Source: an uncultured Isosphaeraceae bacterium (GTDB lineage: Bacteria; Planctomycetota; Planctomycetia; Isosphaerales; Isosphaeraceae). From it: a stretch of 64,000 nucleotides of DNA. Each line of letters opens with the position of its first letter. Positions within the stretch are counted from its first letter, which is position 1. The position numbers were made by a program, and so were the translations under genes. The notes under the pieces were generated by a model. That model worked only from the letters and a program-made list of their open reading frames with translations, had not been told where the DNA came from and did no database searches. Shown here in pieces: positions 1 through 64,000 of the stretch. The DNA lies in the NCBI GenBank assembly GCA_963830625.1, contig CAWHMZ010000020.1:1-64000 (forward strand), given 5' to 3'.

Positions 1-1845
<1,845 letters not shown>

Positions 1846-2112
1846 GGTGGTGACTCACATCCGATCGAGGACGGCACAGTAACCACGACATCCCGGCCAC
1901 ACCGGGACGACATGATCGTATCTCCCCGTCAACGCACATGTCGACCAGGAGCAGCCCACCGTCGCGGCATCAATCGTGGGATGGTCCCTGACTGGCCAGC
2001 GCGGAGCTCGTTCCGAAGCCGTCCTGCGCCGCAAAGCTGGCACCGCACTGGATGGTTCATTCTTTGTTTTCCCTTGGTTAGCGTCGCCAACTGCGGCGCC
2101 CCTGTAGTCGCC

Positions 2113-2445
2113 TTACCGCGGGCGCCGGAAGGCGACGAAGGAGATGGTGTCGCGGGTCGTGACTGCGCCGCCGACGGTTTGCACGGTGCTTCGATTCAAG
2201 AGGTCGGTGACCAGTTCCCAGCCATCGCGGGCGTAATCGTTGAGCAGACGCTCGAACTGCGTCGCGCGGGCGTCGTCGCTCAGGCGTTCGCCGGGGTTGT
2301 AACTGAGGCTGACGACCTTGTAGTCGTATCGATGCTCTGCGCGGGTTTTCTGGGCCTCGGCCGGGGGCGCGATGAGCCCCCAGGCCAGAGTGACCGCCAC
2401 GAGGAAACAGAGAGCCAATCCGAACCAGGTCCTTCGGGCGTTCAT
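2113..2445 (-). CDS. Small secreted DUF4177-like protein.
   Basis: Internal ATG at 2445..2443 gives MNARRTWFGLALCFLVAVTLAWGLIAPPAEAQ (signal peptide), then YDYKVVSLSY...GWELV, typical of DUF4177. Confidence 0.6.
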   Translation of the reverse strand: MNARRTWFGLALCFLVAVTLAWGLIAPPAEAQKTRAEHRYDYKVVSLSYNPGERLSDDARATQFERLLNDYARDGWELVTDLLNRSTVQTVGGAVTTRDTISFVAFRRPR

Positions 2446-2640
2446 TGCCTTGCTCCTAGGGAAAAGCGTGTGGCGGCTTCGGCGGCCGATTCCGATGCCT
2501 GGGCGGTCATCGCCTTCCATGGTCGTACGCCGGCCCGCGTGCGGCAAGTCGAAGCGGTGGACGGAGGAATAAGGATAGTCCATCAAGCGAGTCGACCGAA
2601 CAAAAGTCCCGGTGAGGATCGTCGTTTTTCTCCGTTGCTA

Positions 2641-2830
2641 TCGGAACCCATGCACAATCTCCACGCTGAACAGGCAACGATCATCGCCGCGTCGCCTATG
2701 GTGCACGAGCCGGGCACGCTGCCGTACCGGATCGTCATCCACGACCTGGGCGACCAGCACGTCGTCCATACTCAGGTACTCGAGCCCAGAAGAGAGCCGT
2801 GGTAACACCAGGGCGATTACTTCCCAAAGC
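2641..2830. repeat. ~175-bp dispersed repeat 'B', copy 1. Copy 2 is at about 7150-7325.
   Basis: Direct nucleotide similarity read by eye, about 85% (atcatcgccgc.tcgcc..tggt.cacgag.cgggcacgctgcc.taccg.atcgtcatcc...ccgtggta.caccagggcgattactt). Confidence 0.8.
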
Positions 2831-2922
2831 GAAGCAATGCGGCGACGCCCGACGAGTCGGACGCGGCGGCGCTGCGTTAAGCCTGGGCTCGCTTCGAGTA
2901 GCGGGCATGTCGCTCGCTGCAC

Positions 2923-3159
2923 ATGGACCCACCACCAGCCAAGCGGCTGGCCGAGGTGTCGGACATCGCCGAGACGATCATCAACGCCCTGCTGCCCGAC
3001 GACGAGGACGATCGCCGGGACCTCGTCGACGACGACTATCAGCTCAAGTCGGACATCGAGACGTTCGAGGAGCTCACTGGCAAAGTCATCAAGCCCGAAG
3101 TTGACGAGCCGATCCTGGGTGACGAGATCGAGCTCGAGGACATCGAACGGTCAGTCTGA
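2923..3159 (+). CDS. Hypothetical acidic 78-aa protein.
   Basis: ORF only. Strongly acidic and low complexity; no recognisable domain. Confidence 0.25.
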   Translation: MDPPPAKRLAEVSDIAETIINALLPDDEDDRRDLVDDDYQLKSDIETFEELTGKVIKPEVDEPILGDEIELEDIERSV

Positions 3160-3376
3160 GCGGGCAGAGTTTGATCGCCGCCCGTATGCTGAAGGCGCGT
3201 CGGTGTCGTCGGACCGACGCGCGCAACGAGACAGTTGGTTAAGATGACCGGCCGATCCCTTCGCGAGCGCTCGGGGCGAACCGCGCGCTGAAGGAAGTCC
3301 TCGGCACCGGGGCGGCGTGAGTCAGCGGTGCAGCGGCGAACATCCAGGGGGAAGGGGCCGTTACCCGGGCCGTCGG

Positions 3377-5206
3377 CTACTGTTGCCGCTTGATCCATTT
3401 GTCGATCCGCTGTTCGAGCACGTCGAGCGGCAGCGGCCCGTCATCGATCAACGCGTTATGAAACTTGCGCAGGTCAAACTTCGCACCCAGCGCCTTGGCG
3501 GCCTTGGCGCGCAATTCCTGGATCTTCAGCTCCCCGATCTTGTAGCCGAGTGCTTGCCCCGGCCAGACGATATAGCGGTCGACTTCGGCGACGACGAAGC
3601 CCTCGGAGAGGCCGGAGTTCTCGTTCATGTAGGCGATGGCCTGCTCGCGGCTCCAGCCCAGGCTGTGCATGCCGGTGTCGACGACCAGGCGGCAGGCGCG
3701 GAGGATCTCGAACTGGAGCCGGCCGAACTTCGAGTACGGGTCCTTGTACAGCCCCAGGTCGTCGCCGAGGCTCTCGGCGTAGAGTCCCCACCCTTCGAGG
3801 TAGGCGTCGTACAGGGCATTGCGGCGGAAGTCGGGCAGGCCCTTGAGCTCCTGGGCGCGGGCGACCTGCAAATGATGGCCGGGCACGGCCTCGTGCAGCA
3901 GCAGCGCCTCCATTTCATGCCGGGGCCGGGTCGCCCCCCGGAGCGTCATGGCATTGAAGTAGCCGGCTCGGGAGCCGTCGGACGCACCCGGCGTATAATG
4001 TTCGGCGGTCTGCCCGCGGAACGCGGGGATCTCCCGGATGCCGTAGGGCGTGCGCGGCAGCTCGGCGAACAGCTTCGGCAGCTCGGGATCGACGCGCTTG
4101 GCGATGTCCCGGAATGCCGGCAGGACCTCGTCCGGGGGCACCGGAGCAAAGCGCGGGTCGGTATGCAGCCATTTCACGAAGTCCGGGAGCGAGCCCGAGA
4201 AGCCCGTCTGCCGGATGACGTCGTCCATGGCCCGGCGGATCCGCTGCACTTCGCGTTGGCCGATCTCGTGGATCTCGCGGGGAGATAGCTCGGTCGTCGT
4301 CCACAATCGGACCTGCGCCTGGTAGTAGTCGGCACCGCCCGGCAGGCGAGACGCGGCGATCTCCTGCCGGCAGGCGGGGAGATAGGTCCCGGCGATGAAC
4401 TGATGCAGCCTCTTCAGTGCGGGAATGATCGATCCGGCGATCGCCTCGCGCGCCCGGGCCGCGAGCCGCGGGCGATCGGCCGCGGCGATCACGTCGGGGA
4501 AGTTCTCGAACGGCTTGTAGAGCGGGCTCTTCGTGACGTCTTCGACCCACTGCTTCTCGATCTGCGGCAGGACCTTGCGGATCGGCACGGCCGACGGCAC
4601 CCAGCCGGCGGCCATCCCGCGTTTCATGAGCTCGACGACTTGATCGACCTGCCGCGGATACGCCGCCAGGCGGGCCAGGAAGTCGTCGTAGTTCTTGGTG
4701 GTGCGCAACGGCGCGAGGCGGGGCAATTCGGGAATACTGATGTGCACGCCGCTCATCTGGCAGACGGGCATCCATTCGTGAGGGATCGCGTACCTCCCCA
4801 ACGGAATCATCCCTGCCGGGAAGCGCTGGAGTGCCACGCTCTGCTCCGCGTCGCGGCGGAACAGGTCGTAGGACAGGACATCCTGACCCGCTCAGGCGTG
4901 CGCGGTCGATCTCGCGGATCGCCGGAGCACGTCCCGCTCGTGCGCCTTGCGCCGGTCCATCGCCGCCGCCGAGAGGTCGGTCAGCTTGTCGTTGTACCGA
5001 GGATCGCCGACGACGGTGGCGATCTCGGGATACTCTCGGAGGCGCCATTGCCACTCCGTGTAGAAGAGGGCCTGGAGCCTCTTCGCTTCCCGGTCCGCCG
5101 GACTCTCCGCGCAGGCCGGCCCGGCGAGCGTCAGGAGCAATGACGGGCAGACCAGGGCGACAATCATCCACCGGGCCATGGCAGTGCACAGGGTCGATCG
5201 TCTCAT
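3377..5206 (-). CDS. DUF885 family protein with an N-terminal signal peptide. Frameshift/interruption near 4837-4892.
   Basis: The 486-aa ORF carries DUF885-like motifs (HEAVPGHHLQ, GWGLYAE). The upstream 104-aa ORF 4892..5206 begins with a signal peptide (MARWMIVALVCPSLLLTLAGPACAES) and is the N-terminus, in a different frame. Confidence 0.7.
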
Positions 5207-5559
5207 CGGGCGGGCCCTCCAGATGGGTTTCGACGACGATGCACGCTAGGCGATGCAATTCCGGCGAAGTTATATCGTTGCGTTGGGTGCGCCGGCCTTC
5301 AAGCCTTTCGGTCAGGAAACGGAGCCGTCTCCGACATCAAGAATCTCGACGAGCTGCGTCTCCAGCCAGTCGACGTGTTCTTCCGATTCGGCCATCCGAC
5401 GCCTCCCGCACGGACGCCAAGGTCGAAGGAATTTGAGGCGATCACATTACAAGACGTCGGCAGCCTCCCTCTATCGGAGAGGAGCCTTCGCCGAGGCGGG
5501 ATCAGGGAAATCTTCGACCTCTCAACGTCTGTCTCCCATTCTGGTCTAGGTGCCCCGGC

Positions 5560-6110
5560 TGATTGCGCCTTCGGCCTGATCGACCGAAGCAGTTCTCCTC
5601 GCTTAAGCCGAACCCGGCGCCTCATCTCTCGCGTCCAGCAATCACTCCTCTCGCCGGGGACTCTACGCTGACAGTCTTCGTCGCCTAGATCTCAGCAACC
5701 GCTTGACCACCGCCACTGCCGTGGCACTCAACTCAGCGCCGTCGGTCACGGTCCTTTCCCTCACGAGCAGGCGCTCTACGCTGCGCGCTATTCACAGGAG
5801 TTCCTCACCCCCATGTAACCCACGTAGTTTTCCATGGCAACCTTTTATCTCGTCGTCGACGAGCTCGTCCCCCACCGCGGGTGTCAGTTTCGCGTGCGAA
5901 TGTGGCGCCAGGCAGGCCTGCCGCCTCTGGTACTCTGTTCTCAAGTGCCCGGCCACCCGCCGCCTAGCGTATGCAGTAGCTTCCTGGCCAACCTAACGCT
6001 CAGGAACTTCCTGGGCTATTGCCTGCCGATCCCCGTGTTTTTCGAGCTCAGCGAGTGGAAACAACAGACCCGGGCGTGGCGGGTCCGCTTCGCGCGGCGT
6101 CGCATGACAC
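5560..6110 (+). repeat. ~530-bp duplicated module 'A', copy 1. It contains ORF 5834..~6100, which encodes a conserved ~85-130 aa protein (MATFYLVVDELVPHRGCQF...). Copy 2 is at 15290-15830.
   Basis: About 88% nucleotide identity to 15290-15830 across both the upstream non-coding part and the ORF. Codon differences are mostly synonymous. Confidence 0.8.
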
Positions 6111-6222
6111 CCATCGTCTGGCGGAATCATGGCATCCATGGAGGGTTGGCTTGCGAACCGTGCATATCTGCTTCAAGTTCGGTGGGTGTCTGCTTCGCGT
6201 TCACCCCCGCCAGCCCCATACA

Positions 6223-7027
6223 TCAACGCGAGCCGCCTTCCAAGCCAGTCTCGTCGGATTGTTGCGCCTTAAGCTGCGCCCGGGCCGCGATCATCGTCTG
6301 GTGGAGCTTCTTCTGAAGGAGCCGCCTTGGCGGAAGCTCCGTAAGGTAGGACGCCACCCGGATGCCGCTCTTGTCGAGCTGGAGGAGTTCAACTCGCTCA
6401 TCCCCCTTCCCAGCGCAAAGAATCAGCCCGATTGGAGTCCCCTCCCCGGGCTCCATCTCATGCTTCTCCAGCCAGCGGAGGTACAGCTCCATCTAGCCCT
6501 TGTCGGCCGCCTTGAAGTGCTCCAACTTCAGATCCACGGCAACCAGCCGACGGAGCTTCCGGTGATAGAACAACAAATCGAGATAGAAGTCCTCCCCGTC
6601 GATCACGATCCGCTTCTGACGGGCGATGAAGCTGAAGCCGACCCCCAGTTCGAGGATGAACCGCTCCATCTCGCGCAAGATCGCCGCCTCCAAATCTTTC
6701 TCGGCGTACGCGTCCTTTTTGATCATGCGGAACAGATTCGGCCGCGAAGTAGCCGCTGCCGAATTCAGCGCTCAATTGTCTCGACGGTGTTGAGACAATC
6801 TGCTCGCCGTACGCGGCGCGACGCGAGTCGAGGATCTCGCCCCGGATGCGCCGGCCGACCTGCCAGTAGTGCACCACCAGCGCCGAGTTGACAGCCTGGG
6901 CCACACCTAGACGGGCGGAACGAATCAGCTCCCGCAGATCGCGGAGCACCTTCACAGGGGACGGCGTGCCGCCCGGCCGCATCCTCACCGTCGGCACCGC
7001 GCCGTCTTGTGCTCGTTTCCTAACCAT
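6223..7027 (-). pseudogene. DUF1016/YhcG-like PDDEXK nuclease gene, disrupted: in-frame TAG at about 6493 and a 1-nt frameshift near 6750.
   Basis: Pieces WQVGRRIRGEIL...RAAYGEQIVS...EFGSG, NLFRMIKK, EKDLEAAILREMERFILELGVGFSFIARQKRIVIDGEDFYLDLLFYHRKLRRLVAVDLKL and GKFKAADKG*MELYLRW...IGLILCAGK match the YhcG family in order but are spread over two frames with one stop. Confidence 0.75.
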
Positions 7028-7449
7028 GCCACAAGGTTACCGGATGACACGGTGAAATCCAGGACCTTCCAAGAAACCGCTGGTCCGGCGGAATCATGGC
7101 ATCAATGGACGGCTGACTCACGAGCCTTGGGCGTCTGCTGCGCGCTCTCGACACCGAGCAATGAACTATCATCGCCGCATCGCCCGTGGTTCACGAGTCG
7201 GGCACGCTGCCATACCGTATCGTCATCCGCGATCTGGGCGATCAGCACGTCGTCCACACCCAGGTGCTCGAGCCGGGAAGAGAGCCGTGGTATCACCAGG
7301 GCGATTACTTCGCCAAGCTGGGCGATGCGCCTGGCGTTATTCTCCAGAGCCAGTCCGCCGCCGATGCCACCGCCGCCGCCGCCACCGCTGGCCCGGGTCT
7401 AGATGATGCAGCTAGAGGAGACGCTCAGCGTGGCCTGGTTGACAATACC

Positions 7450-7629
7450 AGCCCCAATGACGGCGGAGTTGCCGCTGATCGTGCAGTTGGAAAGCGTCGC
7501 CGAAAAAGCGGTTACTCCGACTGGAAGAAGTACTATTACGTCGACGGTCATCCCAATCCCGCCGGCGCGAGGAAAATCGCCGAGGCGATCTTTGACGAAT
7601 CGATTGCTGCGCGGCTGGCACGCAGGTGA
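7450..7629 (+). pseudogene. C-terminal fragment of an SGNH/GDSL hydrolase (block V DGxHP), embedded in a mosaic of repeat fragments.
   Basis: YYVDGHPNPAGARKIAEAIF at the end of ORF 7186..7629. Upstream of it, the ORF is built from repeat B and a fragment that matches the beta-helix repeat gene (ggcggagttgccgctgatcgtgcagttgg). Confidence 0.45.
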
Positions 7630-7717
7630 AACGATTGGTCAGGTACTTCCTTCGAGGGCGTCGGTGCCGTGGCATCGGATCGGTTTGGACCGGGAGGGGC
7701 GGCGGAGTTTGCCCGGC

Positions 7718-8323
7718 TCAGCCGTTGGCCTTGTCCTTCACCTCGGTGACGGAGACGTCGTCGATCGCCGGGCCGCAGTTGCCGTCGTCCCGGTCGAGGG
7801 AATAGATCTCCAGGGTCGTGGTGTCATCGGCCGCAGTGAAGGTCCATTTCTTCCGAGTCCAGCGGATCTCTGGGCTGGGATTGTCGGTGGCATCGGCGCT
7901 GAAGGCCTCCTTCTCGCCGGCGGCGCGGACGAGGAGCTTCACCTTCCCATCGCCGCCGTACGTTGCGGGCGTCGCGGCCATCTGGAATTGGACGCAGTAG
8001 CGGTGGCCTTTCTGGGTCGTGAAGGACTGCTTGATCCCGCCGAAGCCCGGCGAGCCGTTCAAGTCCACGCTCTTCTTGCCGGCAGCGGCCTTCCAGTGCC
8101 GCGAGCCGATCAGGTCGATCTGACCCCGTGTCACGACCCAGCCCTTGATGGCGTCTGATCCCTCGTCGAGCGAGTGGTAGCCATCGACGTCCGGGCTGTC
8201 CTCGAAGCTGCCGTTAATGATCAGGTTGCCGTCCGGTTCCTGCCCGGCGACCCCGACCGTCAGGCCGATCATTCCCACCACCATGGACGCCACGCCCATC
8301 ATCATCTTCTCCCGGTTCCGCAT
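7718..8323 (-). CDS. DUF642 / choice-of-anchor-C family secreted protein.
   Basis: Start ATG at 8323..8321, preceded by GGGAGG about 7 nt upstream on the coding strand. Signal peptide MRNREKMMMGVASMVVGMIGLTVGVAG. Motifs NLIINGSFE, GW, IDLIGS and GPAIDDVSV follow the DUF642 pattern. Confidence 0.7.
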   Translation of the reverse strand: MRNREKMMMGVASMVVGMIGLTVGVAGQEPDGNLIINGSFEDSPDVDGYHSLDEGSDAIKGWVVTRGQIDLIGSRHWKAAAGKKSVDLNGSPGFGGIKQSFTTQKGHRYCVQFQMAATPATYGGDGKVKLLVRAAGEKEAFSADATDNPSPEIRWTRKKWTFTAADDTTTLEIYSLDRDDGNCGPAIDDVSVTEVKDKANG

Positions 8324-8422
8324 GCGAATCCTCCCTTCGATCATCCAACCCGGATGCATCGGTCGAATCAAAATCTTACTAAAGCGGGACCCCTCCGCAA
8401 GACCCGGCCGTCGCGGTGGCAC

Positions 8423-10472
8423 TCAGAGGTACGTCACGGTGCCATAGATGTTGTCGTTGCTGAAGGAGGCGAAGTTGAGCGCGACCGTCGTTTTCTTGAG
8501 CGTGACCGTGCCGCCGGTGGCGACGTAAAGGCCACCGCCGATGCCGTCGCCGTCGCTGCCACCCGCGCCAGGCAGGCCGCCGAGAGCCAGGTTCAGGGCG
8601 ACATCCGACTGATCGATGGTTGCGAAGCCGTCGGACCCGACGAAGACGGCGCCGCCCCAGCCGTTGCCGCCGTCGGCTCCCGAGCCGCCGCGGCCGCCTT
8701 GGGCCACGTTGCCGATCAGCGAGCTGTTACTGAGGGCGAGCGATGACGTGTCCGAGCCACCCAGGATGCTGTCGATGGCCACGGCAATGGCGCCGCCGAT
8801 GCCGTCGCCGCCGTTGGCCCCTGCGCCGCCGGCGCCGCCGATGGCGAAGTTGCCCAGGAACTTGGTATTGGTGACGGTCGCGGTCGCGTTGTTGCCAAGG
8901 GCGAGACCACCGCCGATTCCATCGCCACCGGCGCTCGCCGCTGGCCCCTGCGCCCCCGATTGCCGCGTTACCAGTCAGCAGGCTGTTGGAAAGCACGAGA
9001 CTCCCGCCGCTGTTGAAGATGCCGCCGCCGATGCCATTGCCACCGGAGCCGCCTCTGGCCTGGTTGTTCATGATGTTGCTGGAGGTGGCGGTCAGCGTAG
9101 CCTGGTTGAAAATGCCGCCGCCGGCGACGGCGGAGTTGCCCCTGATCGTGCAGTTGGTCAGCGTCATCGAGCCGCCGTACGAGTTGTCCAGGCCGCCGCC
9201 GTTGCCGCCGGCGGTGTTGCCGCTGACCGTGCAGTTGGTCAGCGTTGTCGAACTGCCGGAATAGTTGGCCAGGCCGCCGCCGTTGCCGCCAGCGGTGTTA
9301 CCGCTGACCGTGCAGTTGATAAGCGTCGCCGAACCGCCGTAGAAGTTATCCAGGCCGCCACCGTTGGCGCCGGTGGAGTTGCCGCTGATCGTGCAGTTGG
9401 TCAGCGTCATGGCCCCTTTGTTGTACACGCCGCCGCCGCTGTAGATCGTCGAAGTGCTGGAGTTGCCGCTCACGATGCAGTTGATCAGCGTCGCAGAACA
9501 TGTGTAGGAGTTGCCCAGGCCGCCGTCGTAGTCGGCGGTATTATCGCGGATGGTGCAGCCAATCAACGTGGCCGTGCCACCGAATACGGACACGCCGCCG
9601 TCGGCGCCGCTTGAGGCGGAATTGCCGGTAATCTTGCAGTCGATCAGTGTGCTCATGGTCCCCCAGATGACCGCACCGCCGCCGGGGACGCCAATCTCGG
9701 GCATGGTATTCTCGCTAATGGTGCAGTCGGTCAGTGTGTTCGTGCCGTACAGGGACACGCCGCCACCGCCGCCGCTGCTGGCTGTATTGCCGCTGATGGT
9801 GCAGTCGGTCAGCGTGGTCGTGTTATGGCCATAGTAGGACGTGTATATGCCGCCGCCGCCCAAGAAAGTCGCATTGGCGGAGTTGCCGCTGATCGTGCAG
9901 TGGGTCAGCGTAAGCGAACCGGAGGTCTGGTCGAGGCCGCCGCCGGTCCCGGAGGCCGAATTGCCGCTCACCGTGCAGTCCGTCAGTGTGACCGAGCCCC
10001 CGTCGTTGTACAGGCCGCCGCCATTCCCGGTGGTCGAACCCTCCGTGATGGTCAGGCCGCTGAAGTTGGCCGTCACGCCGCCATCCACCTGGAACACCCG
10101 GCTGGCCCCGCCGCCGCTGATGGTTAGATTGCTGGCCCCCAGCCCGTCGATGGTGAGATTCACTCCGATCGTGAGCGGCCCCGAGCTGAGCATGATCGTC
10201 TCCCCCTTGAGACTGTTGGCGAAGTCGATCGTTTCGCCACTGGCGGCCGTGGTGATGGCGGCACGGAGCGACCCCGGGCCGCTGTCCTGGTTGTTGATGA
10301 CCGTCACCGTGCTGAGCAAGGTACGGTCTTCCATCAGAGCCACCCGCGGCAAGAACCGCCGACGACTGGATCGTGTACCGTCGCGCCGTCTCCGCGACAA
10401 GAACCGCGAGCGTGGCACGCTTCCATTCCACGGATTTGCGGACTGGAACATAACAGGTGACTCCTGTTGCAA
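8423..10472 (-). CDS. Right-handed parallel beta-helix repeat protein (about 22-aa 'LTNCTxSGNxAxxGGGL' repeats). Secreted. Frameshifted in the 8750-8950 region.
   Basis: The 581-aa ORF has the N-terminal motif RRRFLPRVALMEDRTLLSTVTVINNQDSGPGSLRAAI followed by many CTISGN/CTVSGN repeats. The C-terminal 119-aa ORF 8423..8782 continues the Gly-rich beta-helix in another frame. Confidence 0.75.
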
Positions 10473-10520
10473 GTGAGAAACGATTCTCGGGACCCCATTG
10501 CATGAAACGGCACGATCAGA

Positions 10521-10640
10521 ATGCTCAGTGGGCTGTCACCGGGCGGGGTCGATGAGGGCCTGGGGTTGGGCCCAGAGCGCATCCCATTCTTTCCGCCCGG
10601 CCTCGGGGAGCTTCGCGAGGGTTCCTGTTCGCCGGCCTCT
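10521..10640 (-). pseudogene. Remnant (about 35 codons) of the 3' end of a paralogous kinase/TPR gene.
   Basis: The minus-strand translation ...LAKLPEAGRKEWDALWAQPQALIDPAR* parallels the true gene end ...LAKLSESERKEWNALWAEVQALIDRARKKAH* at 10721. Confidence 0.6.
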
Positions 10641-10720
10641 ACCAATGTGAACGGCGATCCTCTCCGATGGTCACACGAATCCGCGCGGGTTTATGCGGCT
10701 TCCTCGCTCGATCAAAACGC

Positions 10721-13700
10721 TCAGTGAGCCTTTTTCCGGGCGCGGTCGATGAGGGCCTGGACTTCGGCCCAGAGCGCGTTCCATTCTTTTCGCTCGGACT
10801 CGGAGAGCTTCGCGAGGGCCTCGGGACCGCGAACGCAGGCGAGATCGGCGTCGATTTGCGAGTGACGCAGGTGGTTTTGCACCCCAGCGCGGTCTGCCGG
10901 CTTGGCGGTCTCGAGCTGCTTGGCTCGCGCGATCAGGTCGGACCGCAGCCAGTCGAGCGCCTGTTTCCGCAGTCGAGCTCGCTCTTGGTCGTCAAGCTCG
11001 GCTGCGTCCGTGCCTTTCCCGGCGGCGGCCAGAGCGGCGAAACAGGCAGCGTTGTAGCGGTGCGCGGCCTCAAGGTTTTCGGCCAGCTTGGGGTCGGCGG
11101 CGAAGGCTTCGGCGTACAGGCGGGTTGACGTGCGATAGAGCTTCTGGATCTGGGCCCACTCGGCCAGGACGAGGCGTTCGTCGTTGCTCGGCGGCGTGTA
11201 ACTTCCGCCTTTGAAGGCGGGGAGCTTGTCCCGCGCCCCGGCCAATCGCTGCACTCTCGCGAGTTGGTTTCGCGCCGCGACGAACTTCGGGTCGAGCTTG
11301 ATGGCCGTGCGGAAACACGTGATGGATTCGTCGATCCGGCCGATGCCCGCGAGCGTATCGCCCAGGTTCATGTGGGCGTAGAAGTAATTCGGGTCGACCT
11401 CGATGGCCTTCTCGTAGTAGGCGATGGCCTGGTCGACCTGGCCCCTTTGTTTGTGGAGATAACCCAGCTTGTTGTAGGCATCGGCGAAGTTCGGTTCGAG
11501 CTCGATGGCCCTGCGGAAACAGGCGATGGCTTCGTCCACCCGGCCCTTGTCCGTCGAGCGCAATGCCCAAGTTGTTGTGCAAGATCGCGAACTTCGGGTC
11601 GAGCTCGATGGCCTTGCGGAAATTGGCGATGGCTTCGTCGACCTGGCCCTTGTGCGCCGAGCGCACCGCCCAGGTTGATGTAGGCCGGAGCGCACTTCGG
11701 GTCGAGCTCGATGGCCTTGCAGTAACTGGCGATGGCCTCGTCCAGTTGGCCGTGGAGTTGCAGCGCGAAGCCGAGGTTGACGTGGGCCCTCGTGTCATTG
11801 GGCCGATTGCGGACCTTTTCGCTCAACGCGGCAACGGCTCGCTCGAAGAGCGGCCCGGCCTCACCGGCGCGGCCGCGACCCTTGAGATGATTACCGAGGG
11901 AAATCAGGGACAGGGCGTCCTGGGGCCGGCGGCGGACCAGGTCGCGAAAGACCGCCTCGGACTCCTCGTACCGCCCGAGCTTCTCGAGTGCGTGGGCCAG
12001 TGGATCGGCCAGCTCGGGGCGGAGGGCGCGAGCCGCGGCATACGCCGCGATCGCCTCGTCCCGGCGCGGCGGCGTCATCCGCAGGAGCAGTTGGCCCAAA
12101 GTGTACTGGACCCAGACGTCCGTCGGGTGAATGCCCGAGGCGCGGCGCAGCACCCGCACTCCGGCTTCCACGTCGCCAGCCTCGGCAAGCGTGTTCCCGA
12201 GCAGCACCAGGCTCGCCGCCGACCAATCCGCCGCCTCGACACGCGCCGCGAGCGGGCGAACTTGCTCCAGAAACCGTGCCTTGTCGCCGACTGCCAGGGC
12301 TGCGCGGACGGCGTCGCGCAGGGGGTCGGGGTCAGCGGCGCGGGCGACCGCGATAAGCTTGGGCGAATCCTCGTTTTTGGGCTTGAGGCGGCTCTCCCCG
12401 AAGGTCCGGTAATACACGTCCGAGAACGCCGAGCGGCGCAGCGTTTCGGGTCGGGCAGCGCGCACGGTGGTCCAGTCGTCGAGGGCCGCGACCACCGCGC
12501 GGCGCACCGATTCCGGCCGGGCCGTGATCAGGGCCGCTGCCTGCTTCACGTCCATTCCGTCAACATCGATGCCGGCCGCGCGGAAAGCGTCGGAATAGGC
12601 GGCGTCAGTCACCTGGCCGTAGAAGTCGTTCACCTTGGCGCCCCGGATCTCGACCAGCTTGTCCAAGAGCACGCGATCGCGCTTGGCGGCAGCGGCCCCG
12701 GCCTGGACTTCGGCGTCAAGGGCCGCCAGTTGTTGTCGGATGGCGGGGTCGCCGCCCTCGTCCAGGGCCGTCTGGGCGCGTTTCAGGCCCTCCAGCGCCG
12801 TCTGCCAGCGGGCGAGGTCTTCAGGGTACGCCACGGCCTGGTCGCGCAGGCAGCGCCGCTTCCTTGAGCGCCAGTGCCAGCCGCGCCGCTCCCGCTTGGC
12901 GTTGCTGGAGCCAGTATGTCAGTCCGAGACCGCCCACCACTGACAAAGTCAGCAAGCTCGCGGCGACCACGGTCGTCAACCGACGGCGGTCCCGCTCCTC
13001 GACACTGGCCAGCTCGGCCCGCCTCATCCGCTCCTGCACGCTGGCCAGGTAGGCAGTCATCCGCTCGGCGACCGCCGAAGCTTCGTGCGGGCGGTCCTCG
13101 CGCTCGCGGGCGAGGCAGTCCTTCGCCAGCGCGATCAGCTCCGCGTCCGCGCCGGATGAATCCAGACGCTGTAAGGCATCGACCGTGTCACCCAGCGCCG
13201 CCGTGCGCTGGATCTCGGCGGAGCCGCGCCCCGTGAAGGCTGGCTCGCCCGTCAGCACCTCGCAGAGGATCGACCCGAGGGCGAAGACATCGGCCCGCTC
13301 ATCAACCTGGTCGACTTCGCCACGGGCCTGCTCGGCGCCATGTACGAGGGCGTGCCCATGATCGAGCCGGGCGGGACCGGACGGCGTCGGAGTCGGACCC
13401 GGAGCGCGCCGTGGCGATCACCGTCTCGTCGCGGGTCTGGCCCGCGCGGGCGTCGTCGACCACACCGCCGCGCGGCAGCACCTTGGCTAACCCCCAGTCC
13501 ATCACCTGCACTTCACCGAAGCTGCCCACCATCACGTTCGACGGCTTCAGGTCGCGATGGATCACGCCGCGGGCATGGGCGTAGGCCATCGTCTGGCAGA
13601 CAGCTTGGAAGATCACCAGGAATCGAGGCAGGCCGTCGGCAGGTCCGCCGCGCTGGGCCAGGAGCTGCGCCAGGGTGTGCCCCTTGACCAGCTTCATGGC

Positions 13701-14214
13701 GAAAAACGGCCGCCGGTCTGCCAGGGTGCCGAGTTCATAGATCGGAACTAAACCGGGGTGCTGTAGCTGGCCGCCGATCTGGGCCTCCTCGACGAAGCGG
13801 CGGACCATGTTGGTATCGTCGCGGTAGTCGTCGCGGAGGATTTTCAGTGCCACATCGCGGCCGAGGTCGGCGTCGCGGCCCTTCAAGACCGTGCCCATGC
13901 CCCCACGGGCGATCTCGCCGTCGACCCGGTAGCGGATCGAGCCATCGGCAAACGCACCTGCGGCGATCACAATCGGCCCCGGCTCCTCGCCGGGGCCCGG
14001 TGTCGCGCAGGAACACGCGGGGCACAGGCCCAATCGTCTCGGCGAGGGTGTCGAGGACGCTTCGGCCGGCCGGCCCGTGCGGGCCGGCGTCGGCGGACTC
14101 ATGGGGAAAGGGTCCCGACAGCGCGGCCCCCATCAGGCATTGCGGGCAGAGCCCACGCGGGGCGTCGGCCGGCAGCGGCGCCCCGCAATCGGGGCAGATA
14201 CGATCGGAGCTCAT
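10721..14214 (-). CDS. Giant Ser/Thr protein kinase: N-terminal zinc ribbon, kinase domain, TM segment, then a long TPR-repeat C-terminus. Broken into at least 6 frame segments.
   Basis: - CPDCGAPL...CPQC in ORF 13735..14214.
- HRDLKPSNVMV / DWGLAK in 13302..14102.
- A TM segment (TTVVAASLLTLSVVGGLGLTYW) in 12821..13258.
- TPR repeats (AIASYCKAIELDPKCAPAYINLG and similar) in 11368..12834, 11070..11798 and 10721..11695.
All segments are on the same strand and collinear. Confidence 0.8.
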
Positions 14215-14311
14215 CGCGAAGTCCTCCTCCGGGGCCCAACGGCCGTTTTTCGTCGGCCTCTACCCATGGGAACGGGAATCATTTCCGAAGGTCACACGAA
14301 TCCGCGCGGAT

Positions 14312-15064
14312 TCACCCGCCAAGCGCGGCGAACAGGTCTCGGACTTCCTCCTCGACATCGGCCGGGTCGGCCACCGTGCGGGCGATCTCCTCGCGGAGAA
14401 TCTCGCCGTAACGCTTCCTCAGGCGCAAGGCCGCCGTCTTGACGGCCCCCTCGGTCATCCCGAGCTCGGCGGCGATGGCCGCGAAGCGGACCTCGCCCCG
14501 CCTGCCGGTCAAGGTCCGCAGCAGGCGGGAGGTGAGGACCCCCTTCCCAGCCGCGGTCGATTCGGCTTCCAGCCGCGCGACGGCGTGTTCCAGCAGGCTG
14601 GTCGCCCAGCGCCGCTCGAAGAGCCGCTCGGCCGTCATTGTGTCCACCGGCTCGCTCGCGTAGCGCCCCTCGGCGGCCAGGCGATCGAAGGAGACCGCGA
14701 CGCGCCCGCCGCCCCGCTTCGCAGCCAGGTCGCGGTCACAGCAGTCGGCCACGTGATGGGCGCACACGGCCAAGAGGAACGAGCGGAACCGGCCACGCTC
14801 CGGGGCCACCGCGGCCAGGCCGTCACGATTCAGAAGGGTGAGGAATGTCCCCTGGACAATGTCGGCGGCCTGTTCGGGCGGATGCCCCTTGCGCCTCGCG
14901 AAGGCATACAGTGGGTACCAGTAGTCCTCACACAGCTCAGCCAGCGCCTCCCGGGCCGAAGGGTCGTTGCGGTCGCCGGCAGCGAGGACCCGACTCCACC
15001 GGGTCGTCGGGAATGGGGCGTTCGAGGGCTGGTCGGGACGTGGGCGCGACACCGGCGATCTCAA
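14312..15064 (-). CDS. ECF-type RNA polymerase sigma factor. Planctomycete-style, immediately upstream of the Ser/Thr kinase.
   Basis: Intact 250 aa with FPTTRWSRV near the N-terminus and a sigma-70 region-4-like C-terminus. The sigma-then-kinase gene order is classic for this group. Confidence 0.8.
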   Translation of the reverse strand: MRSPVSRPRPDQPSNAPFPTTRWSRVLAAGDRNDPSAREALAELCEDYWYPLYAFARRKGHPPEQAADIVQGTFLTLLNRDGLAAVAPERGRFRSFLLAVCAHHVADCCDRDLAAKRGGGRVAVSFDRLAAEGRYASEPVDTMTAERLFERRWATSLLEHAVARLEAESTAAGKGVLTSRLLRTLTGRRGEVRFAAIAAELGMTEGAVKTAALRLRKRYGEILREEIARTVADPADVEEEVRDLFAALGG

Positions 15065-15289
15065 CGTCCTCGGGTGAGCCGGGTCGGACGTTCAATCTGG
15101 CTCTCCCACGAGTCAGCCGATTCTAACGCAATTCGGGTGGGCGTCGGAAGCGGCCGCCGCGAAATCGAGCCCGTCACGGCCCGGCGACCAGAACGAAGCA
15201 CGGACTGGCCCGCGGCCCTGTGGGGCCCGAACGCTGCGCACGTCGGTCCGACGACACCGAAGCATCGCGCACGCGATTGGGCGCGTCGG

Positions 15290-15830
15290 ATCGACCGAAG
15301 CCGGTCTGCTCACTTAAGCCAAACCCGACGCCTCATCTCTCGCGTCCAGCAATCACTTCTCGCGCCGGGCACCCCACCCTGATAATCCTCCTCGCCTCGA
15401 TCTCAACAACCGCCTGACCACCGCCACCGCCGTGGCACCCCGGTAAGCTTTCGAGCTACCGACCCTTCCCCGCACCAGTCAGCGCAAACACTGCGCCGTT
15501 TTACAGGAGTTCCTCACTGCCAAGTAACCCGCGGAGCTTTCCATGGCAACTTATTTTCTCGTCGTCGACGAGCTCGTCCCCCACCGCGGGTGCCAGTTCA
15601 GCGTTCGCGTGTGGCGCCAGGCCGGTCAGCCGCCGCTCGTCCTCTTCTCCCAAGTGCCCGGCCACCCGCCGCCTAACGTATGCAGCAGCTTCCTGGCGAA
15701 CCTGACGCTCAGGAACTTCCTGGGCTATTCCCTGCCGACCCCCGTGTTTTTCGAGCTCAGCGAATGGAAGCAACAGACCCGGGCGTGCCGGGTCCGCTTC
15801 GAGACGATCGGCCCCGAACTGCGACCGATT
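15290..15830 (+). repeat. Duplicated module 'A', copy 2. It contains the complete ORF 15543..15944 (133 aa).
   Basis: See copy 1 at 5560-6110. Confidence 0.8.
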
Positions 15831-15944
15831 CTGCGCAACCCCCAGTACACGCGTTTGAACCCTTCGGCCTTCGAGCAACTCTTCAAAGTCACGCTCGACT
15901 CACCTAAGTGGAACCGCAGAAAACTCCGGGCGATTGTGGTGTAG
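15543..15944 (+). CDS. Conserved hypothetical 133-aa protein (MATYFLVVDELVPHRGCQF...), paralog of ORF 5834.
   Basis: Between the two copies the pattern of substitutions is synonymous-rich (cct/ccg, ctg/ctc, gta/gtc, tct/tcc, aaa/aag), which indicates a real coding gene under selection. Confidence 0.65.
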   Translation: MATYFLVVDELVPHRGCQFSVRVWRQAGQPPLVLFSQVPGHPPPNVCSSFLANLTLRNFLGYSLPTPVFFELSEWKQQTRACRVRFETIGPELRPILRNPQYTRLNPSAFEQLFKVTLDSPKWNRRKLRAIVV

Positions 15945-16026
15945 GCTTCCAGCCTGCACGCTGGGCAGGCGAGACGCCTGCACCACAAACATTGTGCGTG
16001 GCCACTTAGTTGAAAGGAGCAACCTG

Positions 16027-16971
16027 ATGGAGCGCCTGGCATCGATTGTGAAGCAGGGGTTCTACCCTGCGCCGCCGGAGGCGCTCGCCGGTATCCTCCG
16101 GCATCTGAAGGTCCCTGACCCGCCCCCAGATCCGAAGAAGGGCGAGGATATAAACGTCCTCGACCCCTGTGCCGGTGAAGGAAAGGCCCTCGTGCAGCTT
16201 GCCGAGGGCCTTGGCGTTTCTACGGGCCACGTCTTCGCGGTCGAGCTGAACGGGAGCCGCGCGGCCAGGATCGCGGAGGCTTACCCCGACGTCCGCCTGC
16301 TCGGTCCGTGCAGCTTTGAGGCGACCCGCATCACGCGCCACTCCGTCGGGCTCGTGTACCTCAACAGCCTGTATGACGACGAGTTCGGCGGCGGCGGGAG
16401 GGAGGAGACCACCTTCCTCCGCCAGGCCGTCGACCTCCTGGTCCCCGGCGGCATCCTGGTCATGGTCTGCCCGGTCAACCAGGTCTACGGAAAGGTTGTG
16501 ATGTGTGAGCTCCTCGACACCTGGTTTGACCAGCTCGAGCTGTACCTGTTCCCCGACAACTGCCGTTCGTTCAAAGAGTGCGTGGTGTTCGGCCGTCGTC
16601 GCAAGACGGCGCTGACCGACAACCTGATCTTCCAGGAAGGAATACTGACGGGCCGGGGCATCCGCCGAAGTTTCGCAGCGCCCGTCGTTAGACACACACA
16701 CTCCACTGCGTTGTCGGACACCCACACCGCACGTCGTCCGACACCGATACTGCACGGCCTGCAGAGTCGGTCGCGGGGCAATGGGTACCTTACGGCACCC
16801 AGGATTATGGATGTCTGGCAACCCCTCGTTTTTGAGGAGGTCCGGGGTCGAAACGACCGCGTTCCTCAGCCGGTCAAGTGCTGCGCGTGTCGACCTGTAT
16901 TCGCCCCAGACGTCCATGATCTGTTCGTGCCGATCAAATCGACGGTACCGCATGTTCGGCGATCGAATTAA
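16027..16971 (+). CDS. Class I SAM-dependent methyltransferase-like protein, of the DUF6094-type found on integrative/conjugative elements. The C-terminus from about 16700 looks chimeric with a dispersed repeat.
   Basis: RBS AAGGAG 7 nt upstream of ATG 16027. Motifs MERLASIVKQGFYPAPPE and LDPCAGEGKAL (SAM-binding motif I). The tail LSDTHTARRP... is shared with the repeat at 20135-20228. Confidence 0.55.
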   Translation: MERLASIVKQGFYPAPPEALAGILRHLKVPDPPPDPKKGEDINVLDPCAGEGKALVQLAEGLGVSTGHVFAVELNGSRAARIAEAYPDVRLLGPCSFEATRITRHSVGLVYLNSLYDDEFGGGGREETTFLRQAVDLLVPGGILVMVCPVNQVYGKVVMCELLDTWFDQLELYLFPDNCRSFKECVVFGRRRKTALTDNLIFQEGILTGRGIRRSFAAPVVRHTHSTALSDTHTARRPTPILHGLQSRSRGNGYLTAPRIMDVWQPLVFEEVRGRNDRVPQPVKCCACRPVFAPDVHDLFVPIKSTVPHVRRSN

Positions 16972-17515
16972 GCGCCTGGTTGATCGTCTCGGCGGAGAGG
17001 GGCATGGCGTGGGCCTCGACCACGGAGTTCGTCTCCGTCGCATTTGACGGGATGTCGTAGTGGATCACCCACTGCCCGTTCTCGAAGTAGACCGATGCGG
17101 TGGGATCGTACGTCGGCATCAAGTAGAGGTCGGCTGCCCCCTCGGCCCCCGGCACGTCGTAACCGATCGGGTCCAGGAGCAGGCTGGTCGGACCCTTCTG
17201 GAGGTACAGGGCCGGGACCTCGTACACTTCGCGTGCGTCGTCCCGCAGTTTCTTCGGGTACCGTCGAGTAATCCCCTCGCCCCGGTCGACCTCGGCTTCG
17301 AACCGGGCGACGAGGTCCTCCACACGCCGTCGGAATTGCTCGCGCTGCTCGGACACCAGAGCACCCGCTTCGTTCGTGATCACGCCCTTGCCATCCTCGC
17401 GAGATGGACGGTCACTCGTCAACATGGGGCGGCTGCTGGCAGAAGCGCCCCAGTGCTCGGACGTGAACACCCACGGCCGCCGGTCGGCTCGGAATTCGCG
17501 CCGGCGGGCGCACAT
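16934..17515 (-). CDS. Hypothetical protein.
   Basis: ORF only, convergent with the methyltransferase. No recognised domain. Confidence 0.35.
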   Translation of the reverse strand: MCARRREFRADRRPWVFTSEHWGASASSRPMLTSDRPSREDGKGVITNEAGALVSEQREQFRRRVEDLVARFEAEVDRGEGITRRYPKKLRDDAREVYEVPALYLQKGPTSLLLDPIGYDVPGAEGAADLYLMPTYDPTASVYFENGQWVIHYDIPSNATETNSVVEAHAMPLSAETINQALNSIAEHAVPSI

Positions 17516-17889
17516 TACGATTAGCCGGGATTATTCGCACCCATTCATCCACGGCCGCGTTTTGAATGGCGCTGGGCCGCCAGGGCGAACCCGCGGCCGT
17601 CGATGCGCGCGCCACTCCTCACCCACGGGATCAACGACAGCGTTGTGCACAACTTTGGCTCGGCCCCGGCAAGGGCGAAACTCGCGGAGACGAGCACGGC
17701 GTCGGCGGTCGAGGAGTGACCGCTTTGGTGACCGCCAAGAAGTGATCCAGGAGTGGCCAGCTCGCCGACAATCGCACAACCACGCGGCGAGCGCGAGTGC
17801 TGATTTCGGCAGCGACTTTGATCAGCCGGGTCCGCGCACCCAGGCCGGTGGGCGTTCCTGCCCCACGTCGTCGGCAAACGACTGGGGTT

Positions 17890-18147
17890 TCAGTCTTCCA
17901 AGCGGAGTTCCTCGAGGGCTTGCGCCTTGAGAAGATCGAGCTGGAGTTGGGCCAGCGCTTCCGGCGACAACGCCTCGACCTGTCGCTTGACTCCGGCAGA
18001 CATCGGGCCGAATTTGGCTTCCATTAGCCGCAGGGCCGACCGCCGCTCCCCCTGCTCGATGCCGCGTTCGATGCCGCGTTCGATGCCGCGTTCGTAGGTG
18101 GTCTTCATGAGGGGTTCAACCTCGTGATACGCCTCGGTGTGCAACAA
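17890..18147 (-). CDS. DUF4351 domain fragment: the C-terminal domain of the Rpn/transposase_31 PD-(D/E)XK family. The nuclease part is missing.
   Basis: GIERGIERGIEQG (three tandem 15-bp units), then ALRLMEAKFGPMSAGVKRQVEALSPEALAQLQLDLL, typical of DUF4351. Confidence 0.6.
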   Translation of the reverse strand: MLHTEAYHEVEPLMKTTYERGIERGIERGIEQGERRSALRLMEAKFGPMSAGVKRQVEALSPEALAQLQLDLLKAQALEELRLED

Positions 18148-18547
18148 CGCTTGTAGCCGCTCCGTCTGGGCGCTCGAGCTCAGTGGAGGTGGCCAGTGAC
18201 GGTGTTCGCCGTGTTAGCCATCTGCTTCCCCCATGGCCTGCCTGGCCACATGCGCGAGCGACTTGAAAAGTCGCTGAAGTTCAATGCCGCGCCATTCGTA
18301 TCTTAATCATAACCTGCGCCATCATTCTCGGCACCGTCGAACGGAACGCCGACCGGTCCTTGCCGACGTGGCGCGACCGGGAGGTCGTGGTGACCAGGAG
18401 CGCCCGTCGCAAGCCAGCGCCGGCTTCGCATGGTGTGGCAGCCGACGCGCCAACACTTCCCTTCGGCCATCAGTCGCTCCAGAGCCGATGGTTCGATGTA
18501 GCGAGTAACAAAACAGCCCCTCAGTGGACCCGCTCAACGGTGCGGTG

Positions 18548-18605
18548 CGGCCGCCGCGAGCGATCGGACCGATCGGACGGATTGGACGGATCAGACGCGG
18601 CGGCC
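18548..18605. repeat. ~55-bp inverted repeat, left copy. Its partner is at 20566-20623. Contains the 9-bp tandem units ccgatcgga / cggattgga.
   Basis: The reverse complement of 20566-20623 matches with about 3 mismatches (gcggccgccgcg.gcgatcggaccgatcggacggat.ggacggatcagacgc.gcggccgg). Confidence 0.75.
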
Positions 18606-18882
18606 GGCGCGGTTCTTCGGCCTGGAAACCCTACCCAAGACCCGTGCTGTGATGCGGTCGCACTTAGGAAGCCTGGCCTACATTGCGCGTCGTCGTCGGG
18701 GCCACTGAGTTCGTTCCGTCTACTCAATAATCCGCTCAACGCCTTGCGGCATCGGAGAAGGAAGCCGCATAGTCGCCTTTCGCTCCGGCGAAAGGACGCA
18801 TTTCAGCGCCCGATGCCTTGCGGATCGGAGAAGGAAGCGGGACGACGCGCGACCTGGGGTTGTGCAGCGCTGAGCTGCGCTC

Positions 18883-19111
18883 AACGCCTTCCGCGCCCCT
18901 GCGTGAGGGGCGATAGCGGACTTCGCGCTGCTCGCCCAGGCGGCCGCGTTCCAATCCACGCCCGTGCGTGAGGGGCGATAGGCCGTGCGGTCATCCGGGC
19001 TCGCCTTCAAACGGTTTCAATCCACGCCTCTGCGTGAGGGGCGATCTTTGTCTGGACCCAAGCTAATCGCCAAGGTGCGGTTTCAATCCACGCCCCTGCG
19101 TGAGGGGCGAT
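18883..19111 (-). CRISPR. CRISPR mini-array with type I-C-like 32-nt repeats. Four repeats (R1 degenerate at the trailer end) and three spacers of 33, 34 and 34 nt. Predicted transcription is on the minus strand, with the leader at about 19112-19278.
   Basis: Repeats at 18883-18914, 18948-18979, 19014-19045 and 19080-19111. Plus-strand consensus is GTTTCAATCCACGCCCCTGCGTGAGGGGCGAT. Its reverse complement, ATCGCCCCTCACGCAGGGGCGTGGATTGAAAC, has the I-C hallmark stem followed by GTGGATTGAAAC. Spacers are unique. No cas genes occur in the window. Confidence 0.8.
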
Positions 19112-19278
19112 GCATCTTCCCGATTTCAGACATCCACCGTTTGGCGTCGTTTGCCAGCAGCCGTTCATCCATGGATCACGCGGTCGGGAAAAACCGCGTG
19201 CTCCGGTGGCTTGCAACGTGCAGAAGAAGGGCGTCTGAAATCACAAACTGAGCATGGTGGACCGTGCCCCAATGAACA

Positions 19279-19731
19279 TCATGGATGCAGATTGGGGTCT
19301 TCCACCGCCAATCGCTCCACGGCGGCGGCAGCGTTGAGGTCCTTGTCGGCCGAAACGAGCACCATGCCGCCCTGGCTGATGCGGTTCAGTTCGCTGGCGG
19401 CGGCCAGTTGAACGGCGTCGTAGGCGCGCAGAGCGTACCTGTTGGCCAATGTACTGGCGTCGGCCAGAAGCGAGGGCGTGACCTCGAGGACGGTATACCG
19501 CCCGGCCACGTGTTCGCGAAACCGCGACAGGAAGGACGACGCCTGCGCCGAACGGATGGTTCTCCCTGCGCGACGGCGGGCGATGGCGGACGTCACCTCG
19601 ACGATGGTGATGCGCGCCAGGAAGATTTGGTTGCCTGTCCTGTAGTGCGTGAGACTACGAACCCAAGCGGTGCCGCCCTCCTGGACGTAACGCTTGACGA
19701 GAGCGCTCGAATCGACGAAATACGCCGCCAC
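19279..19731 (-). CDS. PIN-domain toxin (VapC-like).
   Basis: GTG start. MAAYFVDSSALVKRY...IVEVTSAIARR...YDAVQLAAA gives the PIN acidic-residue pattern. The stop of the upstream antitoxin overlaps (taaggtg). Confidence 0.75.
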   Translation of the reverse strand: MAAYFVDSSALVKRYVQEGGTAWVRSLTHYRTGNQIFLARITIVEVTSAIARRRAGRTIRSAQASSFLSRFREHVAGRYTVLEVTPSLLADASTLANRYALRAYDAVQLAAASELNRISQGGMVLVSADKDLNAAAAVERLAVEDPNLHP

Positions 19732-19734
19732 CTT

Positions 19735-20057
19735 ACCGCCGCTCGCGGATGATGGTTTCCGAAAGCGGCTCTCCCTTGATTACGATGGGGGGGACATCAT
19801 CATCGTCAATGTCCAGGGCGGGGTCGGGAAGCTGGCTGACGAGGCCAGACGCGAGCAACCGCCGATTGAGCTCGTCGGGCGTGAGCGGCTTTTTCTCAAG
19901 GGCCGACTCTGCGCCCGCAGCTTCTTGCCAGGCTTGGGCATGGTTTGCTTGAGCCGTTCCAGAGCGTCGCTGACCACAGCATCCTCGCTGGCGTAAAGGC
20001 CCGCGCGCACCGCCTCGTGGATGAACCGCTCCTGGTCTTTCGATAGACGTATGGTCA
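19735..20057 (-). CDS. Ribbon-helix-helix / ParD-like antitoxin, with a 1-nt frameshift in an A-run (gagaaaaagcc, about 19890).
   Basis: MTIRLSKDQERFIHEAVRAGLYASEDAVVSDALERLKQT in one frame, then ...EKKPLTPDELNRRLLASGLVSQLPDPALDIDDDDVPPIVIKGEPLSETIIRERR* in the next frame, ending at the toxin start. Confidence 0.65.
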
Positions 20058-20134
20058 TAGCAATCATCCCCTTTAGTTTCAGCTTACCACGGCGGTCGGC
20101 CATTGCCAATCTGAAAGCAAGTGTCTGGTCGAGG

Positions 20135-20345
20135 ATTGTTGTCGGACACCCACACCGCACGGCCTGTAGTTTCGGTCGCGGGGCAATGGGTACCTTACGG
20201 CACCCAGGATTATGGATGTCTGGCAACCCGTCTCTCAATTGTCTCGACAGTGTTGAGACAATCTGCTCGCGGTACGCGGCGCGACGCGAGCCGAGGATCT
20301 CGCCCCGGATGCGCCGGCCGACCTGCCAGTAGCGCGAGAAGCGGA
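20135..20345. repeat. Dispersed repeat fragments. 20135-20228 matches 16715-16830. 20228-20340 matches 6770-6880 (DUF1016 5' region, including the imperfect palindrome ttgtctcgacNgtgttgagacaa).
   Basis: Nucleotide similarity read by eye. ORF 19780..20352 translates as a chimera of a DUF1016 N-terminus and the shared 'LPDIHNPGCRKVPIAPRP' segment. Confidence 0.7.
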
Positions 20346-20565
20346 CACCCATCGTCTGCGGCGGTACCGTGCTTGAATGCCGATTTCCCCGCGGATGCGT
20401 GTCTGGAACCGGTTGATCGTGACGGCGACGAAGCCAATCGCGCCAAAGTCGAAGATGTTGCCCGGAACGTCATGCTCGCGCGAGGCAAAGCTGGACTTGC
20501 CTAAAACGAACCACGGATCGCGCGGATTGACACTGACGGGGAAACTGCGAGCTGCCCCGGCCGCT

Positions 20566-20623
20566 GCGTCTGATCCGTCCCATCCGTCCGATCGGTCCGA
20601 TCGCGCGCGGCGGCCGGCCTGAA
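20566..20623. repeat. ~55-bp inverted repeat, right copy (partner of 18548-18605).
   Basis: See the left copy. Confidence 0.75.
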
Positions 20624-21167
20624 CAATAGGACCGTTCGGACGGCGGCGGCGGCCAGTCACAAGCGGTCTGCGCCGCGATTGCGCGCTTTGACGTTTTCTT
20701 CATCCGCTCCCATCGGGATGTCCCGATCGCGGGAAACGCGCTGCAAGTCCGCACAGCTCGAGCGACAACCGCCGCTCACTCCGACAGCACAGCCCTCTCG
20801 TCCCCACTGACCGCGACAACCGCCTGCACCGATCAATCCGATCGCGCTGGTGAGAACGACGACTCAGCGCGAAATCCGCATAATTCACCCGCACGGCCTC
20901 CGTCCGCGCGCCATCTTATCTCTGAAGAGAGGCCGCCGCATCCGGCAGCCTTCTCTCGCATCCCGCAGTTACAACGATCGGACAGAATTGTGCAAACGAA
21001 AAAACACCCCGCGCTGATCACCTGGCGGCGGCCGGCGGCCCGCGTCAGCCCGAAGAGCTACCGAGGGTTCAGGCCGTTCCATTGCCGGATGGTCAACACT
21101 CCCTCGCTTGCGCTTCGGGCTGGTATGAGCTGCGATTGGTCTGGCAGCCAGAGAGGGTCGGCGCGGC

Positions 21168-22982
21168 TTGCCGAAAAGGAAGTGCGCAATGGCCGCCACG
21201 AAACTCGAGAGCATCGATGACCGCCCGGACGCGAAGACGAACGGCCGGGTGACGAAAACGAAACCCAGAGCCACGCGCCGTTCATGCGCCGGCGGAACGC
21301 GGCTCAGCCGCGCCGAGAGCAGCCGCCGCAACGCCCAGAAGAGCACCGGCCCGCGCACCGCGGCCGGCAAGGCCAGAAGCCGCTATAACGCGCTCAAGCA
21401 CGGCATGACTGCCGAGTCGACCCTGCTGCCGGGCGAAGACGCCGCCGAATTCGAAGCCCTGCGCCGGCGGCTGCACGACGACATCGGTGCCCGCAATAGC
21501 CTCGAAGCCGTTTTGATCGACCGCATCGCCTGCGACGACTGGATGGCGACCCGCGCCAATCGCGCCGCCGCCGCGCAGCTTGCCTACCGCCTGCGGCACC
21601 AGTCACTCAAAGAGTCCTTCGCCGAGAAGGACGCCGTCATCGCGCTGGGCCAGCGGCTGCTGAGAGACGTCTCCCGCGCCAGGAGTTTCCACCCAAGCGA
21701 GCAGATCGGCGGTCAATATCACCCCGCCCGCGTGGTCGCGAAGCTGGAAAACACCATCACGGGCTGCGATTGGCTGCTTCAACGTTTACACCGGCTCAAA
21801 GAGCGGTTGGACGAGCCCGGAGTATGGCTGCGGTCCGACGGGCATGAGCTGGTCCGGCTCATGGGCAAGTATCAGAGCGAGCTCACCGCTGACGATCAGG
21901 TCGCCCTCGCGCTTCTGGCCAGTGAATGCGTCCACGAAGACTCCGCGGACCACGCCTTCGCACATGCCAGGGCCAAGGAAGAGGCCATCAGCCAGTCGTT
22001 GGAGCGGGCGCGTGCCGAGGCCAAGGCAGGGTCAGCAGCCCGGCGCAGTGCCGCAGTCACCGACGAGGCCAAGCCCGAAGACGGCAAGAAGAGGCCAGTC
22101 CGCGGCCCGGCACGCCAGGAACATGCAAGGCTGACCCGACAACTCGAACGGACTTCGAAGGTTCTCGGGATGCTGAAGAATGAGATTGACGAGGACGCGA
22201 CACGCGGGCCGTGCCCGATGAGCCTGGAGAAGCTCAATCCACCCAGCGTCGAGGAAGCGCGCCGGCGGCTGGCGCAGGAGATCGACGAGCAGATGTTGCG
22301 CATCAGGCAGATCGTGGCCTTGCGCCGGGAAATCCTGGCAGAAGACATCGCCGAAGCCGCTCGGCGCCTGGCGTTCGAGCCCGGTTCCGAGGGCGACAAG
22401 CAGCGGCGTTATGTCCTCTCACGAGGCCGGCTTTTGATCCAATCAATCAAAACGTTCATCGCGCTCCGCAAAGCCAGCAACGACGGCACGCTTGACGGGC
22501 AGGGTGAGGGGGATGACGACCGGGATGAAGCCGACCTCGAAATCGATGCTCTGATCGGCCCCCAGAGCCCGCTGGGTCCTGACAATTCCAGCTCTGCGCC
22601 GGTGGTCGCGGTGGGTCAGTTAGCCGACCCGTCACTGGTGCTTCCCGCAACCGACCCCGCGACGCCCGACCAGCAGGACGCCAAAATGCCCGAATCCGCG
22701 GAGCAAATCGATACGCAAACTCCTGCAGCGGAAACACTTTGTGGCGAGAAGAAAATTCTGCGAAACGAAGCTGAGGCGCACGGCCAGGCACCGCAGACCG
22801 ACCAGCCGGCTGATGTAGCAGGCACGGTCCCCGTGCCGTCAAGCCCCCTTGCGAGCCAACTGTCGGCGCCGGCAGTCGTCGTAGCAGGCACGGTCCCCGT
22901 GCCGTCAAGCCCGTTGCCAAACCCCTCGTCGCCGATCGAACAATACATGGAGAAATACGGAAAGACGGGGCACCCGCGCTGA
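21168..22982 (+). CDS. Hypothetical 604-aa protein with a C-terminal tandem AGTVPVPSSPL repeat.
   Basis: A long intact ORF. Its codon usage matches the neighbouring real genes. No domain recognised. Confidence 0.5.
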   Translation: MPKRKCAMAATKLESIDDRPDAKTNGRVTKTKPRATRRSCAGGTRLSRAESSRRNAQKSTGPRTAAGKARSRYNALKHGMTAESTLLPGEDAAEFEALRRRLHDDIGARNSLEAVLIDRIACDDWMATRANRAAAAQLAYRLRHQSLKESFAEKDAVIALGQRLLRDVSRARSFHPSEQIGGQYHPARVVAKLENTITGCDWLLQRLHRLKERLDEPGVWLRSDGHELVRLMGKYQSELTADDQVALALLASECVHEDSADHAFAHARAKEEAISQSLERARAEAKAGSAARRSAAVTDEAKPEDGKKRPVRGPARQEHARLTRQLERTSKVLGMLKNEIDEDATRGPCPMSLEKLNPPSVEEARRRLAQEIDEQMLRIRQIVALRREILAEDIAEAARRLAFEPGSEGDKQRRYVLSRGRLLIQSIKTFIALRKASNDGTLDGQGEGDDDRDEADLEIDALIGPQSPLGPDNSSSAPVVAVGQLADPSLVLPATDPATPDQQDAKMPESAEQIDTQTPAAETLCGEKKILRNEAEAHGQAPQTDQPADVAGTVPVPSSPLASQLSAPAVVVAGTVPVPSSPLPNPSSPIEQYMEKYGKTGHPR

Positions 22983-23033
22983 CGCTGCGACGCGGTAAAA
23001 GATGTAACATGATGCGCAGATCGCCGCAGCGAG

Positions 23034-25095
<2,062 letters not shown>

Positions 25096-25179
25096 GCTCC
25101 TCGGCTTCGAGCGCTGGCACGCCTGGCAGATCGTTCGCGCGCTGCGACCAGGTCGCGTTTGCGTGCCGGCGGTGCCGGC

Positions 25180-26060
25180 CGTCGGCGGGCATCGACTGGG
25201 CGTGGCGGCGCAGGCGGCTCGTTCGCCCGGGGCACTGTCGTGCGTGGCGGCGCTCGCTTATCTCGCTTCGGGGATCACGGTGATCGGGCCCGACCAGCTT
25301 GGCGTCTTGCGCCGGTTCGGGCGATATCAGCCCCCGCTCTTCGGCCCGGGCCTGCACCTCCGCTGGCCGGCGCCGTTCGAGACAGTGATCGCCGTCGAGC
25401 CCGATCGATCGCGGGTGGCTCGGGTCGGGCTGCCTCGGCCGCGTCGGCCGCCGCGCAGCCCGTGGGCTGGAGTGCCACTCACGGCGGCCCGCGCGACGAG
25501 TCGGCCCTGTTCTTCACGGGCGACGAAAACCTGGTCGAGCTCGCCGGAGTGGTCGAATATCACTTTGGTACCGAGGCGACTGCCCGAGCTGCTTGTTCGG
25601 GGTCGCGTCGTCGACGACACCGTGAAGGCGGCGGCCGAAGGAGTCTTCCGCGAAGCGGCCGGCCGGACGCCGCTGGAGGCGATCCTGGTCAGCGGCCGGC
25701 GGCAGTTCGAGTCGGAGCTCGCCGCGGCGCTTGCAGAGCGGCTCGAGAGCTCGGGCGTGGGCGTGGTGATCGACAAGGTGCGGGTCGTCGATGCCCATCC
25801 GCCGCGCGAGGTCGTGCCGGCCTATCGCGATGTCTCGGCGGCCGTCTCCGACGCCGAGCGCATGCTCGAACCAGGCCCGTGCCGAGGCCGCCAAGCGCCA
25901 CTGGTCGGCAATCGCCGAGGCCGAGGCGGCCCGCGACGCGCGCCAGGACGCGCGCCGACCGCCTGGTGAGCCGGGCCGCGGGCGAAAGGCGGCCTTCCTG
26001 GCCAAGGCCGGCGTCGCACGCCCAGGCGCCTGCGCTCACCGAGTTCCGCCTGCTTTGGGA
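25180..26060 (+). CDS. SPFH/band-7 protein, HflK-like, frameshifted. In one frame it is continuous with the end of the ATPase, with no stop codon.
   Basis: LAYLASGITVIGPDQLGVLRRFGRYQPPLFGPGLHLRWPAPFETV, then ...FFTGDENLVELAGVVEYHFG..., then ...ILVSGRRQFESELAAALAERLESSGVGVVIDKVRVVDAHPPREVVPAYRDV... Confidence 0.65.
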
Positions 26061-26250
26061 CACGCTGGCCACGACCTTGCCCGGCCGTCCCAAGCTGATC
26101 CTCGACCCCAAGGCCGCCGGCCGGCGCCACCTCTGGCTCGCCGACCCCGAGACGTTCAGTCCCGGCGCCTGGCCGCGCGCTGGCGCCGGCCGCAGCCGAG
26201 ACCCCGAGCACCGGAACCCGACGATTGAACGAAAGCCCGCGAGTCCAGCG

Positions 26251-27310
26251 ATGAGCAAACTCCGAGGAAAATGGATCATCATGGGATTGCTCTTGGCCGT
26301 GCTCGTCGCGCTCGCGCGCTCGATCGTGATCGTCGATCAGACCGAGTCGGTCTTACGTCACCGAATTCGGCCGGCCGGTGCGGTTGATCGAGCGGCCGGG
26401 CCTCCATTTCAAGTGGCCTCATCAGAGCGCCCGCGCGTTCGACCGCCGGCTCCAGCTCGACACGCCCACCGCCGCGCGAGATGTTGACGCGGGACAAGAA
26501 GAACCTCGAGGTCGCCTGGTACGTGAGCTGGCGAATCGCCGACGTCGAGCGGTTCCTGCGCACCGTGCGCACGGTGCCCGACGCGCAGAGCGCGGCTGGA
26601 AGACATGGCGGCGTCGGTGCTGGCGGCCGAGCTGGGCGTTCACGATCTGGGCGACTGGTCACGGTGAGCGATCAGTCGGCTCTGGACGCGATGATGACCG
26701 ACGTGACCGGCGCGTGGCCGAGCAGGCCGCGCGGGAGTATGGTCTGGAGGTCGTCGCCGTGCGGCTGCGGCGGCTGAATTATCCCGAGGAGGTCCGTTCG
26801 GCCGTTTTCGAGCAGATCCGCAGCGAGCGCCAGCGGGTCGCCGCGGCGACGCGGGCCGAGGGAGAGAGCCAGGCTCGCGTGATCAGAAGCGCCGCCGACC
26901 GCGAGCGCGCCGCCGTGATCGCCGCGGCCGAGTCCGACGCCGCCCGCGTCGATCGGCGAGGGCGAGGCCCAGGCCGCCCGCATCGCCAACGAAGCGCAGG
27001 CCGCCGACCCGGCGTTCTACCAGTTCTTGAAGACGCTCGAAACCTATCGCGCGGCCCTCGACGCCAAGACGACGCTCGTGCTCTCGGCCGACAGCAGCTT
27101 CCTGCGGCTCTTGACCCAGGGCGTGCCCGACCCCGGCGACCGCAAAGCCGGCAAATTCTGCTGGGCCCGCGAGCACGAGCGACCCGGTCGCCGCGGCGCG
27201 CCGCCCGGTCGCACAGCAGCTCTGCGCTGCCAGTCGCCCAGCCGCGCAGGAGCCGGCACGCCAGCCCTGCTCATCGTCGACCTTTCACGCGCGAGCCTCA
27301 TACCCTCGGC
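26251..27310 (+). CDS. SPFH/band-7 protein, HflC-like, frameshifted.
   Basis: MSKLRGKWIIMGLLLAVLVALARSIVIVDQTESVL, then ...RLIERPGLHFKWP..., then ...MLTRDKKNLEVAWYVSWRIADVERFLRTV..., then ...YGLEVVAVRLRRLNYPEEVRSAVFEQIRSERQRVAAATRAEGESQARVIRS... Confidence 0.65.
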
Positions 27311-27326
27311 GGGGAGAACCCACGCC

Positions 27327-28269
27327 ATGATCCGTCGCCGCGGTTGGCTGCTCGTCGCTATGTTGCCCCTGGCCTGCTATCTGGCCAGCGGGATCGCGAT
27401 CGTGCAGCCCGACGAGGTCGAGGTTGTGCGCCGGTTGGGCGCCGTCCTGCCCGAGCCCTGGGAGCCGGGCCTGCACTGGGGACTGCCCTGGGGAATCGAC
27501 CGCGTCGACCGGCTCAAGATCAACCAGACGCGCACCCTCGCCGTGGGCGCAGCCGGCGCGGCGGAGCGCCGCTCTTGCGCGCGCCCGACCCGGCGTCCGA
27601 CGACTTCTTGACCGGCGACCTCAACCTGGTCACGGCCGAGGCACTGCGTGCAGTACCGCGTGCGCGATCCGCTCCGTTATCTCTTCGGGGCCAGCGACGT
27701 CGAGGCGTCGCTGTCCGCCATGTCGGAATGGGCGCTGACGCGCTGCGCTCGCCACTCGCGGCATCGACGAGCTCCTGACGACCGGCCGCGCCTAGCTGGC
27801 CGACGCGCTGGCGCGGTCGATCCAGTCAGTGGCCGATCACGAGGGCCTGGGGGTCTCGATCGTGGCGGTGCGGCTGGGCCGGGTGGTGCCGCCCATGGCC
27901 GTGGCGCCGGCGTTTGCCGACGCCGCTCGCGCTCGCAGCGACCGCCGCCAGGCGATCACCCGGGCCGAGGAATATCGCGACCGCAGCCGCGCCGAAGCAC
28001 CGGGCGAGGCACGCGAGATCGCCGACACCGCGGCCGGCCGGGTCGACCGCCTGGTCCAGCCGGCTCGCGGCGAGGCCGAGCGCTTCACCCGCGTGCTGGC
28101 CGAGGCTCGCAAGGCCCCGATCGCATTCCAGCGCAGGCTCTTCCTCGAGACGATCGCCGAGCTCTTGCCGCGGTTTCGCCGCACCGTCGTCGTGCCGCCC
28201 GGCCAAGACCTCGACATCAGCTTCCTGGGCGACGAGCCCGCCACTCGCGAGCAGGAGCCGCCGCCCTGA
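27327..28269 (+). CDS. Third SPFH/band-7 protein (HflK-like), frameshifted.
   Basis: MIRRRGWLLVAMLPLACYLASGIAIVQPDEVEVVRRLGAVLPEPWEPGLHWGLPWGIDRV..., then ...QYRVRDPLRYLFGASDVEASL..., then ...VADHEGLGVSIVAVRLGRVVPPMAVAPAFADAARARSDRRQAITRAEEY... Confidence 0.65.
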
Positions 28270-28338
28270 AACCACTGCTTCAAGTACCCAGAGGAATAGT
28301 CCCCTGCCCTTTCCCAGAAAGGAGGCCTGAGGTGCCAA

Positions 28339-28915
28339 CTCGCCGAATGATCACCGTGGTACTGAGCGTTGTCGCCGTGGTGGGGTTGTCGGTAACCATG
28401 GCCCAGCGGCCTGGTGAAGAGCCGGCCGAGCGCCCGCTCGATACCGGCACCACGGCGGTGCGGCTGGTTCTGGGCATCGGCGACGAAACGCCCCAGGATT
28501 GGAGCGGCCGGGTCACGCTCGACAAGGGCGAGATTTTGCGGATCGAGGGCGTGCGTTTCCGCGACGGCGACCGGATCACCGGTCGAGATGCGTGGACGGT
28601 CAAGAGCCGCCTGATCCGCACGGCGCCGCGCCGAAGAAAGCCGCCGCCAAAGCGAAAGGCATGGGCAGACTGAAGGCGATCATGAAGGCCAAGGCCATTG
28701 CCAAGGCCAAGGCGCTCGCCAAGGCCAAGGCCGCGGCCGAGCAGGCCGTTCCCAAACCGGTCGGCGGCCCGAGTACATTCGGGCCAGCGGTCACGCCCAA
28801 CGGCGTGGTGCTGTCACTCAAGAACGTTGCCGGCGCCACGCTGACGGTCGACACGCGCACAGGGACGATTCGCGGTCCCCCTCGATCAGCTCGCCGACGG
28901 CACGGCCGGTCTCGT
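28339..28915 (+). CDS. Secreted Lys/Ala-rich low-complexity protein, frameshifted.
   Basis: MITVVLSVVAVVGLSVTMAQ signal peptide, then ...KAAAKAKGMGRLKAIMKAKAIAKAKALAKAKAAAEQ..., in two frames. Confidence 0.4.
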
Positions 28916-28919
28916 TCTT

Positions 28920-31460
28920 GAATGACCGGTTGCGTGCCCAGCGCGTCTTTCCGCACGCGCCGCTGTTCGAAGGACGCGAACCAGCAAGACTTTCCCGCGG
29001 CCGCCACTGATCCGGCAGAGCCCAGGCGCGTGGGTCGCCGCAGTCTGGCACGAGCCGCGCGGGCCGGAGCTGTTGCCCGCCGTGACCGAAGCGCCCAAGA
29101 ACTTCGCCGAATTCCTGCCCACCGGCGGCGGCGATCAGGTCCGGCTGATCCACTTCCCGCTCAAGGCCGGCATCGGCCAGCCCGAGCGCCGCTCGACGTC
29201 ACCGAGCCCGGCCGCGACGTCTGGCGGCCCGCGGTGGCCACCGCCGGCGACGGGGCGATCGTCATCGTCTGGACCGAGAAACGCGGCGACAACTGGGACC
29301 TCTTCAGCCGCCGCTACGACCCCAAGACCAGATCGTTCGCAGCCGAGCAGCGGTTGACCGACCAGCCCGGGCACCGACACCGACGCCGTGCTGGCGACCG
29401 CCGCCGACGGCACGGTCTGGATGGCCTGGCAAGCGTGGACCGGCGGCCAGGCCGATATCCTCGCTCGCCCCGCTCGATGCCAAGCGGCAAGCTCGAGCGC
29501 ACGCCCGATCAAGATCAGCGACACGCCGGCCAACGAATGGGCGCCCGCGATCGCGGCCGACACGAGCGGCCGGGTCCACGTCGCGTTCGACAGCTACCAG
29601 GCAGGCAACTACGACGTCTTGCTCCGGACGCCGCGAAGCCGACGGCACGCTTGCGCGCCGCCGATCACCGTGGCCGGCACGGCCGCGTTCGAGGCGCGGC
29701 CCAGCCTCGCCGCCGACCGCCGCGGCCGCGTCTGGGTCGCCTACGAAGAGCGCACGCCCAACTGGGGCAAGGACGCCGTCAACCTGCTCGACGGCAAGGG
29801 CTCGAGCCTCTATCGCTCGAGCAAGGTCGTGGTCGCGGTCGTCGACGGCGGGCGCGTCCTTCACGCACCCGATCCCGTCGAGCACGCGCCCGCGCCGCTC
29901 AGAGAGTCATGAACAGCTATCCGCGGCTGGCTCGTCGACCGCGCCGGCCGGCCGTGGCTCTTGTTCCGCCACCGCCAGGAGGCGATCTGGGGCAACAACG
30001 CCGCGTTCGTCGTCGGGGCGGTCTGGATCGAGCACGCGACGTCGCTCTCGGGCTCGTCGTGGTCGCCTCCCGCGGCCCTTGACCCGCAGCGACGGCCTGC
30101 TCGACAACCGCCCGGCCCTGGTTCAGCCGCGCGAAGGGCCGGTCCTGGCGTTCTACAGCACCGACGGCCGCCTGCGCCGCGAGGTCGAAATGAGTCCGCG
30201 AGCTCACCCTCAAGTACTTCACGCAACCAGGGAACGCCGCCGGGCGTTTTCAACGTCGACCTCGAAGTCTCGGCGCTGGCCGCGACCGTGCCCTTCGAAG
30301 AGCCGCGCCTGGCCGAGGCGCCCGCAAGCTCGCGGCGAGCCCGTCGCGGCCGTCCACCCGCACGAAACCGACGACCTCGGCGCGGATCCGCGCGTATCGG
30401 GTCGCAGTCCGGCGGCAAGACCTACCGGCTGCTCCGCGGCGAGTTCCACCGCCACTACCGAGATCTCCGCCGACGGCGGCGCCGACGGCTCGCTCGAGGA
30501 CATGTGGCGCTACGCGCATCGACGCCGCCCGGCTCGACTGGATCGGCAACGGCGACCACGACAACGGCGGCGGCAAGGAGTACACCTGGTGGCTGATCCA
30601 GAAGACCACCGACCTCTACACCGTGCCCCCGGTCTTCGTCCCCATGTTCACCTACGAGCGGAGCGTGACCTACCCGCACGGCCACCGCAACGTGATGTTC
30701 GACCACCGCGGCGTCCGCACCCTGCCCCGCCTGGTCGGGCCCGGCGGCGTGATCGATGAGGATACACTGATGCTCTACGACTACCTGAAAGAGCACAACG
30801 GCATCTGCGCGTCGCACACCTCGGCGACCGGCATGGGCACCGACTGGCGCGACGTCGAACCCGACCTTCGAGCCGTTCGTCGAGATCTACCAGGGGCATC
30901 GCCAGTCGTACGAGCACTTGGGCGCGCCCCGCGCGGCGCGGCGGCCCGGGCGAGTCGATCGGCGGCTGGCAGCCGCTGGGCATGGTCTGGAACGCGCTGG
31001 CCATGCAGTACCGGCTGGGCTTCCAGGCCTCGAGCGACCACATCTCGACCCACATCAGCTACGCCGTCGCCCTCGGCCGAAGACACGACCCGCCCGGCGA
31101 TCCTCGACGCCTTCCGCCGCCGCCACTGCTACGCCGCCACCGACAACATCATCATGGACGTCCGCTCGGGCGAGCACCTGATGGGCGACGAGTTCGACGC
31201 CGACGGGCCCGTCACGCTCAAGGTCTTCGTCCGCGGCACGCGCCCGGTCGCACGGGTCGACATCATCAAGGATTTCAAGTACGTCTACTCGACCGAGCCC
31301 AGGAAGGAGCGAGGTCGAGTTCGAGTGGACCGACGACGAGCAGGGCCGCCCGGCCGGCCTGAGCTGGTATTACGTGCGGGCGATCCAGGACGACGGCGAG
31401 CTCGCCTGGGCCAGCCCGATCTGGGTGCACACGCCGATGAGCGATTCGTCGACCATTAAG
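28920..31460 (+). CDS. Large protein with a beta-propeller-like repeat region and a C-terminal putative metal-dependent hydrolase region. Heavily frameshifted. The family assignment is uncertain.
   Basis: Repeating units GAIVIVWTEKRGDNWDLFSRRYD, GTVWMAWQAWTGGQADILAR, GRVHVAFDSYQAGNYDVLL and GRVWVAYEERTPNWGKD. Later FTYERSVTYPHGHRNVMFDHRGVRTL ... HCYAATDNIIMDVRSGEHLMGDEFD ... SWYYVRAIQDDGELAWASPIWVHTPM, spread over more than 5 frames. Confidence 0.5.
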
Positions 31461-33199
31461 TGGCCTGCAGGCTCTCGCGCTGCTCTTTTGGGTCTGCGCA
31501 TGGTCCGCGACGCCTGCACCACGGAGGACATTGGGTCTTTGCCGGCGAGACGCCTGCACCAGCACAAAAGCGGCCCGCGTAACGTCATTGCTCACAGCGT
31601 TTGTCAGAGAGGCATCCGGGAGTAACGTCGTCGAAGCTGGCCGCGGCGTCGACGAAGAGTCTGATGCTAGCACGTCGTTGTGCGCGGCCGTCGATCTGCG
31701 TCCTCGCGGCCCTGTATGAATCACTGGGCAGGGCGGATCAGTGGCTGTTCGTCGGGGTGGCGCCGCCAACAGTGATGGTCGAGGTTTGTGTGTTCCTCAC
31801 GATGCGCAGTCGCGGCCGAGCCCTGCGCGTTCTGCGGCCGGCTGTCGTGATCGCCGGCGGGCTGGCGGCTTCGTCGTACGCAGTGGCGGCTTGCCGTATG
31901 GCAGAGGTCGGTACATGTCAGCCCCATCACCGACTATGCCTGGTGCGATGCCACGTTGCACTCTCTCTTGCACCCGCTGGCGACGGCTTGGGAGTGGTAT
32001 GCAAAATCGGCGCAAGCCTGGCTGCGGGAACTGCCTGCCTGCCGCTCGATCAGGTTAGATTTCTGGATCCGGCGACTCGTTCTCGCGATCGTCGGCGAGC
32101 ATGATTCTGGTTGTGCCCGCAGTCGGTCATTGCGACCGGTGGCGGCCTGCAGGGGCATCGGCCACTGCCTCGATCATCGCATTCGGCGCTCGCATCCGCC
32201 AGTCGCCGAGCCTGGTCGATCGCCGATCGGCTCGTGCGATTGGACCTCGCCCAGCCACGGAGTGCGACATTCGGCAATCACTTCTTACGTTCGGCGGAGC
32301 GTCGTTGTCGGCCCGGTTGGCCTTGCGGGTTTTAAAGAGCCATGGTAACCAGATCCGAGCGCCGTGTTCGAGGCAGCTCTAGCTCTCGATTGCCCGAACC
32401 GTCGAAATCTGACTGACCGTCCCCGCGCGGCGGACCGATAGCCAGATTGAGGCGACAGCTATCGAAGCCGTCGCGCATCAAGGAGTGCCCGCGGATGCCA
32501 AATCGCCAACGACGCAACGTCCGCCCGATGCTGGAACCGATGGAAACCCGCGTGGTTCCGAGCGCACTTGGGCCCCTGGCCCGCCACGCCGAAAGAGCCG
32601 CGGCCCATGTACGTCCGATCAACGACTCCGTGCGACAGCCGACCGCGAGCCAGCGCGAAAACAACGAGGCTCTACTAGCGCCTGCAACATCAAGAGGCTC
32701 CTGGTGCATATGCGGTCACTGGAGACGCACCCCCTCGGCACTGCCGACCCCGGCGGAGCAGCGGGCAAGCCAGATCTCCAACATTTTCTCATCGAGATCG
32801 GTAAATCACTCTAAGCCGAGCCCTCTCGGCAGCGACAACGATCTTGACAGGATACGGCCGCGGCATATGATGCCGCGGCCTGTCATTTCTGGAGAGCGCC
32901 CGCTGGCCTGGGCTTTCGGGACGCTTGACCCGTGCGATCGGCGGTTCGTCCGTTGTTCACGTCGACTGTCCGCTGAAAGCTGATGAGGGATTAATGCGCG
33001 TATTTCGCGCGCCCTTGGAGCCGGGAGTCGCGTCGGCGTCCCGTGTCCGCGCCTTGCCGCGGCAGCTGCCTGGAAGCTCTCGAACAACGCACCATGCTGA
33101 GCGGATCGGGAGCATCACTCGCCACGTCGCAGGCGAGCATCGCCACCACGACGGTGCTGTACGCAATCGCTGCACCACCGCAGTGACGGGGGCGAGAGT

Positions 33200-34505
33200 C
33201 GTCTTCACAGCGGCCAGTTGACGAATGCCAGCACCGGCGCTCCGATCACGTCCGGCAAGGTAGCTTCGTGGTCCGAGTCGCCCAAAAAAACCGTGCTCGA
33301 AGACGTCATGCGTGAACAATGCAGGGCCGGGCCAGACATCGCAACGACCGATCTCACCGACATTGCCGACTACAAGGTCAGGGCGGAGTACACGCCCAAG
33401 TACTCCAACATCCTCCGCAGCGTGTCGGCGCCGGTCACGGTCAAGGTGATTCCCGTTCCGCTCAACGTGCCGACTCATCACGACTCTCGACGTCCGGGGC
33501 GAGCATCGCCGAAGCGGGTCAGAATCTCCCCTTGGTCGCGACCGTGACCGACGCCGGAACCGGCGACCAGGTCGACGCCGGCAAGGTTCGAGCCCATCCC
33601 GGGAAGGTCGCGTTTGTCACCGAAGGGCCCTAACCCGATCGTTCTCGGCGAAGCCAACGTCAACCGCAGCGGACAGGCCACGCTGTCGTCCAACGTGCTC
33701 AAGAATGTCGGCACTTACCAGATCGAGGCCGAATTCTTGCCCGTCCAATAACTACTACGCCGAGAGCACGTCGGCGCCGGTCCCGGTGACAATCTTCGCC
33801 TCAGACTGTTAGTGCTCCGACCGTCACGACCCTCCAGACCAGTACCAACAGCATCGAGACTGGAGAGCCGATCGGGTTGACCGTTTCCGTCCAGAACTCC
33901 GACAGCGATCTGGCCGGCGGGGTCGTCACGCATAGCGACGGTGTCGCGGCATCCCCAGGTGGTGGCCCAGTTTCCAGTGAGCTCATTCGGCCAGGTCGGA
34001 GTGTCTCGTCGTTCAAGCTGGAAAAGGTCGGTACCTACGAGATCGACGCCCAGTACACGCCCAACTCGAACCGGTTCGCCGCGAGCACGTCTGCCATCAG
34101 TCACGGTCACGATCACGCCCTTGACGGCGGCCGCCTTCCGGGTCACTCCCGTGCCTCGCTACGGTCATCTCGGCCAGCCGCGCAGCTTCACGGTCACCGC
34201 GATCAACGGGAAGGTCAGCCCGTCACCAATTACACGGGAACCGTGGTCTTCTCCAGTCCGACCGATTCCTGGACGATCTTTCCGGCTGAACGGTGTACGA
34301 GAGCCTCGCCACCCTCGCGCCGTCCAATCTGTCCCCGACCTTGGCCCAGTTCAGCCTTTCGTCATACACCTTCACGCCGGCCGATCGCGGCTCCCAAACG
34401 TTCGATTCCGCGGTCACTTTCCACAAGGGCGGGGCCGAGACCGTGAAGGTCACCCAATCCAATGATCCCAAGGTGAGCGGCATTGGGACCTTCTCGATCC
34501 GCTAG
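33200..34505 (+). pseudogene. Tandem bacterial Ig-like domain protein, decayed (multiple frames plus an internal stop).
   Basis: A repeating 'GTY.I.A.Y.P......S.S..VTV.V' signature in ORFs 33218, 33877, 33941 and 34293. It ends GIGTFSIR* at 34505. Confidence 0.5.
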
Positions 34506-34689
34506 ACCTGCGGCCGAGCCGGTCGGCGGCTCCGGCACCACGACTGCCGATTTCCGCGACATTCGCTAAACTGAGTTGGGTACGACGGAGCAATCGTACC
34601 TACTGGCTGCGACCCCATTGCGAAAGCGCCCCCATGGTTCAATCGTGAAACGCGTGAGCGAGCCAGCAAGGCGAAAGGCACGCGGCCGA

Positions 34690-37025
34690 TCGCTCGCCCG
34701 CAGTGGGCAGCCACTAGCCGGCAAGGCTGCAAGCCCGAGCTCCTGGCCCCGGCCGGAGACCATACGTGCCTGATCGCCGCCGTCGAAAACGGGGCCGACG
34801 CCGTCTATTTCGGTCTCGAGCGTCATAATGCCCGCGCCCGCGCCGGCAACTTCCACGCAGGCCGAGCTTCCCCGCGGTGATGGCGATGTCTGCACCAGCG
34901 CGGCGTACGGGGCTACGTCGACCTTGAACACGCTGGTCTTTCCCCGCGAGCTGGCCGAGCTGGAAGAGACGGTCGGAGCGGTGGCCGCGGCCGGCGTCGA
35001 TGCGGTGATCGTGCAGGACCTGGGCTTGGTCCGGCTGATCCGGGCCATCACGCCCGACCTCGAGATCCACGCGTCGACCCAGATGTCGATCACGAGCAGC
35101 GCCGGGGTATCGCGCTCGCCCGCGAGCTGGGCTGCAGCCGCGTCATCCTGGCGCGCGAGCTGTCGCTGGCCGAGATCGGTCGCGATCCGCCGAGCGAGAT
35201 CGACTTCCCCGTCGAGGTCTTCGTTCACGGGCGCTCTGCGTGGCCTACTCGGGTCAATGCCTGACCAGCGAGGCCTGGGCGGCCGGTCGGCCAATCGGGG
35301 CGAGTGCGCCCAGGCCTGCCGCATGCCGTACCAGATCGTCTGCGACGGCGAGCTCGTCGATCTCGACAATGTCCAGTACCTCTTGAGCCCGCAAGACCTG
35401 GCTGCCTACGACCTGGTCCCGCAGTTGATCGAGCTCGGCGTCGCCAGCCTGAAGATCGAGGGACGGCTCAAGTCGCCGGAGTATGTCGCCAACATCACGC
35501 GACATTATCGCATGGCGATCGATGCCGCCTGGGCACGGCCGCCCGGTCGAGTTCTCACCGCGCGACATCGAGGAGATGCAGCTCTCATTCTCGCGAGGTT
35601 TCTCCCACGGCTTCCTGGACGGCACCAACCACAAGGTCCTGGTCGGGGCGACTACTCCAAGAAGCGGGGGCTCCTCTGGGCGTGGTCGAATCGGTCACCC
35701 GCTCGGGCGTCGGTTGACCGCCGCTGGCCGCCGGTCAAGCCCGGCGACGGCCTGGTCTTCGACGGCGACGAGTCGACCGGCCGCCGCCGAGCAGGGAGGC
35801 CGGGTCTACGAGGTGGTGCCGCCGGCTGCGGCCGGATCGCTGCGGCCACGACGGCCGCGAGCCGCGGTCGAGCTCCGCTTCGGCCGCGGAGTCGATCGCC
35901 CTGGACGCAGCTCGAGATCGGTCAGCGGGTCTGGAAGACCGACGATCCCGAGCTCACCCGCCGGCTGCGGCGCTCGTTCGAAGGACCACCAGCGCCGCAA
36001 GGTTGATGCTCGATTCTCGCGTGGTCGCCGTGGCCGGCGAGCCGTTGCGAATCACGGGCCGGACCGCGACCGGCGGCCGGGCGACCGTGCAATCTGACGT
36101 CGCCCTTGGCAGCGGCACAATCGCACCCCGCCGACCGCGGCCTGTTCGCCACGCAGCTTGGCCGATTGGGAGGCACGATCTACCAGCTCGCGCGCCTCGA
36201 GACGACGATCGAAGGTCGGCCCATGGTGCCGATGAGCGTGCTCAACCAGTTGCGCCGGGAGCTCGTCGCAGAGCTCGACGAGCTCGCCGCCGCCCCGCCA
36301 CCGCGCACGATCGCGCCCGACCCGGTCTTGCCGACGGCTTCTTGGAGCCGATCACGTCCGAACGCGACCGCCAGCGAGATTCGATCGCGCCTGAGGCCGC
36401 GCCGTCGAGCTCTCGGTGCTTTGCCGCCGCACCGACCAGATCGAAGCCGCCGCTCGCGGTCGGGATCGCGACAATCTACGCCGATTATCAAGACATCAAG
36501 CGAGTACGAGGAGGCCGTCGCGGCCGCCCGGCGGGCCGGCGGCGACGGCCATCTACCTGGCGACGCCGCGCATCGAGAAGCCCGGCGAGGCCAACCTGTT
36601 CGCGTTCCTCGCCAAGCAAGGGGCCGACGGCGCTGCTGGTGCGCAACGCCGGCGGAATGCGCTTCTGTTCCGAGCGCGGCATCCCGTTTGTCGCCGACTT
36701 CTCACTGAACGCGGCCAATCCGCTCACGGTCGAGCTGCTGAAGCGCCGCGGGGCGACCCGCGTGACCGCCTCGTACGACCTCAACGTCGACCAGCTCCTC
36801 GACCTGGTCGACGCGACCCCGCCGTCGTGGCTCGAAGTGGTGATTCATCAGCAGATTCCGATGTTTCACATGGAGCACTGCGTCTACTGCGCGTTTCTCT
36901 CGCCCGGCACCGACGCCACCAACTGCGGCCGGCCCTGCGACCATCACGACGTCAAGCTCCGCGACCGCGTCGGCGTGGATCATCCGCTCAAGGCCGACGT
37001 CGGGCTGTCGCAACACGCTCTTTAA
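34690..37025 (+). CDS. U32 family peptidase, long two-lobed form, frameshifted.
   Basis: [38 protein letters not shown]; [34 protein letters not shown]; [18 protein letters not shown] second lobe ...[45 protein letters not shown] ends at 37025. Confidence 0.7.
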
Positions 37026-37295
37026 CGCCGTTCCCCAGACGGCCGCCGAGTTCTTGCCGCGGCTGCCAAAGCCACGGTGCGCGCCATTTGCGCATCGAGT
37101 TTCTCGACGACTCGCCGGCGGTCGGTTGAGCGCACGATCACGCTCTATCGCGAGGTTATCTCCGGCGTCCGCGACGGCAAGTCACGTCTGGCGGGAGTTA
37201 AGGGCGCGAATCAGTACGGCGTCACGCGCGGACCGCTGACTGTTCTCAATGAGGGCGACACGAGGCGATAGACGCGATGCGGTATGAAGAGGAAA

Positions 37296-38593
37296 TGTAA
37301 CCGTCGGCCTTCTGGGGTTGGGCACGGTCGGAGCCGGGGTGGCTCGCCTGCTGGTGGAGCATCCCGAGCGGATTGCGCGTCAAGGCCGGCCGGCACGTGC
37401 GCTGGAAGTGGGCCGCCGTGCGGCACCTCGATAAGCCGCGAGCCGTCCGGCTCGACGGCGTCTGGCTGACCACCGATGCCCGCGAGGTGACGAGCGATCC
37501 TGAGGTCGACGTCGTCATCGAGACGATCGGCGGGACGGATCAAGCGCTCGAATATGCGCTGGCGGCGCTGGCCGCGGGCAAGCACGTGGTGACGGCCAAC
37601 AAGGCACTGCTGGCCGAGCACGGCACCGAGGTTTTCGCCCACGCGCAAGCCGCCGGAGAGCGGTCGGCTTCGAGGCGAGCGTCGGCGGCGGCATTCCGAT
37701 CGTCCAGGCACTGGGCTTCGCGCTGGCGGCCAACCAGGTTCAGAGCCTGGCCGCCATCGTCAACGGCACGTGCAACTTCATCCTCACCCGGATGAGCAGC
37801 GAGGGGCTGGCCTATGATAGAGCACTGCGCAAGACAGCAGCTCCATGGCTACGCCGAGCCCGACCCGACCCTCGACGTCGACGGCACCGACACGGCGCAC
37901 AAGCTGGCGATTCTCGCGCGGCTCGCGTTTGAAACCGACGCCGCGCTGGCCGATATTCCGCGCCAGGGAATCGATCGCCTGAGCACGGCCGATATCAAGT
38001 ATGCCGGCGAGCTGGGCTATTCCATCAAGCTGCTCGCCTTGGCCAAGCTCTCGCCGGCGGGCCTCGAGCTGCGCGTGGCCCCGACGCTGGTGAAGCACGG
38101 CACCCCGCTGGCCGAAGTGCGCGGGCCGTATAACGCCATCCGCGTGGTCGGCGACGCCGTGGGCGATACCTTGTTTTACGGCCGGGGCGCCGGCGCCATG
38201 CCGACCGCGTCGGCAGTCGTCGGCGACTTGATCGACATCGTGACCGGCAGGGCGGGCTTTCCGGCGCGGCTCTCGAGCGGGTGGAGGGCGCCGGCGCCAA
38301 GAACCCCGCTGGCGTCCCCCAGCCAGATCAAGAACCACTACTACCTACGATTTACCATCGCCGATCGCCCCGGCGTGCTCGCCAAGCTGGCGCAAATTCT
38401 GGGTGAACAGGGAATCAGCATCGCCAGCGTGATCCAGCACGACCCGGGCGACGACGCTCCCGAGCAAAGCCCGGTGCCGCTTGTGATCATGACGCATCTG
38501 GCCATCCAGGCCGACATTTATACCGCTTTGAACGTGATTGATCGCCTCGACGTCGTACATGCGCCCAGCGTGTGCCTGGGCGTGGAAGACTGA
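37296..38593 (+). CDS. hom: Homoserine dehydrogenase with a C-terminal ACT domain, frameshifted near the 5' end and around 37700.
   Basis: NVTVGLLGLGTVGAGVARLL..., then ...VVIETIGGTDQALEYALAALAAGKHVVTANKALLAEHG..., then ...VGGGIPIVQAL...VNGTCNFILTRMS..., then the 259-aa ORF 37814..38593 with an ACT domain. Confidence 0.8.
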
Positions 38594-38724
38594 GATTGCC
38601 AGGTTTCCCCGATCACCTTATGATGCCACGTCCCAGAATCGGGTTGCCGGAGGGAGCCGGCGCCAATTCGTGCCGCGCACACAATACGTGCCCGCGCGGG
38701 ACTTCTCGACATGAGGTCGTACCG

Positions 38725-39174
38725 ATGTCAAACATGGTCAGACCGCCTCGTCCCGGGGCGTGGGTCGGCTTGCCCTGGACGGGGCTCGTCGTCGTTGTCT
38801 TGGGTGTGTCGGGGTGCGCATCGGTCGCACAGGACGTCGATGCCTACTACCGGCAGATGGCCGTCAATTATCTGGAAGCTCGCGACAATGCCAAGATGGA
38901 GGCAACCACGCTCGAGAACGAATCAAAAGTGCTGGCAGTGACCGGCGAGTCGCACAAGCTGAAGCGCGCCCAGCGGAGACTGGCCAAGATCCAGGCCTGG
39001 GAGGAGAAGTGCGATAAAGAGGCCGTGCGGTTCGAGAAGGCCGCGGAATGGACCGAGGCCCACTTCCATCTGGCGAAGCCGGCAAAGAAGAGCGACTTGC
39101 CCGGCCAGCAAGCTCCCGAAGACTCAGCCGTCCGGCAGGCAGCAGCCGCCTCAGACGACGGAGCCGCCCATTGA
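38725..39174 (+). CDS. Hypothetical lipoprotein.
   Basis: ATG at 38725. Signal peptide with lipobox LGVSGC. Coiled-coil-like remainder. Confidence 0.5.
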   Translation: MSNMVRPPRPGAWVGLPWTGLVVVVLGVSGCASVAQDVDAYYRQMAVNYLEARDNAKMEATTLENESKVLAVTGESHKLKRAQRRLAKIQAWEEKCDKEAVRFEKAAEWTEAHFHLAKPAKKSDLPGQQAPEDSAVRQAAAASDDGAAH

Positions 39175-39238
39175 ACCGTAGAGCGGGCATCCTGCCCTCT
39201 GCTACGATGCAGCAAACGCACCTCGAGCAAACACCACC

Positions 39239-39721
39239 ATGAACAGCACTGGGATTCTCCGGAAACATCTGATCGAATTGCTCGACGGCGGACACGCCCA
39301 CCTCGACTTCGAGGCCGCGACCGCCGATCTGCCGGCCGAACTGCGCGGTGCCGCGCCCGAGGGGTTGCCCCATACTCCCTGGCGTTTGCTCGAGCACATG
39401 CGCATCGCACAGTGGGACATCCTTCGGTTCAGCATCGACGCGCAGCATGTTTCGCCCGAGTATCCTGCGGGTTACTGGCCCGACGGCAACGCCCCGCCCG
39501 ACGCCTTAGCGTGGGACCGGTCCGTCGCGGCGTTTCGAGCCGACCTGCAGGCGATGAAGGACCTGGTTGCCGACCCGAAGACCGACCTGTTCGCCCCGAT
39601 CCCCCATGGCCAGGGCCAGACGATTCTGCGCGAGGCCCTGCTGGTGGCCGACCACAACTCGTACCACCTCGGCCAACTGGTCACCGTGCGCAGGCTCCTG
39701 GGCGTTTGGGAGAGCGATTGA
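39239..39721 (+). CDS. DinB-family (DinB_2) metal-dependent protein.
   Basis: Intact 160 aa. [12 protein letters not shown]...[15 protein letters not shown]...[11 protein letters not shown], the DinB/YfiT-like pattern. Confidence 0.65.
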
Positions 39722-39731
39722 GGTTGCACCC

Positions 39732-40969
39732 ATGTCTCGCGCCAAGTATGTCATCGTAATTCCCGACGGTGCCGCCGACGAGCCGTCGGAGGCCCTGAAG
39801 GGGCGCACGCCGCTCCAGGCCGCTCGAATCCCTCACATGGACCGGATCGCGCGTGAAGGGATCGTCGGCAGGTCGCGGAATGTGCCCGACGTGTTTTTGC
39901 CGGCCAGCGACGTGGCGACCCTCAGCCTCTTGGGCTACGATCCAGTGCAGTATTACACCGGCCGCGCGCCCTGGAAGCCGCGGCGATGGGCATCGTGCTC
40001 GGGCCGGACGATTGGGCCGTTCGCTGCAACCTCATGACCATCGCCGACGGCCGCCTTGCCGACTTCACGGCTGGGCACATCTCCAGCGCCGAGGGACGCG
40101 CGCTCGATCGAAGCCATTCACGCCGAGCTCGCTCGTCCCGGAATCGAGTTTCATCCCGGCGTGAGCTACCGTAACGCGATGATTTACCGAGGCGTCCGCG
40201 GCAAGGCGCCGTTCTCCGATGAGACCGTCACGGTCCCCCCGCACGATCACCCCGACGAACCCGCGGCGGAGTATCTGCCGCGCGGTCCGGGATCTGACGT
40301 CTTGAACGCACTGATGACCGCGCGGCCCGCATCCTTCTAGGTCACCCCGTGAATCGCGACCGTGTCGGGCGCGGCCAGCGTCCGGCCAACGCCATCTGGC
40401 TGTGGGGCCAGGGCAAGGCTCCGAGCATCCCCCGCTTTGCCGATCTCCATCAGCTAGACGGAGCGATCATCTCGGCGGTCGATCTGGTGCGCGGCGTGGG
40501 CGTGCTGGCCGGCTGGGACCGCATCGACGTGCCGGGCGCGACCGGCTATCTCGATACCGACTACGCCGCCAAGGGGCACTACGCGGTGCAGGCTCTCGCC
40601 GGCCACGACATCGTGTGCGTTCACGTCGAGGCGCCCGACGAGGCGAGCCACGAGGGGCGGCACGCCGCCAAGGTCGAGGCCCTCGAGCGCATCGATTCCG
40701 AGATCGTGGGCCCGGTCCGGAAGGCCCTCGGCTCGTTCGACGCGTGGCGGATCTTGATCTCGCCCGATCACTCGACCCTGCTGCGCACCAAGGCACACGA
40801 CCGGGCGCCCGTCGCCTGGGCCATGGCGGGCACCGGGCTGGCGGCGTCGGGCAGTACGTACGACGAACTGGCCGCCGCGGCGTCAGAAGGCCCATTTTTC
40901 AATCAAGGCTATCAGCTCATGGAACCGTTTCTCGACTTGAAATGGGACGGGCGGGCCAGCACGAAATAG
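39732..40969 (+). CDS. Cofactor-independent phosphoglycerate mutase (apgM) family enzyme. Given its genomic context, probably the non-canonical homoserine kinase. Frameshifted at about 39960-40100 and about 40330.
   Basis: [18 protein letters not shown]..., then ...[27 protein letters not shown]... (frame-3 reading of gtcaccccgtgaatcgcgac), then ...[17 protein letters not shown].... Flanked by hom and the aspartokinase. Confidence 0.7.
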
Positions 40970-41046
40970 GCCAATCGCCCGCGAGGCTTAAGATCCATCA
41001 ACGTCGGTAAATGTTATTTAGTCATAAAGGGCGGTCTCGGGAGAAA

Positions 41047-42877
41047 AAGAGCGTGGCGCTCGTGGTTCAGAAATTCGGTGGGACGAGTGTCGCCGATTCC
41101 GACAAGATCCTGGCGGCGGCACGGCGGGCGATCCAGGCGCACACGCGGGGCGACCAGGTGCTCATCGTCGTGTCGGCACGCGGTCACACCACCGACGAGC
41201 TGATCGCCCTGGCCAAGGAGATCACCGAGAACCCGCCGGCCCGCGAGATGGACATGCTGCTCTCGACCGGCGAGCAGGTCAGCGTGGCCTTGATGGCGAT
41301 GGCGATCGAGAGCCTGGGCGTGCCGGCGATCAGCTTCACGGGGGCTCAGATCGGCCTGGTGACCGACAGCTTTCACACCAAGGCGCGGATCCGCAACATC
41401 TCGACCGAGCGCATGGCACAGGCACTGGGCGAGGGCAAGATCGTGATCGTGGCCGGCTTTCAGGGGGTCGATGAGAACTACAACATCACCACCTTGGGAC
41501 GGGGAGGCTCGGACACGACGGCCGTCGCCCTGGCCGCCGTCTTGGGGGCCGACGGCTGCGAGATCTACACCGACGTCGACGGCGTCTACACGACCGACCC
41601 GCGCGTCGTGCCCGAGGCCCGCAAGATCGACCGCATCAGCTACGACGAGATGCTCGAGCTGGCGAGCCTCGGAGCCGGGGTGATGCACTCGCGCTCGATC
41701 GAGTTTGCCAAGAAGTACGGCGTGCCGATCCACGTGCGGAGCTCGTTTGCCGACGCCGACGGGCACCTGGATCGTCGACGAGCCGGATGCGCAGCGGCTG
41801 GGCGTCGCGGTCACCGGGCGCCGCGCTGGCCAAGGACGAAGCCCGGATCACGATCCGCGGCGTGCCCGACCGGCCCGGCGTGGTCCACGCGATCTTTCGC
41901 CGGATTGCCGCCGCCAATATCGTCGTCGACATGATCGTGCAGAACGTGTCGACCGCGGGCACGACCGAGGTCAGCTTCACGGTCGCCAAGGGCGACCTCG
42001 CCGAGACCCTGCACGCCGCCGAGCACGGCGGCTCGCGACATCGGCGCCACCGGCGTCACCCACGACGCCGAGGTCGCCAAGATCTCGGTCGTCGGCCTGG
42101 GCATGCGCACTCACACCGGCGTCGCGACGACCATGTTCGAGGCACTCGCCTGCCGCCGGCATCAACATCCAGATGATCACCACCAGCGAGATCAAGATCA
42201 GCGTGCTGGTCGATCGCGCGTCGTCGGCCGCGGCGCTGCGCAGCGTGCATCGGGCGTTCGCGCTCGACCGGTTCCCCGAGCTTCGCGTCGGGCTCGCTCG
42301 GCCGCATTCCCGTCGGCCTCGCGGCAGCGGCGTGATGAAGCTGGTGCCGCTGGCCGACGCCGACGACGCCGGCCGGCGCCGGCGAACAGTCGCAAGCGGC
42401 CTGGCGCGGCCCCTGGGCATGGAAGACCTCGTGATCGACGGCGTCGAGCTCGACGAGTCGCAGGCGCGCGTCGCGCTTTTTCACGTGCCCGACCGGCCGG
42501 GCTACGCGGCGCGGGTCTTCCGCGCCATCGCCGAGGCCGGCGTATTCGTCGACATGATCGTGCAGAACGTGGGATCGACGGCAATTCGCTCCTGTCGTTC
42601 ACCGTACCGCGCGGACGCGGCCGATCGGGCTGCCCTGGCCGTCACGGCCGCCGGCATCGCCGAGGTCTCCGTCGAGCCGTCGCTGGCCAAGCTGTCGGTC
42701 GTCGGCGTCGGCATGCGCACCCACACCGGCGTCGCCACCCGAATGTTCGCCGCCCTCGCCGAGCGCGGCATCAACATCAATCTGATCAACACCAGCGAGG
42801 TCCGGATCAACGTCGGCACCGACATCGAACGCGGCCGCGAAGGTCTCGAGTGCTTGAAACGGGCTTTCGCCCTCTAG
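41047..42877 (+). CDS. lysC: Aspartate kinase with a duplicated regulatory region (four ACT domains), frameshifted about 4 times.
   Basis: [14 protein letters not shown]...[36 protein letters not shown] (kinase core). First ACT pair ...[25 protein letters not shown]...[18 protein letters not shown]... Second ACT pair ...[46 protein letters not shown]...KRAFAL*. Confidence 0.85.
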
Positions 42878-42898
42878 CCGCGCGGCGACAACTCGAGT

Positions 42899-44200
42899 AT
42901 GCACACCGAACAAGAACAAAGAACCGGAGGACTGACCGTGGCAAGACCAAGGTCGTGCTGGCCTACAGCGGCGGGCTCGACACTTCGGTGGCCGTCAAGT
43001 GGATCAACGAGACCTACGGCATGGACGTGGTCACCTACACCTGCGACCTGGGCCAGGGCCAGGACATCGAGGCGATCCGCCAGAAAGCCCTGAAGACCGG
43101 GGCGATCGACGCGGTGGCCGAAGACGCTCGCAATCTGTTCGTCGACTATTTCGTGATTCCCGTCGCTGGCGGCCGGCGCGCTCTACGAAGGGAAGTATCC
43201 GCTGGCGACGGCCCTCGGCCGGCCGCTCATCGCGCAACTGATGGTCCGCGTGGCGCGCGAGCACGGCGCGACGGCCGTCGCCCACGGCTGCACCGGCAAG
43301 GGAAATGATCAGGTCCGCTTCGACGTCACGTTCCAGACGCTCGCTCCCGATCTGAAGATCATCGCGCCGGTCCGCGAATGGAAGTGGACGCGCACCCAGG
43401 AGCTCGAGTTCGCCGCCAAGCACGGCATCGAGGTCGAGGCGACCAAGAAGTCGATCTTCAGCACCGACCAGAACCTTTGGGGCCGCTCGATCGAGGCCGG
43501 CATCCTCGAAGACCCCTGGGTCGAGCCGCCGCCCGAGACCTTTCAGTGGACGACCGACCCGCGGCTGGCCCCGGCCGAGCCCGAGGAGGTCGAGATCACC
43601 TTCGACCGCGGCAAGCCCGTCGCCCTCTCGGGCCGCGAGCTCGACGGCGTCGAGTTGATCGGCGAGCTCAATCAGATCGGCCGGCAAACACGGCGTCGGC
43701 CGGATCGACCATATCGAGAACCGCTTGGTCGGCATCAAGTCGCGCGAGATCTACGAAGCGCCCGCCGCCGTCGTGCTGCACGAGGCCCATCGCGAGCTCG
43801 AGTTCCTCACCCTCTCCAAGGAGGCGCTCCGGTTCAAGACCTCGGTCAGCCAAGCCTACGCCGACTTGATCTATAACGGTCTCTGGTTCAGCCAGCTCCA
43901 CCAGGACCTGATGGCCTTCACGGTCTCGAACCAGCAATACGTCTCGGGGACGGTGCGGATCAAGCTCTTCAAGGGCCACGCCCAGGTGGTCGGCCGCAAG
44001 AGCGACCACAGCCTCTATCGTCATGAGCTGGCGACCTACGAGGAAGGCGATCAGTACGACTCCTCGGCCGCGCTCGGCTTCATCAAGATCCACGGTCTGG
44101 GCCAGACCACGCAGGCCAGGCACCAGATGCTCAAGGGCACGGGCGGCCGGCCGCTCGAGCTCCCCAGCATCATTCCGCCCGCCGCCCCGACAGCCGGCGG
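42899..44200 (+). CDS. argG: Argininosuccinate synthase, frameshifted near the start and at about 43170. The true stop is uncertain.
   Basis: [41 protein letters not shown]...[16 protein letters not shown]...[10 protein letters not shown]...YNGLWFSQL... Confidence 0.85.
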
Positions 44201-44459
44201 GAACCTGATCGACATGGATGCCAGGGCGCCGGATGCGCGATCGCTCGCGTGCATCGATTTGACAAGGGTTTCGGCTTTGGCAACTGTTCTGTTCGCGTCA
44301 TCTTGCCATCCGAACCGGCGTCTGGATCCGCCGGTCGGTCAGGGCGGCACGCTCCATTGTTGCGCATGTCAGGAGATGCGGTGCCGCTTCGAGGTGTGAG
44401 CGCCGCGGACCCACCGAGATGCACGCCCGGCCCGGAGTGCAGCCAGGAGATATGAACGT

Positions 44460-45806
44460 ATGTCCGAGATGATGACCACCGATGTTCGAGCGATCATGGA
44501 CCGTTCTCCGTTTGACGTCGCGGCGGTGGCGGACCTGCGCGAGCTGCTTGAGCCGCGACCCGTCGCGTCTTCGGACCCTGCGCGAGGCGGTGGCGAACAT
44601 CAAGGAACGCGAGAAGAAAGAGAAGGACGTCAAGCCGGAGACCCATCTCCGCCTGGGGGTGGGCGAGGTGCTTCTGGGCCGGTACGACTCGGGGCTCTGA
44701 TCATCTGAAGAAGGCCGGCGACGTGGGGATGGCGTGTTTCTTCCGAGGGCTCGCTCACTTGAGACCAGCAGCAGTACGACCAGGCGGCGGCGGCCTTCGC
44801 CGCAGGCGTCCAAGCACGGCTACGACGCCAAGAACGCCGACCTGCATCGCGCCGGCGCCCTGCGCCGCGCCGGCCACGCTGAGCGAGGCCAAGAAGATCC
44901 TCTCCGGGCTTGCAGAAGCTCAGCGGGTCGTCCGCCGAGTACCACTTCCAGCTCGGCTGCTTGCGTGGCCGCGCGGCGAGCTGGTCGAGGCGGCGACCGA
45001 GTTCGAGAAGGCGCTCGCCCTCGACAAGGACCACAACGGCGCCTCTTCGAGCTGGCCTACATCAACGATCTCTACGGCAACGACGACCTGGCCCTGGAGT
45101 ATTACCGCCGGTGCACCGACCGCGTCGCCGGTCCCCCTGGCCGCGTGGATCAACCTGGGCATCCTCTACGAAGACGAGATGCGGTTTCGCGACGCCGAGC
45201 ATTGCTACCGCCAGGTGCTCGCTCACGACCCCAACCATCCCCGCGCCCGGCTGTTCTTCAAGGACTGCCAGGCCAGCAAGGGGATGTACTACGACGAGGA
45301 GGCCGAGCGGGGCTACACCGTCCTCAAGCAGCTCCACGAGATCCCCGTCACCGATTTCGAGCTCTCGGTCCGCAGCCGGAATTGCCTCCGCAAGATGAAT
45401 ATCCGCACGCTCGGCGACCTGACTCGCACCACCGAGGCCGCCTTGCTTTCCAGCAAGAACTTCGGCGAGACCTCGCTGGCCGAGATCAAGGAGATGATGC
45501 AGGCCAAGGGCCTCCGCCTCGGCATGTCGCTGGAAGGCAACGAGCGCAGTCCGCCACGATCATCGCATCGAGCAGCCCCAGGAGGTCCCCCCCGAGCTGC
45601 AGGCGATCTTGAACAAGCCGATCGGCGACCTGAACCTTTCGGTCCGAGCCCGAAAGTGCATGAGCAAGCTCAACATCCAGACGGTCGGCGATCTGCTCAA
45701 GCACACCGGCGACGAGCTGCTGGAATGCAAGAACTTCGGCGTCACCTCGCTCAACGAGGTCCGGGAGAAGCTGACGGCGCTGAGCCTGAAGCTGAAGAAC
45801 GATTGA
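44460..45806 (+). CDS. TPR-repeat protein with two C-terminal RNA polymerase alpha-subunit CTD-like domains, frameshifted about 5 times.
   Basis: TPR-like segments (YINDLYGNDDLALEYYRRC, INLGILYEDEMRFRDAEHCYRQVLAHDPNHP). Two alpha-CTD signatures: ELSVRSRNCLRKMNIRTLGDLTRTTEAALLSSKNFGETSLAEIKEMMQAKGLRLG and LNLSVRARKCMSKLNIQTVGDLLKHTGDELLECKNFGVTSLNEVREKL. Confidence 0.65.
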
Positions 45807-45879
45807 CCAGCCGTCGGCAGGACCATCGCCTGGCCGCGAACGGCATCATTGCTGAAGAACGATGTCGCGACTGCGGGAA

Positions 45880-47050
<1,171 letters not shown>

Positions 47051-47172
47051 AGTGCAAGCGAGACGGCGCGTCGGAACAGACGGCCCGCTTGTCCTCGCGG
47101 GGGGCGGTACGGCCGGGCCGCATTGTTCCGTGAGCCTCGGCCTCGCTCGTCCAAATCTACGGAAGTTGAATC

Positions 47173-47527
47173 ATGATTGGACAACTGGCGGATCTGCCGG
47201 TGCTGTTTGCCCAGGACGGGGGTGGCGGGGGCAATCGTGCCGACCTTGGTCATGGCCGTGCCGATGGTGGCGGTCTTCTACTTTCTGTTTATTCTCCCCC
47301 AGCAACAGCAGGAGAAGAAGCGCCGGTCGATGATCGACGCCCTCAAGAAGAACGACAAGGTGCTGACGACCGGCGGGATGTACGGGACGGTCATCTCGAT
47401 CGACGCCAAGAATGACAAGGTGGTTCTGCGGGTGGACGACGAACGAGGCGTCAAGCTGGCCTTCACGAAGGCGAGCGTGGCCCGGGTGATCGAATCGTCG
47501 TCAGACAAGCCGAGTGAATCGACCTGA
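47173..47527 (+). CDS. yajC: Preprotein translocase subunit YajC, with a frameshift in a G-run at about 47220-47235.
   Basis: MIGQLADLPVLFAQDGGGGG, then (after a frame shift) IVPTLVMAVPMVAVFYFLFILPQQQQEKKRRSMIDALKKNDKVLTTGGMYGTVISIDAKNDKVVL. Position in the tgt-yajC-secDF operon. Confidence 0.8.
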
Positions 47528-47663
47528 TGTGCAGCAGGCGGTTTCGGCGAACGCGCGGCAGTGACGAACTTCGGTTACACCAGTCGCAAAGCGGCGGTCA
47601 AGGGCGCTCTCGGCACGCCGCGGGAAGCGGCCGGCAAAGGAGAGCCGGACGGGAGAAACGACA

Positions 47664-50600
47664 ATGAAACGGTTCGGGTGGAAGATTGGCTTGATCGTCG
47701 GGTCCACCTTGCTCGGTCTGATTTCGATGTGGCCGCCGAAGCAGAGGCTCAAGCTGGGCATCGATCTCTCGGGGGGGACGATCCTGGTTTACGAAGTCGA
47801 CCGCAAGAACGTGCCGACCGGCTTCAACATGGACGAGCTGATCTCGGCGCTCAAGAAACGCGCCGATCCCGAGGGCGTCAAGGAAATCCCGATCCGCAAG
47901 GTCGGCGGCAATCGCATCGAGATCATCCTTCCTCAGGCCAGCAACGAAGAGGTCGAGGAAGTCAAGAAGATGCTCACCGACGTGGGCTCACTCGAATTCC
48001 GCATCCTGGCCAATCGCAAGCACACACCCGAGGACGTGATCGCTCGCGCCCTGGGCGACCCCAAGATGAAGCCCCCTGCCCGCTACAAGTGGGCGCGGCT
48101 GGGCGAGATCTCGACCGGGACGAACCCAACGTTCACGAAAGACACGATCACCGATCTCCAGCAGTCGTGGAAGAAGGACCTCTACGCCGGCACGATCGTG
48201 CAATTGACCGGCAAGGATACGACGGGTACCGAACGGACCGAGATGGTCAAGGTCCGCCGCAACACCACCAACACGCTGATCCTCGACAAGCCGCACGGTC
48301 TCAAGTCGATCTCGTCCTATCGGGTCGTCTATAACCCGAGCGCCATTTCGCGCGGCGACCCGACCAATCCGCGCCCGGAAGACGTGATCATCCGGGAAGA
48401 GAAGGTCGATAACGGCCGGATCGAGACCTGGATCTTGTGCAATCTCGATCGACAGGGCCAGGAAGTCACCGGCAAATATTTGCGGCAGGTTCGCCCCGAC
48501 GTCGATGAGAGGCTTCAGCCGGCGGTCCGCTTCGAGTTTGATTCGCGGGGCGCGACCCGGTTCGCACGCCTGACGCGCGAGCACAAACCGGAAGAGGGCG
48601 GCAATTTTCGCTATCAACTGGCGATCCTGCTCGACAACCTGGTGATGTCGGCCCCGGCGATCAACTCGGAGATCCGCGACTCGGGAATCATCGAGGGGGG
48701 CCAGCAAGGGTTCAAGCCCAAGGAAGTCGAGCACTTGGTTCAGGTTCTCCGGGCCGGCAGTCTGCCCGCGAGCTTGAACCCCGATCCCTTGGTCGAGGAA
48801 AAAGTCGGCCCCACGCTCGGAGACGACACGATCGCCAAGGGACTGTTCGCGATCTGGGTTTCGCTCATGGTCGTTCCGATCTTCATGGTGATCTATTATC
48901 GCTTCGCGGGCGTCGTGGCGGTGGTCGCGCTCCTTGTGAACATGATCTTGCTCGTCGGTTCGATGGCCCAGATTCAAGCCACGTTTTCGCTGCCGGGGCT
49001 TGCCGGGCTGGCACTCACGATCGGCATGGCGGTGGACGCGAACGTGCTTGTCTTCGAGCGCATGCGCGAAGAGAAAGAACGCGGCGCCAGCCTGGCCCAG
49101 CAGATCCGCAACGGGTTCAACCGAGCGTGGGTCACGATCTTCGACTCGCACGTCACCAATTTTCTGGCGGCGCTCGTGCTCTTCGTCGTCGGGACCGAGG
49201 AGGTCAAGGGATTCGCCCTGACGATGATCATCGGCATGGCCTGGAACTTGTTCACGGCCGTGTTCATGTCGCGCGTGATCTTCGAGTATTGCTATGCCCG
49301 CGGCTGGCTCAAGAACGTGACGATGCTCAAGATGCTCGGCAAGACCAACATCGACTTCATCGGCCCGCGCTACATCTGCATGGCGGTCTCGCTCGTCTTG
49401 ATCGTCGCCGGGCTGGTCGCCAGCGCGGTTCGCAACAAGGGAATGTTCAATATCGACTTCACCGGCGGCACGCTGGTGACGATCAGGCTCAACGAGAACG
49501 ATCCGACCGTCGCGCGCTTGAACGAGTCGCAGCGAGCACAGCTCGTACGCCAGAAGGCGAGCGTATTACCCGACGTGACCGTTGAGAGCCTGCGGATCGG
49601 CGACGACAAGAACGTGACGCGGTTCAACATCCGCACCACCGCCGACAAGATCGATACGGTCAGGGACGCGATCTTGGCGTCGTTCGGTACCAGCCTGTCG
49701 CAGGTCGAGATGACTGCTGGCGAAGGCCGGCCCATTGCGGCCGCACCCGCGCCCGCGGGAGGAGAAGCCGGCAAAACGGCGGCCTCCGCGGCGCAGCGGT
49801 TTGCCGGCGGCCGCGAATACGTGTTGGGCTTCAATACGGCCGCCTTCCCCACTGGCGAACCCCCCGCGCAAGTCGTCTCGGCGCTCTTCACCAAGGTGCT
49901 CGAAGAAGACAAGATCGCCAACGCCAGCGCGCGGTTCGTGATCATCCCGAGCACTGATCGGAGCGGTGCCGCCACCGAGGCATCAACAACCCAGCAGGGC
50001 GCAGCGACCGAGCTCATCCTCCGAACCGATCTCGAGCCCGAAGTCACCAAGGCCGAGCTGGCCAAGCTCAAGGAGCGACTGGCCAACGATAAAGACCTCC
50101 TCTTCGAGCGCATCACCAACTTCGGCGGGACAGTCGCCGCCGAGACCCGGGTTCTCGCCTTGATCGCCACGGTGGCGAGCTGGATCATCATCATCGCCTA
50201 CCTCTGGTGGCGGTTCCACTCGTTCACTTACGGGCTTGCCGCCGTGCTAGCCGTGGTTCACGATGTCTTGATCACGCTGGGCGCGATCGCTTTTAGCTAC
50301 TGGCTCGCCAAGGTGCCGGGCTTGAGCACTCTGCTTCAGATCGATCAATTCAAGATCGACTTACCGATTGTGGCGGCGTTCCTGACTCTGATCGGTTTCT
50401 CGGTCAACGACACCATCGTGATTTTCGACCGAATCCGCGAAATCAAGGGGAAGACCCCTCAACTGACGAACAAGATGGTCAACGATGCGCTCAACCAGAC
50501 GTTGAGCCGAACCATACTCACATCGTTCACCGCCTGGCTGGTCGTGGTCATTCTCTACTTCTTCGGCGGGGAGGGGCTGCACGGCTTTGCCTTTGCCCTG

Positions 50601-50723
50601 GTCGTCGGTTTCTTGAGCGGCACCTACAGCACGGTCTACATCGCGACGCCGATCTTGATCGACTGGGTGGCCAACAAGCCTGAGCCCGCGAAGGCCGGCA
50701 AGAAACTGGCCTCGGTGCGCTGA
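47664..50723 (+). CDS. secDF: Protein translocase subunit SecDF (fused SecD-SecF), intact 1019 aa.
   Basis: A single uninterrupted ORF with SecD and SecF TM blocks (...GLALTIGMAVDANVLVFERMREE...; ...AVVHDVLITLGAIAFSYW...GFSVNDTIVIFDRIRE...). Confidence 0.9.
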   Translation: MKRFGWKIGLIVGSTLLGLISMWPPKQRLKLGIDLSGGTILVYEVDRKNVPTGFNMDELISALKKRADPEGVKEIPIRKVGGNRIEIILPQASNEEVEEVKKMLTDVGSLEFRILANRKHTPEDVIARALGDPKMKPPARYKWARLGEISTGTNPTFTKDTITDLQQSWKKDLYAGTIVQLTGKDTTGTERTEMVKVRRNTTNTLILDKPHGLKSISSYRVVYNPSAISRGDPTNPRPEDVIIREEKVDNGRIETWILCNLDRQGQEVTGKYLRQVRPDVDERLQPAVRFEFDSRGATRFARLTREHKPEEGGNFRYQLAILLDNLVMSAPAINSEIRDSGIIEGGQQGFKPKEVEHLVQVLRAGSLPASLNPDPLVEEKVGPTLGDDTIAKGLFAIWVSLMVVPIFMVIYYRFAGVVAVVALLVNMILLVGSMAQIQATFSLPGLAGLALTIGMAVDANVLVFERMREEKERGASLAQQIRNGFNRAWVTIFDSHVTNFLAALVLFVVGTEEVKGFALTMIIGMAWNLFTAVFMSRVIFEYCYARGWLKNVTMLKMLGKTNIDFIGPRYICMAVSLVLIVAGLVASAVRNKGMFNIDFTGGTLVTIRLNENDPTVARLNESQRAQLVRQKASVLPDVTVESLRIGDDKNVTRFNIRTTADKIDTVRDAILASFGTSLSQVEMTAGEGRPIAAAPAPAGGEAGKTAASAAQRFAGGREYVLGFNTAAFPTGEPPAQVVSALFTKVLEEDKIANASARFVIIPSTDRSGAATEASTTQQGAATELILRTDLEPEVTKAELAKLKERLANDKDLLFERITNFGGTVAAETRVLALIATVASWIIIIAYLWWRFHSFTYGLAAVLAVVHDVLITLGAIAFSYWLAKVPGLSTLLQIDQFKIDLPIVAAFLTLIGFSVNDTIVIFDRIREIKGKTPQLTNKMVNDALNQTLSRTILTSFTAWLVVVILYFFGGEGLHGFAFALVVGFLSGTYSTVYIATPILIDWVANKPEPAKAGKKLASVR

Positions 50724-50800
50724 TCTGCCGCGCCGATCGAGCGCATCGCGTCGCACGGCGTCGATCCGGTTCGACACCGTGCGTCGCGACGCCGCGTCGA

Positions 50801-51625
50801 TCAGAGTCTCAGGACCTGTCCACCGAAAAGCCGAGTGCGGCGGTTGTCGACTTCCAAGCACAGCGCCCCTTCGGCGTCGATTCCCCGGCCCCATCCCGCC
50901 ACGATCGATGCGCCCAGGTCGACCGTCACCCAGCGATCGCGGAGATGATCGAGTTGCTCCCACCGCTTTGCAAGCGATGCATCATCGCTCGCCAACTGGA
51001 CCAACACAGACTCGAGGCGCGTCAAGATCGCCGTCAAGAATTGCGGTATCAATTCTTCAGAAAGCGGTTCGTCTCGAAGCTCAGCCAGTGAGACCGCCAT
51101 TCTGCGAACCTCCGCGGGCGCGCCGCCAAGATCACTCAGCACGTTCAGCCCGATGCCGATGAGCAGCCGGCGTCCCCGCTCGGTCTCGATCTGCTCGGAC
51201 AAGATGCCGCCGAGCTTGCCACCGGCGGCCTCGAGATCGTTGGGCCACCGGATTCCGATTGACGGCACCGCCAACGCCAGATCGCCAAGCGCGTCAATGA
51301 TTGCCACGGCCGTCGCGAGTGCGATCCGCGGCTCATGCACCAGAGAAAGGCCGTACAACTGCGGGTCGATGGCCACGGTGAAGGTCAAGCTTCCGCGGTC
51401 GGACCACCACCGGCGACTGCCTCGCCCCCGTCCCCGCGACTGGCTTCTGGCCCAGACCAGAAGCGGCAAAGCGGGACCGCCATCCAGCACCAGTTCGCGC
51501 GCGCGGTCACTCGTTGAATCGACGTCGTCGTCGATCACCGTCGTCCGAACAAACGGCCAGCCGAATTCATGGTCCATGGAAAAGGAACAGGCAACCCACC
51601 CCTGATTGTGATCGCAAGCCTGCAC
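50801..51625 (-). CDS. birA: Biotin--[acetyl-CoA-carboxylase] ligase.
   Basis: IRWPNDLEAAGGKLGGILSE and the overall BPL_LplA_LipB pattern. The N-terminal extent is uncertain (the likely start is MDHEFGW at about 51577). Confidence 0.7.
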   Translation of the reverse strand: MQACDHNQGWVACSFSMDHEFGWPFVRTTVIDDDVDSTSDRARELVLDGGPALPLLVWARSQSRGRGRGSRRWWSDRGSLTFTVAIDPQLYGLSLVHEPRIALATAVAIIDALGDLALAVPSIGIRWPNDLEAAGGKLGGILSEQIETERGRRLLIGIGLNVLSDLGGAPAEVRRMAVSLAELRDEPLSEELIPQFLTAILTRLESVLVQLASDDASLAKRWEQLDHLRDRWVTVDLGASIVAGWGRGIDAEGALCLEVDNRRTRLFGGQVLRL

Positions 51626-51661
51626 GCGTCGGCGACCGGTCGTCGGCTCGCGTGCATTGGT

Positions 51662-52810
51662 TCATGAAGCGGCCAGCCCAAGAGGCGCCGTGCCAGCGGC
51701 CGAATCGCCGATTCGCGGCGCCTCCGGAACGCTCGGCAAGCGATAGAGCCCGGCGAGGCTGACTGCGAGCACGACCAGCACGATCACGATGGTTGCGATT
51801 GTTAGAGGGGCCAGCGCGATGGCGAACACGAACAACACCAGGGTGAGCCGCGTGAGCCCGCGCTTGGAGCGGTCGCTCAGTCCCCCGTGTTCTTCCCACT
51901 CGGTCAGAATGGGGCCGAAGAACGACGACCGGCGCAGCTGCGCGTTCATCTCGGACGAGGACCGCGCGAGGAAGTAGCTCGTCGCGAGCAAGAACGGGAC
52001 CGTGGGAATGCCTGGCACCACAAGCCCCACGATCGTCATCACCGCGGAGGTGCCCGCCAGGCAGAGGTACATGAATCGGTTCGCCCAAGGGGCGACCTCC
52101 GCGCTTACCCTTCTGGCGAGGAATCCGGTCGCGCTTGGGGCCGGCGCACATGCATCGACTTCCTCGAAGATCCGTTCCAGCTCGTCCCAGAACGTGCTTG
52201 AGATCTCACTCGCCCGCTGTAGCTCGATTGCGATCCGATCGGGCTTTGGCAGAATTCGGCAGCTCTTGACCTGTTGCAGGCCCAGCAGTGCCTCGGCCAC
52301 GCGGGCTTGCCGGTCGGGGCTCGCGGCGAGCTTGCCATTCCGCAGCCCGAACTGACCTGGCTCGGCTTCGAGGGTTTCCCAGAGAGAAACCTCTCCCTGC
52401 AGTGGATACGCATGCAAGGTCAGCCACTCCGTTTCGGCCGGGCGACCAAACACACGCGCCGCGCCGCTCGGTAGCCCCGCTTGGCGGACCAAATCGGCGA
52501 ACGTCTCGGCGATGTCGTGAGCGCCGAGACTCCCCGCGTCGAAATCGATCTGGCACGATGCCGAAGCCAGATCGACTTCCCCCTTCCGAACACTCGGCCG
52601 GCGTACCGCGGCCTCGACCAATCGCCGGCAAAACGGCCGCCTCTTGATGTTGATCAGTCGCGGGTCGCGAACCCGAATCAAGCCAGCCGATTCATCGATT
52701 TCGATGGAGGGCGCGACATGCGGGGAGTCGTTTTCTGTCTGGACAACATGCTCCGCTGCCGCAAGGTTCGTCGTTTTGGACTTGCGCACGTGATTCTCCG
52801 CACCAGGCAT
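51662..52810 (-). CDS. Membrane protein with a C-terminal DUF454/YbaN-like domain and an N-terminal extension of unknown function.
   Basis: ...LVVPGIPTVPFLLATSYFLARSSSEMNAQLRRSSFFGPILTEWEEHGGLSDRSKRGL..., followed by TM helices. Confidence 0.55.
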   Translation of the reverse strand: MPGAENHVRKSKTTNLAAAEHVVQTENDSPHVAPSIEIDESAGLIRVRDPRLINIKRRPFCRRLVEAAVRRPSVRKGEVDLASASCQIDFDAGSLGAHDIAETFADLVRQAGLPSGAARVFGRPAETEWLTLHAYPLQGEVSLWETLEAEPGQFGLRNGKLAASPDRQARVAEALLGLQQVKSCRILPKPDRIAIELQRASEISSTFWDELERIFEEVDACAPAPSATGFLARRVSAEVAPWANRFMYLCLAGTSAVMTIVGLVVPGIPTVPFLLATSYFLARSSSEMNAQLRRSSFFGPILTEWEEHGGLSDRSKRGLTRLTLVLFVFAIALAPLTIATIVIVLVVLAVSLAGLYRLPSVPEAPRIGDSAAGTAPLGLAAS

Positions 52811-53064
52811 CGCGAAATCGAGCGTCCTTAGTCTTCCTCATTGTCACCAATATTTGCCGTACTTCGCCAGTCTTCACTGGTCTCCCAAGGCCTCATCGCC
52901 TCTGGCGGCCGATCACAGCACGCACTTTGTTGTCGCGGGGGCCGCGCCGTCGAGCCGCGGTCGCCACGGCAAAGTGGTGGCTCGCCGAGCGTATTGTGCT
53001 GAGACAGCTTAAGATTCGTGGCGGGCTTGCTCGAAGCGCCGATCGGACGCTAGATTTGAGGAAG

Positions 53065-53137
53065 GCGCCCGTAGCTCAATGGATAGAGTCGCGGACTTCG
53101 AATCCGAAGGTTGTAGGTTCGAATCCTACCGGGCGCG
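53065..53137 (+). tRNA. tRNA-Arg (anticodon TCG).
   Basis: Manually folded. 7-bp acceptor stem GCGCCCG/CGGGCGC. D-arm with GG. Anticodon stem CGGA/TCCG with loop CTTCGAA (U33, anticodon TCG, A37). T-arm GTAGG-TTCGAAT-CCTAC. Discriminator G. A promoter-like TTGCTC-17-TAGATT lies upstream. Confidence 0.85.
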
Positions 53138-53429
53138 TTTGGCGGCAGACCAGCAAGACGATCGTGGTGCTTGAAAAAGCCGTACTAGGATCCCAGCAAG
53201 ACGCCAAGGCCAGAGACGCCCAGATCGCCAAGATGATGGCAACCCTTGAGGCAATGGAAAGCAACCGCAAGACAATGCCCCATTGACCGTTCGCGAGCCT
53301 CCCACAGCGTCTGCCGGCCGACATGCCGGTTGTAGGGCATTTTTCGCGCGGGCGCTTTATGCGTCGAAGATTGGAGCCTATTGCAGCGCACTGGTAATTT
53401 TGGGCAGCGTTCGCGAACCGCCCACGTTT

Positions 53430-53850
53430 GGGTTGCGCCGCCGTCGTCGTCGTTTCGGAGCCCTCGGAGCGGGGCGACATCACGTAGCCTGCGGTGTGAA
53501 CCGCAGGTCAGGTTGCGAATCGCTGGCATTTGGGTTGCGCCGCCGTCGTTTCGGAGCCCCCGGAGCGGGGCGACATCACGTAGCCTGCGCTGTGAACCGC
53601 AGGTCTGGCATTTGTGTTGCGTCGTCGTCGTTTCGGAGCCCGCGGAGCGGGGCGACATCACGTAGCCTGCGGTGTGAACCGCAGGTGTGGCATTTGTGTT
53701 TTGTCGTCGTTTCGGAGCCCGCGGAGCCGGGCGACATCGCGTAGCCTGCGGTGTGAACCGCAGGTGTGGCATTTGTGTTTTGTCGTCGTTTCGGAGCCCG
53801 CGGAGCGGTGCGACATCACGTAGCCTGCGGTGTGAACCGCAGGTCAGCCG
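53430..53850. repeat. Five tandem copies of an ~82-bp unit. Each contains the hairpin CCTGCGG-TGTGAA-CCGCAGG (7-bp stem, 6-nt loop).
   Basis: Units start at about 53430, 53525, 53606, 53691 and 53768. A conserved ~62-nt core (cgtcgtttcggagccc.cggagcggggcgacatcacgtagcctgcggtgtgaaccgcaggt) plus an ~20-nt variable head (tggcatttgtgtt...). Confidence 0.85.
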
Positions 53851-53957
53851 GACGTCATCCGATCCCCGCCGAGATCGCGCGTTCACGGCCGCGGATCGAC
53901 CCGGCGTATGCCATGGGCGGAAAGCGCACCCATCCCCGCCCTAAAACATGTTTTCCT

Positions 53958-54088
53958 ACATACAATATGCGGCCTTTTCTGATTTTCTCTAACGCGTCTC
54001 AGCCGAAAAGCGTGCAATGCCATGCTGGAAGTGATTGGCCGCTCTCGGGATACTTTTTTTTGACTAAAAATAATTCGGAACCATTTTA
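53958..54088. repeat. ~130-bp direct repeat, left copy (right copy at 56024-56152). AT-richer. Contains TTGACT...ATTTTAAC, which looks like a promoter.
   Basis: About 88% identity between the copies (ctacatacaatatgcggcc...gggatacttttttttga.taa.aaaata..gaaccatttt). Confidence 0.8.
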
Positions 54089-54234
54089 ACGCCGGCCGCG
54101 GCCCGTTTGGCAGCTCCTTCGAGAAAGTGGTGAGTAGAAAGTAGACCGCAGCAGAGCGGGCGACGGTCTCGGCAAAGAAAGTAGAAAGGAGTGAGTAGAC
54201 CGCAGGAGAGCGGGCTGGCCTGCTCCCCAAAAAT

Positions 54235-55482
54235 TGGTCCGGCCGAAATGAGAGTCTCCCGGTAGGATGAGCCACGGAGGGACTCATGAGAAGGCGAAGG
54301 ACCGCCGAGGAAGTGGCACGCTTGCTGCGTGAAGCCGACCACGACCTGGCCAAGGGACTGACAGTCTCTGACATCTGCCGCAAGCAGGGCTTTGCCCAGG
54401 CTACCTATTACAAGTGGCGGCAGCGGCAGGCGCCCGGCCAGGATGCTACCGATCGCCGCTGCCGCGAGCTGGAAGGCGAGCTCGACCGCCTCAAGAGGCT
54501 GGTGGCTGATTTGCTCCTGGACAAGGCGATGCTCCAGGAGATCGCAAAAAAAAAGTGGTGACACCTAACGAGCAACGAACCGCCGCGGATTTCCTGGGAG
54601 AGCACTTCGGGGTCTCTCAGCGGCGGGCGTGCCGTGTGATGGATCGCTCTCGCTCGACCTTGCGGTATCGCCGCAAGCGCCGGGCTGACGAGCCGGCATT
54701 GAGCCGGGAGATGAAACGCTTGGCGCGTCGGCATCCGCGTTACGGGTACCGGCGAATCCATGCCCTCCTGCTCCGGCGTGGCTGGTCGGTCAACCTCAAA
54801 CGGGTGCGGCGGCTCTGGAATGAGCTGGGACTGCGTTGACCGTTGAGGCTGAGAAAAACGAGAAAACTGGGCCCCAAACCGGGGGTCAGCGCCAACAGTT
54901 GCGTCCAGCAACCGGCGAAGTTCAAGAACGACGTTTGGACCTGCGACTTCATCCACGATCGGACCGCCAGCGGTCGTCCTCTCAAGTGGTTGACGCTGGT
55001 GGACGAATATACTCGGGAGTGCCTGGTCCTGCACCCAGCCGAGTCGATAAGGGGAGCTGATGTTCGTCGGATCTTGGCCCGGGTGATCGGTCGTCGCGGG
55101 GCGCCGACCCGCATCAGAAGCGACAACGGATCGGAATTCATTTGCGAGGCTTTGGTGGGTTGGCTGCCAAGGGCGGGGGCCGACCCAATCCCGGTGGCAC
55201 CAGGAAGCCCTTGGGAGAACGGATATATCGAGTCATTCCACAGTCGGTTGCGCGACGAGTTCCTAGAGCGGGTAGAATTCGAGGACGTCGCGGACGCTCG
55301 AGCAAAGGGGGCCTGGTACCGGCGGGAATACAACGCGGTGCGGCCGCACAGTTCGTTGTCGTATGCGACGCCGAACGAATTCAGTGCAGCCTGCGATCGG
55401 AAGGAGAATCGGAAAAGGCTTGTTGCATAGTGACAAGTTGATCTGCACAGTCGTTGAACGAACTCTCATTAGCCGTGGACCA
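54235..55482 (+). mobile_element. IS3-family insertion sequence. orfA is 54286..54561. orfB (DDE/rve) is 54555..55430 and carries an in-frame TGA at about 54836-54838. Slippery A9G site at 54546-54555. Terminal IRs TGGTCCGGCCGAAATGAGAG / CTCTCATTAGCCGTGGACCA.
   Basis: OrfA has an HTH and a leucine zipper (...LKRLVADLLLDKAMLQEIAKKKW*). OrfB has ...VWTCDFIHDRTASGRPLKWLTLVDEYTRECL...RIRSDNGSEF...PGSPWENGYIESFHSRLRDE.... The ends are TG...CA. The element sits between inverted tandem sub-repeats at 54100-54220 and 55500-55620. Confidence 0.85.
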
Positions 55483-56023
55483 AAAAACGGGTGCAGCCCA
55501 GGGCGGCGGCTTCCTTGCTCTCCTCACTACTTTCTCAGCTCTCCTGCTCTATTTTTCGGCCCGTGGCCGAAAAATGGTCTCCTTACTACTTTCTCCGCTC
55601 TCCTGCTCTATTGCCGCTTCGCGGCAATTGTCAAGTTCCGAAATAGCGGCGGAATCTGGCGTAAATTGAATCGACTCCTGCACTTCTGTGCTCCTCTTGG
55701 TTTCATCGAAATTGGCTTCGTTCGTCGCATTTTCGTCGATTTCGGCGATCGCGATCATGTCGTCGCGGTGCTGGTGCACGCTGTCTGCATCAATGGCGGC
55801 GGCGCTAGCGATTGACAGACGCCCTTCTTTTGCACGATTGGAAGCCACGGACGCGCGTGGTTTGTAAGGCCGTCTATACCATTGATGAGTGGCCGCCGGC
55901 AAACGCCGTCAAGCGATGGGTCTGTGAAATTCTGCTCGATTGGATTTGCTCGATTGCTGATGTGGCTGTTCAAGGGCTCCGCCGTTCGTCGGCGGATCGC
56001 GGCAGGCGTCGCGCGCGCGTTCT

Positions 56024-56152
56024 ACATACAATATGCGGCCTTTTTCTATTTTCTCTAACGCGACCAAGCCGAAAACTGTGCAATGCTATGCTGGAAGTGA
56101 TTGGCGGTTCTCGGGATACTTTTTTTTGAATAAGAAAAATAGCGAACCATTT
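56024..56152. repeat. ~130-bp direct repeat, right copy.
   Basis: See 53958-54088. Confidence 0.8.
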
Positions 56153-56543
56153 TGCGCACTGCACGTCGCCTTTATGCACTTACTGCGATCTCGGGTTTGT
56201 CGAGTAACTCATTCCGTTTTGAGATCTGCAAATCCGTCGGGTCCGGCTGTAGCGGTTCTGCGGGCGCGATCCGCCGCGCAGCTCGCGATTTCAAACCGAG
56301 ACACTACCCGCCGGCCGTTTCGGCAAATCGGGCGCATGTGCCCTATCGCCGTTGACGCGCGGTGGGCGCGCGATCACAAGGCGCGTTCAATAGAAGGTTA
56401 CAATTCGGGGTGGCTGGGATCGACGCCCGCGGGTTCTTTTTGGTGTCTTTCGCTCCGCGAAAAAACGGGCTTTCGCGGAGCGAAAAGGCGACTTTCGAGT
56501 CCGACTCGGGCGGGATCTACTCGCAGGTTGGGTTCATCGATCA

Positions 56544-57407
56544 TCACCAATAGTCTTCAAAGCGCCGGTTCTCCAAGACTGCCCGGAACTTGTCCCGCAT
56601 CTTGGGACTGAACGATCTGTCCTTGGCAAGTGTTTCAAAGCCCTCTTTGATCAATTCCAAGGGCATGGAGGACAAGACCTTGATCACTTCCCCCAGATAA
56701 CGGCGAGTGGTATTGGAACTTGTGACTCGCTTCAGCTCGCCGAACAGGAGGTCGGCACAAGGCTTGGTATGCATGCCCGTCAATGCCGCAACGATCTTGA
56801 TGCGTTTTTCCCAAAGGAGCTGAGCATCGTCGTCCTTCGATGCAGAGCGGATCTCAGTCGCTTCGAATCGAAATCACCGCCAGTTATTTGACCAGTACGT
56901 GTAGTCAGAGATCAGCCGGTAGTTCGGGTCTTTCTTTTTGAGCTCGATTGCTTCGAGCGGGAACTCGATCTCTTCGTCGTCATCAATCCCAATGCCGTAA
57001 AGCGGGCATTCCGCATCGAATTCCTCGGCTACGGGAGGGTCCAGCCTGGAGATCGGAACGAGCACCTTTTTGCTGGAGAACGGGCCGGATTTCGCCCAGT
57101 AGGACGCGAAGAACGGGAACTTCAGGGTCGCGGCCAAGTAGCGGTAGTAGGTCATCAGCGTCTCGGGCGAGACATCGGGCAGCGAGTCATCGTGGGTCAA
57201 GCCGAGGGCCATACGGACACGATCGTCTTGGTCGTTCTCCGACAACGGCCGGGTCTTGATCTCGGTCGGTTGCTCGATTGGGACTGTGCGCTCGTCGTCG
57301 GGCTCGATGTTGACTCGAACCTTCGCACCGGTCTGCAAACTCACGACGCGGGACGGTTTCGTGGGGCTTGGCATGACATGGTTATCCCTGGACACTGCGG
57401 CACGCAT
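56544..57407 (-). CDS. Hypothetical protein. A single reading frame with one internal TGA (56874-56876) separates a 177-aa part from a 79-aa part.
   Basis: Both ORFs (56874..57407 and 56544..56783) share a frame (coordinates congruent to 2 mod 3) and are separated only by TGA plus 29 sense codons. Lower-GC codon usage. No recognised domain. Confidence 0.4.
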
Positions 57408-57792
57408 GCGGGAGCGTGGCGATCAACCTGACGTTCCAAGAAATCTCGAAGGAATAACCGCTCCGTCGCAACGTCTGGCAATCGTCTTGCTCATGGCAAC
57501 CACCACCAGATTGATGAGCGCCGCCAGCACTGGTGATGACATCATGCCTAATTTCAGGACCGCGCTCAAGCTCGCACGACAAACTCCAATCCTCGAAGCG
57601 AACAGTCGGGGTTTTGTTCACAGTCTTCTTCGAGCAAGTTGATCCGGCAGGTTGCCCACAGCTCTCGGCCGATGCGGCATGCTGGTGCCAGACCTCGAAC
57701 CCGCCGAGGGTATCAGACCTATTTTCATGTTTTGTTAACACCACCCGGGTGGGCCCAACTCCTGCTACAGTCCGGCAAATGCTCGCGAACTC

Positions 57793-57993
57793 TCACTTCT
57801 TCGTGCGCGTTCGGCGGCGCTGTCGTCGGACGCGAAGCCTCTTCCCTGTCAACCGCTCCAACTCCTTCCCGGCCTTTGCGAAATAAGCCTGGACTTCGCT
57901 GGCGTCCAGGCCTTCAGTCTCTTCGGCAACCTGCTCCTTGATGCGATCGAGGTCGTCCAGGTACTGATCGAGCGTTTCGTAAACTTCCCTCAT
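57793..57993 (-). CDS. Small 66-aa protein, acidic at the N-terminus and highly basic at the C-terminus. Overlaps the PIN gene stop by 4 nt (ATGA). Possible partner or antitoxin in the reverse gene order.
   Basis: Translational coupling with the upstream PIN ORF. No recognised fold. Confidence 0.35.
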   Translation of the reverse strand: MREVYETLDQYLDDLDRIKEQVAEETEGLDASEVQAYFAKAGKELERLTGKRLRVRRQRRRTRTKK

Positions 57994-58478
57994 TTTAGGA
58001 CCTCGAATGGAGTACAGATCTCCAGTGGCTGAGTCCGACCTTCCAGTAGATTGACAGCATTAAACAGCTCCCTCTTCCGCGCATTGGCCAGATGCCGATG
58101 ATTCCAGCTTACCAGAATGTCGACGCCGCCGAGCGTCGCAAGCGCAACGTGTCGTGCGTCATCGCGCTTTTTGGCAGGCACAATTCCCGCCTTGATATAT
58201 TCGTCAGCCAGCTCCTCGCTCGCGGAATTCGGCGAGAGTTCGATAGGAAGCAACCGGTTGATCTCGACCAACATTTGCGCAGCTTCCGTGGCGCCGGCAC
58301 GGACAATTTCCTGAAGCACGACCGTAGAGATGTAAGGGACGAACAAACCCGATTGACACTGGCGCAGGAACTGCTTTGTGGGCTCGCGCAAAGCACGGGG
58401 CTGGGAGGGCAAGGTCATTCCCCAGGCGCTGGTCTCCACGTAGACCTTCGGCGCTGCCGTGCTGCGTATCCCGCGCAT
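57990..58478 (-). CDS. PIN-domain protein (VapC-like nuclease).
   Basis: KVYVETSAW...VVLQEIV...DDARHVALATLGGVDILVSWNHRHLA (LVxxNxxHF-type PIN C-terminal motif). Confidence 0.55.
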   Translation of the reverse strand: MRGIRSTAAPKVYVETSAWGMTLPSQPRALREPTKQFLRQCQSGLFVPYISTVVLQEIVRAGATEAAQMLVEINRLLPIELSPNSASEELADEYIKAGIVPAKKRDDARHVALATLGGVDILVSWNHRHLANARKRELFNAVNLLEGRTQPLEICTPFEVLK

Positions 58479-58759
58479 AATTCCTGGACTCTACGGTGAA
58501 CCAGCGTCTGTCACGTAAAGACTTCGGCGCTTCGGCCGCCACTACGCCAGTACGATGTGAATTTGGCCTGCAACTCACGCGATGCAATGCATTTTCCGAA
58601 TTTGCCGCGCGGCTGCAACGCTCTTGCGACACTGACGCTTTATCAAATTGTTCCCGCCTTCGCGTGTCCGTCAACGGCAAAGAGGATCAAGCGCGGGGTG
58701 TCCGGAGCCCTCGTCGAACTAGCACGCCTGTGTCCTCTTGCCCCCTTGTCGTTGTTGTC

Positions 58760-59200
58760 GCCGACGTGAATCGGCATGTGCACGTCTTCGATGCAGTGGA
58801 TCAGGAACCGCAGCGCGAACCGCCGTTCCTCAACCGTCTTGCTCTGGTCCTTGATCACGAGCCGGAACTCCTTGATCTTGTCGACCACGCAGCCTTTGTC
58901 TGGGACGTCGCCGCTGAACTTCTTGTCATACTTGGGTTCGTCGAGGGGCACGTCGACGTAGTGCCACGGGGCTGTCTTGGGCAGCTCCCGGCGGTGCTCG
59001 TCGGCCCAGGTTGACGCGTCGGCCAGCGATTCGCCTGGCTCTAGCAGAGCGGCGACACCGGCCTTTGCGGTGGGAACCATGTGCTTGTCGGCGAGCCGAG
59101 AGATGACGCGGTGGCCGAGGCGGCCCCAAGCCCAGCAGGGCGTGGCCTGCAAGGTGACCAACAGCGCGACGATCAGGGTAAGGCGAAGCGTGCGGCCCAT
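58760..59200 (-). pseudogene. S1/P1 nuclease gene, 5' part only (about 147 of an expected ~270 aa). Homology ends abruptly near 58760.
   Basis: ATG at 59200. Signal peptide MGRTLRLTLIVALLVTLQATPCWA, then WGRLGHRVISRLA...ASTWADEHRR...APWHYVDVP...IHCIEDVHMPIHVGDNNDKG, then unrelated sequence. Confidence 0.65.
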
Positions 59201-59787
59201 GTCGTTACTCCGCCGTTGGTGTGTCGGTCCGGCCGAAGAGGATTGATTATGGCAACCATGGTCGAGCGCGGCAACCGGGTTGTTGGGCCTGCCGCTCGAC
59301 TCGCGCCCCCCGCTCTGGCACACTGATATCTGCCCAGCTGTGCGACGACGCGGAAGTGTCGGGCTGGGGTGGCTCGTCGTCGATGACACGCTGACGCGTG
59401 ACATGAAGTCGTCGGCGGGTCTTAACTCCGTCGGCTGGAGTGGGCTCCTCCAATCGTCCGGCCCCGACATCATCAGAGAACGGTTGCGCCGATGTTCAGG
59501 GTCAGCCACCTAGACGGAGATGTTACCGATGTCCTCTCGGTCGATCGTATCGAGCCCGTGACCCGTTCGGGCCCGCTAGTATGTCGCTGCCACATCGACG
59601 AGATCATCGCCGATCCGCTGCCGGCAGGTTCTACGTCGCGGCGCTGGGGTGTCGGCATCCAGCGGGCTGATGGATCGGTGGTGATCGAGCATGATCGGTG
59701 GTAAGCAAAGAGATTCTGAGGGGGCGTTGACAATGGTCAACTTTCTGAAGCGTAATTGCGCTTTGCTCTTCAACTTTCTGAACCTAC

Positions 59788-61066
59788 TGAAGTGGACCCC
59801 AAAAACTGGACAGCAAACGAGGTAAGTTTCGCTAGACGTGGACAGTATGCGCGAACCCCCTGCGGTTGGTGGACCGTGAGTTTTCGAGGCTCTCCTGGAA
59901 CACCTCCCACGGCGTTCGGTATCCCAGGCCTTGATGCTTGCGCTCGTACGTGTAGAAGTCGAAGTACTGTGTGAGGCCCGTTTCCAGATCGGCGACAAGG
60001 TCGTACACCTTGAGGTAAATCTCCTCGTACTTCACGCTACGCCAGAGGCGCTCAATAAACGCGTTGTCCAACGCGCGTCCGCGTCCGTCCATGCTGATTG
60101 CCACACCGTGGCTCTGCAGGCGCATCGTGCACGCTTCGCTGGTGTACTGGCTTCCTTGGTCGCTGTTGAAGATATCGGGCCGGTATTGGTCCAGAGCTTC
60201 GTCCAGGGCTTCCACGCAGAACGACGTGTCCATCGTGTTGGACAATCGCCAAGCCAGGACATGCCGACTGTACCAATCCATGATCGCCACCAGATACATG
60301 AATCCGTTCCTCATCGGCACGTAGGTGATGTCGCTGCACCAGACCTGGTTCGCCCGATCGATTGTCAAGCCGCGCAGCAGGTATGGATACACCTTATGGC
60401 CCGGGGCGGGAATCGTCGTTTTTCGCGGGTAAATGGCCTCGATGCCCATCAGCCTCATGAGCCGCTGGATGCGCTTGCGGTTGATGGGACTTCCCTCCTC
60501 TCCCAAATGCAGAGCCATCCGCCGGCTGCCATAGAATGGCGTTCGGAGGTGCTGGCTCGTCGATCCGACGCATCAGCATCAGGTCCTCTTCAGTCGCCGC
60601 GGCCGGCGAGTAGTAGTACGTGCTCCGCGGCAGGCCCAGCAGCTCGCACTGTCGTGCGATGCTGATCCGCGGCTCGGCCGGATCGATCCAGCGGCGTAAC
60701 TCAGATGCCCCCCTTGGCAAATTTTTTTTTGAGCCAATCCAGCTCGACGTTTAGCCGGCCAATCTGCTCGTAGAGTTCTGCCTGCGAAACAATCTCCTCG
60801 GTTCGCCGCTCCGCCCCGTCGAAGACGGTTCCTGCTTCCTCGACGAGTCGCTTCTTCCACTGATGAACCAGCGTGGAATGAATCCCGAACCGCTTAGAGA
60901 TTTGCCCAAGCGTCTCCCGCTCCTTGATTGCTTCCAGTGCGACGCGCGCCTTGAATCCCGACTCGTACCGCTTCTTGCGCTTGGCCATTGCGTGCCTCCA
61001 TGCACACGGGTCCTGCCACTGCCAAGCTCTAGCTTAACCTGCTGTCCAGTTTTTGGGGTCCATTTC
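59788..61066 (-). mobile_element. Second IS3-family insertion sequence. orfA is 60701..60988. orfB is split into 60394..60720 and 59832..60518 (an extra frameshift at about 60500). A9 slippery run at 60722-60730. ~40-bp terminal IRs beginning TGAAGTGGACCCCAAAAACTGGACAGCA. Flanked by a 3-bp TAC duplication.
   Basis: OrfA MAKRKKRYESGFKARVALEAIKERETLGQISKRFGIHSTLVHQWKK (HTH). OrfB ...VWCSDITYVPMRNGFMYLVAIMDWYSRHVLAWRLS...FNSDQGSQYTS...NAFIERLWRSVKYEEIY (DDE). The IRs at 59788-59835 and the reverse complement of 61029-61066 match. TAC is present on both flanks. Confidence 0.85.
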
Positions 61067-61076
61067 ATACCTCTCT

Positions 61077-61893
61077 CGTGCTTTTCAACTTTGTCAAGCG
61101 CCACTCGCTCTTAACCGTCATGGCGGTGGCCATTTTGATTGTCATCCTCCCTTGGTCGTGGCTCTGGTGGGTGACGCTTGAGTCCTTCCAAGCAACTGGA
61201 AAACGCGACCTTGGCGCGCACGGTCAGTTCGGGGACGCTTTTGGTTCTCTTAATGCGTTGTTCACTGGCTTGGCGCTCATCGGCCTCGTCTATACGGTCT
61301 ACCTCCAGAGGAAACAAACTGAAGCCCAAACAGAACAGCTCGACGCCCAAAAACTTGAAGCGAGCAGACAAGCGAGAGAGCAGTTCCTCACAGCACGACT
61401 AAACGCGCAAGTGGCGTTGCTCCAGACGAAATCTGCGTATAACGAAGTGGCGCGCGACGACTCCGAGGTCGATCCAGCGATCGCACGCGACGCCGCGAAG
61501 AGGCAAGTTCTCCTTGCTTCGATCGCGATAGAGCTTATAAGGCAGGAAGTAAAGCAGGGGTTCGAGGGCGGCGCATGGTCAGCGACTGTTGAAAAGGAAG
61601 CCATCCGCGGGTACTTCGTCGCACTACTTCAGGGATATTGCAACGTGTGCGGTTGGCTACACGCGCGTGGGGCTTACGACTTAGCCACGGCTCAAAGCGA
61701 GCACCTAAGAGCGGTGTGCGAGCAACTTGAATTCCTCGCCGAGTATCTTCGGATCGGACACTTGGAAGCATCGAACGTAGTGGTCGCAGCGGCTTCGAAA
61801 CTTCGGGGATTCCAGAACGAACCGAACCGGGCGCTAGAGTGGTGCGGAGTCGCCGAGTCGATGTATCGTCGCGGCGAAAAACCGTGGGCGTAA
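61077..61893 (+). CDS. Hypothetical membrane protein. IS3 copy 2 is inserted about 10 bp upstream of its start.
   Basis: GTG/ATG start region. TM helices (AVAILIVILPWSWLWWV; LNALFTGLALIGLVYTVYL), then a coiled-coil-like stretch. Confidence 0.5.
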
Positions 61894-62596
61894 CACCCCT
61901 TCAGATTCTTTGGTAACGGACACACAATCCGTCGGTTTGCACGTCCAGCCGTAAACCGGCCCTCTTCACCCCACGACAAATCACTCCCTGGGTCGCCGCC
62001 GATGGCCCAGCCGCGGCTCGTCTGCGACGCCATGCCCCACGTGTTGCGCATCTGCAAAGGTCGCGACGTCAGCGGCCTCTTCGATTCGGTCGACTCCTTC
62101 GAGGCGTTCGCCCGCGACCACGGTCCCGGCAGATACGACGTCGACGAGCACTCTCTCGACCCGATCCGCTGGTCTGCGTCCTGACAGGACCGACATCGAC
62201 CCCGGCCGCCCGCTCTGGCAAAGTTGGTCCGGCCCAGCCTCGAGACAAGACTGCGAGCGTCTGACAGGGCGGGTTCTTCGGCGTGCTCCGCGAATGTCCT
62301 CCAACGCCGTCTGCTGGGGCAGTCTCCTCCATTGGCCGGCCTCGGCATCGTGACAGCGCGGACGATTGGCAATGCAAGATCGTCAGCGCCTGGAACCTCT
62401 GGGGGCGCCAGCGCGGCGCGGACAGCCAGTGGCGATCAGATGGCAGGCGATGCGGCTAGGGCGATCCGAGCCCCGTCGGTGGCCGTCCAGCCTGAGCGCG
62501 GTCGTTCCGGAGCTGCCCGTTGAGATGAACGCCGCAGCAATCTATCATGAGTCATCCGCCGACGTTAGGCATCCCCCGTTGTGGAGCGACAGTCCG

Positions 62597-63199
62597 ATGA
62601 TGGTCCGATGCCCGAACTGCGGTCATTCCGGTAAGCTCCCCTCCAACGTGCAACCCATACCGGGCAGAATCCGCTGCCCTAGCTGCGGTCGCGGCTTCGA
62701 TACCCAAGCTGCAATGCTTGGCCAGAGAGGTCTCTCTGACGCCCCGCGGGATTTAGCGACCGGTCCGCGACCCGAATCGGAAGAGGAAGCAATTGAGATT
62801 CCCGATGACGGCCTCGGGAATCTGAACATCGATGTTTCTGAAGAGTATGAGCTTTCCGGAGAAACCGGACCGCCTATAAGTCTCCCACCCGCCCCGTGGT
62901 TCTATGGATTTCTCGACGCATGGGGGAACCTTTACCTAGTCGCGGCCGGCTTGATTTTGGCCGCCGTGTTGATCGGACTACTCGCTAGCGTGCTCGGGGC
63001 CATTCCAAATGTTCACGCTCTAGGGCTCTGGGAATTGCTCGCTGTCGCCCTGGTCGTCGCCCCAATTCTGATCTTCTTGCTGACGTGTGCGGCCGTCATA
63101 TTCTTGATCGTCGACCAAGCCCGAAATATTCGTCGGCTGACCCTGCATGCTGAGCGCATGGAATCGATTCTGAGAAGTGAGTCGAGAAAGCGTCCTTGA
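62597..63199 (+). CDS. MJ0042-family zinc-finger (double zinc ribbon) protein with two C-terminal TM helices.
   Basis: ATG ATG at 62597. MMVRCPNCGHSGKLPSNVQPIPGRIRCPSCGRGFDT fits the MJ0042 CXXC...CXXC pattern. TM helices at 62900-63120. Confidence 0.55.
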   Translation: MMVRCPNCGHSGKLPSNVQPIPGRIRCPSCGRGFDTQAAMLGQRGLSDAPRDLATGPRPESEEEAIEIPDDGLGNLNIDVSEEYELSGETGPPISLPPAPWFYGFLDAWGNLYLVAAGLILAAVLIGLLASVLGAIPNVHALGLWELLAVALVVAPILIFLLTCAAVIFLIVDQARNIRRLTLHAERMESILRSESRKRP

Positions 63200-63342
63200 T
63201 TGAGGAACAATCAGAATGGATCGGGGGTCGGACGCTAGAGGATCGGGGCCGACGGATGATCCGGCGATCCCGTTTACAATCCCCCCTGTGTTGCTTTCCG
63301 CGTGCATTGCGTCCCGGAGTACTCGTCTAGCGGTATGTGGAC

Positions 63343-63609
63343 CTAATGCCAAGGGGCAGTCTTGGGCAGCTCACGGCGGTGCTCGTCGGCCCAGGTCGAG
63401 GCGTCGGCCAGCGACTCACCTTCGTCGAGCAGGGCCTTGATGGCCTCTTTGGCCTTGGGGCTCAGGTACTTTTCGGCGATCCGGCTGATGACCCGGTGAC
63501 CGAGGCGTCCCCAGGCCCAGACGGGTGTTGCGGTCTGGAGCGCCATTAGTATAGCGATGGTCGCGACCACGGAGCGCCAGCTTGGTCGAGTGCAACAAGG
63601 ACGCATCAT
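63343..63609 (-). pseudogene. Second, shorter S1/P1 nuclease 5' fragment (ends at ...TAPWH).
   Basis: MMRPCCTRPSWRSVVATIAILMALQTATPVWAWGRLGHRVISRIAEKYL...ASTWADEHRRELPKTAPWH. About 85% nucleotide identity to 58930-59010. The junction is at 63343. Confidence 0.6.
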
Positions 63610-63726
63610 TGGCTCCGGCGGGGGAAAAAACTGTGGGTGCGTTGAGGGCTCGATTATGATCAGATCACGACCGCGCTGCAATCAGCGCGGGAAGGGGTGA
63701 CGCAGCTCCAGCAGGAAGGGCTTTGC

Positions 63727-64000
63727 AATGAGCGACGAACAGAAAATCGCGATCATCCTGCACGGGCCGCCCACCACGGGGAAGACGACGATCAGCTCTG
63801 AGATCTGCCGCCGAATGGCCGGGGAAGCCAGATGGATTCACCTTGACCAGGGCTGGGGTGGACCGGGTGATCCCAAGGATCGATCGAAGGAATCCGGCTA
63901 CTCAGACATCCAGAACGCGAGGGAGCGGGTATTGATCCTCGAATTAGCCGACGGCGAGCCTTCAGATCCGAACGTAAAAGGGGCAACACGCGGTGCCGAG
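63727..64000 (+). CDS. P-loop NTPase / kinase-like protein, partial at the window end.
   Basis: IAIILHGPPTTGKTT Walker A motif. Confidence 0.45.

What the first reader, a model, noticed from the sequence alone, without database searches (positions are those of the whole stretch)
18548..20623. Orphan type I-C-like CRISPR mini-array next to a PIN/RHH toxin-antitoxin pair, in a ~2.1 kb segment bounded by 55-bp inverted repeats
The array itself is clean.
- Four 32-nt repeats. Two are near-identical, one has 2 mismatches, and the distal one is degenerate in the way trailer repeats are.
- Three unique spacers of 33-34 nt.
- Reading on the minus strand, the repeat carries the I-C-type stem plus the GTGGATTGAAAC handle.

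No cas gene lies anywhere in 64 kb.

The array's predicted leader (19112-19278) abuts the 3' end of an intact VapC-like PIN toxin gene. That toxin's ParD/RHH antitoxin sits directly upstream of it.

The whole array-plus-TA unit, together with decayed PDDEXK fragments, is bracketed by near-perfect 55-bp inverted repeats. A standalone mini-array coupled to a TA module recalls two things: CRISPR-regulated toxin-antitoxin (CreTA-like) arrangements, and mini-arrays carried by mobile elements. Neither is expected in a Planctomycetota-like genome.
Basis: partly seen in the sequence, partly recalled or inferred. Interest (0 to 1): 0.8.

Follow-up and report, generated by a model that had tools for sequence, protein, structure and literature searches.

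The report
Decaying cas-less CRISPR mini-array beside toxin-antitoxin
A real but degenerate four-repeat type I-C CRISPR array with no cas genes nearby happens to sit next to an ordinary VapBC-type toxin-antitoxin cassette in a variable stretch of a planctomycete chromosome, and no test supported a functional link between them, so apart from an unexplained flanking inverted repeat it is ordinary.

Summary
On the minus strand there are four type I-C repeats and three unique spacers (19111-18878). A 167-nt leader-like gap follows an intact PIN toxin gene. An RHH/ParD-like antitoxin gene lies upstream. A DUF1016 (PDDEXK-family) N-terminal fragment is present. A 60-68 nt inverted repeat flanks everything.

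Corrections:
- Every repeat differs. Two carry changes that break the stem.
- The last repeat is a chimera that joins the array to two copies of a second, unrelated repeat family.
- The antitoxin is frameshifted as assembled. The assembly is full of frameshifts, so this may be an error.

No I-C cas gene or remnant lies in the 64 kb.

The functional reading is not supported:
- No spacer has CreA-type seed complementarity to the TA region, or any other match.
- In four related genomes the TA homology stops at the cassette borders, with no array or inverted repeat nearby.
- The inverted repeat has no target-site duplication, no other copy and no nearby recombinase.
- The locus lies about 2.4 kb from a synteny breakpoint.

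Best reading: a cas-less, eroding array remnant next to an unrelated TA cassette. The inverted repeat stays unexplained. Whether cas genes exist elsewhere in the genome could not be tested. Interest is low.

The parts
18548..18615 (.). Left arm of the inverted repeat. It is itself a long imperfect hairpin: an 11-bp GC stem (CGGCCGCCGCG/CGCGGCGGCCG) encloses four tandem 9-nt units (GATCGGACG) and the palindrome GATCGGACCGATC.
   Evidence: I1, I4; period 9, 4 copies; -48.3 kcal/mol, z -3.65; 60 nt at 95% to the right arm.
18733..18838 (-). Remnant of a second repeat family. It has two 32-33 nt copies: R6' at 18765-18733 and R5' at 18838-18807 (GCTTCCTTCTCCGAT(G)CCGCAAGGC...). They are separated by a unique 41-nt spacer that contains a perfect hairpin.
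   Evidence: (D5, D9). No match in IMG/VR or plasmids. Rfam CRISPR-DR hits are only at chance level.
18839..18877 (-). Unique 39-nt spacer between the chimeric repeat R4 and R5'.
18878..18914 (-). R4, the chimeric terminal repeat. Its first 21 nt are the I-C repeat with an intact stem-loop. Its last 16 nt (CGGAAGGCGTTGAGCG) match the 3' end of the second repeat family, including a 13-nt exact run with R6'.
   Evidence: (D2, D5).
18915..19111 (-). Type I-C array proper: R1 (19111-19080, consensus), S1 (34 nt), R2 (19045-19014, G17A, which breaks the stem), S2 (34 nt), R3 (18979-18948, G16C breaks the stem and A29G alters the handle), S3 (33 nt).
   Evidence: fold energy falls from -12.9 to -8.5 and -9.2 kcal/mol, with the canonical stem lost. 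CRISPR-DR9 scores 30.2 bits for R1 and only 19-20 bits for R2 and R3.
19112..19278 (-). Leader-like gap of 167 nt at 56% GC. No sigma-70-like promoter was found. It shows no similarity to the Paraglaciecola I-C leader.
   Evidence: TA-cassette homology to relatives ends at about 19272.
19279..19731 (-). PIN-domain (VapC-like) toxin gene, 150 aa, intact.
   Evidence: PF01850. (3460 homologues; named hits are VapC). (four acidic residues invariant).
19733..20058 (-). RHH/ParD-like antitoxin gene. As assembled, the reading frame shifts somewhere between about 19932 and 19895. Intact homologues are 112-114 aa.
20209..20238 (-). The only sigma-70-like promoter match in the region (TTGAGA-18-CATAAT), about 150 nt upstream of the antitoxin start.
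   Evidence: This is a consensus match only.
20221..20337 (-). Truncated N-terminal fragment of a DUF1016 (YhcG-like PDDEXK nuclease family) gene. The rest of the gene is absent.
   Evidence: PF17761, E 1e-5, 26 bits against a 32.8-bit cut-off, profile positions 23-61 of 137.
20549..20616 (.). Right arm of the inverted repeat, also a hairpin.
   Evidence: (-40.5 kcal/mol).

Best explanation
This is an eroding, cas-less remnant of a type I-C CRISPR array. It is joined through a chimeric repeat to the stump of a second array. It lies in a non-syntenic, fragment-rich stretch of an Isosphaeraceae-like planctomycete chromosome.

**The TA pair.** The neighbouring PIN/RHH pair is an ordinary VapBC-type type II toxin-antitoxin cassette. 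It moves independently and sits next to the array by chance. It may occupy the place where the 3' end of a cas operon once stood.

**How it works (inferred).**
- If the cell has I-C Cas proteins elsewhere, R1-S1-R2 and its neighbours could still yield some crRNA. Otherwise the array is inert.
- The TA acts on its own: the antitoxin binds the toxin and represses its own promoter.
- At most the TA protects the surrounding DNA from deletion.
- There is no regulatory link between array and TA.

**Shown versus inferred.** Shown: the anatomy, the repeat type, the lack of cas genes in the window, the lack of spacer targets, and the lack of a conserved array-TA association. Inferred: the decay, the history, and the absence of function.
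For: **The repeat is type I-C.** It is 31/32 identical to a ~68-repeat array beside cas2 and Cas1c and 29/32 identical to the D. vulgaris I-C repeat.

**Signs of decay.**
- All four repeats differ.
- R2 and R3 each carry an uncompensated stem-breaking change, and R3 also carries a handle change.
- R4 is chimeric and continues into a different repeat family. The simplest cause is a deletion between two same-orientation arrays.
- The same architecture is seen in Paraglaciecola, where the terminal repeat GTCGCCCCTCACGCAGGGGC+TGAACCG leads into an I-E-like array.

**No cas genes or remnants in 64 kb**.

**No protospacers.** None in the window, in phage or plasmid records, or in IMG/VR.

**The TA cassette is independent.** Homology in four relatives (75-89% nt) spans only window positions 20058 down to 19272-19320. 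There are no arrays or inverted repeats nearby. Eight more distant loci also have none.

**Variable context.**
- Synteny with two related MAG contigs starts only at about 23050-23165. To the left of that point the relatives carry GatCAB, transaldolase and an AIRS-domain gene instead.
- A truncated DUF1016 gene lies inside the segment.

**Literature.** About 23% of CRISPR arrays are more than 20 kb from any cas cluster and 12% are orphans. Orphans are shorter, and many appear to be degrading (PMC7145637).
Against: - R1 is a perfect consensus repeat, and a leader-sized gap (167 nt, against 175 and 187 nt in two real I-C loci) is retained. A partly working array used in trans is therefore possible.
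- The 60-nt, 95%-identical inverted repeat that brackets exactly this segment is not explained by decay.
- The assembly has many indel errors. The antitoxin frameshift cannot count as evidence of decay. The repeat substitutions could in principle be errors too, though substitutions are less typical of such assemblies.
- The remaining ~37 kb of the contig and the rest of the genome could not be searched for cas genes.
Confidence: 0.6

Rival explanations
1. It is a working 'distant' mini-array. I-C Cas proteins encoded elsewhere in the genome transcribe and process it, and its three spacers give ordinary immunity. The TA neighbour is irrelevant.
For: R1 is a consensus repeat, and R4 keeps an intact stem-loop. 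Leader-sized spacing is retained. Many chromosomal arrays lacking a neighbouring cas cluster have repeats compatible with cas systems in trans (PMC7145637).
Against: R2 and R3 carry stem-breaking changes, and R3 has a changed 5' handle. No promoter-like site lies in the leader. No protospacer was found anywhere searched. No cas genes lie in 64 kb.
Confidence: 0.2
2. The inverted-repeat-bounded 2.07-kb segment is a non-autonomous mobile cassette. Its two hairpin ends are recognised by a transposase or recombinase encoded elsewhere. It carries a mini-array that borrows the host's I-C Cas proteins, and a TA module that makes it hard to lose.
For: - The inverted repeat is real: 60 nt at 95%, unique in the window, with each arm holding iteron-like 9-nt repeats and a palindrome.
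- The segment lies in a non-syntenic region.
- A phage contig (L003) carries a two-repeat mini-array with the same repeat, so mobile elements do carry such arrays.
Against: - There is no target-site duplication at the arm ends (read directly).
- No other copy of the arm exists in the window, JGI metagenomes, IMG/VR or plasmids.
- No transposase, integrase or recombinase was detected in the adjacent ORFs.
- TA relatives lack the inverted repeat.
- The cargo includes a truncated gene fragment.
Confidence: 0.07
3. It is a CreTA-like or crRNA-like regulatory circuit. An RNA from the mini-array guides Cascade to repress the TA promoter, making the cell dependent on Cas.
For: Only the adjacency and shared orientation of the TA and the array. 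A 12-nt match links the 3' end of S2 to 20154-20165, upstream of the antitoxin.
Against: - CreA acts through seed pairing at nucleotides 1-5 and 7-11 next to a TTC PAM (PMC8501985). No spacer has this in the TA region, even with 2 seed mismatches allowed.
- The 12-nt match is PAM-distal and lacks a PAM. An equal-length match occurs by chance at 39020-39031.
- The toxin is a protein.
- No Cascade genes are nearby.
- The association is not conserved.
Confidence: 0.02
4. It is a decoy. The repeat-bearing RNAs act like RNA anti-CRISPRs (Racr) or viral crRNA-like RNAs, soaking up I-C Cas proteins on behalf of a mobile element.
For: Degenerate repeats away from cas genes resemble the solitary repeat units and mini-arrays described for Racrs (PMC10651486) and for phage crRNA-like RNAs (bioRxiv 10.1101/2024.10.29.618823).
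Against: No phage or plasmid hallmark gene lies in the surrounding ~8 kb. The context is chromosomal, flanked by housekeeping genes.
Confidence: 0.03
5. The inverted repeats are recombination sites, and the 1.9-kb segment flips as an invertible switch.
For: Near-identical inverted arms flank a segment whose genes and array all read in one direction.
Against: No invertase is nearby. The arms are far longer and more structured than those of typical invertons. No alternative orientation could be looked for.
Confidence: 0.03

Closest known systems
Orphan or distant CRISPR arrays (arrays more than 20 kb from, or without, cas genes), here of type I-C (Dvulg) repeat class
   Same: It has 32-nt repeats with a 7-bp stem, a 5-nt loop and the ...GTGGATTGAAAC 3' end. 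Spacers are 33-34 nt. It is small, its repeats are heterogeneous, and no cas genes are nearby. This matches the short, apparently degrading orphan arrays described in PMC7145637.
   Different: It ends in a chimeric repeat that leads into a second repeat family. It is bracketed, together with a TA cassette, by a long inverted repeat.
VapBC-type type II toxin-antitoxin modules (PIN toxin with an RHH/ParD-like antitoxin)
   Same: The antitoxin gene lies immediately upstream, 1 nt from the toxin start. The PIN domain has all four acidic residues. There are thousands of homologues, many in Planctomycetota, and they occur in unrelated genomic contexts.
   Different: As assembled, the antitoxin is frameshifted in its variable linker. 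This may be an assembly error.
CreTA (CRISPR-regulated toxin-antitoxin) and other crRNA-like regulatory mini-arrays
   Same: Degenerate CRISPR repeats sit close to a toxin-antitoxin pair.
   Different: CreT is an RNA toxin. CreA pairs through its seed with the toxin promoter beside a PAM, and the module sits in or next to a cas operon. None of these three features is present here.
Mini-arrays carried by phages and plasmids (for example the two-repeat array on phage contig L003, Racr solitary repeats, plasmid-borne isolated arrays)
   Same: It is a short array with a repeat compatible with a widespread I-C system. L003 carries the same repeat.
   Different: No mobile-element hallmark genes were found around the window's array. 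Its repeats are degenerate, whereas the two repeats on L003 are identical and have a promoter-like AT-rich region and a terminator.

Membership tests
Type I-C CRISPR array | Repeat sequence and structure of the I-C class, as found next to I-C cas operons | tested here: met
   31/32 identical to the Paraglaciecola array beside Cas1c (TIGR03640, 436 bits against a 385-bit cut-off) and cas2. 29/32 identical to D. vulgaris Hildenborough. The stem-loop is predicted for R1.
Type I-C CRISPR array | Regularly spaced repeats separated by unique spacers of about 33-35 nt | tested here: met
   The period is 65-66 nt and the spacers are 34, 34 and 33 nt, all unique.
Type I-C CRISPR array | Adjacent cas3-cas5c-cas8c-cas7c-cas4-cas1-cas2 operon (a complete CRISPR-Cas locus) | tested here: not met
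   tblastn with all seven D. vulgaris proteins gave nothing below E 0.18 in 64 kb. PADLOC listed no core Cas family.
Type I-C CRISPR array | Transcription and Cas5c processing into crRNAs | not testable with these tools
   This needs RNA data. No promoter-like site lies in the leader, and R2 and R3 have broken stems.
CreTA | A spacer-like sequence whose seed (nucleotides 1-5 and 7-11) pairs with the toxin promoter next to a PAM | tested here: not met
   no such site for any of the five spacers in 18500-20700, even with 2 seed mismatches and a TTC PAM. The criterion comes from PMC8501985.
CreTA | Small RNA toxin (creT) | tested here: not met
   The adjacent toxin is a 150-aa PIN protein. No RNA toxin was identified, although one cannot be excluded from sequence alone.
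CreTA | Location within or beside a cas operon that encodes the effector | tested here: not met
VapBC-type type II TA | PIN-domain toxin with conserved acidic residues | tested here: met
   PF01850 at E 8.9e-9, above its cut-off. D7, E45, D105 and D129 are invariant in 9 homologues.
VapBC-type type II TA | Upstream, adjacent antitoxin gene with a DNA-binding N-terminus and an intact frame | tested here: inconclusive
   The gene is present and homologous to intact 112-114 aa antitoxins. It has a ParD-like N-terminus at E 1.8e-6, below cut-off. It is frameshifted as assembled, in an assembly with many frameshifts.
Transposon-like or MITE-like mobile cassette | Terminal inverted repeats | tested here: met
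Transposon-like or MITE-like mobile cassette | Target-site duplication flanking the ends | tested here: not met
   The flanks ...GCGGTG | arm and arm | GCCTGAAC... share nothing (read directly).
Transposon-like or MITE-like mobile cassette | Other copies, or presence/absence polymorphism | tested here: inconclusive
   There are no other copies in the window, JGI metagenomes, IMG/VR or plasmids. The source genome and its close strains are not available.

The most novel reading that the evidence does not exclude
The two hairpin arms are the ends of a previously undescribed non-autonomous mobile cassette. Its cargo is a mini-CRISPR array that exploits the host's type I-C Cas proteins, plus a toxin-antitoxin pair that enforces its retention. 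In short, a selfish 'guide-RNA cassette'.
Probability: 0.06. Interest if true: 0.7.

Novelty: new member of a known kind. Interest (0 to 1): 0.22.

Why it matters
As it stands, it matters little. Cas-less, degrading arrays and VapBC cassettes in variable chromosomal regions are both common, and their adjacency here is not conserved.

Two details could be useful:
- **Chimeric junction repeats.** Here and in Paraglaciecola, a chimeric repeat joins an I-C array to an array of another type. This is a clear footprint of array-array deletion or fusion. It may help in reconstructing how arrays are lost.
- **The inverted repeat.** It is long, hairpin-forming and iteron-like. If it recurred elsewhere, it would define a new small mobile or recombinogenic element in Planctomycetota.

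Tried and rejected
1. **A decayed cas1 upstream of the TA.** tblastn with Paraglaciecola Cas1c hit 20411-20226 at E 0.16. The same stretch matches DUF1016_N at E 1e-5 and matches no Cas1 model in Pfam or NCBIfam. Rejected.
2. **A low-GC island with att-like direct repeats.** Local GC dips occur. Overall, 15.2-23 kb is 64% GC against 65-66% elsewhere, and the borders share no repeat of 13 nt or more. Dropped.
3. **Finding the source genome.**
   - The repeat scan of GTDB genomes returned only Paraglaciecola.
   - The identical PIN and ATPase products (P0001, P0122) come from a 100,848-bp NCBI/ENA contig that is not indexed for retrieval.
4. **Inverted-repeat arm in other collections.** No hits in JGI metagenomes, IMG/VR or plasmids.
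5. **Second repeat family in other collections.** No hits in IMG/VR or plasmids. Rfam gave only chance-level CRISPR-DR hits.
6. **Spacer targets.** No significant hit in phages, plasmids, IMG/VR, the window or the related loci.
7. **The neighbouring 604-aa and 193-aa ORFs as possible recombinases.**
   - No family, PHROG, PADLOC or PDB match.
   - The only hit for the 604-aa ORF is a hypothetical protein on a Planctomyces sp. SH-PL62 plasmid; it has no phage hit.
8. **Leader similarity to the Paraglaciecola I-C leader.** None.
9. **Locating two PADLOC hits.** One ORF matched the PD_DExK accessory model and one matched PDC-S02. They are not among the ORFs in 15.5-23.5 kb.
Full report
**Observation**

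Read on the minus strand, the array is:
- R1, 19111-19080: ATCGCCCCTCACGCAGGGGCGTGGATTGAAAC.
- R2, 19045-19014: one mismatch.
- R3, 18979-18948: two mismatches.
- R4, 18914-18878: degenerate.

The spacers are unique and measure 34, 34 and 33 nt. None of 100 shuffles gave any match to the repeat.

A 150-aa PIN gene ends at 19279, 167 nt before R1. An antitoxin gene lies directly upstream of it.

The flanking inverted repeat is longer than stated. It is 68 nt at 91%, with a 60-nt core at 95% identity, E 8e-23. It occurs nowhere else in the 64 kb.

**Repeat type**

- The same repeat, 31 of 32 positions, forms a ~68-repeat array in Paraglaciecola aquimarina. That array sits directly downstream of cas2 and a Cas1 that passes NCBI's type I-C model (TIGR03640, 436 bits against a 385-bit cut-off).
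- It is 29/32 identical to the repeat of the Desulfovibrio vulgaris Hildenborough I-C locus. Two of the three differences are a compensatory C-G to T-A change in the stem.
- R1 folds into the expected 7-bp stem with a 5-nt loop.

The type I-C assignment is therefore tested and met.

**Signs of erosion, and an extra feature**

- No two repeats are the same. R2 (G17A) and R3 (G16C) each break a stem pair without compensation. R3 also changes the handle (GAAAC to GGAAC).
- Predicted folds lose the canonical hairpin. Rfam CRISPR-DR9 scores drop from 30 bits for R1 to 19-20 bits.
- R4 is not simply degenerate. Its first 21 nt are a perfect I-C 5' half. Its last 16 nt match the 3' end of a different repeat.
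- Two copies of that different repeat follow at 18838-18807 and 18765-18733 (GCTTCCTTCTCCGAT(G)CCGCAAGGC...). They are spaced by unique 39- and 41-nt sequences.
- So the I-C array is fused through a chimeric repeat to the stump of a second array-like structure. The simplest cause is a deletion between repeats of two arrays in the same orientation.
- The Paraglaciecola locus shows the same architecture. Its terminal I-C repeat is chimeric with an adjacent I-E-like repeat.
- The second family has no match in IMG/VR or plasmids, and only chance-level Rfam hits. Its identity as a CRISPR repeat is inferred, not shown.

**cas genes**

- tblastn with all seven D. vulgaris I-C Cas proteins against the six-frame window gave nothing below E 0.18.
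- Paraglaciecola Cas1c and Cas2 gave nothing below E 0.16.
- PADLOC scans of 60 and 73 ORFs listed kinases, a methyltransferase, a DrmC-like fragment and an accessory PD-DExK model. No core Cas family was listed. In the first scan only 25 of the 36 matched families were displayed.
- The one suggestive Cas1 hit (20411-20226) is better explained as a DUF1016 N-terminal fragment: Pfam E 1e-5, with no Cas1 model matching.
It covers only profile positions 23-61, scores below the gathering threshold, and the rest of the gene is missing.

**Toxin-antitoxin pair**

- The PIN protein is intact and keeps the four acidic residues that are invariant among its homologues.
- It has thousands of relatives. 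The named ones are VapC toxins of Planctomycetota.
- The antitoxin (20058-19733) has a ParD-like N-terminus (E 1.8e-6, below cut-off). It is clearly homologous to intact 112-114 aa antitoxins in relatives.
- As assembled, its frame shifts in the variable linker.

I do not treat this frameshift as evidence of decay, for three reasons:
- The nearby P-type ATPase gene has its TGES, DKTGT, TGD and GDGxNDxP motifs alternating between two frames.
- Its closest database relatives are nearly all 160-380 aa fragments from long ENA contigs.
- One relative from the same project has non-triplet gaps at the same antitoxin linker.

The assembly evidently carries many indel errors.

**Is the array-TA pairing conserved?**

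No. In four related loci with DNA (75-89% nucleotide identity), homology to the window covers only 20058 down to 19272-19320. That is the two coding regions and nothing else. None of the four has an I-C repeat, the inverted-repeat core or the second repeat family, with up to 4 mismatches allowed, in the DNA held (3.4-16.5 kb per locus). Eight more distant metagenomic loci also lack an exact I-C repeat core or the arm palindrome.

**CreTA test**

Published CreA RNAs repress the toxin promoter through seed pairing at nucleotides 1-5 and 7-11 next to a TTC PAM. They sit in cas operons beside an RNA toxin (PMC8501985).
- None of the five spacers has such a site in 18500-20700, even with two seed mismatches allowed.
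- No spacer matches anything in the window at up to 10 mismatches.
- A 12-nt match links the 3' end of S2 to 20154-20165, upstream of the antitoxin. It is PAM-distal and has no PAM. An equal-length match occurs at 39020-39031.
- No significant protospacer was found in phage records, plasmids or IMG/VR.

**The inverted repeat**

Each arm is itself a strong hairpin (-48 and -40 kcal/mol). An 11-bp GC stem encloses four tandem 9-nt units and the palindrome GATCGGACCGATC. That is a striking structure, but nothing links it to mobility:
- The flanks show no target-site duplication.
- No other copy was found in the window, JGI metagenomes, IMG/VR or plasmids.
- The adjacent ORFs show no transposase, integrase or invertase signature.

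It remains unexplained.

**Context**

- The window is chromosomal. It carries argininosuccinate synthase, SecDF, TGT, aspartate kinase and other housekeeping genes.
- It is Isosphaeraceae-like. Named hits include an Isosphaeraceae bacterium, Paludisphaera, and a plasmid of Planctomyces sp. SH-PL62, here taken to belong to the same family.
- Two related MAG contigs are syntenic with the window from about 23050-23165 rightwards for more than 10 kb. To the left of that point they carry GatCAB, transaldolase and an AIRS-domain gene instead.
- The finding therefore sits about 2.4 kb inside a non-syntenic region that also holds a DUF6094/mad2-like methyltransferase, a DUF4351 gene and unknown ORFs.

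**Verdict**

The most likely reading (about 0.6) is an eroding, cas-less I-C array remnant fused to a second array stump. It lies by chance next to an independently mobile VapBC-type cassette in a variable chromosomal region. The TA may at most stabilise the neighbourhood.

Rivals and rough weights:
- A still-usable array served in trans by cas genes elsewhere is the main rival (about 0.2). It cannot be excluded, because the rest of the genome is out of reach.
- A mobile cassette bounded by the inverted repeat: about 0.07.
- An RNA decoy: about 0.03.
- An invertible switch: about 0.03.
- A CreTA-like circuit: about 0.02.

Small cas-less arrays are common. About 35% of arrays lie outside CRISPR-Cas loci, and orphans are short and often appear to be degrading (PMC7145637). 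This is a new member of a known kind and of low interest. The inverted repeat is the only open question.

Noticed in passing
window 53459-53843 (minus strand), next to tRNA at 53065-53137: There are five copies of the Rfam Acido-Lenti-1 RNA motif: four within a 79-nt tandem repeat at 53544-53844 (3.8 copies, 94% matches) and one just before it at 53459-53507. One passes the gathering score and four fall just below it. They lie immediately downstream of a tRNA gene. A DrmC-like (PLD nuclease) fragment follows at 54271-54558. A tandem array of this motif in a planctomycete may be worth a look.
   Followed up: partly
window 23300-27200 and elsewhere: The assembly carries many frameshifts in conserved genes. 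The P-type ATPase motifs alternate between frames, the Band_7/HflK-like gene is split, and many same-strand overlapping ORFs occur across the window. The closest database homologues from the same ENA project are fragmented in the same way. This points to long-read indel errors, so single frameshifts here should not be read as pseudogenes.
   Followed up: partly
L003 5068-5165 (IMGVR_UViG_3300047160_005575): This phage contig has portal and large-terminase genes. Between two large genes it carries a two-repeat, one-spacer mini-array with the repeat GTCGCCCCTCACGCAGGGGCGTGGATTGAAAC. An AT-rich promoter-like stretch precedes the array and a hairpin plus T-run follows it. The contig comes from the same JGI sample as a close PIN homologue (P0004). 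Its spacer had no match in the loci held.
   Followed up: partly
L001 1839-2055 (Paraglaciecola aquimarina NZ_JAWDIO010000002.1): The terminal repeat of the ~68-repeat I-C array is a chimera: an I-C 5' part plus the 3' end of an I-E-like 29-nt repeat. It leads straight into three I-E-like repeats with 61-nt spacing. This is the same 'stacked arrays with a chimeric junction repeat' architecture seen in the window.
   Followed up: partly
window 18766-18806: The 41-nt spacer between the two second-family repeats contains a perfect 8-bp hairpin (CCTTTCGC-CGGA-GCGAAAGG). That is unusual for a spacer.
   Followed up: no
window 15934-16971 and 17890-18147: A DUF6094 methyltransferase (weakly mad2-like in PADLOC, E 1e-11) and a stand-alone DUF4351 gene with a 12-nt tandem repeat (GIERGIERGIE) lie just left of the finding. 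These are defence-island-like neighbours without a recognisable complete system.
   Followed up: partly
window, ORF not located: In the batch PADLOC scan, one ORF matched the 'PD_DExK, CAS-associated' accessory model (E 1e-18) and one matched several PDC-S02 models (E down to 2e-36). Neither is among the ORFs between 15.5 and 23.5 kb.
   Followed up: partly
L018 8137-9078: In one relative, an AcrVA2-like (PF26125) gene and a YopA_M-domain gene lie 0.5-3.6 kb downstream of the homologous TA cassette. This suggests that copy sits in a mobile element.
   Followed up: no
window 21168-22982: This 604-aa ORF has no family, PHROG, PADLOC or PDB match. Its only hit in the plasmid and phage record collections (no wider protein search was run for it) is a hypothetical protein on a plasmid of Planctomyces sp. 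SH-PL62 (35% identity over 34% of the query).
   Followed up: partly

Follow-up and report, generated by a model that had tools for sequence, protein, structure and literature searches.

A tandem array of Acido-Lenti-1 modules near a tRNA-Arg gene is probably a REP-like repeat cluster from a family associated with Y1 transposases

The 64-kb stretch of DNA analysed here in its entirety (the window) contains a tandem array of five units at positions 53413..53844, on the minus strand as given by the orientation of the Rfam model that the units match. With a probability of roughly three in four, this array is a cluster similar to REP and BIME repeats that arose by local amplification of modules of the Acido-Lenti-1 family (RF01687). 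It is best read as selfish or neutral repeat DNA, and neither as a gene nor as a regulatory site. At the level of the family, the module is a dispersed, intergenic and multi-copy DNA element that is found in Planctomycetota, Acidobacteriota, Cloacimonadota, Lentisphaerota and other phyla. Moreover, the family and a Y1 transposase are associated in both directions, which is to say in loci selected by the motif and also in loci selected by the protein. This link between RF01687 and a Y1 transposase appears to be undescribed so far, and no paper that ties RF01687 to REPs or to Y1 transposases was found in the literature searched.

The repeat search of the window places the five head-to-tail units in register at spacings of 96, 82, 79 and 79 bp, and at positions 53544-53844 TRF detects a period of 79 bp (94% matches). 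There are five occurrences of the hairpin core GTAGCCTGCGGTGTGAACCGCAGGT when at most one mismatch is allowed, compared with 0.00 expected in shuffled sequences, and at the same tolerance there are none outside the array anywhere in the 64 kb. An earlier sequence-only reading had described a non-coding, five-copy tandem repeat with a conserved hairpin, and these three results confirm that description. The same reading proposed a fixed unit of 82 bp and unit identities of 85-95%. The tandem unit is real and the similarity is high, but the unit length varies from 79 to 96 bp and the measured pairwise identities are 90-96%. Adjoining units are the most alike, as exemplified by the 96% identity of U4 and U5 versus the 90% identity of U4 and U2.

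Each unit is composed of hairpin 1, a linker of 12-13 nucleotides, hairpin 2 and a tail of 30-47 nucleotides. Most of the variation between units is located in this tail/head segment, where the unit alignment reveals mainly insertions and deletions within triplet runs (GAC/GGC). Common to all tails is CTCCGAAACGACG, which is followed by a (GAC/GGC)n run and then by CAAC[AC]CAAA. The tail of U1 (53413..53458, minus strand) is an example of this variable spacer as defined by the unit alignment, and the tails of the other units occupy positions 53509-53554, 53605-53636, 53687-53715 and 53766-53794. It had been suggested that only heads of ~20 nucleotides vary. Variation is indeed localized, but it spans the tail/head of 30-47 nucleotides, and the heads are homologous rather than unique sequences. 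The unit alignment also establishes that the segments between the hairpins are homologous to each other, and a CRISPR array, which the sequence-only reading had already dismissed, is rejected because these segments are not unique spacers. There are no cas genes among the ORFs examined. Likewise, the array is not a coding repeat because its unit lengths are not multiples of three, such that periods of 79 and 82 bp shift the reading frame between units. There is also no Pfam match for the 233 amino acid ORF that overlaps the array.

There is a single cluster in the window, as a covariance model search with filters off found no additional and more diverged copies of the motif. The covariance model scan also found no inverted partner of the five same-strand units in the window, and by this criterion the array is not itself a REPIN or a MITE. 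The region at 53288-53407 carries an 18-nucleotide repeat of the U1 head, together with CGACAT..GTAG at 53319-53335. A decayed extra unit at 53288-53407 was considered and rejected, being backed by neither covariance model.

A permissive Rfam scan gives a minus-strand match to RF01687 for each of the five units, with E values of 2e-6 to 4e-4. The gathering score of this family is 37 bits and is exceeded only by U1 (53459..53507), the copy closest to the tRNA gene, which scores 38.4 bits. Below it are U3 (53637..53685; 36.3 bits), U4 (53716..53764; 34.5 bits), U5 (53795..53843; 32.8 bits, E=6.8e-5) and U2 (53555..53603; 29.9 bits), with E values that range from 7e-6 to 4e-4. On R1, which is our own covariance model made from 58 diverse copies of the family, the five units score 39.7-46.9 bits (46.6 for U1, 39.7 for U2, 46.9 for U3, 44.6 for U4 and 45.3 for U5). 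The assignments of U3 and U4 also draw on their predicted folds.

The units exhibit the architecture of RF01687, consisting of an 8-bp hairpin with a 4-nucleotide loop, a conserved 12-nucleotide linker (CUA..AUG.CG) and a second short hairpin. The hairpin previously described as a 7-bp stem with a 6-nucleotide loop is correct and extends to 8 bp and 4 nucleotides via a closing T-A pair. Similarly, the GC-rich conserved core noted at that time is real and corresponds to the second short hairpin, GCCC[C/G]-GCTCCG-[C/G]GGGC. U5 has CCTGCGGT-TCAC-ACCGCAGG as hairpin 1, CTACGTGATGTCG as the linker and GCACC..GGGC, which contains one mismatch, as hairpin 2. Hairpin 2 of U4 (GCCCG-GCTCCG-CGGGC) is fully paired thanks to a C-to-G change. 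Hairpin 2 of U2 (GCCCC-GCTCCG-GGGGC) is also fully paired, and there is one G.G mismatch in hairpin 1 of this unit.

On the Rfam strand the linker reads CTA-N4-ATG-N-CG, which is equivalent to CG-N-CAT-N4-TAG located directly 5' of the hairpin on the opposite strand. Accordingly, on the plus strand of the window, CGACATCACGTAG is found directly 5' of the hairpin in each unit, and GTAG is located directly 5' of hairpin 1 in five of the five units. In summary, the module has three parts, in that an 8-bp hairpin whose feet are CC...GG is joined by a conserved single-stranded linker to a short GC hairpin. Units and Rfam family are alike in the two-hairpin layout, the 12-nucleotide linker and the conserved nucleotides CC..GGCUA..AUG.CG, whereas the loop of hairpin 2 has six nucleotides in the window and three in the Rfam family. 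A resemblance of GGTTCACACC to the T-arm of tRNAs was also considered and rejected, as neither ARAGORN nor Rfam gives a tRNA-like match on the units.

RF01687 is a two-hairpin motif from Weinberg et al. 2010 (PMC2864571) that is labelled 'Gene; sRNA' in Rfam with its function unassigned. The original report graded the Acido-Lenti-1 motif as 'probably RNA' (PMC2864571). Its seed sequences include tandem runs from Lentisphaera araneosa, with periods of 69, 74, ~110 and ~192 nucleotides, and two copies from the genome of the planctomycete Rhodopirellula baltica (NC_005027).

This annotation raises the possibility that the array is a series of sRNA genes or one processed precursor, wherein the minus strand of each unit yields a trans-acting RNA with two hairpins. 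The published grading and the match of the units to RF01687 on one strand are in line with such a role. So is the strong covariation of the stems, wherein 98.3% of the cells are paired and 11 of the 13 pairs change on both sides, although these figures are inflated by a descriptor scan that preselects paired stems. However, there are hardly any G.U pairs, and they do not outnumber A.C pairs, with counts in the family scan of seven versus seven for hairpin 1 and eight versus 23 for hairpin 2. One-sided changes number three in 754 cells. At pair 4-17, an A.C combination is present on the annotated strand in at least 27 of the 89 Rfam seeds, and this combination is a G.T pair on the other strand. 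Predicted folds indicate that both hairpins of the units form equally well on either strand. In addition, copies of the family are found on both strands and in inverted pairs within ~150 nucleotides, there is a tight link between the motif and a DNA transposase, and the orthologous locus of the relative L185 lacks the array.

There are no promoter-like sites at the array, and terminator-like sites are no more numerous than expected by chance (2 versus 1.8 expected). A terminator or promoter array was rejected on the basis of these chance-level counts, which also dispose of the terminator array that the sequence-only reading had listed. The small-RNA array that it listed as well agrees with the Rfam label but is opposed by the inverted pairs, the scarcity of G.U pairs, the equal folding of the two strands and the transposase link, and we consider it very unlikely. 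RF01687 is an sRNA according to Rfam, whereas the present evidence depicts it as one module of a larger DNA repeat that is linked to a Y1 transposase. Two other possibilities were also rejected. Type III toxin-antitoxin RNA repeats would call for an adjoining candidate toxin ORF with a family match, and none is present, although this is a weak test. Use of the linker AUG as a start codon, with AGG as its Shine-Dalgarno sequence, is disfavoured by a G that is only 64% conserved and by a downstream frame that is not conserved and that changes from unit to unit.

The family was scanned in one genome per species by using a degenerate pattern that fixed the loop and the linker and left three stem pairs free. 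There are 104 stretches that match this pattern, and they are found mostly in MAGs of Planctomycetota, with others in Cloacimonadota, Acidobacteriota and Desulfobacterales. The stem positions that the pattern does not constrain (N) are nearly always complementary despite differing in sequence. Overall, 184 related loci were used, of which 104 were selected by the motif and 80 by the protein. A structure-aware scan identified 211 copies in 98 loci, with two or more copies in 54 of these loci. The copies are intergenic, in that 26% of them are located inside ORFs compared with a background coverage of 79%. In several MAGs the copies are spread over 6 to 9 contigs or more. The sequence-only reading had named a generic REP-like element scattered through the genome as the case that would count against it, and this is what is observed at the level of the family.

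Family copies occur singly, as direct tandem runs with periods of 65-96 nucleotides, and as inverted pairs. There are 23 cases of same-strand neighbours that are 65-96 nucleotides apart, and there are 34 cases, from several phyla, of divergent pairs that are ~137-178 nucleotides apart (about 150 nucleotides). These divergent pairs constitute palindromic composites of ~200 nucleotides, wherein the Rfam motif forms both of the outward-facing ends and an inner inverted pair is formed by modules of the type 'ATGNCG + hairpin 2'. The foot motif of the family is NTAG or NCAG, with a variable first base and a second base that is mostly T (70% of copies) or C (24%). Its AG is fixed across the family, but these nucleotides are required by the scan itself (GGCT).

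There are five loci in which a small ORF is located between outward-facing copies of the motif. Four of the five ORFs encode IS200-like Y1 (HUH) transposases (PF01797), with E values of 1e-25 to 1e-46, and the fifth bracketed locus has a Y1 gene on the other strand. Among the 104 motif-selected loci there are ten with a Y1 gene, and in nine of these ten the gene is abutted by motif copies. The copies that flank Y1 genes score 30-58 bits on RF01687. The reciprocal test made use of 80 metagenome loci picked solely by their homology to the Y1 proteins. In 42 of these 80 loci, a strict copy is located within 300 nucleotides of the Y1 gene, and in 30 of the 80 there are copies on both sides. A covariance model match (E<=0.01) is present in 62 of the 80. 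The density of copies is 2.11 per kb near the Y1 gene versus 0.048 per kb at distances of more than 1 kb, which is a difference of ~44-fold.

The arrangement of gene and motif is also stereotyped, with a minus-strand copy located ~45-90 nucleotides upstream and a plus-strand copy located ~45-70 nucleotides downstream of the Y1 gene. Of 36 cases, 33 have a minus-strand copy as the closest one upstream and 28 have a plus-strand copy as the closest one downstream. At one locus (L041), a 204-nucleotide composite equals the initial 93 and the final 95 nucleotides, combined, of a neighbouring 776-nucleotide element that bears the gene, and the two ends of this element, each of ~95 nucleotides, are related as inverted repeats. 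The composites of ~200 nucleotides are therefore viewed as non-autonomous derivatives formed by internal deletion. In addition, there are direct arrays of six copies joined to Y1 genes at loci L056 (66-nucleotide period) and L148 (72-88-nucleotide period), and these consist of the motif plus a short spacer, which is the same architecture as that of the window array. Neither a Y1 gene nor a remnant of one was found in the 64-kb window by tblastn and by a six-frame profile search with --max (best E=0.6).

The Y1 genes of the family score above cutoff on both PF01797 and the IS200/IS605 model NF033573, with all proteins reaching 70-130 bits on the latter (cutoff 55). On the NCBIfam RAYT model NF047646 (cutoff 80 bits) their scores are 20-41 bits, and for two of the six there is no match at E<=0.001. 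The best PDB matches of the transposases are the TnpA proteins of ISDra2 and IS608, and the E. coli RAYT structure was not matched in this PDB search. These transposases are ~150 amino acids long and carry DH[IV]H, WQ, YIxNQxxHH and a conserved C-terminal tail; HUH, WQ and Y---Q--HH are common to all ten family transposases. Judged by these sequence signatures, the proteins are not canonical RAYTs and carry the signature of TnpA-Y1 subclass 1.2, which has the same key motifs and the same length of ~150 amino acids (PMC6006769). In the survey by Quentin et al. 2018, subclass 1.2 is low-copy and is entered in Table 1 as 'REP: no' (PMC6006769), whereas the motif flanks genes of this type in 62 of the 80 protein-selected loci. 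Likewise, the published distribution of the subclass is mainly in cyanobacteria and Bacteroidetes (PMC6006769), whereas the genes described here are from Planctomycetota, Cloacimonadota and other MAGs.

A Y1 gene bracketed by inverted copies, together with gene-less elements of ~200 nucleotides that derive from this unit by internal deletion, follows the logic of REPtrons and REPINs. Perhaps the hairpins fold in DNA that has become single-stranded, such as at a replication fork, and a cognate Y1 enzyme would then bind a hairpin and the adjacent linker before cutting and rejoining the strand. Each element end already comprises ~1.5 periods of the pattern '[ATGNCG-hairpin 2]-spacer-[hairpin 1-linker-hairpin 2]', and with such an end whole periods could therefore be gained or lost. 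Gain or loss of this type might result from slippage during replication or from unequal exchange, or else from a Y1 enzyme that cuts and ligates equivalent sites of neighbouring same-strand units, and each of these routes would generate direct arrays such as that in the window. We infer that the module is acted upon by a Y1 enzyme, and that either slippage or Y1-mediated exchange between same-strand units is how arrays grow. In its full form, this proposal holds that Acido-Lenti-1 is not an sRNA but the DNA module of an unrecognised, multi-phylum, REPtron-like system that employs subclass 1.2 enzymes and builds arrays by Y1-catalysed gain or loss of unit lengths. We consider this proposal to have a slightly better than even chance of being correct. 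The system as proposed would extend across Planctomycetota, Acidobacteriota, Lentisphaerota, Cloacimonadota and other phyla.

One possibility that dispenses with the enzyme is that the array is a passive minisatellite. In this case, the module would have arrived once, as a solo REP-like copy or as one end of an element, and would have been amplified by slippage or unequal recombination with no involvement of Y1. The lack of a Y1 gene in the window is in line with this account. The insertions and deletions between units fall in simple triplet runs, as is typical of slippage, and it is adjoining units that are most similar. Furthermore, REP families are known to outlast their transposase gene when it is lost (PMC6006769). 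However, direct arrays of 65-96 nucleotides are located beside Y1 genes in the unrelated loci L056, L148 and L182, and these hint at a contribution from the enzyme. Passive amplification is a credible but less probable route to the array. It differs from our main explanation only in the amplification step, and it is possible that the genome no longer encodes a Y1 enzyme.

The array is located ~280 bp past a tRNA-Arg(TCG) gene that ARAGORN identifies at 53065-53137 on the plus strand, in agreement with the earlier statement that it begins about 300 bp downstream of this gene. Upstream are the genes for SecDF (47664-50723, plus strand), a Biotin/lipoate ligase family protein (50801-51625, minus strand) and a DUF454 protein (51662-52810, minus strand). 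Downstream there is an IS3-family element (54234-55483) and a second rve fragment (59832-60518, minus strand). In the relative L185, whose DUF454 protein is 64% identical, the divergent pair of DUF454 and tRNA-Arg(TCG) genes is conserved. There is no motif after the orthologous tRNA-Arg in L185, which is the sole relative compared and is rather distant. This absence suggests that the array is a lineage-specific addition in a variable region.

The proximity to a tRNA gene had led to the proposal of an attachment-site or arm-site array, in this case for the integrase of a genomic island at tRNA-Arg. In addition to the short distance from the tRNA gene, such an island would be compatible with the position of the array at the edge of an IS-rich stretch, where the GC content changes from 0.59-0.68 upstream to 0.53-0.60 at 55.5-58.5 kb, and with the break in synteny with L185 directly after the tRNA. 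However, there is no tyrosine integrase among the ORFs examined at 53.8-63.2 kb, where the only transposases are of the DDE-type IS3 kind. The 22-mer at the 3' end of the tRNA occurs once in the window even when up to three mismatches are allowed, and there is thus no duplicate of this end. Moreover, a tRNA is located within 8 kb at only one of 60 family loci, and proximity to tRNAs is therefore not characteristic of the family, whose association is instead with the Y1 transposase. The attachment-site proposal was rejected on these grounds and is extremely improbable. The adjacency is best read as coincidental, with the array having inserted in a variable, IS-rich intergenic region.

Alternatively, the array might serve the host as an insulator, terminator or RNA-stabilizing element between tRNA-Arg and the downstream DNA. 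The hairpins are stable, they are located downstream of the tRNA gene and, on the plus strand, they are co-oriented with it. Roles of this kind are documented for the REPs of E. coli, where REP clusters have reported effects on mRNA stability and termination (PMC3733652, PMC8266576). Given that terminator-like sites are at chance level and that the relative L185 has no array, a host function of this type is unlikely. It would in any event be a secondary effect that is compatible with the REP-like reading.

For the window, the REP-like reading is deflationary: the array is ordinary repeat DNA, and annotation pipelines should not call five sRNA genes at this location. For the family, it would provide a concrete function for an Rfam motif that has been orphaned since 2010, and it would supply the missing DNA partner for a Y1 subclass that was described in 2018 as being without REPs. 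REPtron-type systems would thus be extended to a two-hairpin module and to deep-branching phyla, which bears on the domestication of HUH transposases and on the spread and persistence of short repeats in bacteria.

Several known repeat systems can be compared with the family. In IS200/IS605 elements, the subterminal hairpins are on the same strand at both ends and there are no TIRs, whereas the flanks of the family's elements are inverted. TIRtrons (Di Nocera et al. 2013, PMC3733652) are also Y1 genes (TIRYTs) with long terminal inverted repeats, some of them 'double palindromic'. Their repeats form moderately abundant families that occur as dimers or clusters, and their hosts include Acidobacteria (PMC3733652); the report by Di Nocera et al. 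2013 mentions Rfam zero times (PMC3733652). TIRYT proteins carry the class-2 Y...NP motif (PMC3733652), unlike the family's transposases, and this Y motif led us to reject TIRYTs as the same system at the protein level.

The family can also be compared with REP, BIME and REPIN repeats and their RAYTs (Nunvar 2010; Bertels & Rainey 2011, PMC3116915; Ton-Hoang and co-workers, PMC8266576). The family has the layout of a REPtron, in which inverted repeats flank a Y1 gene and further copies of these repeats are dispersed in non-autonomous form and in clusters (PMC6006769, PMC8266576). Like these systems, the family has short, palindromic, intergenic and multi-copy units, inverted copies that flank a low-copy HUH/Y1 gene, non-autonomous inverted doublets and clusters, and a conserved motif directly 5' of the hairpin foot, which in the window is GTAG on the plus strand. 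However, a REP has one hairpin, whereas the module has two hairpins and a conserved linker of 12 nucleotides. The conserved GT[AG]G foot of REPs is represented in the family only by NTAG or NCAG, and the transposase is of the IS200-like subclass 1.2 rather than a class-2 RAYT (YIxxNP). In addition, the BIMEs of E. coli alternate in orientation, whereas the units in the window all have one orientation. Finally, the BOX elements of Streptococcus pneumoniae are modular dispersed repeats in which boxB (45 nucleotides) is tandemly amplified to a variable copy number. BOX elements are unrelated to the module in sequence, in host and in presumed mobilizing enzyme, and they serve as a functional analogy only.

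The divergent arrangement of the DUF454 gene and tRNA-Arg(TCG) in the window (52811-53430) is retained in L185, the nearest relative that we retrieved (3330-3835), and the DUF454 protein of L185 is 64% identical to that of the window. On the 3' side of its tRNA-Arg, L185 carries a 60-amino acid ORF and a fatty-acid hydroxylase gene, and the hydroxylase has no homologue among the annotated window ORFs downstream of tRNA-Arg. Thus, the tRNA gene itself appears to be the point at which synteny between the two loci is lost. The GC content is reduced to 0.53-0.60 between 55.5 and 61.5 kb of the window, and this interval looks like part of a variable, IS-rich region that begins directly after tRNA-Arg. 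It includes a fragment of a second IS3-family transposase (rve and HTH_21; 59832-60518, minus strand), which adjoins a gene for an S1/P1 nuclease (58643-59509, minus strand).

The first IS3-family element encodes an orfA HTH_Tnp_1 domain (54286-54561), HTH_21 (54555-54839) and rve (54843-55430), with 22-nucleotide inverted repeats at 54234-54255 and 55462-55483. This element is nested within a larger symmetrical structure that spans 53956-56153. Two direct repeats of approximately 40 nucleotides (54122-54215) are mirrored by two inverted counterparts (55516-55612), and the whole is enclosed by a 132-nucleotide direct repeat (53956-54087 and 56022-56153) whose copies are 87% identical. The structure resembles an IS whose insertion target was another repeat element, or else an IS whose long ends contain multiple sites.

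An 18-nucleotide sequence is directly repeated between tRNA-Arg and the five-unit array of the RF01687 motif, as CGTTCGCGAGCCTCCCAC (53288) and CGTTCGCGAACCGCCCAC (53408), and the same interval includes a CGACAT..GTAG string at 53319-53335. Together, these features of 53288-53425 may represent a decayed extra unit of the array, and such a unit receives no support from either covariance model, namely that of Rfam or our own model R1. Two other long-period tandem repeats in the window, one of 81 bp in 3.7 copies (9114-9410) and one of 103 bp in 4.5 copies (11281-11742), are located in regions bearing long ORFs with high GC3 and are probably parts of repeat-containing proteins.

In the seed alignment of RF01687 (89 sequences; PMC2864571, supplement 183), at least 27 entries carry CCUAG[CU]...[GA]CCAGG, wherein pair 4-17 is an A.C mismatch on the annotated strand but becomes a G.U/G.T wobble when the complementary strand is read. 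The hairpin-1 loops of many seed entries are also GNRA-like on that complementary strand (GUGA, GUAA, GCAA, GGAA and GAAA). The folding strand of this motif may differ from the one that Rfam annotates.

Copies of the motif also accompany Y1 transposase genes in related loci. In L026, they bracket a 306-amino acid ORF (495-1415, plus strand) with two tandem Y1 domains, each of which has its own HUH and Y---Q--HH motifs. Either the product is a fused dimer, or the ORF spans two tandemly duplicated genes that are read as one. At two further loci, a Y1 gene is immediately adjacent to higher-order repeats (L019, 2187-3132; L041, 4871-7300). Within these repeats, copies of the motif on the plus and minus strands, with two different hairpin-1 types, alternate with a super-period of approximately 275-420 nucleotides in L019 and approximately 326 nucleotides in L041. 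This alternating arrangement is reminiscent of the organisation of E. coli BIMEs.
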